DNA of 56,615 nucleotides, the filler included, from Dugesia japonica (taxonomy: Eukaryota), in NCBI GenBank assembly GCA_001938525.1. It is 6 parts of 6 records of this genome, joined end to end, with 100 filler letters (N's around TTAATTAATTAA, not from the genome) between each part and the next. Parts side by side here need not be neighbours in the genome. Positions count along the whole stretch, not along the records: positions 39,988 to 48,109 come from MQRL01465936.1; 5 more parts are not named here. One strand, written 5' to 3'. The translations under genes and the position numbers were made by a program. The notes under the pieces are model-generated. The model ran no database searches and was not told where the DNA came from. It was given only the letters and a program-made list of their open reading frames with translations. Shown here piece by piece: positions 1 through 56,615 of the stretch; the stretch's first letter is position 1, and each line of letters starts with the position of its first letter.

Positions 1-12894: not shown

Positions 12895-13066
12895 AATTAT
12901 AGCGAGAATAAGTTTTGGATGTAACCATTGATCGCTTTGCAGAATTCATTAAAATAAAAGGTTCGATCAAAATTTTTTTGTTTTTGATTATAATTCTAAT
13001 TTTTGACTGTCTCCTCCAAGAAAGTCAATTCCTGACGACGATAGTCAAAAATTAGAGTTATTATCA
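12895..13066. mobile_element. Fold-back element with a degenerate hammerhead core (Penelope pLTR-like family)
   Basis: aaagtcaattcCTGACGAcgatagtcAAAA at ~13021-13050, with an inverted partner at ~12990-13015. The upstream gcgagaataa..ggatgtaaccattgatcg block is shared with the other family members. Confidence 0.6.
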
Positions 13067-13407
13067 GTTAGATTTTGTATTTCAAATATAGACATTTTTA
13101 AAGTTTTATTAAAATATAATAAATCAATAATATTTAAACAAATATGTTTAAATATTATATCTAACATCCCTCCATTTTTATCCTTTTGAACATATGTTTT
13201 TTAGCCAGATGTAAAAAAAAATTTCAATCCTAATGTAAACTGTGAAATTGACACCGTAGGTGTGAACTTTCACACCTTAATCTAAACATATAAAAGTTTT
13301 TCATATAAAAAATTTTCATATCGTCTGAAAGAATCTAAAGCATGTATTTCGCGAAGTAGTGCTTGAAACATCTTGAAATTTAATAAATTGAACCGGCATT
13401 TTCTAAA

Positions 13408-13980
13408 TTGGTCCTTTCAGAGACTTCAAATAAACAGGATTCGCTGAATAATAAGTTTAATATTCAATCTGCTATTAGTAAATTTATTAACAAGAATAAA
13501 CGCCTTAATTTTAAGGATGAAAAAATATTGAAACGATTAAAAAAGAAAGATTTTAGCAATTGTAAATTTGATAAAGGCAATGGATTAATGATCATGAACA
13601 AGAATGATTATAATAGTAAAATGATCATGATATTGAATACAAATAAATTTGAAAGATTAAACCTAAGAAAGAATAGCGTATCATCACCAATTAATGATGA
13701 AAATCGATTATTAAAAATTTTAAATAAATTAAAAAAAAGAAATCTTATAGATAGTTTAATTTCAAATTCTATGTTATGATATGGAAGTCAGCCTGCAAAG
13801 CTTTATGGCTTACCAAAAGTACATAAACCTGACGTCCCTTTAAGACCAGTTTTAGCAATTATAAACACAGCGCAATACAAAGTTGCTAAAGTACTTGACA
13901 AAATGCTTAAACCATTAACATGTAATGATAGAGAATGTAAGGATACCTTTGAATTCGTAAATTGCTTAAAAAATAAACAA
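13408..13980 (+). mobile_element. Penelope-like retroelement reverse transcriptase N-terminal fragment
   Basis: KFDKGNGLMIMNKNDY (DKG motif), then after a stop GSQPAKLYGLPKVHKPDVPLRPVL and YKVAKVLDKMLKPL..KDTFEFV. Confidence 0.92.
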
Positions 13981-14452
13981 TAACTGTACAAGAATTGCAA
14001 ATCCTTTTACCACTACATTATCAAGAAGATATCCCTAAATTTGGAGATCTGGTCGGCAAATAAAACAATATAACCATCCAGAGAGATATAATATTCATCA
14101 GTCAGATACAAAACAATATGTTCACAGCGAGAATAGTAAACCGGTCAAAAACAGATAGAGATAATAAGCAACAGCACTTTATTAACGAACTAAGATTTTT
14201 CAAAAATAGAATCAAGGTCCAAGATCGATTTGAATTTGTCAAGAAGTTCCGTACGAACTAAAACGCTTCAAAATTCAACCTGCTCCATCATCGAAATATA
14301 TTATCACCTAGACTATATTACAAATCGGCCGTTATCACAACCTTCTCGTTGACAGTAACCAACAATTACCAATATTTGAAGTTTCATATTAATTCATCGC
14401 GGAAGTTCAATCTATAACATCAGAAATTGTGAAAACAGGGCAAGCAATCTTA

Positions 14453-15940
14453 TACTGATGGTCAAATGTTTTGACATACCTAGTATTTTTATAAACGAAG
14501 TTTAATCAGAATACTTTTCTAATTTATTTTGTATGGATATAAAATTCTTTTTTAAAATATCTTAAAATTTTTTAATTAAATATACTTGTTTATATAATAT
14601 TGTCATATATAGTAAATGTTGAATTTATTTAAAAGTTAAATTTTTTGACACAGCAAGTTTAAAATTTATTTAGTAATTTTTTAAGTTTAAGTAAACTTAT
14701 ATTTAAAAGTATATTAGATTCTACTTCAATAATGCACAATAAATTTGAAAGAAAACGGTCCATTCAATGGAGAACAGAAGGGCTTAGTTATTTGGCCATT
14801 GGGACAAGGTTGAATATTACACGCAACGCAGCCTGCAATTTATGCGTCTACAGATTAAAAAGAATTAAGATGAAGACAGGACCGAAGTTAAAAAAGGATA
14901 AGGTGTCTAAGTAGCGCGTAAAAAGAAAGATTTTTGTTCTTAATGAAAACAGAAAAGATAGATGCAACGAAATTAATAAAAGAATGTGATTTAGATGCAT
15001 CAAGAAATACGGTACAGAAATATTTAAGGAAAACTGGTTTTATATACAAAGTAATATCATCCCAAATTCATTTGACAGCCGTTCAAAAGCAATTTCGTAT
15101 GCAAGGTACAAGATCATGGATTTCGTTAAATCCTAATTGGGATCTCACAATTTTTTCTGACGAGAAGCGGTTTTCTTTGGATGGTCCAAATGATTGGAGA
15201 TCCTATGTATACAAATCATCGCCAAGTTATCGTATTAAGAGGCAGTGCAAAGGTGGAAGCGTCATGGTATGGATGATGAAAATACCAAACGGTTTGCTAT
15301 CTTTCAAGTTCTTCAAAGGAAACATAAATTCTGATGGATACATTAAGCTTTTTTCAGAAAGTGCTGTGTCCATAATAAAATAAAATTATAGAGAAAATTG
15401 GTGGCTGCAGGAGGATCATTATTCGGTGCACAAAAGTAAGAAAGTGATGGAATTCATGAAGAAATCAGGTATATAAGTATTGGAATGGCCGGTAAAAAGC
15501 TCAGATCTGAATATTGTTGAGGACTGCTGGAAAACAATATCAGATCTGGTCTACGATGGAAACCAGTTCAATGGTAAGGATGGTTTAGTTGAAAAAATCA
15601 CTGCCGTCATAAATCGTCTTAATGTTAACAAGCGATAAAAAGTTATTGATTTATACAAGTCAATTAGACGTTACTTATGTACAGTATTAGAAAAGCATGG
15701 TGATTTGTATAATCGTTAGGTTTTTCCCATAAATAAATAAGTTTGTCAAAATATTTGACTTTTAAATAAATTCAAAATTTACTAAATATGACTATATTAT
15801 ATAAACAAGTATATTTTATTAAAAACTTTTAAGATATTTTAAATAAGAATTTTATATCCATACAAATAAATTAGAAAATTATTTTGATTAAACATCGATT
15901 ATAAAAATATTAGGTGTGTCAAAAGATTTGGCCATCAGCA
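14453..15940 (+). mobile_element. Full-length Tc1-family (DD34E) transposon with ~200-bp TIRs; transposase pseudogene ~14732-15719
   Basis: TA|TACTGATGGTCAAATGTTTTGACATAC... is mirrored by ...GTGTGTCAAAAGATTTGGCCATCAGCA|TA over ~200 bp. Motifs IFSDEKRFSLDGPND, GGSVMVW, WLQED..SVH and WPVKSSDLNIVEDCW. Stops and frameshifts present. Confidence 0.95.
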
Positions 15941-18839
15941 TATATGTTGGCCATATATGCCAATATGGCACTATTCACTACCATCAAAATTATCAATCCA
16001 AAGCTCTTAGGTGATTTACCCAAATACACCAGCTTATTCAAACATTGCGAGGAAACCCTAAGAAAAGAGAAGAGAGAACAACAAGAACTGAAACAAATTG
16101 CTGACCACTGCAAAAATCAAAGAGTAAAGAACCAAAATCTATAATTTGGTCAAACAACGACAACCACTAGAGATATTTCCAAGACCTACGTTCCCATGCC
16201 TCACCATACCAAATATCGAGGAGGAATTCAACCCTTGCATATTCAACGAACCTTGCTTTAATACAATCACCTCTGGATTGTATGACTTGGTATGCCTATT
16301 CTTAACACACAAACATAAATACACAAGCACAACACAGAAATAAATACTCGATTGATAGTCAATCAGCTCGAAACCTGCAATGCAAAAAATCAATATTCGG
16401 ATCAATATTCAATCAATATGCAACCAAAGAAATCAGACTAAATAAACTATTGTGATTATTAAATCTTGACATTTGTTGGGAACCCACCTGAGTTAGTTGT
16501 ATTGAAAAATAGCTGGGGGGAAAATCAGCCCTCAGAGGACCTGTCCGAGAATTTGCCTAATGCCCATAATTAAGTTATCGGTACAGAGCGGTTGACTTCC
16601 ATCACTTACTCGAAGTGCTCACTCGTATACTTTTATTTTAGGTTCATTATTTCCCCAGTACTTTAATTGTTAATAGTAAAACAAACATAGACGTGATTAA
16701 TGATAAAATTTTGAATCACATCAAATTTAACGCTTCGGAGTCAAGCCACTAGGCGGGCTCACCATTCGCAAAATCGAAGGTGGCTACATCATCGTCGCTG
16801 TTTCAGCGAACCCAAGTCTCTGGTTCGCGACGGTTGGATAAGTCAGCAATGTACTGCTGAAAGAAATCAATCTTATGAGTGAGGATTTGTTTAGCTTGTT
16901 CCACCAGTTTACCATGTTTCTTGACGATAATGTGTAACTTTTTTATTAAACGATTTCTCTGTGTAAGGCGACGCAATAGTGCTCGTTCATTTTGACGTTC
17001 AATATTTTACTTAAATTTCACTAAATGATAAAGAGAGTGAGTTAATTTAAGTAAAAATAAATGGTTGCAATAAGTTGATCTCCCCTAATAAAATATGAAA
17101 AGTACGACAAATTGAGTTATTAAAAATACATGGTGAATTTTATCTGGACAAAAACGTGATTAATCAGAAAATTTATTGATTAAAATATAAAACAACAACA
17201 TTATACAGCACCATCCAAATCAACTTCCCATGGTAGAAGGTACAACTACTAAAAACATTGGAGGTCCGTCTCGTCCGGGTGCAGAATAAGAGTTGGAACT
17301 AAAATGTACCCGATCAACTGCCTTAGGTTGATGGCTTTTCTTTCTTTATGAATTAAGTGTAAGATGTGCCTTAATTCTGCTGACATGTTCTAAATGAATA
17401 CAATGATTAATCAAAATCTTATTCGAAATTTCATGTATCATAACAGTTAGGACCCTCCGAACCGCAAGCAATATGGTTCCTACCTATCAAAGTTGGTGAT
17501 AAAATGAACTCCAATGTTATTAGTAACAGTAATAAGTACACTGGTGATAATAATAATGACAATAAGGGTAATAATGAGAACCACAATCGCTACAATTCTG
17601 TTAGATAGGATAGTAATAAGAAAAGGGGTTAGGTATATTATTCATAGCAGTAGTCATAATGATTCTTAATAATAATAATATTAATAAGCGCAGCAATAAT
17701 AATGATTCTTAAAATAATAATATTAATGATAACAGTTATAATAACGGTATTGATGGTTTTAACACCCGCAACGTTTTAACAACATTTATACTAGTGGCAC
17801 AAAACACTAGTAAAATACTGGAATCGTGGAGTACTAATAATGCTAGCAATAAACCTAACTTATTCATTAAAATGTGGTTGAAGTATTAATAGTTACCGCC
17901 ACATCTTTATTATAGTGATGAGAATAATAACGAGATAGAAAACGTATCGATAAGTGTGAATAAAAGGGGATAATATTAATACTAATAATAATAATGCTAA
18001 CAAGGATAATAATCATATTAGTGACATAATGATTAATAATAGGGGTGATTGTGATAATTGCTATAATAATATTCACTTGAACTTATTATGACTTGTCTTC
18101 GCTGTAACATGACGAATGTTAACTGTGATGCTATGCAAAAATCCATTCGACTAATAGTGATAATTATCCGTAGTCATCAAGTTATTTTCTATTAGACTGT
18201 AATGTTATCTTACAATACAATATGAATGCAACTCAGATGCAACACAATTGCAACACACCAACACGTGTCTGGAAATTTTTTTAAAACTACTCAAACCAGT
18301 AAAATAAAGCAATAATCTAAAATAAACCTCTCCCATATAGCGTAACTATGTAAATAATACAAACTAGAAATGGTAACTAAGTAAATACTCGGCAGCCATG
18401 TAAATAATAAAATAATTTTTAAACATCTATATTTTATTCATTTTATATTAACATAATTATAACAATTACAATTATGATAATATAAAATTAAAAAATCAAT
18501 ATGATTATTGATTTTTTAATTTCTTATTATAATAATTGTAATTAATATAATGATGCTAATATGAATTAGCATTCTTAATTTTAAATGCAATTAAGATATT
18601 AAAATTAAAAAATCAATAATGAATTGNNNNNNNNNNNNNNNNNNNNNNNNNNNNNNNNNNNNNNNNNNNNTTAATTAATTAANNNNNNNNNNNNNNNNNN
18701 NNNNNNNNNNNNNNNNNNNNNNNNNNACATATATATTTATTTATTTTTCAGCCTTATAATTTTTAAAATTTTATATTTTAAAAATTTCAAAAAAACCAAT
18801 TTTAATATTAAATATAAAAATAAAAAAATCTCAGACATC

Positions 18840-19255
18840 TGAAATTCATGAATGTACTCACAGTACATAATACCTAAAAAAAGAATTGAAATTCAAATAT
18901 TATGGTAAAACCATCACACCGGTTTTTTTAAAATATGCAGATATTGAAGATATTCTCATACCAGAGAAAGATGGTAGTCTAATAAGGCATTTACCAATAG
19001 CCGTAGAGCTTTTATTGATTCTGTTATTTGATACCATAATGAAATACAAGTACTATTTGTTTTCCGATTCAAATTTTATGGTCGAAGTTTTACAATGTAT
19101 TGATGACTTGTAAAAGAATGTAGTGAGCTCTTGGTACAAGAAAACTATGTGTGTGGAAATGAACTTGACAACAACAGAACAAGAGACATTTACGAAAAGC
19201 ACACATTGCTATATTTGTGGAAGCAATAAAAACAATTTGCTTCGTGATCATGATT
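18840..19255 (+). mobile_element. Polinton pPolB N-terminal fragment (exo I plus start of the endonuclease VII-like Zn domain)
   Basis: KFKYYGKTITPVFLKYADIEDIL (cf. FKN..KQ...PFVIYADFESIL), RHLPIA, then THCYICG..LLRDHD. Confidence 0.8.
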
Positions 19256-21559
19256 TTGCGTTATTTATTAAAATTTAAAATAAACTGAATTAATGTAATA
19301 CTTTTCAAAATGCTGATATTTTTTATTTTTCGTTTCGAATATAAATTTTTAAATTTACTTTTAAAAAGACAAATTTATATTCATAGTTTTTATTTTGCGA
19401 ATAAATCTTTTATGGAAGCTAGTTTTGAATTCAATTCTTCGAAGAAATTCTCCAAACTCATCTAACAATATATTTGATAATTGTGTATGGCTTCGAGATT
19501 TGTGATGTTTTAAATCTTTTCTCTTGGCTATCTCTTTTTTCTTCTTCTGTTCTTGCTAGATATTGATTACATCGTGGTATCTGCTAAGAATAGATATCTC
19601 AAAGCCGGCAGAAATTTGACGATTATTTGCGGGACTATGTGGTATCCCGTTTTGTGATTTTAATTTCGACTTATTCGGCTGCAGTTACTCTTGTGCTGTT
19701 TAATTTCATTACTTTTCAGGAATTATCATTGATAAAACTTTTTTAGAATAAAAAGTTCGTTATTCATCCAGGTTGATAACCTCTTTAACACTTTCCTTCA
19801 CTACATCATTGATCATCTTCGATGCCTGTGTTAGTGTTTGCACAGTTTCTATGAAAACGCTTTCTCTGTCTGCATAAGACTTCTTGATATCAGCCATCAT
19901 TCGGCATGTCTGTGAGAGAGCGATATCTTTGTATTTTTCTCCCGGAGCAGATTTTTCTTTCGTTTGATTTTTATTATCTTGATTTGACCTGGCATTTGCA
20001 TAGCAAGATTTTAATTATGATTATCAAATTCAATTAGTAAAATGTGCTTTGTAAAACTGATAATCGATCCGAACATGGTAATCTTATGGCAAATTTAAAT
20101 TTACTAAATCCTTATTAATTTAGAGACTATATTTTTCTTAAGCAGGTATTTGATCGCTCATTGCACGAGACTGAACCGAGAATGGATGACTCTGTCCCAA
20201 CTCAACAGTTTAATATCAGAACATAATCGTTTAATTTCTTTTCATTTATTATTAATCATTTCAAGATGCTCTAGGTTCGACCACTACCATGAATGATCCT
20301 ACCGTTGCTTTTTTCATTGCGTCGTTATAATGGTATCTTTGAACGCAACATGAGTACTTTGCCGGATAAAAGCAAATATTAATAAATATAAATGTTATCA
20401 TTAAATATTATAAAAATTATGAATGAAATAGTAAAGCGTGAGAATTATTAAGAGAATTAGTCCAGAACATAATTATCAGCTATGAAGTAATGAAATAAAT
20501 TTATAATTTATGGAATAATAATAATGTAATAATAAAGAATACACAAAATTAAACTCGAATGAATATAACCTAAATAATTGTGATAACAATATTTATAAAA
20601 CGAAATTAGTTTATTCAGTGACGAAAAAATGAAATAGAAATTAAATCATGACAAGCAAATAAAATTAGGTCAATATTTTCCTCAAATGATGACAACATTA
20701 TCTCATTTCAATACTAACAAACGATAATAAATGCAACATGAATCTTAGTAAAAAAGGATCAACCACCTCTGCTCGTAATCATTGACTTTCATAACATCAG
20801 TCTCAACCCCTTCGAATTTATAATATACATCACTCATCAATCTCTTAAGTTAATAACGATTTTATAATCAACAGCTTTTAATCTCAGTAACCTTATTTCA
20901 TACTTATTTTTCTTTTTTTCAACATTATATTGTACTTGTCTCATCACATATTCAACATGCTTTACTCGCAGTCGTTTTTTGTCACTACTTATTTCATCAC
21001 ATAATCTGCATCATATTATTTCAGAAATCTTATTGCATTTCAACACTTTTATTAGTGATGTTTCACTAGTTTTTGTAGAAGAGTTTTTCTTTTGTGATGT
21101 CATTCACTTTTCACTGGGTATTAGCTCTTAGTTGTTGCTATAAACCCGAATGAAGAGTGGGTGATCTCGCATTTTATTTAAAGCATATAAATATAATAAG
21201 CAAAGTTTAATTCAAATTCCTTTTCATTTTGAACGATAATTATACTGAGAATTGCTACTTAAAAGTTCTGTTGAATCGACTAATAAGAGCTGAAAATTTC
21301 AAATTTTTTAAGATTCTTTTAAATAAATTTTCATTTGCTTTTATACCTTATTGTATTGTCAAATGTTTGAAAAATACAGTAGGTGTTCACTTCAAATTTT
21401 TACAAAAATTTCTGAAACGTGCGGTGCTTGCTCGCAGATTCGTTATAGGTGTCCTAATTTTAATATTTTTATTGTGAAGCGCTGTTTTCCTTTAGACTTG
21501 TAGAACGATCGGCGCTCACTCAATGTTCATACAGCGATTTATTTTATACTGCATTCAAT

Positions 21560-21930
21560 TACTGGAATGGAATTACAGATTTCAACGCCGTATCATCATA
21601 CTGCAAATGGAAAAATAGAGTGGCAGTTCATAAGAATAATAGATTAATGCAACGAAGTAGAAAATAGCACAAAAGACTCCAGCGGAATTAATGATAGAGT
21701 ATTAGTCAGGAAATTGTTGGAGAAACAGAGGAAAAGGATAGTAGTTAAAACAACATTAAGAATATGACTCGAAGACACTTTCAGGTTGAAGAGTGGATTT
21801 AAGTCAGGTGTTAAGGTGGCGATAGGAGTAAATAAAATGTCAGACTATATCAAGTACTAGAAGAGTGGCACGAGAAGAGATACAGAGCAAAATAGAAAGT
21901 TCTGTAAAAGGTTAGAAACGTCTTAAAGGA
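21560..21930 (+). mobile_element. Gypsy integrase C-terminal remnant
   Basis: GMELQISTPYHHTANGKIEWQF, later R.FQVEE, resembling the integrase at 7.7-8.1 kb. Confidence 0.7.
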
Positions 21931-22428
21931 GATCTATGGAAATTTTTATATGAAGAAAAGATTATGTTGTTTTGATATTCATTTGATTTTCAAAAAAAGT
22001 AAGTTTTGAAAAGCTGGAAAATTGTGAAGTTAGTATTTTCTCCAATTTCTACCTGTGAGCCTTAGATTTTATTTTCATTGTAAATTTTAATGTTGTAAAC
22101 TTAAATATTAGTAGTTACAATTATTTGCTTTTATTATTAATATTTTTTTAATATTTGAGTAATTATTTTGATTAAAACATGATGAAGGAACATACGATAG
22201 AAAGTGAGATATAAACGGCTTACAATAACTATGAATTGAATTGGATAAAATGAATATATTTATATAAAATGGCTAGGAGTTTTATGAAATGTAAATATTT
22301 CACATTTTGCCGACAACATGAGCATTTGTGTTTTCTTTAATTTTATTTTTTTATATTGTTTAAATAATATCTAATTCTGTATTTATATGATTTCGCAGCT
22401 TTAAATTACAAGAATTTCCAAGTAAACA

Positions 22429-22781
22429 ATGGATGACAAAACTGGAAAAGGTTATAGAGAGATTTAATTCAATTATTGATATTATTCTTAGATACACATC
22501 TTCCACCACTTTTTCCATCTCAAATAAGTAAACTTCAATATGACACATGCTATTCTCTTTTGAATAGATCGATAGTAAATGCTGCTGCCATAATCGAAAA
22601 AGAAAATGAAATAAAACGTAAATCACTTGATCGAAGTAAATTGTTAACGCAAAAATGGAATATCGGTTCAAAAAGTTTTATTCATAATAACAGCATGTAT
22701 TTGATCCCAAATATTATTTGGCCATCTTCAGCATTGTTCACTCCTGAAATTGGAAAATCAAAAATATTTGATTATATCACA
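22429..22781 (+). CDS. Putative first two coding exons of an unidentified host gene (22429-22450 + 22492-22781)
   Basis: ATG at 22429. A 41-nt GT..AG intron (22451-22491) joins in frame to give MDDKTGKDTHLPPLFPSQISKLQY...KIFDYIT, followed by a GTTAGT donor at 22782. The frame is stop-free with no TE motifs. Confidence 0.5.
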
Positions 22782-24989
22782 GTTAGTTAAGATTATTATT
22801 ATTATATTGTTGTTTTAAGTCGTATTTGATTTAATAGAAAAATTTACAATTACATACAGTTTTTAAGTTGTCTATTATTTTGTGTTATTACTTTATTTTG
22901 GTTTTAAAATTTTAAATTAAAAATTAAATTATATTTTAAATGTTTTTATTTATTCGGTTCATCATATGTCATAGGTTTATTGGATTTATGAAGCTCAGTG
23001 TTGCATTCAACTCGAATGGGATTTTAACGGTTTTCTGAGGATTTATTTGATATTNTAGGGTTATTATGTTTGTAAAGAATTTGGTAACGCTAAATTTTAN
23101 CGGCGTAAAATCAAATTTTTAATTTTTTTTAATATTTTATTTGATTATGAACGCGAGAGGAAGACCTTGCACACTTTTCAGTGCAATTTAATGAACAAAA
23201 TCTACTNAAAATCGACTCATTTCATTTATTTTATTCCTATTGGCTCCTTCTTACTATCTGTTTGAATTTGATTGGACAGTGGTGCAACTTACGGATTTTT
23301 TCTTTCTCTTATCCAATTTTTCTAGATAATTAATTTCTGCATTTAATTTCTTGTTTGCTCTGCTAGATAATTGTTTTTTTCTATTTTATTTCCGACTTTG
23401 TTGAAAATTGCTGTAATTTTCGGTAAATATTTCCCTGTTTTTGTTCTTTTTTGGATGGAAATTGCTGGGCAATTAGTAAGATTATTTTGCCTTTTGTCTT
23501 GTATTATCACTGTTATTATTTGTTGGTTTATTCAAGATCTTTGTTGGGATAGAAAACCTCAAAATAGAATCGACAATTTAGAGTAGGTTGAAAAGGAAGC
23601 TGGGAAACGAAAAGAAGATAAAAACTCGGGAATAAGAAGCATGAAGCAAGAATTTGTCTAAGAAGTAATTTAAAGACAAAGAGAAATCAACTGTAAATAA
23701 CATTGAAAGGAAAGGAGAAAAACTAGAAGAACTGATGGAATAATAAGAAAAATGACAGAAGAAATATAACAAGGAAAGGTAGATGACGAAATGATAGTAT
23801 AAAGAAGCTGCAAATAGCGAATCGGTCAAAGAATCAGGGCCAAATATTTTGAACTTATTCAATAATCTCAATTTCTCTATGTTGCGATCGGGATTCAAAT
23901 TGGTGTTTGACTTAAGATTTCTCATTAAATTCAATTGGGGATTGTTTTTAGATTAATTTAACAAGAAGGCAAGATTTTTACCGTTTTTTCCCCGGTTTTT
24001 TCCGCAATTTTTAATATTCGTGTTCCAAATGTTCCATTATCGATTTTTCTCGATCGGTTCCTCGATAAACTTATAAAAAGTGTATAAACGTATCTTAGTT
24101 TAATCTTTGACAGAAAATACTTTCAAATGAAGATTCCTCCGATGTTGATGGTCTTATGGCGACAATTGCACTGTCTGATTGGTGGAATGTTGTTAGACAT
24201 TACCACACCAATTAGACTTTAACGGAGATTTATAAACTTAGATCTGAATTAAAAGCTTCTTGTAATAATAAATTTATCGTAACTGGGGACGGAGAGATGA
24301 TTCCCACAGAAATCCAGGTGTGTCGGAACATCGGTTTTGTCCGATAATTTTCTATATAAAATGATCAAAAGTGTAAGAACTGTTCTTCTCAGTTTAATCT
24401 TTGATGCAAAATAATTAAAATTAATTATGATTAGATTAATTAGTCTTAAAAAAATTTATTTTTCATTTCATTATTTTTCACGTGTTTTAAAATTAAAACA
24501 ATTTCTTAAAATATTTAACTGATTTTTATATTCAAATGTGCTCTGGAATGACAAACGATTTTACAATAATTTATGATGCCATAAACATTGATAGACGACT
24601 AAATGTAAACANCCCACCTATGTATACTCACCGTATGGATGTATTTCTTTATCTAAACGTAATTTGTGTTATTTTAATAATCCTACTAAAGGATAGGAAT
24701 AGGTTACTTGATGCTTACATGAATTTTCTGTGAATTTGCTTACGAAGAGGCGTATTATTTTTAGTAGCCAAATTTCTTAATACATCCCTGGAAAGAATTA
24801 ATTAAGAAGAATAAAGAATAATAAACTAAATTAATAATTAACGACAAAAGGAATACATAAAATGAATTATTTATGGAATGAAACGCTGATGGGAATCGGA
24901 TTAAGAGATTAGTTGAAAAGAAAATAAAAAAAACAATGAATTTTATTAAAATAAAATTAAATCATTCAAATTAAAATAATATTAAAAGC

Positions 24990-27200
24990 GATATGTTTTG
25001 TTTGAATGAAGTTATTTTTAGTCCTTATAAAGATAAGTTGGCGAATATAGGGGTTGTAGCTGCGAATATTGTGTCTTATGTTAGAGGAACTGATAAAATC
25101 TCAGTAAGAATAATTAACTTAAAAAATAAAGATATTACAATGTTTAGAAATACGAGATTAGGTTGTATTGAGATTGTAGATGATACAAAAGATAATATTG
25201 GAAATATTAATAGAATATATCAAGATACTGGGATGGAGCATATCCGATGTATTACGGATATGATTATGAACAGACATTAAGTTGATATCGATAAAAATGC
25301 AAAAAATACTGTATTAAAGATAATAACAGAATTCAAAGCTATATTTAGTAAAAATAATTATGATATCGGATATTGTCCAATTTTAAAACACGAAATAGAT
25401 GTCATTGATCCTAAATCTAATGCCCAACCATTACGAAGAGCTCCTCTTCATCTAGAAAGTAAAATTGACGAGATGATCAAAGAGCTTAAACAAAATGGAA
25501 TTATACGCGAGAGTTCAAGTCCGAGGTCTTCATCTATTCTGGTTGTTCAAAAGAAATCTGGAGACATTAGGTTATGTATTGACTATAGAAAATTAAACTC
25601 AGTTTGCTAACAGATCTATACATTCTATTCCAGATAACTAATTGTTGTTTGATTCACTTGCGTGATCAAGATTATTTAGTGCATTTTATTTATCTAGTAA
25701 TTATAACAATGTAGAAATAAGTGACAAAGTCAGAGGAAAAACAGCTTTTGCTAAACGAAAAGGTCAGTATAAATTTAATTGCATGCCTTTTGGGATGTGT
25801 GGAGCAACAGAAACTTTTCAAAGATTAAGAAGAAAAAAAGAGAAGAAAAGTTTGATAATTGCTTAATATATCTCGACGATATTTTGATTTTCGGGAAAAG
25901 CATAAAGGAACACAATGAAAGACTGAAAACGGTGATAGAGTAGATACGGTAGTCAGAAGTTAAGTTATTTCCCAAGAAATGCGTTTTGTTGAAAACTTCA
26001 GTAAAATATTTGGGTCACATAATATCAAGCAAAGCAGTGACAACTGATCCAGAAAAAATTAGTGCAGAAAAGTTTTGCAGTATTTCTAATACAAATGAAG
26101 AATTATCAAGTTTTCTTGTGCTTTGCAATTATTACAGAAAATTTATTTGGGGATATGCCAAAATTGTTAAAACTCTAGAAGATTTGATAAGAGATGCAAA
26201 CATCACGATAAACAGAAAATAGGTAGATTTAACATGGGAAGAATTTCATAAGGAATCTTTCGAAAATCTGAAACATGCTCTCACAAGCGTACTATTTTTA
26301 TCGATTTCAAATAGGAATGATATTTTTGTATTGAATACAGATGCTAGTCACTTCGCAATGTGAGCAGTTTTAAGTCAAATGCATGATAACAAAGAAAAAG
26401 TAATATGCTATGGATCTAAAAAGTTTTTAAAGGCAAAAAAAATGTATTGTATCACCAGGAAAAAACTCATGGTAGTTTTTTACTTTGTGAAGATATACTA
26501 TTGTGAAGAAATTTATTATTCACACAGACCATAAGAGTTTAATATGGATGTTGAATTGGAAAAGATCAAATACATCACAGTACTGCTCCAGGATTGATGA
26601 ACTAAGTATATATGATTTTGAAATTAAGCATCAAAAATGAAAATTACATGCAAACGCCGATGCACTTTCTAGAGAATTTCAATGCGAAAAATATGAAGTA
26701 AAACATATAGACCCAAAAACTAGACGAAATGTCAAAGTTCAACAAAAGCGATTAAGATAATGAAGATTATCGACAAATCAATGAATTAAAAGATGCCCAT
26801 AAAGAGTATAATGAAATGAAAATTAATGACATTTTACAATATTTTTACGGTCGATTAGGCCATGCAAACAATAAAAAAAACTTTGACTAATATCAAGAGA
26901 TACCATGAATGGATAAACATGGAAAACGATACGTAGAAATTTGTGACAAATTGTATGCCATGTGTTGAGAGAAAGAGAAAAATAAGTTGGGATACAATAT
27001 CAAAATTTCTTTTACAGCGACAGAACCATTTGAAAAAATATGTTGCGATATAATGGGACCACTACCAAATTCCGAGGGATATTCATATATTTTACGAATC
27101 ACCGATGTTTTTTCTAGGTGTATAGTGTTAATACCATTGAAGGGTATTTCTGCAAAGGAAGTTATCGAAATGATATTAGAAAGATGGATAGCGTACTTTA
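24990..27200 (+). mobile_element. Ty3/Gypsy pol remnant (RT, RNase H, integrase)
   Basis: GIIRESSSPRSSSILVVQKKSGDIRLCIDYRKLN, KTAF, MPFG, CLIYLDDILIFG, VKYLGHIIS, FVLNTDASHFA, HTDHKSL, HANADALSR and PFEKICCDIMGPLP. Confidence 0.95.
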
Positions 27201-27397
27201 GGATTTTCATAGATTTTCATAGATTCTATTTTCAACATTTATAACCAGAATGAATTGAGCAATATTTCCTGAAGAAGGCATAGGCGAAATATTGAACCAT
27301 CTATGAAAATAGAAAAACATCGTTTTGATCTTGGCAATTGAAAATAAATTTTACTTTTATAATTACAATTATTGTGGGAATAATTGTTGGACTTAAG
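27200..27397 (+). mobile_element. Member of the hammerhead fold-back family
   Basis: ttcCTGAAGAaggcataggcGAAAtattgaa at ~27266-27297. Downstream attacaattattgtgggaataattgttggac matches the family end block. Confidence 0.55.
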
Positions 27398-27419
27398 TAA
27401 GTAGTTACGCAGGGTCTAT

Positions 27420-29130
27420 GCCAAGATGTGAAGTAATCACCGTTCACACCTCATAATATAAACAAAAATAGTTGTGAATTTTCACGCTTTACTTTACCTG
27501 AAAACTTAAATTTTTTAATCACAATTTAATGTAAACAATTAATTTTTATTGCTTTTTGTTTGAAGCGTTGAGCATGAACATTAATACATAAAATTAATAT
27601 TAATATTGTTATTTAAATGTTTTATATAGATGTAAATTTTCACACCTTTAATGCCAATTTCACATGCAAACAATTATTTTGTAAAAAATTCAAATTAATT
27701 ATTTTTGTTTTAATTAACATAAAAAATTTCACATCTTATTTATTTTTTATTAAAATATTAAAAGCTTGGCGCATTGAGCATTTTATAAAATACATTATTA
27801 TTATTATTATTATNNNNNNNNNNNNNNNNNNNNNNNNNNNNNNNNNNNNNNNNNNNNNNNNNNNNNNNNNNNNNNNNNNNNNNNNNNNNNNNNNAATATT
27901 ATTTAAAAGGTTTTTATGGGTTCGAATTTTCACACCTCTGACATGAACTTAAAAATTTTAATCTAAACAACAGAAAATTATTTAATTTTTTTAATTGACG
28001 TGGGAATATTCCAAAAATATATCACTGTTTTTATTGTTATTTAAATGTACTTTTTTTAAGGTGTGAACTTTTACGCCTTAATGTAAACTGTGATTTTTAC
28101 ACCTTTGGCGTGAACTTTCATACCGTAACTTTAAATTATTTTTCCTTGAAAATATGATGAGTCTCAAATATTATTTTTTTATTAAAGTATTTTTTATTGT
28201 TTATTAATATAAAAATATTTTACACATTACTTTTTATTAAAAATTAAAAGCGCCAAATAAAAAGAATAATTTTTTATTGGCGTGTAAAACTTCACGTATC
28301 ATGATATTATTTATTATTTAAGTGTGTGAATTTTTACANNNNNNNNNNNNNNNNNNNNNNNNNNNNNNNNNNNNNNNNNNNNAAATATGAGTTCATGAAA
28401 GATTTAGTGTTACGCATTGAGCATTTCTTTATGAAATTGTTATTATTATTATTATTATTAATTTAAATATTCTTAAGGTGTGAAATTTCACACATTACTG
28501 TAAACAATGAATTTATTTGTTTTAATCGTGTCAATTTACATATCTTATTAATTTCTATTAAATTCGCGTGAAATAATGAGCCTCAAATATTTTTTATATT
28601 AGTATATGGATTTTCTCTCTTCAAGCATGACTGAGAATTTAAGACAGTTACACATTATTTTCATTTATTGAGCATTATTATATATAGAAACATTATTATT
28701 TGAATGTTATTTTTTAACTTAAAAATGATATTAAATTTTCATTATTTCTTTTTAAAAAATAGTTATATTGATACTTATATAAAGAGAAATTTATTAATTA
28801 TATAGATATATTTTAAAAATTAAAATTTTCACTAAATAAATTAACGATTATAATCATTTTTTAATTAAAATTTCAAATATCTATTTCAATAATGTAATTG
28901 CTTTTATAGTGAAACCTATTGACTTTCATTTATTCAACGGAAATATTCACCGCCTGAATGATCAGAAAAGAATTTAACTTTTATTAAAAACAAAAAAAGA
29001 TTCAAAGTTTGTTTTAATTCTTTTCTGTATCTTCACTACCTTCTTCAGATGGGCACATCTTAATATAAACTGTGAATTTTCACCTTTAGCATGAACTTGT
29101 ACACCCTAAACCTTACAATTTTTTTGTTTA
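27420..29130. repeat. Array of a semi-palindromic motif (gtgtgaa(c/t)tttcacacc) in AT-rich DNA; also at ~13230-13290
   Basis: More than 10 variant copies, e.g. gtgaattttcacgc, gtaaattttcacacc, gtgtgaacttttacgcc and gtgtgaaatttcacac. Confidence 0.75.
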
Positions 29131-29159
29131 AATACCCATGAAATGATTATTATTATTAT

Positions 29160-30060
29160 AAAAATGTATAAGGCTAGTTAGGTTTATAGTGTGTATAAGA
29201 CTTATTGGTTTTCTGTGTACAATACCCATCAGTTTCGTATGTGTATAAGACTCTATTTGGTTTTTGGCATGTATTATATGACTTTATAGGGTTCATTGTG
29301 TGTATTGTATTACTCTAGAGGGTTAGTTATGTGTATTATATGAATATATTGAGATAATTATGTGTATTATAAGACCCTATTAGATTAATTGTGTGTCTTT
29401 ATTGACTTGATAGGATTTATTATATGTATTGTATGGTTCTATTGAATAAAATATGTGTATTATATAACTCTATTGTTTGTCTATGTATAAGACTATATTC
29501 AGTTATTTATGTGTATTTAAGTACTTTATTGGTGATATTTGCATGGATATTATACGACTATATTGAGTTTATTGTGTGTATTATATTAATATATTGGGTT
29601 TATTATATGCATTTAATTGTAAGTATGGAGTTTATGATATGATTTTAACTAGTAAGTGTTTCGGAAAAAAAGCGTAAATATTTAGAAATAATTACCAGAT
29701 CTCTGGTAAATCTTTTGAAATAATTACATGAAATCTGTGCAATTTTAAAACAATTGTTCAATAAGCTTATATAAAAGCACATAATTAATCTATAAAACCT
29801 TATGATTACTTTATAAAACATATAATTGCTATATAAAGCCATATAAAAACATAATAACAACATATAAACTATATAATTGCTCTATAATAACCCTATAATT
29901 CCTATAAAAACCTACTAAAAATCAGTATAATAACATATAAAACTATACAAACCCTATAGAAATCATATAAAACCATATACAAGTATTTAAAAATACACAT
30001 AAAACTATGCAAAAACCCTATTAACACTTTAAAATTGTACGAAAACACTATATAAACCCA
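29160..30060. repeat. Degenerate ~31-bp (TG-rich) and ~10/21-bp (CA-rich) minisatellite blocks
   Basis: atgtgtattata..gact.tatt recurs across 29160-29640; aaaaccctata-like units recur across 29760-30060. Confidence 0.75.
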
Positions 30061-30350
30061 TTTTTGCTTAGCAGTACTTGCATTTGTGGCATTTTCTTTG
30101 ATAACTTGCATAAGTATGACTCATGCTCTTTGTTCTAGTTGCACTCGTGTTGCAATGTCATTAGATTTTTCTTATTATTAACTTATAAGTTGTATATTTG
30201 ACTTTATTAATTCGCTTATAAATCGAAAATATTATTCGCTCTTCGATAGTGTTGAAACTATAATAATACATTCTATTTAAAAGCATTTAAATTATTATAT
30301 TCAATTTGATTGTATAACAAAATTTGAATTCTAAGTTCAGTTTTTTATTT

Positions 30351-30391
<41 letters not shown>

Positions 30392-30999
30392 NNNNNNNNN
30401 NNNNNNNNNNNNNNNNNNNNNNNNNNNNNNNNNNNTTAATTAATTAANNNNNNNNNNNNNNNNNNNNNNNNNNNNNNNNNNNNNNNNNNNNTATATATAC
30501 AAATATACTACTAACTGAGTAATTGAGTTATATATATATCCTTAATATGTCTACGTTTTATCAATGTTGACTTATTTTCCAAACTATTTTCCCACTTTAG
30601 TCATTTTTGATCATTTACTCTCTATTGTCCTGATTCACCCTATTTAGTTATATTTAACTATATTTCCTCGTATTTTCCATTATTTACTACTATTAAGATA
30701 TATTTAGCTAAATTTAACCATAATTCCTATTTGGTTTTAATATATATTTTCATTGACTTCACTTCAATAATCTTTAAAAAGTGTCATAATAATATAAAAA
30801 GACAATAAAACTGAGTAAGACCTAGTATGATATGCTTTTTATTTAAAATAATATAACTATTTTAGTATATTTTATTCATTTGATTATCCTTCTGCTTCTT
30901 TGCTTGCTTCTTGGTTCTCTTCGTGCTCATTACCAACACTACTTGCTCTTTGGTTTTATGGTTTTTCTTTGTCATTTTGATTCCCAATATTCAAATATA

Positions 31000-31920
31000 A
31001 TGTTAGAAAATAATGGTTCAACATAGAAAATACTGATCTTGNNNNNNNGAATATTGATCTCTACATTGTAAATATTAGTTTCAATAGATAAATTTATGGT
31101 TTCATCAATAAAAACAGGGGTTTTATCACAAAAATGTAGGTTTAGTGGTGGTAAATATAAGATTTATCATGGAAATAATGGTTTTATTATGAAAATATTG
31201 GTTTAATGAAAAACAGAGGGTTTATAATTAAAATACTGGCTGTACCAATAAAATGTGAGTAATATAATGAAAACTTTGGTTTTATCATTGAATATATGAT
31301 CATTACATTGGATATATTCCATACACTAAATATTTGTTAATTAATTATTAATAGCTTCTAAGAATTATTGGTTAATTGTCCTGTACATCAATATAATTTC
31401 CATAAAGTTTCANATACTTCTATGTAATTTCTTCAAGATTTTAATGACTTCTAAGCAATTTTGTAAATTATTTAGTGACTTCTATGACATTTCAAAAACA
31501 TTTTAATGACTTCTATGCAATTTTTAAATTTTCTTTCCATTGTTTTACATTTCATTTTGAAACCTTTATCGCTTTCTATGTAATTTTGNNNNNNNNNNNN
31601 NNNNNNNNNNNNNNNNNNNNNNNNNNNNNNNNNNNNNNNNNNNNNNNNNNNNNNNNNNNNNNNNNNNNNNNNNNNNNTAACTTCATAATATATTTAGTGA
31701 CTTCTATGCAATTTTTAAGATATGTAATGACTTCAATGCAATTTCATAATATGTTTATCAACTTTTATGTATTTTCAAAAACTGTTTATTGATTTCTATG
31801 CAATTTGTTAATTATTTTCTCATTGTTTTACATATCATATTGAAAACTTTATCGACTTCTATGCAATTTCATAAATTCGTTTGATGCTTTTATGTCATTT
31901 GTAAAACTTATAATGTTTTC
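31000..31920. repeat. Degenerate minisatellites (~21-bp aaatactggttttatcat; ~31-bp gacttctatgcaattt)
   Basis: Periodic recurrence of both motifs is visible. Confidence 0.75.
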
Positions 31921-32014
31921 TAATAAATCTTACATAATGTAACTACTGATAAACTTCTAGAAACATTTTTTTATAGGAAAACATGAATAATATTATTATT
32001 TTTATTAATTATTT

Positions 32015-34541
32015 TATTAATAATAATGTTAATATTATGTTCGCTCGGGTAATATTAATGTTAATATTATTATTGCCCGCGTGGAATATTAATGTTAATA
32101 TTAAGTCAGCCTGGGGGAGCGACTAGTGTTAATGTTAATATTGTTCAAAGAGCACTTAAAAAAAATTTAGCCGAGGAGTGTCTAATGTTACTTAGAGGGA
32201 AATTTGCTTAACTACTTACAAATTTGAAGATTTTGGTTAATTTTAACTAAACATTAATTTCAGATGATTACGTTTATTTAAAGTAATACCAAAAAAATTA
32301 ATTTAATAAAAAAAATAAAACAAAAATAAGTTGTAATTAAAATTTTAAAAATTTAAATTTTTACGCCAAAAAGCTCCCTGCGAAAATTAAATCAAAATAA
32401 ATTAAATAAAATCATTTTAAAAAATAAATAAATAGGACAGCAGTAATAAAATACATTAGTAATAATTAAAAGACATGTTGAAATTAAAATATTTATTAAC
32501 ATAACAAATCTATTCTATCTTTTGCATGCTTTTTACTTTCCATATATGACCCGAGAGATATTAGCAATAACATTAATATTGCCCGTTGATGTCTCTAATG
32601 TTAATATATTGATGCTACTATTGATATTAATATTGCCCGGCGCAATTATTCTTAATATTCCTAGCAGAAACTTTAACTTAAATAATAGTTAATGTTTCCT
32701 TAATTTAAACAAAAATAATTAATGTCGCCTAATTTACTTTAACATTCATAAATTTTGCTTAATTTAACCAAAAAATCATTTATTTTTTCTTAATTAAACA
32801 AAATAATTAATTTCACTTAATTTAAACTTAAAGTAAATAATTGAAATCAATTTAAAAATCAATTTAATTTAAAATCATTTAAATAAGAAATTATAAATAT
32901 ATGTCAATTTAAACAAGAAATTTAATTTCATGCATATGACTCATCAAGAAGTAAATAAATAAATATAATCGTAAACATTTGACATAAAAAAAATGAACTA
33001 GGCACAAAGAAAAAATACGAGCAAATGTACAAATCTTAAGCGCTATTACGTAATTACAGTCTGTTTCAAAAGTCTGTTCGCACCCATGGAAATTACAAAA
33101 ACTACAGAAAAGATGTTTGAAAAGTCAATGGATAAGGAAGAAACATATTTACAAACGATAGTAAGTTTATTAATATTTTGTTGGGTATCCTTTCATCTTG
33201 ATAATAGAAGACACTCTTAATGGCATGGAATCAACGAGTCTGAGACATAAAGAAGTGGGTATATTATACCATATCTTTTGTAACTCTGTCCACAGTTCAT
33301 CAACATTCATAGGTTTCAAAGCATTCATCTTGATCTTTATGAAATACCACCAATTTTTAATCGAATTGGCATGAAGAAAATTTGCAGGCCAAATTAATAT
33401 ATCGATTTAATCTTCACTGAGAAAAGATAATGTTGATGCAGATCGATGGTAAGGAGCATTGTTATGCTATAATATGAAACTAAGCAGAGGGAAGACCAAG
33501 CACGTGCCAACTAGGGCAGTCTCATTGACAATCTTATTTTGATAGGTTGCAGAATTCAACGTACCCATGTATTCGTTTCAAATTTCTTACACCGAATCAT
33601 AAAAAGCATCCCCAAACATGGATTTGTACAACATATTGAATAACCTTCTTAGTACAAATAGGACTTAATTTTTCATGTTGAAACCGCCTATTTCTTTGGG
33701 AGCGACTATGATTATATTTGCAAAATATTGATTCATCACTGAAGAAAACATGTGCCCATTTATCAACATCTCATTGTTGTTTAGATATCGCCCATAACAA
33801 TCTTATTTTCCTTTGCTTATCATTGACCAATGGCTTGTTAACAGCCAGATGACTTCTTAATTCGTACTTATTGAGAATGCGGTGAACTGTACATCTGGAC
33901 ACATGTTGAATGCTACCCGTGTTACAAGTACGTGCTATTTTCGTTCACGACATGCTTCTATTTTTCAGGCATACGCGTCAAATAAATCTGTGTGACCGTA
34001 TTGATAATTTCGATAGTCTTCCACTGCGTTTCCGATCCACATACATTTTTTTGGTCTTATATTTTTGGAGAAATCTTTGAATGCCCCACTTTGACACATT
34101 AATATGATGCCTGTCCGTCATTATTTGCTTTATTGAGCAAGTACTATACCTATCCACCATCAATTCCATCAAGGCGTTTCGATTATTCATTATATCTAAA
34201 ATGTATCATATAATATTAAATACATTTAATATAAGTTGATAACATTTTTAAAAATATTATTTACTTTATTTTGCAATTTACATTACTTAAACAAATTGAA
34301 AAAAATTAAAAATACGTATAGACTTATGAATTTACATGGGCGCGAACATACCTTTGAAACGGACTGTATATGCACATATCTTTTCTATTTTTATCGTACC
34401 GCTAACTGCGCGTAAAATTGTCATACCACTATTACATAATCACATACACACATATTATCGTTCCACTAAATACATGTCAATTCTTACGTCGCAAAAAGTT
34501 TCTATACCGCGGGGTGTATTGTGCGCAAGTTTCTACCAGCT
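32015..34541. mobile_element. Probable Polinton subterminal/terminal remnant interrupted by the Tc1
   Basis: aatattaatgttaatatt..gccc repeats, tacgtaat motifs and the end block cgcaaaaa..cgcggggtgtattGTGCGCAAGTTTCTACCAGCT. The organisation parallels 35990-36510 and 4250-4338. Confidence 0.4.
33057..34366 (-). mobile_element. Full-length Tc1-family transposon, transposase pseudogene on the minus strand
   Basis: TA|CAGTCTGTTTCAAAAGTCTGTTCGCACCCATG ... CATGGGCGCGAACATACCTTTGAAACGGACTG|TA. N-terminal HTH with RKRSGRLSKLS, then VFFSDES and C-terminal LVDSMP.RV..IIKMKGYPTKY. Confidence 0.95.
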
Positions 34542-35849
34542 AAAATTATTTTCATAGATTGTTTAAATAACAGTTTTGTTTGAATTTCATACCATTAATT
34601 ACTTCATTCGACATGTACAGTCCGACGGACCAAACCGATTAAGGTTCGTAAGCATACAATCAAGTCCTTTTATAATTGAACTTATCGATCAGTTTGTTTA
34701 GTTTTAACTAGACTAAGCTCGATTACAGTATGTGCATCTCTGGCAGCAATGCTTCCAACCGTTCACATCCCGTCTCAAAGATATATTGCTACAACTGTAT
34801 AACCTTTATAAGATTAAAACAGTTAGTTGTCAACCCCAATATTTGGTAAAGAATTCAAAGTCAACATTTATTAAATAAATCTTTAAATTGAATCATTACA
34901 GAAAATCATTACTTATTGTCATGAAAGAAAAGTAATTACATTAAAATGTATAAACCCATGATTAAAATATAGACTAATTTTTATCAAGATTTATTAAATT
35001 TACATTAATTTCAGTAAAATTAATTAAATTTAATTAATTTCAGAAAAGTGTATCAAATTTAATAAGTTTAATAGATTTAATGTATTCATTAGATAAACTA
35101 TATTGTCTTTGTTTCGCTGAGTTCAGTAGTTGTATTTAAACAGTAGACCAATGGTTATAATAGTCGAAAACAGTGAAATAATTAGAGCAATTCCATTAAG
35201 ATTTANNNNNNNNNNNNNNNNNNNNNNNNNNNNNNNNNNNNNNNNNNNNNNNNNNNNNNNNNNNNNNNNNNNNTCAGTAAACAAGTAAATAGAGTAAGCA
35301 AATGGGTACAGAAAACGGATCTGATACAATAAAACCTATGATTTACAGGAAAGCAATGGATAGAGTAAATTAGGGGATTTAACTGGTAGTACCTTATCAC
35401 AGTACTCAATTAAACTATATTATTTTATAAAATTTTACAATGTTAATAGAATCCAGACCAATTATGATCAACTAAAGATACCATATGATTTTAAATAAAT
35501 CTTGTAATTTAAATTATATTTATGATTTTAGAATTATTTTAATGTAAATTGAGGTATCTCAATGTTTAAAAGTTTTATAATGCTAATTTTATCAATAAAA
35601 TAGCTTTTCGATAACAAATAGAATTAATTTAAAAAATTTCAAAGTTTTAATTAATTAATTAATTTATTATTAAAAATTATTTCTTCTTATTATTATAATT
35701 ATTATTTATGATTTATAACTCAATGCATGTATATTCAAAACAACATAAATATATTTATCTGATTGTGTTGTGTAATTACTTTAATCATATTATTATTATT
35801 AGTATCAGGTAGCATCTATTGTAGGAGCATTTTATGCCGGGTGTAGCCA

Positions 35850-36510
35850 AGAGTGTGAACCCATAGACATATCTTAGTATGAGCCTAGGAACAACTAATA
35901 GTATGATCCATGGAACATCCAATAGTTTGAGCCCTGGAGCAACTAATGGTATGAGCCATTGAACATCTCTTAGTATGAAATCTGAGCTACTAATGTTGAT
36001 ATTGCCTAGGGAATATTGTCGGGGGACATTCAAAATTGTTGTTAATTTTGCTCAGTGAGCATTAAATATTTTTCTTAATATTGCCCATAGCTGCTTAAGT
36101 TAATATTGCTCTGATTTCCTTTAAGATTCCTTTAAAAATTGCTAATTTTATTTAATTTATACAAAAATTAAACAATTTTACTTAATTTAAACAAAAAGCA
36201 TTCGAATAATTTATTTTAACAAAAAAGAAATAAATACATTAATTAAAACAAAAAAGGGTCTATATAATTGATACGTAACGATGACGTGATCATTGTGTAA
36301 TTATGACGTCATAATTACATAATCATCATTACGTAATCAATTTACAAACACAAATTTCAACCAATCAAATTTTAGTATTACTGTCGCAATTACGTAATCA
36401 CTCAGCAAAAAAATCCAACCAATCAAATCGCTGGAAACATGTGTGTGACCAATCAAATTTCTGCCGCAAAAAAACTATTTCCACGGGGGTACTGTGTCAG
36501 TGCGGAAGTA
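35850..36510. mobile_element. Second copy of the probable Polinton subterminal region (~21/42-bp repeats, TGACGT and CCAATCA motifs)
   Basis: Tandem agtatgagcc..ggaac units; tgacgt/tacgtaat and three accaatcaaat copies; ends cacgggggtactgtgtcagtgcgg, similar to gcggggggttatggttcagtgcgcc at ~4300. Confidence 0.45.
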
Positions 36511-36629
36511 TCAATATAAATGTTGTCTTAAAGAATAATTTACAAATAATTTTACAATAATTTACAAATAAAATATATTTTCAAGCTACAGTTGCGATTG
36601 ACTATTTAAAAACCGCAATTTGTTGTGTA

Positions 36630-37070
36630 GTAACATTTTACAGACATCATAGGAACGATTTGTTTTTTATAAGCTCATGATTTGTCTTCAAATCAAATAT
36701 AAGTTACAGAGTTCATGTTGTTAATTATGAATCTCATCTTTTTCTCCACCGATTTAATACTTGGAAAATAATTTAGGCAATGCGTAGTGAAGATGAAAGG
36801 TTATTCATAATATTTTTATTGTCAAAATATTGAAGATGTTAATCACGGAAAAACAAATCGGCAACTTTAAACATTTTAGCTTGACTGGTTCTCTTTATTC
36901 ATTCAAGTCAAAGTCTCCTGCTTTGAATCTTTTGAAACAGAATTTACAGTTAGAGAACAATGGAGCTTCATCACTATAAAGTTCAACATACATTTTATGC
37001 CCGACAATAATAACTAAAAACAATATCCAATAAAAATATTTGTACAAGTCGAAAATGCATTTTTGAACGA
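36630..37070 (-). mobile_element. mariner transposase N-terminal (HTH) remnant
   Basis: Minus strand reads HKMYVELYSDEAP..CKFCFKRFKAGDFDLNE (cf. VYG..A.S...C..WF.RF.SGDFDL.D). Confidence 0.75.
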
Positions 37071-37354
37071 TTCATTTAATATATTTTCTAAAAGAGGTTA
37101 TTTAAACAAATAATCTTTATTTAAATTAAAACTCACATTAGATATTGAGATATGTATTATAAAATAAAATGTATCGATAATTTGAATTTTATTTTCAATT
37201 AAAATCCATTTTATTGCTTATTTGATGTTGGACCAGAATTAATGCAACCATCTAATGGTTTTTTTTTAGTGGTTAAATTTAGAGTATTTTCTTTAGACCG
37301 TTATGGAATTTTTAGACTGGAAATCTATAATAAATAAAAATTTAATGAAAACAA

Positions 37355-37810
37355 TATTTTACAAGAATTATTGCGAGAATAATTGCTAGACGTAACCATT
37401 GATGGTTTTTGAGATTTCATTAAAATAAATTTGATCGAAGCTTTATTTTAATGAAACATCAATGTAGTTTATAATATTTATAATTAAAATAAACTTAAAT
37501 AAATAACTAATTTTAAATAAAAAATAAAATTTAATTATCAAACATTTTAATTAAATTAGAATTTAAAAATTTAAGTTTAAAATAAAATCTAAATTGGAAT
37601 TTAATTTAAATTTAATTAAAATAATCCAATAAAATTTTAATAAAATACAAATAATTTTAAATAATAAAACAAATTTCTAAAATTTATCAAAAAGTTAAAA
37701 TCAATAAGACAATAAGTCGAAAATTTAAATATCTATCAAAAAAGAAATAAAAAGAAACAAAACAACATTTTGATCGAAACTATTAATTTAATGAAATATT
37801 AAAATCTCAT
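37355..37810. mobile_element. Degenerate member of the hammerhead fold-back family
   Basis: attattgcgagaataattgctagacgtaaccattgat..tttcattaaaata at ~37367-37430, and aagacaataagtcGAAA ... ttttgatcgaa at ~37706-37780. Confidence 0.5.
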
Positions 37811-38239
37811 TTACAAAACTTTTGTTTTTATCGGTGATACCTAGTTAATTAATAATTAAAAACTTTCAAATGAATAAATATTTTAATTGCTTTTATAAAT
37901 TTTATTAAAATCCGCAGATAAAATTAAAAAAAACTTTAATGAAAATTAATTGTTTTTTTTTGATAATTAATAGTAGTCTTGTTACATTCCAGACCAATTT
38001 TCTGAAAGTGGCACTAATCTAGGAAATTAAAATTAAATTAAAACAATTATTCATAAAATATTCTTAAATTTAATCAGCCGTGTTGGACAAATTAAATTGA
38101 AACCCATAAAGAAATCTAAGAAATAATAATAATGTATTTGCTGAAAAGATTTGACTTCTTGTATCTCATTGGAAAAAAACATTGATTATTATGTTTAAAT
38201 AAATATAATGCACATTATGATATGAATAAATAAAGAAGG

Positions 38240-39210
38240 TATTTGTTTCCAATAAATTTATCGAGAAATATAGGGTTGAGTTATAACTCTTTTCGTATTT
38301 TTAAGAGAAATTCAACAATATATACACAATTCGACTCATCGACATTTCACCATCTGTCAGCTAATTTGAAAATTCCGTTTTGTAGAATTTCTCTGTTGCT
38401 TTTCTCAGATGCTTTTGGTAAGGTTTTAAATATATTAAATGATTTTCATTAAGAGTATTTTGTAAAGACCTGAATACATAAAGGTCAAATGGTGCTGCAT
38501 CTTGTAAGGATGGTGGGTGGGGTAAAACATCTCACTAAAATTAAAACTTTGCTCTGGTCTATCAAAATACAGGAATTATCCCAATATCTTGGTAAGATTA
38601 CAGCATATTTATTGATCAATTTAGGTTGCTTTTCAATGATTGGTGCCTTCATATTATCTACCTAGGTGCAGTATTTAATGAAATAAAGGGTTTCAATCAA
38701 TCGTGTTGCGAAATAAACTCTTGATATACAATTGTTTTCCAGTCTAACCAAATAAACCGCATGATCTTTTTTGGGTGAGTGCTTATACAGCTGTGATTTT
38801 TGGTTCTTCACCATACTTTTCCAAAGATATTTTGTGCTGTACATTATGATCTACTAAAATCCATTTTCCATGACTTATGATTTCCTGACTTTGCTTTAGC
38901 ACTAAACTTCATCCAAATATTGAAACGAGACACAGAATATACTTTGTAAATGATACACAATAGCCTTTTAAGTTGCATAGATAATGACTGCAATCTCACG
39001 TGATGTGTAAAACGTGTTCTTCTGAATTAAACTTTTCATTTGCTATTCATATATAATCAGGCTATAACAATCTTCACACGTTGTATAACCAGTTAAAATG
39101 TTTCTGACATACGAGTTCATTTACAGCGCTTTTTCCATATACCTCACAAATTTACTTTTTGGTTTGTATTCCACTTTATGCAAATGAAACATCAAACTAC
39201 AAAAATATTG
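38240..39210 (-). mobile_element. mariner transposase remnant
   Basis: Minus strand reads DVLPHPPSLQDAAPFDLYVFRSLQN (cf. LPHPPYSPDLAPSDYHLFRSLQN), with decayed upstream segments. Boundaries approximate. Confidence 0.75.
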
Positions 39211-39815
39211 ATTCTTGTCTTACATATTTTCACGATAATTTCAAATAATTAGGTTGGTCTATTTTAAAAATAAGGCACTCACAATAAGAGGTCAGCAAGT
39301 AAGACAATTAAACAAATATACATTTTATATTTTAAATGAATTAGGCGTTCAATATATTTCTTATTTGTTTTAATACAAAACTATGAAAAGTCTTATTATT
39401 CAACAAACAGTATCATAAATTTAATATGTTGTCTAATATTAAATTGTTGCATTATCGAGAAAAGATTTTTCAAAATAAACCATATAGTTTTTATTTCTTT
39501 TAATTTTCATTAAGAGACGGATTAAGACAGCTTTTCCTAACAAAATTTATAATATCTTTTTTTTGAAATACATTCAACGTTCAAAATTAAAATATAATAA
39601 AGATTAAGAATATAAAACTTTTTTTATTACTAAGACTCGCGTGATCCAAGATTTTTTCGTTCTCCTAGGCTAATGCTTGTTTCAATCGACGAGAAATTAA
39701 TTACTCCATCAATGACAGTTAATATGACATTAATGCACTGTATTAGACTTCATCAAATAGTTTATTTAGAATAATAAGAGAAAGACATTAGATTAACGTT
39801 TTTCCTAATCATGTT

Positions 39816-39822
<7 letters not shown>

Positions 39823-39887
<65 letters not shown>
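39823..39887. repeat. (AAT)n microsatellite at a contig end
   Basis: Pure AAT run; similar runs occur at ~30352-30391 and ~47925-48109. Confidence 0.95.
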
Positions 39888-40076
39888 NNNNNNNNNNNNN
39901 NNNNNNNNNNNNNNNNNNNNNNNNNNNNNNNTTAATTAATTAANNNNNNNNNNNNNNNNNNNNNNNNNNNNNNNNNNNNNNNNNNNNTGTTTTGATCGAA
40001 GCTTTATCTTATTTTAATTTAACAACGAATTTCAAGATTCATTTGCTATATACAATATATGGGGAACTTTTTTACT

Positions 40077-40425
40077 CTTGGACAATGATTGTATATCAGG
40101 TGTGTCGAACTCATTCAAACAAACGGGCCAAATATGCGATGGCAAAATGTACGCGGGCCGAATAACATTTACAAAATTTGTTGAGGTTTTAATATTATTG
40201 ATTCGGCAGGGGACTACTTCAACTACTAATTTGTCTATTAATAAATCATTATTTGTAAACTTTTTTATTAAATATTTTGAAAATACCGACAAAACTTTCC
40301 GGCAACCTATTAAAACCTCAACAAATTTTGTAAATGCAATTCGCCGCGTGAGATCTTTGCCATCGCACATTTGACCAGTTTGTTTGAATGAGTTCGACAC
40401 TCCTGATATACAATCACTGTCCAAG
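40077..40425. mobile_element. hAT-end-derived fold-back (inverted repeat arms ~130 bp)
   Basis: CAGGTGTGTCGAACTCATT..GGGCC (Charlie-type end) at 40097 and its complement ending at 40405. The two opposite-strand ORFs in the track share the same N-terminus for this reason. Confidence 0.85.
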
Positions 40426-40800
40426 CCCGGTGGACCAACTCAAACAACACCAAAGGCTGAAACTCACCAGAAAAGGTCATATTGTTAATATGGTGAAATT
40501 ATAAGGGAATTATATACTTTACCAGCTAACACAACGATCAACTGGAACGCTTACTGTCAGTTATTAAACAAATTAAAGGATTCCTTGCAGCAAAAACGTC
40601 AAAATTTAGTAAAATGTGTAAGTGTTGTTTTCCATCACGGACAACGCGAATTTATTTAATTATTCATTCCGGTCTCTCCAACATCACTATGTCAAATTAC
40701 AAAGATTCTAAATCGCCATATTTTTATCCGGATTGGGATTCGCCAACTACATGAGAAATGGTCATAATGCATGGCTAGTGAAGAATGTTATTTCCCAAAT
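40420..40800 (+). mobile_element. mariner transposase internal remnant
   Basis: SKPGGPTQTTPKAETHQK, LLIW*NYKGII, TINWNAYCQLLNKLKDSLQQKR and VVFHH/DNA. Confidence 0.85.
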
Positions 40801-41169
40801 TAATTTGTAATTATATTTTGAATATAAATATATCTTCATTTTATCAAAATTTTAAATTCTAATATTATTGAAAATAGACAGCCTTGCAATTTGTAGACCT
40901 AATAGAATTACGTTGTTTATATAATTTGTAAAACCCATCAATATAAGCGCGATATTCTTGAGAAATTAAAAAGGAAAATGATGTAGAGAGATTTGAAGAT
41001 AAAAAATGTACATATAATTCTGCTTTTACGCGATTACAAATATGCACAATGTATATGATACATATATGTATATCAAATTTTGAATCGCGCTAAATCAAAT
41101 TCGAATAAAAACTAAATAAGATGCGATTTGTCTAATGAATATGCATATAAAGAATAACTTTTAATACAA

Positions 41170-41705
41170 AACTCACCAGAAAATGTTATATTGTTAATAT
41201 GATGAGATTATAAGGGAATTACGTAACCGGACAAAATGTCCCAAAACAAAATTTCCCAGATCAAAATGTCCCAGATCAAAATGTCCCAGATCAAAATGTT
41301 CCAGATCAAAATACCTCAGATTAAAATGTCCAAATTTAGTAAATTGTTTAGGTGTTAATCTCCACCACGGAAAACGCAAAACCTCACACATATTTGAAGA
41401 TTCGACAAAATTACTAGAACTTCGCTGGGATTTGCTGATACACGCCCCATATAGTCCTAATATGTCTCCATCAGATTACTGTTTCGGTATCTGCAAAATA
41501 TTCGGCTGGGAAAACCTTTTCCTCGGGTAACAGTATCAAAATACACATGGAAGCATTTTTGTTGAACAAAATCAGAAATTTTATCACATTATTTACAGAA
41601 AGACAAAAAAAAATTTTCAATAATAATAAAGACTTTCAGTTTGATTAAATATTGCTTTTTTATTTCATTATTAAAAAACCGCAAGAACTTTCCGAACCAC
41701 CTAAT
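41170..41705 (+). mobile_element. mariner 3' remnant with right TIR, containing a 15-bp minisatellite insertion (41222-41332)
   Basis: WDLLIHAPYSPNMSPSDY; right TIR aaaaaccgcaagaactttccgaaccacctaat; about 7 copies of cagatcaaaatgtcc. Confidence 0.85.
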
Positions 41706-41937
41706 TCATACGTAAGTCATATTTTCATACCACCCAATATACATACATACAACTGAACGATGTTTAATAAATTAATAATAAAGATGAAATTGTATGATTT
41801 CCAGAGTTAAAATAATTAAAGCATTAAATTTTTAATGAATAATTATTAATTATATCAAATTAATTAAAATAAACTAATTAAAAAAACTACAATGCAATAA
41901 ATGTAGTGACAATTAAAGTGAAATAAAAAAGACATAC

Positions 41938-42431
41938 TTATTAGGGAATAAATCAGTCCATGTGTCATCACCAGCAAATTTTATATCAAATCCTGCTAGA
42001 TTCCACTGATTAATTATGCTATCTTCAAACAATTCAGAAGATCCAAAATTGCTACCTATGTCTACAAATGTTGGAAAACTACCAGTAGTAAGGCCTTTAA
42101 TTCTTTGTAATGTAGTCGTTGGAGGATCAGATAGAAAATGTGATATAAAAACATTTTTAGATCGTTTCTTTTTTAAAAAACGTATAATATCAATATGGCC
42201 TTGATAAAAAGAGAATTTTGATAAATTAGGATCAATAAATTCATATTTGAGAGAATCAACCAGTAGCAAAACAATTTTTTTGTATGGTGAAAATTTACAA
42301 AATGGACTTTCAATAGTACAAGAATTGGATTCATATATCTCTGATCTATTTATTAAAAAACCATACAAAAAATTTGCAATGCTCAATATTATACCAAGAA
42401 AACATAAAATAACTGATTTTTTAACAGTCAT
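41938..42431 (-). CDS. PIGO: GPI ethanolamine phosphate transferase 3 (PIG-O/GPI13), first coding exon
   Basis: N-terminal TM ending F.YGFLINR, KKIVLLLVDSLKYEF, FLSDPPTTTLQRIKGLTTGSFPTFVDIGSNF and FAGDDTWTDLFP. GTATGT donor at 41937 (minus). PPTTTLQR favours PIG-O over PIG-G (PTVTMPR). Confidence 0.92.
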
Positions 42432-43119
42432 AATTACGTATATAAGTTATATTAAAAGACGCTGCAAATTAATTGCAAAATTAATCAAAGGTAAATATTA
42501 TTAAAACAAAGGAAAATAATTTCGATTTATTTATGAATTTATTTTTACGAAAATTAATCAAATATAAAATTTATTTACATTTTGATACAATGTTTATTGC
42601 AATGTTAATTTTGAATAAATTAGATTTTATCTATTCATTTGGATTCATTTTCTATTCACTTCTTAATTTTATTTTAATCAGACAACAATATCCATAATTT
42701 GAACTATTCAACATAATCTAACAATAAATAAAGTAATTTTTTTAAGAGTAAGGCAATCAGACATTCAGGTTATTATTTATAATAAGACTTGTAACATTGA
42801 GATATTTTTTTCACAATATGTATGTTTGGTGTTTTATTTATAAATTAACCTTTTTATTGAACATGTTTAAAAATGAACATTCTAATTTATTAATTCCATT
42901 TTAAAATTGTTTTACTTTTTTACAATTTTGGCTAAATTCTTTAAATTATAATATTTCCTAATTGACTCATTCTAATCTTTTTGATCTTTATAAGACAGTA
43001 TTCAACTATTTCTTGAATTATTTATTTTACCAAGGACATCCATATAATTGATAAATAGCATTTGACTTCATTCAAAATATTTGAATATTAATTTGAATAT
43101 AAATATTTGACTTTTCTTT

Positions 43120-44140
43120 TACTTCTAGAATATATTTTCAGTCATTGTTAAAAAGTGAATAAAAGAGGTTATAAATGACAAGTCAATGTCTGCGGTTCGC
43201 AGAGCTTTTTTTTCCTCGCTCAAAGCTTTCTCAGTAACATCAACAGACGAGACAATCCACAATAGTTCTGGGGAGTGTAACGTTTAAGTTTTCTAACAGT
43301 CTTTGAGAACCTATTTCGATGAGAGTTTATTCGACAGCTTCCTAAGCTTTTAACCACCTTTCAATAATAAATAGCATAAAATTTCAACGAGTTAAATAAT
43401 ACAAACATAGTTTTCCCATGCTGTTAAATTTCTCTTTGATCTTGATCGTAAATAGATCAAAACAAATAGTTGACCTTTTGAAAAATTTTGTGATTTTGTG
43501 GACAGAATTGAATCATTGAAGTCAACTTCTTGGTTTTTGCCAGTTGATTTATGTTGGTTGAAATTATCTTTGTCACTGTCATCATCAGAGTAGTCGATCT
43601 TAGAAGTAACGTTAAGTGTTTTCTTAAAGAAACGCCAGGATAAAGACCATGGTTTAAATATGCTTGATAGATACCATGACTTTCTACTCTGAATTTCAAC
43701 ATGAGACTAGCGCGATCTTCTTTTGTCACTTCAATGTTTCGCTGAAGTGAAATACCGAAAGAATTAGGATTTTCTTGTACGGTCCTTACCCTCTTTTCAA
43801 TATTGAAACTTCCACAAATTTGAAGAAGTCTCAGATTGAAAAATTCTGATTTTCCTGGGTCAACGTTTATGTTGAGATATATTCTTGTGACAATTACTTG
43901 ATTATTTATAAAATACAAATAATATCAGAATTTTTAAATATAAGAAATTCATCTAATATTTGAACAAATATAAATCAAACCTCTTAAATTTCTAAATTTA
44001 TTCAAGCTGTAAAAATATGTAATCTTTTAAAATGTTCGTTTTGAACACAAAATTATTTAGGAAAATAACTTAAAAGCTCGTCAAGCTTTGGAATCGAGAC
44101 TCAAAAAAGAGCTAAAGCTCGTCGAGCTCAAGCCCATAAT
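43120..44140 (-). mobile_element. hAT-superfamily transposase remnant with possible terminal repeats (gagctcgacgagc)
   Basis: IYLNINV..FFNLRLLQICGS..FGISLQRNI..EDRASLMLK..YLNHGL (cf. RYMNVN..NLGL.RI.GS..TDGASVM.K..C.AHG) and KALSE..LRTADI. Repeated aagctcgtc..ctcaagccc at 44074-44135. Confidence 0.75.
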
Positions 44141-45329
44141 TTTTCCAAATTGCTCTTATGATAATTCCCTTCTCTTATCCATGGTTTTACATATGCAGTT
44201 GATTGTGTCCTTAGCTTGGAATGTTCATTGCTGTATTTATTAATATCTCTTACTCATCAATCATAATCTTATATAACATTCTTAGCTTAATATCAGTTTT
44301 TCTTGATTTTTAATTTTGAGGTATTCTACCCCAACACCAACTTGGATTTAATGATTATATTATATTTAAATCATATTAGTTTTTATACTTAGAAATTTGA
44401 ACTTACATCTACTAAAATGTACTTGCAAAATAAATTAGGATACCTCAGATCTACAGTCCCAAGATTTCCAGTAATTACTGTCATATATGATTTAATATAG
44501 ATTGAATATGGTAAAGCCATATTAGTTATTAATTCTTAATAACATTCATTCTTAAATAAATATTTATTAAATTCTTAATTTATTATTTTAATAATAAATT
44601 CAAAGCTAGAAATTATGTATTATAACCAGTAATTACAAATAACAAAATTAACTATTAAATAATTTATAATTAAATTAAATGTTAAGGTTAATTGCTTCGA
44701 AGACTGGCTGGCAACAACTAAAAAATGTTGGTGATGTCGATATGTTTCTTTTAGCCAGCTGACAAGTGAGTCATAATCAGCATTGTAAAGAAAAGTTCAC
44801 CTATAGAATTCCAACATTTCAAATTAATTTCTTGCTTTATTCGTCTAAATTATTTTTGAAATTTTTGCTATTCCTTTTTAAATATCTTTTTGTTGATCAT
44901 TTATCTGAAACAATTGTTTTTCTAAGTGAATTATTTTTTAGAATTATTAAATCACTTTTTATATTTCTATTTCTTTCCATTTACTTTATTATATTGCATT
45001 TATTTGATACATTAATCACGTCCTGTTTTTAACTAGATGTTAATATTCATTCTTTGATCATTCTCGTTTGATAATTAAATTGAATACTTCCTTTTGAAAG
45101 TATTTTTCATATTTCTGATCTTTTCTTGAAATAGTTAAAATTCTTTCTCATTCGCCACAAAACTTCATTTTTACTCAACTTGTTCAATAAATAATTTGAC
45201 TTTCAGCTTTATTTAGTCATTAATTGATTTATTTTTTATTTTATAAAAATTAATAATTAACATTTTCAATAACTCATTTTATCTTTAACAAATAATAACT
45301 TTAATTGATTTTGTTAAAAAATCCTGTAA

Positions 45330-47200
45330 CAAAAGAATTGTTACGCTCAAATATTCCAAAACGAGAATATTAGGATTATACAAAAAATATTATTTAGATC
45401 GATTTCTCTGAAAAATACGGATCCATGTAACAACATACAATATCACTATACCATTTTTCTCTCTCTGCAAGCATATTAGCAGTATGTTCCAAGGGGAATT
45501 GCATTTCCGTAAAAATCCGTTTTACAAATTCTGTATTGCCTTTTTAATCTTTGCTTCAAAGTTAGTGGTTAATATCATGGTTTAATTCTGATTAGCTTAA
45601 TTCTTATCACAATCTTATGTTTTACCAGACATATTCTTCCAATATTCTAATGATCCGCCATTTACACGTTTTCTCTGTTTTTATTATTTACGTAAATTTG
45701 TTGTTCTCTTTGACCTATATAATTTTTAAGGCTCAGGTCAACAGTTTTCTGTTCTTTATTTGACTACTTAATTTTCCTTTAATGTTGCTTACGAAGTTTT
45801 TCTTTTTGACTCACTTTAACATCTGTCATTTTCGACACACTGTATCTGAAGGACTTTTGTATTTATGTATGACTGTTATAATCTGATATCATCTTCAAAA
45901 ACACTGGGAATATAATTTCTTTGGAATTATCTTTGAAGTTACTTGCATCTTCGTTGTTTCTACTGTTTTCATCATACTCACGTTTCTGCATCGTTACTTC
46001 TCATTAATAACTGTTCTCATAGCCTGTTAACACATGTCACACTCATTATATTGATTCGTGCCCAAGTGCCTAAAATACATTAGAAAGTTTCCCCGTTTAT
46101 AATTAAATTCACACTCGGTCTTGTTAATAGCATGTTAGTAGGTAGATAGTGGCACACGGGCACAATTTGGTAATGAGCCAAATTGTGCCCGTGTGCCACT
46201 ATCTATCTACTCATGTTATACAAAATTTCTACCGCTGGTTAGCCTTAATTGCTCCAATTGTATCTTCAAGCTTTTTTTCTCTTTAGGAACCTATATACTT
46301 TTCCAAAATTACCCAACTTTTCAACATACTGAAAAGATTTTATTCATTTCTTAGTTAGCAAACGTCTTCAACTAACTCCTCTATTCGTGAAGCTCATTTT
46401 TGAGCATTACTTATTAAAATAGACTTAATCTGTCGATCCGTGCTTGTATGCAGTTTTTTTAGTCCAACTTTGAATAACATTTATTGGTTCTATGATTATT
46501 TCTGTTACATTTCTTACACTGTATTTCCTGACATAATCTTCTTATATGTTCTTTTCCACAACCAAAAGATATTGCCGATCTTCTATCCCGACAATACCTA
46601 TGTGTCCTTTTTTGTAACCCTCTACCTTTCCTTTGTTGGAAAATCGATCGTTGTATGACATGTTTTGAACCTTCTCTTTTTTCATTTTGTCCCCTTGTGA
46701 GCCAATATAGCGTAACTTTTTACGTTTATCTGTTAGTTCAAATTATCCATCATAGTCACTGTCTTCTGAATATGTTTTTACTTGTTATCTTCTGTAGCAA
46801 TTTTTTCTCTGCTTCCTTATTTCTTATGCATACTATCAACATTCTTGTCATTACCGTTTCCTTCGTAAATTCTTAATTCTCGAACAACCTACCCATCTAG
46901 TCTTACACTTTTAAAGGTATGTTTCAATATATTCCTTTCTAATTCGAATAAATTTCATAATCTTTGAACATGCCTCTTTCATGATCAAATAGCATTCTTG
47001 GTTTGGCTTGAAATTCCTGTCTTTGCAATGTTTTCGCTTACAAGTCTAATAGATCATCAGCGATGATGTATGTTTTAAATCTCTCTTGTTTTTTCTTTTG
47101 TGTGATACCCTTGGGTTTGAAATACATTTAACATCTTTTAATAAATTTCAATAAAACATGCAACAATCATTTACTGTTTACACCCGTGTTAACCGTTGCC
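45330..47200 (-). mobile_element. Ty3/Gypsy gag-pro-RT(5') remnant
   Basis: Minus strand: gag start near 47200; knuckles GCGKEHIRRLC..CKKCNRNNHRTNKC (~46480-46570); protease RPSVNLIINGETF*CILGTWARINIMS (~46040-46125); RT start NGFLRKCNSPWN (~45490-45520). Confidence 0.8.
46137..46211. mobile_element. 75-bp TIR-only element with a 6-bp TSD (candidate mini-Polinton)
   Basis: CATGTT|AGTAGGTAGATAGTGGCACACGGGCACAATTTGG-TAATGAG-CCAAATTGTGCCCGTGTGCCACTATCTATCTACT|CATGTT; 34-bp arms with 1 mismatch. Confidence 0.85.
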
Positions 47201-48061
47201 ATTCTTTTGCGCTTAACTATTGAAATCAATAACACTAAATTTACCTGCGAAAATTTATTTAAATGAATAAAATAAATGACTAAAAACTATAAATTAAACA
47301 GAGTTACTTGGTTCATCTTTCAATTTAAATTAATTTGCCAAAAAACTAAAAATCAAATCTTAAAATCAATACCAGAAACCATTATTTCCTTTTCAAAGTA
47401 ATTCCAAAAAACAGAATAACAAATTTAATTGCCAATGAATTCGAATGTAACAAAAAACCATATTCATTAACTATGTAAATTACGGTTTTTAAATTGATTA
47501 ACGAACAATTTTTCACCGGAAAATTTTAGTTCAATAAAACACGCCGCAAATCCAGGCTGCTACACTAATTTAAACTGTTTTAAGGCTGTAAATAATAACT
47601 AAGGTGTGCATTAAGTGATTAAATTCCAAACAAAAACGGAAGTAATTCTAATGAAAAAAACATTTTGAAATGCAATCTCTAAAATTCTCAATTATTGATT
47701 CTTGAAAAACAAAATGAAAAAAAAATAAAATAAATATATTACATTTTATTTTAACTTTAATCCCTACATTTAAATAATACATCATCAATTATATACAAGC
47801 TTTTCATCATTAATAACAGTTTGACTTAAATCATGTATAAGGTTATCTGATAAATAAATCAGGGAGATACAAGCAATATGATTATATACAGACAAACTAT
47901 CAATACAAATTCTATATCCAAATATAATAATAATAATAATTATAATAATAATCAATAATAATAATAATCAATAATAATAATAATCAATAATAATTATAAT
48001 AATAATAATTATAATAATATTCAATAATAATAATCATAATAATCAATAATAATCAATAATC

Positions 48062-48109
<48 letters not shown>

Positions 48110-48249
48110 NNNNNNNNNNNNNNNNNNNNNNNNNNNNNNNNNNNNNNNNNNNNTTAATTAATTAANNNNNNNNNNNNNNNNNNNNNNNNNNNNNNNNNNN
48201 NNNNNNNNNTTTTCTCTATTTTTAATTGAGTTTTATTGCATATTTTGAC

Positions 48250-49640
48250 TTCATATTTTCATAGACCCTACAATACTTGCTACCAACAGCTCTTGTCATA
48301 TACAATACTCAGTAGCATCAAGTCTTAACATACAAATAGTNCAATATTTGCTTGCATCAAGTCTTAATATAAAATAATCGCTATCAAAAGCTCTTAACAT
48401 ACACAATACTCATTACCAACAAGTATTAATATATAGAATAATCTCCATCACCAAGAATACATCACATATAGAATACTCGCTATCAACAAGTATTAATATA
48501 TAAAATACCCGCTATCAACAAGTAATAACATACACAATACTTGCTATCATCATTTACTTATTGATTATTCAGTTAATGGTTTAATCTGTTCATCGCTTAT
48601 TCAATATAGCCAACTCTATAATTCACGCTGAATTATATACTTTACTGTTGAGATGTCTTTGTGATTTCGCAAAGGCAAATCAACGATTTTAACGTGAGCT
48701 CTATTAATTTAATTTTAATAAACGAAATCCGATTAATTTTTTACTTATAAATATCGTTATCAATGTTTTCTATATCTTAATATGTTTAATATATAAAACA
48801 ATATATTTATAAATAGACTATATAGTCACCTTAAATAATAGGGACAAAAATTTACATTTTTAAAAATTCTATTGATAAGTAAATATTACACTATATTATT
48901 GTGCGTTAAGATTTTTTTCTCTGGGTCTGTTACTATAAGTATTNNNNNNNNNNNNNNNNNNNNNNNNNNNNNNNNNNNNNNNNNNNNNNNNNNNNNNNNN
49001 NNNNNNNNNNNNNNNNNNNNNNNNNNNNNNNNNNNNNNATAAAATATAAATAAAAATTATTCACATAAATAAATAAAATTTATCATTCACATAAATAAAT
49101 AAAATTTATCCATATCGTTAAAATAAAATTTATTTACAGGTAAAATAAAATTACGTACTTTTACAAAAATTTATGAAATCCAAATCGATCGTCAAACATA
49201 ATAAAGTCCAAGATATACATTATCGTCAAATAATCGTCAAACATAAAAAAAACTAAAATCAATATACACAAGTTTTTTAAATTGGTTTAAACATAATATT
49301 AAGTCTTTTAAATTGGTTGGATTGATTGCTTTGCTCGGTTGAATTGGTTGGATTGATTGTTCTGCTCGGTTTCTGGCTTATCTTTATTGGGTTGATTGTT
49401 TGTGTTTTATTATTGTATGTATGTATGCTTGTTATATTTTAGTGTCTGCTTTCCCCAACAATACAACTAATAACCCAGATAAACCGATTAATTTTTCACC
49501 TTAATATAGTAAAATCTATTAAAAATACATTTCTAATGTGTTTGTTAACCAATTAATTATCAACTTGTTATATAAATTTATTCTTTCATTCATTAAAATT
49601 CTAACCAAATATACCTGTTATTAGCCTTTCAAATCAATTA
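48250..49640. repeat. Interspersed repeat with ~31-bp tandem units; shorter copy at ~56090-56470
   Basis: acaatactcgctatcaacaagt units, tcagttaatg.tttaatctgt.catc and ttaaccaattaattatcaacttgt.atataaatttattctttcatt are all shared with the window end. Confidence 0.75.
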
Positions 49641-50619
49641 ATTTATTCATTTAAATATTTTTTTTAATTAATTAGTTAAATCTTCAAAGAATCAATTATA
49701 ATCAAATCAATAACTATTTGAGAAACTAATTTGATTCATTATTATCCTTATTTATTGTAATAACCTAATTGAAAATAAAAAATTGTAAAGGTTTTTCAAT
49801 CTTTATAATTGTAAAAGCTTGAATTTCACTTATTATTTTACAAAGTCTAAAGTCACTATATTTTACACTTAAAATTAATGTTTTAGATATTTTTCTCGTA
49901 ATTATTTGAAAANTATTTATCCAATCAATTATTTTAGTTATAGTCAGTAAATATTTAAAATTATTTCAAACTATCTAGTGCTTAATAAAAATTTCAATTA
50001 TTTCAAATTAAAGTTTGAAATTAACTATTGTCATTAAGGTTAAAGATTGACAATTTTTTACCATTTTATTCTTTTTTAGCATTAAATTCTCTATCTAATA
50101 GTTACTTTGATGCTTAAATTTGAGTTAAGTTTTTATTTTTATTAATCCTCGATTCTAATTTTTAAAAAAAATGCATAATTTTAACGATTTATATGAAAGA
50201 TTTTTCTAACATTAATGTGTTTTCACATAAATTCAAGTTGTATGTACTTTTACTGCTAATTATTTGAAAAGTATTAAATCCATCATACTTAATCTATTCT
50301 ATCAATTATATGAGTTATTTCCAACAATTGCTTAAAAATTATTTCAATGAATAACTGCTTAATAAATAATTTTCTATTTTAAATAAAACATTAATTAAAA
50401 AATACATTGGAAATTAAAATTTGATTTAAAATTATTTCAAAATTTCTTAAATAATTAATAAATACTTTAATTTAACCGTAAAAAATTTTAAATTTAATAA
50501 TAAAATACATGCATGAAATCTAATTTATTTTCAAAACACAATTCAATTTACCTAAAAAAAAGCATAGTTTTAATCAAATTACACATTGAAAATTAATCAA
50601 TTCATTATACTTAACTTTA

Positions 50620-50855
50620 TATTTACAATTATTGTGAGAATAATTGTTGGACTTAACTATTGATCGCATTTGAGATTTCATTAAAATAAGAAAAGGNNNN
50701 NNNNNNNNNNNNNNNNNNNNNNNNNNNNNNNNNNNNNNNNNNNNNNNNNNNNNNNNNNNNNNNNNNNNNNNNNNAAGACTATTGTCGAAAATTTGAACCT
50801 TTTTACAAATAAATTTTATTTTGATCGAAGCCTTTTCTTATTTTAATGGAATATT
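50620..50855. mobile_element. Member of the hammerhead fold-back family (centre lost in a gap)
   Basis: Left arm tttacaattattgtgagaataattgttggac..ttcattaaaataagaaaagg; right arm aagactattgtcGAAA..ttttgatcgaagccttttcttattttaatg. Confidence 0.6.
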
Positions 50856-51888
50856 TAACTTATTCAATCAATTATAGGAGATATTTTCAATAAATAATTA
50901 CAAAGTTTTCAAAAATATCAATACTTAAAAAAAATTTCATATTTTAAATTTAACTTTAATTAAATTGTAACGATAAAAATTTGAACAATTTATTAAAAAT
51001 TTACGAAATCTAATTTGATTTCAAAATTAAAAGTTAACATAAAGAAGAGGTTAAATAATTAAATATTAATTAAACAGTACATTTACCATAAGTGAAGAGT
51101 GAATAACATCAAATACGAAAGATACCGGTAAATGATAGAAAAGACCTGTAAATAGTTAGATTAGTCTTCAGAGGTTTGATAACTGAAGACTGGTAAAGAG
51201 TGAAATTTCATCTAAATTCATTTAAAAAACTACAAAAAATTGAACTTACCGAATAAATTATCATATATTTATGTTCCTCGGAGAATCCCAAATTAAGTAC
51301 TTGTTTTTTCAATATAACTTTTTATCTAAAAGGTTTGGTGATTTCTAATCGTGATTTTCAAACTCATCGAAAATTTCCTATCAAATAGTATAAATTTTGA
51401 TAAATTGTGCAGTATATTTAATATTTTTGAAAAATGTTACGAAAATCCGGAAGGACAGTTGTACATATTGGTAAGAAAGCATTTTTACCGAGATAATATT
51501 TTAACTTTCCCTAGTCACTTTTTCTTCCTGAGTAATACCAAATTTAGTCGATAGCAGTTATCTACGAACAGATATCTCAGTGCTAAAATCTGAATTTTGA
51601 GATTTTTTCATAACAAAACCTTATTTATTTCATCGGGTATTAACTTAAGCGATTTTAGGTTAACATATTTTGAATCAGCAAAATTTTTCTATCGAATAAA
51701 CATTTTTGACAAATTTAAGAAGAAAAGCTTATTATTGAAAAATGATCGTCGTAAATTTTTCAGCAGTTTGGTAAAAAAAATCTTTTATATCTGAGATAAA
51801 GAACATATATTTTCAAAACTTTAGACGGTTCACCCAGATTCCCATAAAAATTTCATTAAAAAATTTTAAACTTTCATATTATTTAAAC

Positions 51889-52528
51889 ATGAACGGTTTC
51901 CCCTAGTTCATATAAAACATGCAGTCTATTAAGTTTTTGAACCTAGTGGTAGTGGAAAACTTTGTTTGTATAATAATTACTGAAAGCCAATTTATTCAAG
52001 TCGAAATTTAATGAAATATANTGGCATAGAGGTGCCGATGAAGAGATTGAACTGATTCAATTAGAATTTCGTAATATCCAAATGAAGATTATAAACGGAT
52101 TCGATAAAAAGTGGAGCAAACGATTGAAACCTGGTAATGATATTGTTGTTGACGATCTGTAAGAAGATGCAAAAAAAGAAAAGGATTTCAATAATTTATT
52201 CACAAAGATATCAAGAAATTGTAATGTTACTGTGATATTCATCACTCAAAACCTATTTCACCAAAGTGGTAGTCAAAAAACGCGTAATCTAAACTTACAA
52301 TACTTGCTTCTATTTAAAAATCGGAGAGATCAAACAGTTGTTGATTTTCTATCAAGACAGGCTTATCCAAATGATAGGCATTTTATTATTGAATCATTTC
52401 AAGATGCAACATATAAACCGCATGGATATCTATTTCTTGACTTTACACAATAATGTCTAGATGAATATAGAATGAGAACGGATATATTCAATCCAAATGG
52501 TATGACAGTGTATCAACAAACTAGGTAA
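51889..52528 (+). mobile_element. Polinton/Maverick A32-like (FtsK/HerA) packaging ATPase pseudogene
   Basis: Walker A remnant PSGSGK(T), Walker B IVVDDL, FTKISRNCNVTVIFITQNLF, LNLQYLLLFKNRRD, ESFQDATYKPHGYLFLDFTQ and RMRTDIF. Confidence 0.92.
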
Positions 52529-52849
52529 TTTTATTCATGTTATAAAATGGCAAAATTTAAGAAATTTATAGTTGATCAACTAGCTGATGGTGATAATAAA
52601 CAACGAGAAAATTTTTTTGTGAAGGAAAGGAATGTGAAAAAGAAGAAACAAGCGCATAAGAAGCAACTTGTAAATAATAAGAAGCAATTGAATATCTTTC
52701 AAATACTAGCAAAACAGAACTGAATAAACCTGAGAAGGAAGAATGGAAAATGGATATCAATATAAACGATTTACTGATATGTATGTTATGTATGCTAGTT
52801 TCAGCAGGAATGTTGTTAGTAAATAATTTTACTAACACAATATCTCATA

Positions 52850-53660
52850 AACAGTTCATTGGAAATTACTATGTATATGATTTTTTTAAGCAAAATTAAT
52901 CATAATATAGTGTCTCCATATTACAAACTACATGGAAATAAGACAATTATAACCTCAAGATCAGAAGAATTATCATTTTCTTCAGCTATAAATTGTTATT
53001 TGTTCAAGAAAATAATGATTGCATCAGTTTCTGATCATGATCACTTTACTGGTCAGTATTTGGGCGCAACATGCTAGAAATTTAATTTTGGCAGAAGTGC
53101 GAAAATGAAACTACCCGTTGTATTTCACAATTTAAGAGGGTATGATTTGCATCATATATTGATATATGGAATAAATTAATTCCCACAATGGAGTCTGAAT
53201 TTTATTCCAACAACAATGGAAACGTTTCTGTGCTTAATAGTGGATGGAACTAAATTACCAACTATGAAATTTATAGATTATTATCAGTTTACAAAATCAT
53301 CACTTGATTCAGTGGTAAAATCTTTAAAAGAGACACCGCTGACGTTAAAAAAGTTTAAGGATAGAGAAATTACATCGTCAAAGAGGATATTTCCATATAA
53401 TCATGTCACCAGTTTGCAAGTTCTGGTTGAAAATACTAAAATGCCAGCAATATGGGATGAAATTAATGAGCAAGAGTATGAAATAGCACTTGAAATGTGT
53501 GGAATAACGGATTGTAAGACATTTCTGGACTATATGATGGTTTATTTGCAGTTAGNNNNNNNNNNNNNNNNNNATTTCTTTCAACAGTTCAGATTGAAAT
53601 AGTTATCGCACAACAAATTGGAGTCATTGAATTTCTTTGGCATACCTGGTATGAGTTCTC
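52850..53660 (+). mobile_element. Polinton pPolB fragment (endonuclease VII-like domain, exo II/III)
   Basis: SDHDHFTGQYLGATC, LPVVFHNLRGYDLHHI (exo II), MKFIDYYQFTKSSLDSVVKSL, KRIFPY, CKTFLDYMMVYL, FQQFR and FFGIPGMS. Confidence 0.92.
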
Positions 53661-53803
53661 ATCATCCTTGATATCATTGAATGAATACTGCAATAAACTT
53701 TTAAAAATTTTATTAATTTAAACAAAACAAATTCTGAATAAATTAAAACTAAATTTAAAATTTTTAAAAAATTCCCNTATTAATTAGAACAAAAAAATAA
53801 AAT

Positions 53804-54052
53804 TTAATATAAAAGCTGTGATCAAAATTTAGGTTTTATTTATTGATATTCGATAACAATTCGATATTTCGACCTTGTCTTCGTCAGAAAAAAAGTCAAT
53901 TCCTGACGAAGACAAGGTTGGAATATCGAATTATTATCCAATATCAATAAATAAAACCTAAATTTTGATCAAAGCTTTTATATTAAATGAATTCTATAAA
54001 ACGATCANTAGTTATGTCCAACAATTATTCTCGCAATAATTGCAATTGTAAA
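53804..54052. ncRNA. Fold-back element carrying two head-to-head minimal type-I hammerhead ribozyme motifs (Penelope pLTR-like)
   Basis: Minus 53887-53857: CTGACGA-A-GAC-AAG-GTC-GAAA-TA-TC-GAATTG. Plus 53897-53933: CAATTC-CTGACGA-AGACAAGGTT-GGAA-TATC-GAATTA. Arms ~83 bp, nearly perfectly inverted. Confidence 0.72.
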
Positions 54053-56615
54053 AAAAAATAAAAATTTTAAAAAATAAAAAAAATTTGATCCCATCAAAAA
54101 TATTAAAATTCAAAATTCACGATAACCACAGTTGCTATGGTTTTTCACTAAGGCGAGTAGCTGCGGTTATCAGCTCACATCTACTTACTCATCTTTTTTT
54201 ATTGCTTCAATCTTTCTCATATCGTTATCACAGGGTATTTATTATTAGAATACTACTACCATCATTAGTACTATCTTAGTTATTATTGGTATTGTTTCCA
54301 TCGTTGCCAGTATTATCACTACTATTCCTGTTGTTCTCGTATTACTAATCATCTTTATTACCATCATGCAATCAAACCCATAAGTATGAATAATCATCAC
54401 AATTAAAATATTGCTNNNNNNNNNNNNNNNNNNNNNNNNNNNNNNNNNNNNNNNNNNNNNNNNNNNNNNNNNNNNNNNNNNNNNNNNNNNNNNNNNNNNN
54501 NNNNNNNNNNNNNNNNNNNNNNNNNNAGACGATGCCCAGTCTTTAAACTGATCAAACACGCTAGGGAATTAGCTCAATATACCCAGTATTTAGAACACAT
54601 CTTGAATCTTAACTAGGTAAAGCCTCCCGACGGAACAGATTTAGCTCGTTTTGCCAGGATGTTCTTTTTGGAGCCGCCCCCAACTGATGCCAGAGAATTC
54701 TTTGAATCTTCCATGTCTTATTAATAAATGTTTTTAAATATTGTACTTCTTTTTGAGTAAATCATTTATGGTTTCTATTTTATTAATAGAATGACAGACG
54801 AACGCATATGGATGCTCTTCCATTTACAAAAAAGTCGAATAATCTTCCAGCAGATTAGTAACCCATGTCGCAGATACGTCGGAATATTAAGGGATAACGG
54901 AAACACTCCTTCAAAGAACCGCATACAGTGTTGAGTGGAGGATAGCATGGAGAAGTACCTCCACTGTCATTAGCCGTCTTCCACAGAGCTACCACGAGAT
55001 AATTCCCCCNCCTCATCCACACCTTCATTTACTGTGGACTTCAAAAATCTTCCTTGGACGAGGGACTCACCACCTGAACATTTGTTTTGTATCTTGTGTT
55101 AAAATATTAGTTTTTGGTTTTATTTTGTAGTTCTTGATTATCTTACATTGTCGTAAATCTCCAGAGATTTGATGCCTAATAATAGATTCTAATTTTAAGA
55201 AAGCCACCTTTGTGATATTAATTAACGAGTGTTTTTATAATTAAGTGAATCCAAACCGAGGTAAATCATTGACTAGTAATAGAGAATCTCAACTCGATAG
55301 TAAGGATTTGAATAATCTCGCCAAGCGTAACTGATCTTTTTGGTGGTGATTTACGCCTCCCAGTTAAGCTTGAAGGCGTAAATTGCCACCGAAAAGGTCA
55401 AAAACCAGTTTTGCGAGTTCCAGAAAGATCTTTTCATGTCATATTCACAAGGATGCCTATAAAAGGCTAAACTAGAGTCATTCGCTGAATTATTACGTTT
55501 ATCCCATGATAGAGTATGTTTTGAAATTGAGAGCGCAAGTGCCTCTCTACCCTNNNNNNNNNNNNNNNTCAATACAAATTAAGCGTTAAATTGATTGATT
55601 GCAGTTTTAAATAAAGTTTTAAATGTTTTGCTTTATTTCGCTACTTTTGTTTAATCTGTAAATTGGCTTTATTTGTAAAGTTAATCAACCTTGTTAATTT
55701 TAGTTTTAATGAGGGTTGATCCAAAAACGGTGACGGACAACGTTGGGATATTTTTTGAACAATTGGATTTTGTGTTCATTCTTTAGACGCCAACTAATTA
55801 CGTGTAAATTTTGTGTTAAAATAAATGAAGTTTATCTGTAATGTTTTATTGTTAAAACCGTGTTTGAATTGAAAATAAAGCTTTTTTATTTATTGTTTTC
55901 GTGTTTAAATTTTATATTATATCATAATTACTATTTTAAAGTTATTTGATAATTTTAAACACAGCTTGAAATAAAATACCGTTTCCTTCCAAACTCTATT
56001 AATTTATCGAAACTAACTGATTTTGGACTCGGATAGAGCACGCATTATGATGAAATTTAAGTTAAATAAAATAAAAGCGCAACCTACATTCATTGAACCT
56101 CACACTCCGTACAATTAACTCGTTATCATGAGACTTAAGTCATAGTACACAACTCTCGCTATCACCAAGTCTTAAAATGCACAAAACTCGTGATCATAAT
56201 TCATCTATTGTCAATTCAGTTAATGATTTAATCTGTCCATCTTTTATTCCATATATTTGGCTCTATAATTCACACTAAATATATAATTAACAACCAGTTA
56301 ATTATTTACATATTTTCAACTTAATATAGAAAACTCCTTTACAAATAGACCTCCCAAGGTACTTTATTAACCAATTAATTATCAACTTGTAATATAAATT
56401 TATTCTTTCATTTATTATAATTCTAACCAATTATCCATGAATCTAATATTAACCTTTGAAATTAAGCAATTTAAATATTTAGAAATTTATTAGTTTGTTG
56501 GGGTGAAACACCTGTGAAGAAAGGTAATAAGACCCAAAAACCCAGAATCGGCAAAAGCGAACAGTAGAACCCGTAAACTTACTTGTAATGGAATCCAAAA
56601 GAAGAAAGCGATTAT

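What the first reader, a model, noticed from the sequence alone, without database searches (positions are those of the whole stretch)
46131..46217. Candidate ultra-minimal non-autonomous Polinton: 75-bp hairpin with AGTAG...CTACT ends and a 6-bp TSD
Seen: two 34-bp inverted arms (1 mismatch) around a 7-nt loop, flanked by an exact direct repeat CATGTT. It sits inside a decayed Gypsy. Removing it plus one TSD copy restores the minus-strand frame EILYNMLLTRPSVNLIINGETF before the protease motif, so it is a true and relatively young insertion. Its terminus (GTGTGCCACTATCTACCTACT) matches 18/21 at 4318-4338, about 130 bp from the pPolB remnant. Established: Polintons/Mavericks have AG...CT termini with short terminal (AG)n/(AGT)n-like repeats and make ~6-bp TSDs with a retroviral-type integrase; they are normally 15-25 kb. 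Inference: this is either a TIR-tip-only parasite replicated and integrated in trans by Polinton pPolB/integrase (a 'Polinton MITE'), or a collapse footprint left when nearly the whole element was deleted between its TIRs.
Basis: partly seen in the sequence, partly recalled or inferred. Interest (0 to 1): 0.8.

Follow-up and report, generated by a model that had tools for sequence, protein, structure and literature searches.

The report
Tiny hairpin insertion with Polinton ends
A 75-base DNA hairpin has recently inserted into a dead retrotransposon and carries the end signature of Polintons, giant virus-like transposons about 200 times its size, but one copy cannot tell whether it moves as a mini-parasite or is the scar of a collapsed giant.

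Summary
At 46137-46211 there are two 34-bp inverted arms (one mismatch) around a 7-nt loop, with AG...CT ends and a non-palindromic 6-bp direct repeat. It is a true insertion: 8 of 8 intact Gypsy pol homologues with a protease motif show the spacing the two flanks have without the extra 81 bp. It is younger than its stop-riddled host.

AG...CT plus a 6-bp duplication is the Polinton signature. The 18/21 match at 4318-4338 is modest alone (35 of 1200 shuffles). But none of 1200 shuffles placed such a match near a Polinton remnant, and an (ACT)n run adjoins it. It is not contiguous with pPolB, because a Gypsy RT fragment intervenes. No second copy, parent element or intact TIR pair was found, and the host genome could not be searched.

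Polinton-end origin is about 0.68: a mini-element mobilised in trans 0.36, a collapse in place 0.32. A cut-and-paste MITE is 0.18 and a Penelope/LINE head-to-head insertion 0.07. Ten literature searches found no Polinton derivative this small; ~80-bp palindromic MITEs (MADE1) are the known analogue.

The parts
46131..46136 (.). left copy of the 6-bp target-site duplication
   Evidence: non-palindromic
46137..46170 (+). left arm, 34 bp, begins AGTAG
46171..46177 (.). 7-nt loop (deletion or copy-back junction, inferred)
46178..46211 (-). right arm, 34 bp, inverse of the left arm with one mismatch at position 6 from the tip
46212..46217 (.). right copy of the 6-bp target-site duplication
45383..46554 (-). 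decayed Gypsy host (zinc-knuckle-like segment, protease, start of RT) with several stops and frameshifts; the hairpin sits just upstream of the protease motif
   Evidence: (protease E 4e-4)
4318..4338 (-). candidate decayed Polinton end: 18/21 match to the hairpin tip; no partner end or duplication found
4342..4362 (+). two (ACT)-class triplet runs just outside the candidate end; 2 of the 3 such runs in the window
4185..4256 (+). 72-bp Gypsy RT fragment separating the candidate end from pPolB
   Evidence: 79% identity, E 7e-8
3599..4184 (-). protein-primed PolB remnant (middle of the gene), reading away from the candidate end
   Evidence: E down to 9e-38; homologues carry PF03175

Best explanation
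The 75-mer is an ends-only derivative of a Polinton/Maverick that was copied and integrated in trans, as a MITE-like parasite. Step 1 (shown): a foreign 75-bp palindrome entered an already dead Gypsy with a 6-bp duplication. Step 2 (inferred from the end signature and the 4.3-kb site): both arms are the outer 34-41 bp of a Polinton TIR, joined by internal deletion or by copy-back during replication. Step 3 (inferred, untested): as a single strand it folds into a 34-bp stem like the Polinton panhandle. A helper's protein-primed PolB initiates at the AG repeat of the tip (AGTAG permits a jump-back start; mechanism recalled from adenovirus), and the helper's retroviral-type integrase inserts the duplex with a 6-bp stagger. 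Polinton origin by either route is about 0.68; this mobile route is 0.36.
For: Symmetric AG...CT ends with a 6-bp non-palindromic duplication. Mavericks have 6-bp duplications and (AGT)2//(ACT)2 or (AG)3//(CT)3 ends (PMC8097293). The other 6-bp integrase-type groups read about have different ends: IS3EU/GingerRoot TA..TA (PMC10045372) and Ginger TGTNR (PMC2836005). Polinton remnants are dense here: three pPolB pieces and an ATPase. The best tip-anchored match in the window lies 134 bp from pPolB; 0 of 1200 shuffles gave such a match within 200 bp of a remnant. That site passes Repbase's positions-1-11, one-mismatch rule (PMC4455052) and adjoins an (ACT)n run. An 80-bp TIR-only element exists as a multi-copy MITE for mariner (MADE1; PMC9062482). 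A multi-copy family is more likely than a one-off to be met in a given window (inference).
Against: Only one copy in 56.6 kb. No match in 18 of 18 pPolB loci, and none showed a TIR pair enclosing pPolB. No exact 21-mer in genome contigs. The 4.3-kb match alone is reached by 35 of 1200, 8 of 400 and 5 of 300 anchored controls, and by 6 of 150 in each of two unanchored controls. It was noticed post hoc, covers only 21 of 34 bases, is separated from pPolB by Gypsy RT and has no partner end. Two other sites also pass the 11-base rule, about the chance number by my hand estimate. The sixth base is G/A, not T. All Polinton remnants in the window are old, whereas the hairpin is young. The anole survey reports an apparent absence of non-autonomous Polintons (PMC3014272).
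Confidence: 0.36

Rival explanations
1. Collapse footprint. A full-length Polinton inserted here and was then reduced in place to its two tips, by abortive gap repair or by slippage between short repeats in the fold-back stem (like Tn10 nearly precise excision, recalled). The 75-mer never moved by itself.
For: Same end and duplication evidence. Single copy seen. Polinton fragments are dense here, so past insertions were many. 96% of vertebrate Maverick loci are degraded (PMC8097293). MITE birth by gap repair, microhomology joining and template switching is documented for Tc1/mariner (PMC3814204).
Against: It needs both breakpoints within about 41 bp of the ends of a 12-25-kb element (sizes). 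One-off footprints should be rare per window unless the collapse recurs (inference).
Confidence: 0.32
2. An ordinary MITE of a cut-and-paste DNA transposon family that makes 6-bp duplications and happens to end in AG...CT (unclassified, or an atypical member of a known superfamily).
For: Size and shape match MADE1-type palindromic MITEs. A short motif repeats within each arm like a transposase site (sequence). Cut-and-paste elements are present in the window (Tc1, DDE_3 E 9e-15). The support from the 4.3-kb site is only modest.
Against: The 6-bp groups read about have TA..TA or TGT ends. The window-wide scan for TIR pairs with 5-9-bp duplications gave no nested hAT- or MuDR-style reading inside the element. 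It leaves the match beside pPolB as chance (0 of 1200).
Confidence: 0.18
3. Retroelement micro-insertion: two 5'-truncated cDNAs of a Penelope-like or LINE element, primed on opposite strands and joined head to head, so both outer ends are the RNA 3' end and the duplication is the nick stagger.
For: PLEs often carry an inverted 5'-truncated copy and have variable duplications, and the Naiad clade favours microsatellites (10.1101/2021.04.23.441226). The window holds a probable PLE-type fold-back at 53802-53988 with a minimal hammerhead core. The arms end in short CTAT-like repeats, and the 4.3-kb match abuts a microsatellite-like run.
Against: PLE insertions usually have a 30-40-bp tail on one end only, whereas this element is symmetric to the base. 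It has no hammerhead core and no similarity to the window's PLE-like repeat. The 53.8-kb fold-back has no abutting duplication. AG ends with exactly 6 bp would be a coincidence.
Confidence: 0.07
4. Non-enzymatic origin: break-repair filler DNA, local template switching, a captured small-RNA hairpin or an assembly artefact.
For: The target site is itself near-palindromic around CATG, so part of the repeat could come from fold-back priming (structure). The assembly is gapped (1619 N).
Against: The arms are unrelated to the flanks and richer in GC. No Rfam family reaches threshold; the 32 sub-threshold hits are generic hairpins and the like. Plasmid and phage matches are at chance level (E 7). 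There is no N gap in 45600-46800. The empty-site spacing is clean.
Confidence: 0.07

Closest known systems
Polinton/Maverick elements (group with Endonuclease VII-bearing pPolB)
   Same: AG...CT ends, a short repeat at the tip, 6-bp duplication (PMC8097293); such pPolB remnants occur in the window.
   Different: 75 bp versus 12.7-24.6 kb; arms of 34 bp versus TIRs of 46-1447 bp in intact vertebrate elements; no genes; sixth base departs from (AGT)2.
MADE1 (Hsmar1-derived 80-bp MITE)
   Same: About 80 bp, two TIRs around a few spacer bases, a deletion derivative of its parent (PMC9062482; PMC3814204).
   Different: Mariner parent with TA-type duplication and cut-and-paste movement; multi-copy status is established there and unknown here.
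Gene-depleted Polinton derivatives (polB-less, TIR-flanked Lepidoptera insertions; Tlr1; Polinton-N1A_NV)
   Same: Polinton-related elements lacking their own polymerase that appear to stay mobile (10.1101/2025.02.07.637071; PMC5499653; name only in PMC11296320).
   Different: Those are gene-bearing, multi-kilobase elements; this is TIR tips only.
Penelope-like inverted (pLTR) insertions
   Same: Short fold-back made of two inverted copies; a probable example lies at 53802-53988.
   Different: One-sided tail, variable duplication and hammerhead motif in canonical PLEs; none seen here.

Membership tests
Polinton/Maverick | 6-bp target-site duplication | tested here: met
   a 7-bp reading is possible but breaks end symmetry
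Polinton/Maverick | AG...CT termini with a short terminal repeat such as (AGT)2 or (AG)3 | tested here: inconclusive
   first five bases fit (AGT)2; the sixth is G/A (motifs from PMC8097293, vertebrates only)
Polinton/Maverick | terminal inverted repeats (46-1447 bp in intact vertebrate elements) | tested here: inconclusive
   34-bp arms, below the published range
Polinton/Maverick (autonomous) | encodes pPolB, integrase, ATPase, protease, capsids; 12-25 kb | tested here: not met
   75 bp, 25 codons with a stop in the host frame
Non-autonomous Polinton derivative | TIR identical or close to the terminus of a pPolB/integrase-coding element | tested here: inconclusive
   18/21 match near a pPolB remnant but not contiguous with it; 0 of 18 outside loci match; host genome not searchable
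MITE (any superfamily) | short, non-coding, TIRs and duplication | tested here: met
MITE (any superfamily) | many homogeneous copies at different sites | not testable with these tools
   one copy in the window; no host genome available
IS3EU/GingerRoot, Ginger2 | TA..TA or TGTNR termini with 6-bp targets | tested here: not met
   ends are AG...CT
Penelope-like element | one-sided 30-40-bp tail, hammerhead in the pLTR, variable duplication | tested here: not met
   symmetric ends and no hammerhead core; duplication variability cannot be judged from one copy
Known RNA family (miRNA, ribozyme) | Rfam gathering score | tested here: not met

The most novel reading that the evidence does not exclude
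A multi-copy family of 75-bp, gene-free Polinton satellites: a single hairpin that is at once the replication origin for a protein-primed polymerase and the substrate for the Polinton integrase. It would be the self-synthesising counterpart of a MITE and of a copy-back defective viral genome, and it might compete with its helper for terminal protein and integrase.
Probability: 0.33. Interest if true: 0.72.

Novelty: new variant of a known kind. Interest (0 to 1): 0.45.

Why it matters
The Polinton replication and excision cycle is inferred rather than demonstrated (PMC5499653; PMC2836005). If a 75-bp hairpin is mobilised in trans, it fixes an upper bound of about 34-41 bp on the cis signals for both protein-primed initiation and integration. 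It would give a ready oligonucleotide substrate for biochemistry, and it would show that virus-like transposons breed MITE-scale parasites, which repeat annotators would file as unknown. If it is a collapse scar, it still records how giant elements are lost and marks old insertion sites, which is of moderate interest. If it is a cut-and-paste MITE, it is ordinary.

Tried and rejected
Copies elsewhere: an exact 21-nt end pattern found 0 stretches in genome contigs (a prokaryote collection, so weak evidence). Distant blastn gave 2 plasmid records and 1 phage record at E 7, rejected as chance. Eighteen pPolB loci fetched from genome contigs gave no end match (0 of 18; best blastn hit 11 bp) and no inverted pair enclosing pPolB. 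The AG..CT-plus-6-bp hits in L011 are palindromic 6-mers inside a satellite and were rejected (its output was cut, and I read head and tail only). The host genome and the viral and metagenome contig collections were not searched.

Protein searches: two of three homologue searches returned nothing (decayed host Gypsy; paralogous protease ORF); the third, with an integrase fragment, gave 15 proteins. Pfam on the decayed frames near the element and at 3.5-4.4 kb found no informative family. Names and taxa of the pPolB homologues could not be obtained. The host is unidentified: ADO was not in the exact-match collection, and Atlas gave Eukaryota and, weakly, flatworm-rich clusters for another ORF.

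Other end-like sites: 12828-12848 scores 9, the null median. 54189 and 26218 pass an 11-base rule at about the chance rate (rate estimated by hand). No left end with a matching duplication was found for the 4338 site. The scan wrongly filtered out the element itself and was redone. 'Restores the frame' was rejected as evidence because 81 is divisible by three.

Literature: ten searches showed no Polinton derivative of MITE size. One search (six phrasings of non-autonomous Polinton/Maverick) listed 2 papers. The founding 2006 paper is not held, Repbase entries and subscription journals are outside the library, and no supplements were read, so absence from print is not established.

Full report
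Observation. The window is an AT-rich (26.6% GC), gapped eukaryotic sequence. At 46137-46211 two 34-bp arms with one mismatch at position 6 enclose a 7-nt loop, and CATGTT flanks both sides. The fold is far beyond chance (z -15.1, 0 of 200 shuffles). A 6-mer repeat at this spacing occurs at 0.15% of positions. The repeat can be read as 7 bp, but only the 6-bp reading leaves symmetric AG...CT ends. Of 5 long hairpins in the window only this one has an abutting repeat of 5 bp or more. Of 7 TIR-plus-duplication pairs (6 printed, 1 AT-only row dropped) it alone has a non-palindromic 6-bp duplication. This matters because palindromic 6-mers mimic duplications next to any inverted repeat, as seen in L011. 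No Rfam family reaches threshold.

It is an insertion, and a young one. Fifteen Gypsy pol homologues were obtained with an integrase fragment from the window. They map a decayed minus-strand Gypsy protease and RT start at 45383-46136 (protease E 4e-4), and an in-window paralogue extends the match to a zinc-knuckle-like segment ending at 46554. Eight of the 15 contain the protease motif, and all 8 have Tyr six residues before Arg-Pro. The two flanks, translated separately, have that spacing only if the extra 81 bp are not counted. The host has 10 stops in 175 codons over four segments. The element shows 1 mismatch in 40 paired positions (95% interval 0.06-13%), so it postdates the host's decay (inference).

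What made it. Intact vertebrate Mavericks have 6-bp duplications, ends of (AGT)2//(ACT)2, (AG)3//(CT)3 or a rarer motif, TIRs of 46-1447 bp and lengths of 12.7-24.6 kb (PMC8097293; passages and section 7). The other integrase-type DNA transposons with 6-bp targets end in TA..TA (IS3EU/GingerRoot; PMC10045372, passages) or TGTNR (Ginger2; PMC2836005, passages). Repbase classifies non-autonomous elements by duplication length and the first 11 bases (PMC4455052, passages). The element fits five of six bases of (AGT)2; the sixth, where its two arms differ, does not. That no other superfamily combines AG...CT with 6 bp is my recall of the Repbase scheme, not a test.

Polintons in the window. Homologues of a window ORF (68 proteins; five of seven scanned carry PF03175 and six carry Endonuclease_7) map three pPolB remnants: 3599-4184 (-), 18832-19254 (+) and 52798-53656 (+). 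An ORF from a fetched pPolB locus matches 52142-52501 (E 1e-15), which I read as the packaging ATPase from recalled motifs. All are broken.

The 4318-4338 match. It is the only non-self hit within three mismatches (0 of 100 shuffles), and the mismatches are transitions. Controls that allow for a free choice of length weaken it: 6 of 150 in each of two unanchored nulls, 8 of 400 and 5 of 300 tip-anchored, and 35 of 1200. Position strengthens it: remnants plus 200 bp cover 6.9% of the window and 0 of 1200 shuffles put such a match there. pPolB reads away from it, as expected of an end. Two of the window's three (ACT)-class triplet runs lie at 4342-4362, just outside it. Against: 4185-4256 is Gypsy RT on the plus strand (79%, E 7e-8), pPolB is cut mid-gene, similarity ends after 21 bases, and no partner end or duplication was found. 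I read it as a probable end of a rearranged, related Polinton, with post hoc support of order p 0.002-0.01.

Outside evidence was negative but weak. There was no exact end in genome contigs, only chance hits in plasmids and phages, and no match in 18 of 18 distant pPolB loci (27-49% identity to the query protein). The host genome was not available, so copy number, the decisive quantity, is unknown.

Mechanism. Shown: insertion with a 6-bp duplication and a perfect fold-back. Inferred: the arms are Polinton TIR tips joined by internal deletion or copy-back; the two routes give the same single sequence. Inferred and untested: the folded strand mimics the panhandle, is copied by a helper pPolB and is inserted by the helper integrase. 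Jump-back initiation, a panhandle minimum near 30 bp in adenovirus and short palindromic phi29 replicons are recalled; searches for the last found nothing usable. I give this mobile reading 0.36 and collapse in place 0.32. A multi-copy family is likelier to be sampled, but Polinton debris is dense here, so scars may be common too. Repeated slippage at an internal palindrome of the parent TIR (as in Tn10 nearly precise excision, recalled) could give identical scars at many sites, so copy number alone will not settle it. A cut-and-paste MITE gets 0.18: MADE1 is an 80-bp paired-TIR deletion derivative of Hsmar1 (PMC9062482 and PMC3814204, passages). A Penelope/LINE head-to-head insertion gets 0.07: PLEs form inverted truncated copies but usually with a one-sided tail (10.1101/2021.04.23.441226, passages). 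The window's probable example at 53802-53988 has a hammerhead core and no duplication, unlike this element. Repair filler or artefact gets 0.07.

Novelty. Ten searches (listings and abstract starts) showed no Polinton derivative of this size. What I read in passages describes gene-bearing polB-less derivatives (10.1101/2025.02.07.637071), Tlr1 (PMC5499653), the name Polinton-N1A_NV (PMC11296320), fragments (PMC8504770) or an apparent absence of non-autonomous copies (PMC3014272). PMC6431247, PMC8969392 and PMC9341512 (passages) added only general description. The 2006 founding paper and Repbase were not seen and no supplements were read; either may already list such minis. It works like a MITE and carries Polinton marks; it fails membership as an autonomous Polinton and is unproven as a non-autonomous one. 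Verdict: new variant of a known kind, interest 0.45, rising to about 0.72 if a mobile family is shown.

Noticed in passing
window 53656 and 4184: The plus-strand pPolB remnant ends, and the minus-strand remnant begins, within about three codons of the same motif (P0003 residues 256 and 254). This fits one gene split by an inversion of about 49.5 kb or a scaffolding error, or coincidence; the overlapping codons differ.
   Followed up: partly
window 53802-53988: A 187-bp fold-back (86-bp arms) holding the window's only minimal hammerhead core with a 3-bp stem II (sub-threshold Rfam hammerhead hit E 0.023). It is part of a repeat shared with about 12860-13060, 27355-27399, 37337-37460 and 50616-50689. 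Probably a Penelope-like pLTR inversion.
   Followed up: partly
window 13387-13990 and 15940-16700: Probable Penelope-like RT remnant (motifs recalled; Pfam uninformative; Atlas DUF8422 clusters), with a Tc1 element between the two parts.
   Followed up: partly
window 14451-15942: Tc1/mariner element with 200-bp inverted repeats (91%), TA at both ends and a broken DDE_3 transposase (E 9e-15).
   Followed up: partly
window 2846-2860: Exact 15-base match to the inner end of the left arm plus the loop, collinear with the 4318-4338 match across the pPolB remnant. It was reached by 13 of 5000 shuffled elements and 54 of 3824 reversed real sequences, so it is borderline.
   Followed up: partly
window 54179-54259: An 11-base end-like match (1 mismatch) ending at 54189, followed 62 bp later by the window's third (ACT)-class run, about 530 bp from the other large pPolB remnant. 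Chance level on its own.
   Followed up: partly
window 1203-2075 and 2020-3604: Intact intronless cysteamine dioxygenase (ADO) ORF (Atlas PF07847, 0.95). Its 3' end and downstream DNA are partly duplicated in tandem together with a Gypsy-like fragment.
   Followed up: partly
window 40077-40425: 349-bp fold-back (118-bp arms, 87% complementary), with an inner CAGG-type inverted repeat flanked by TA; probably a MITE.
   Followed up: no
window 41913-42446 (-): Exon resembling a GPI ethanolamine phosphate transferase (name recalled from motifs; Pfam Sulfatase E 0.0025).
   Followed up: no
window 7259-8156, 11015-11817, 21564-21683, 25299-27199: Further decayed Gypsy remnants of the same broad clade.
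   Followed up: partly
L001-L018: Eighteen loci in records titled as bacterial or archaeal MAGs encode Polinton-type pPolB, nine of them in one assembly with near-identical copies; probably eukaryotic or viral contigs binned into prokaryotic genomes.
   Followed up: partly
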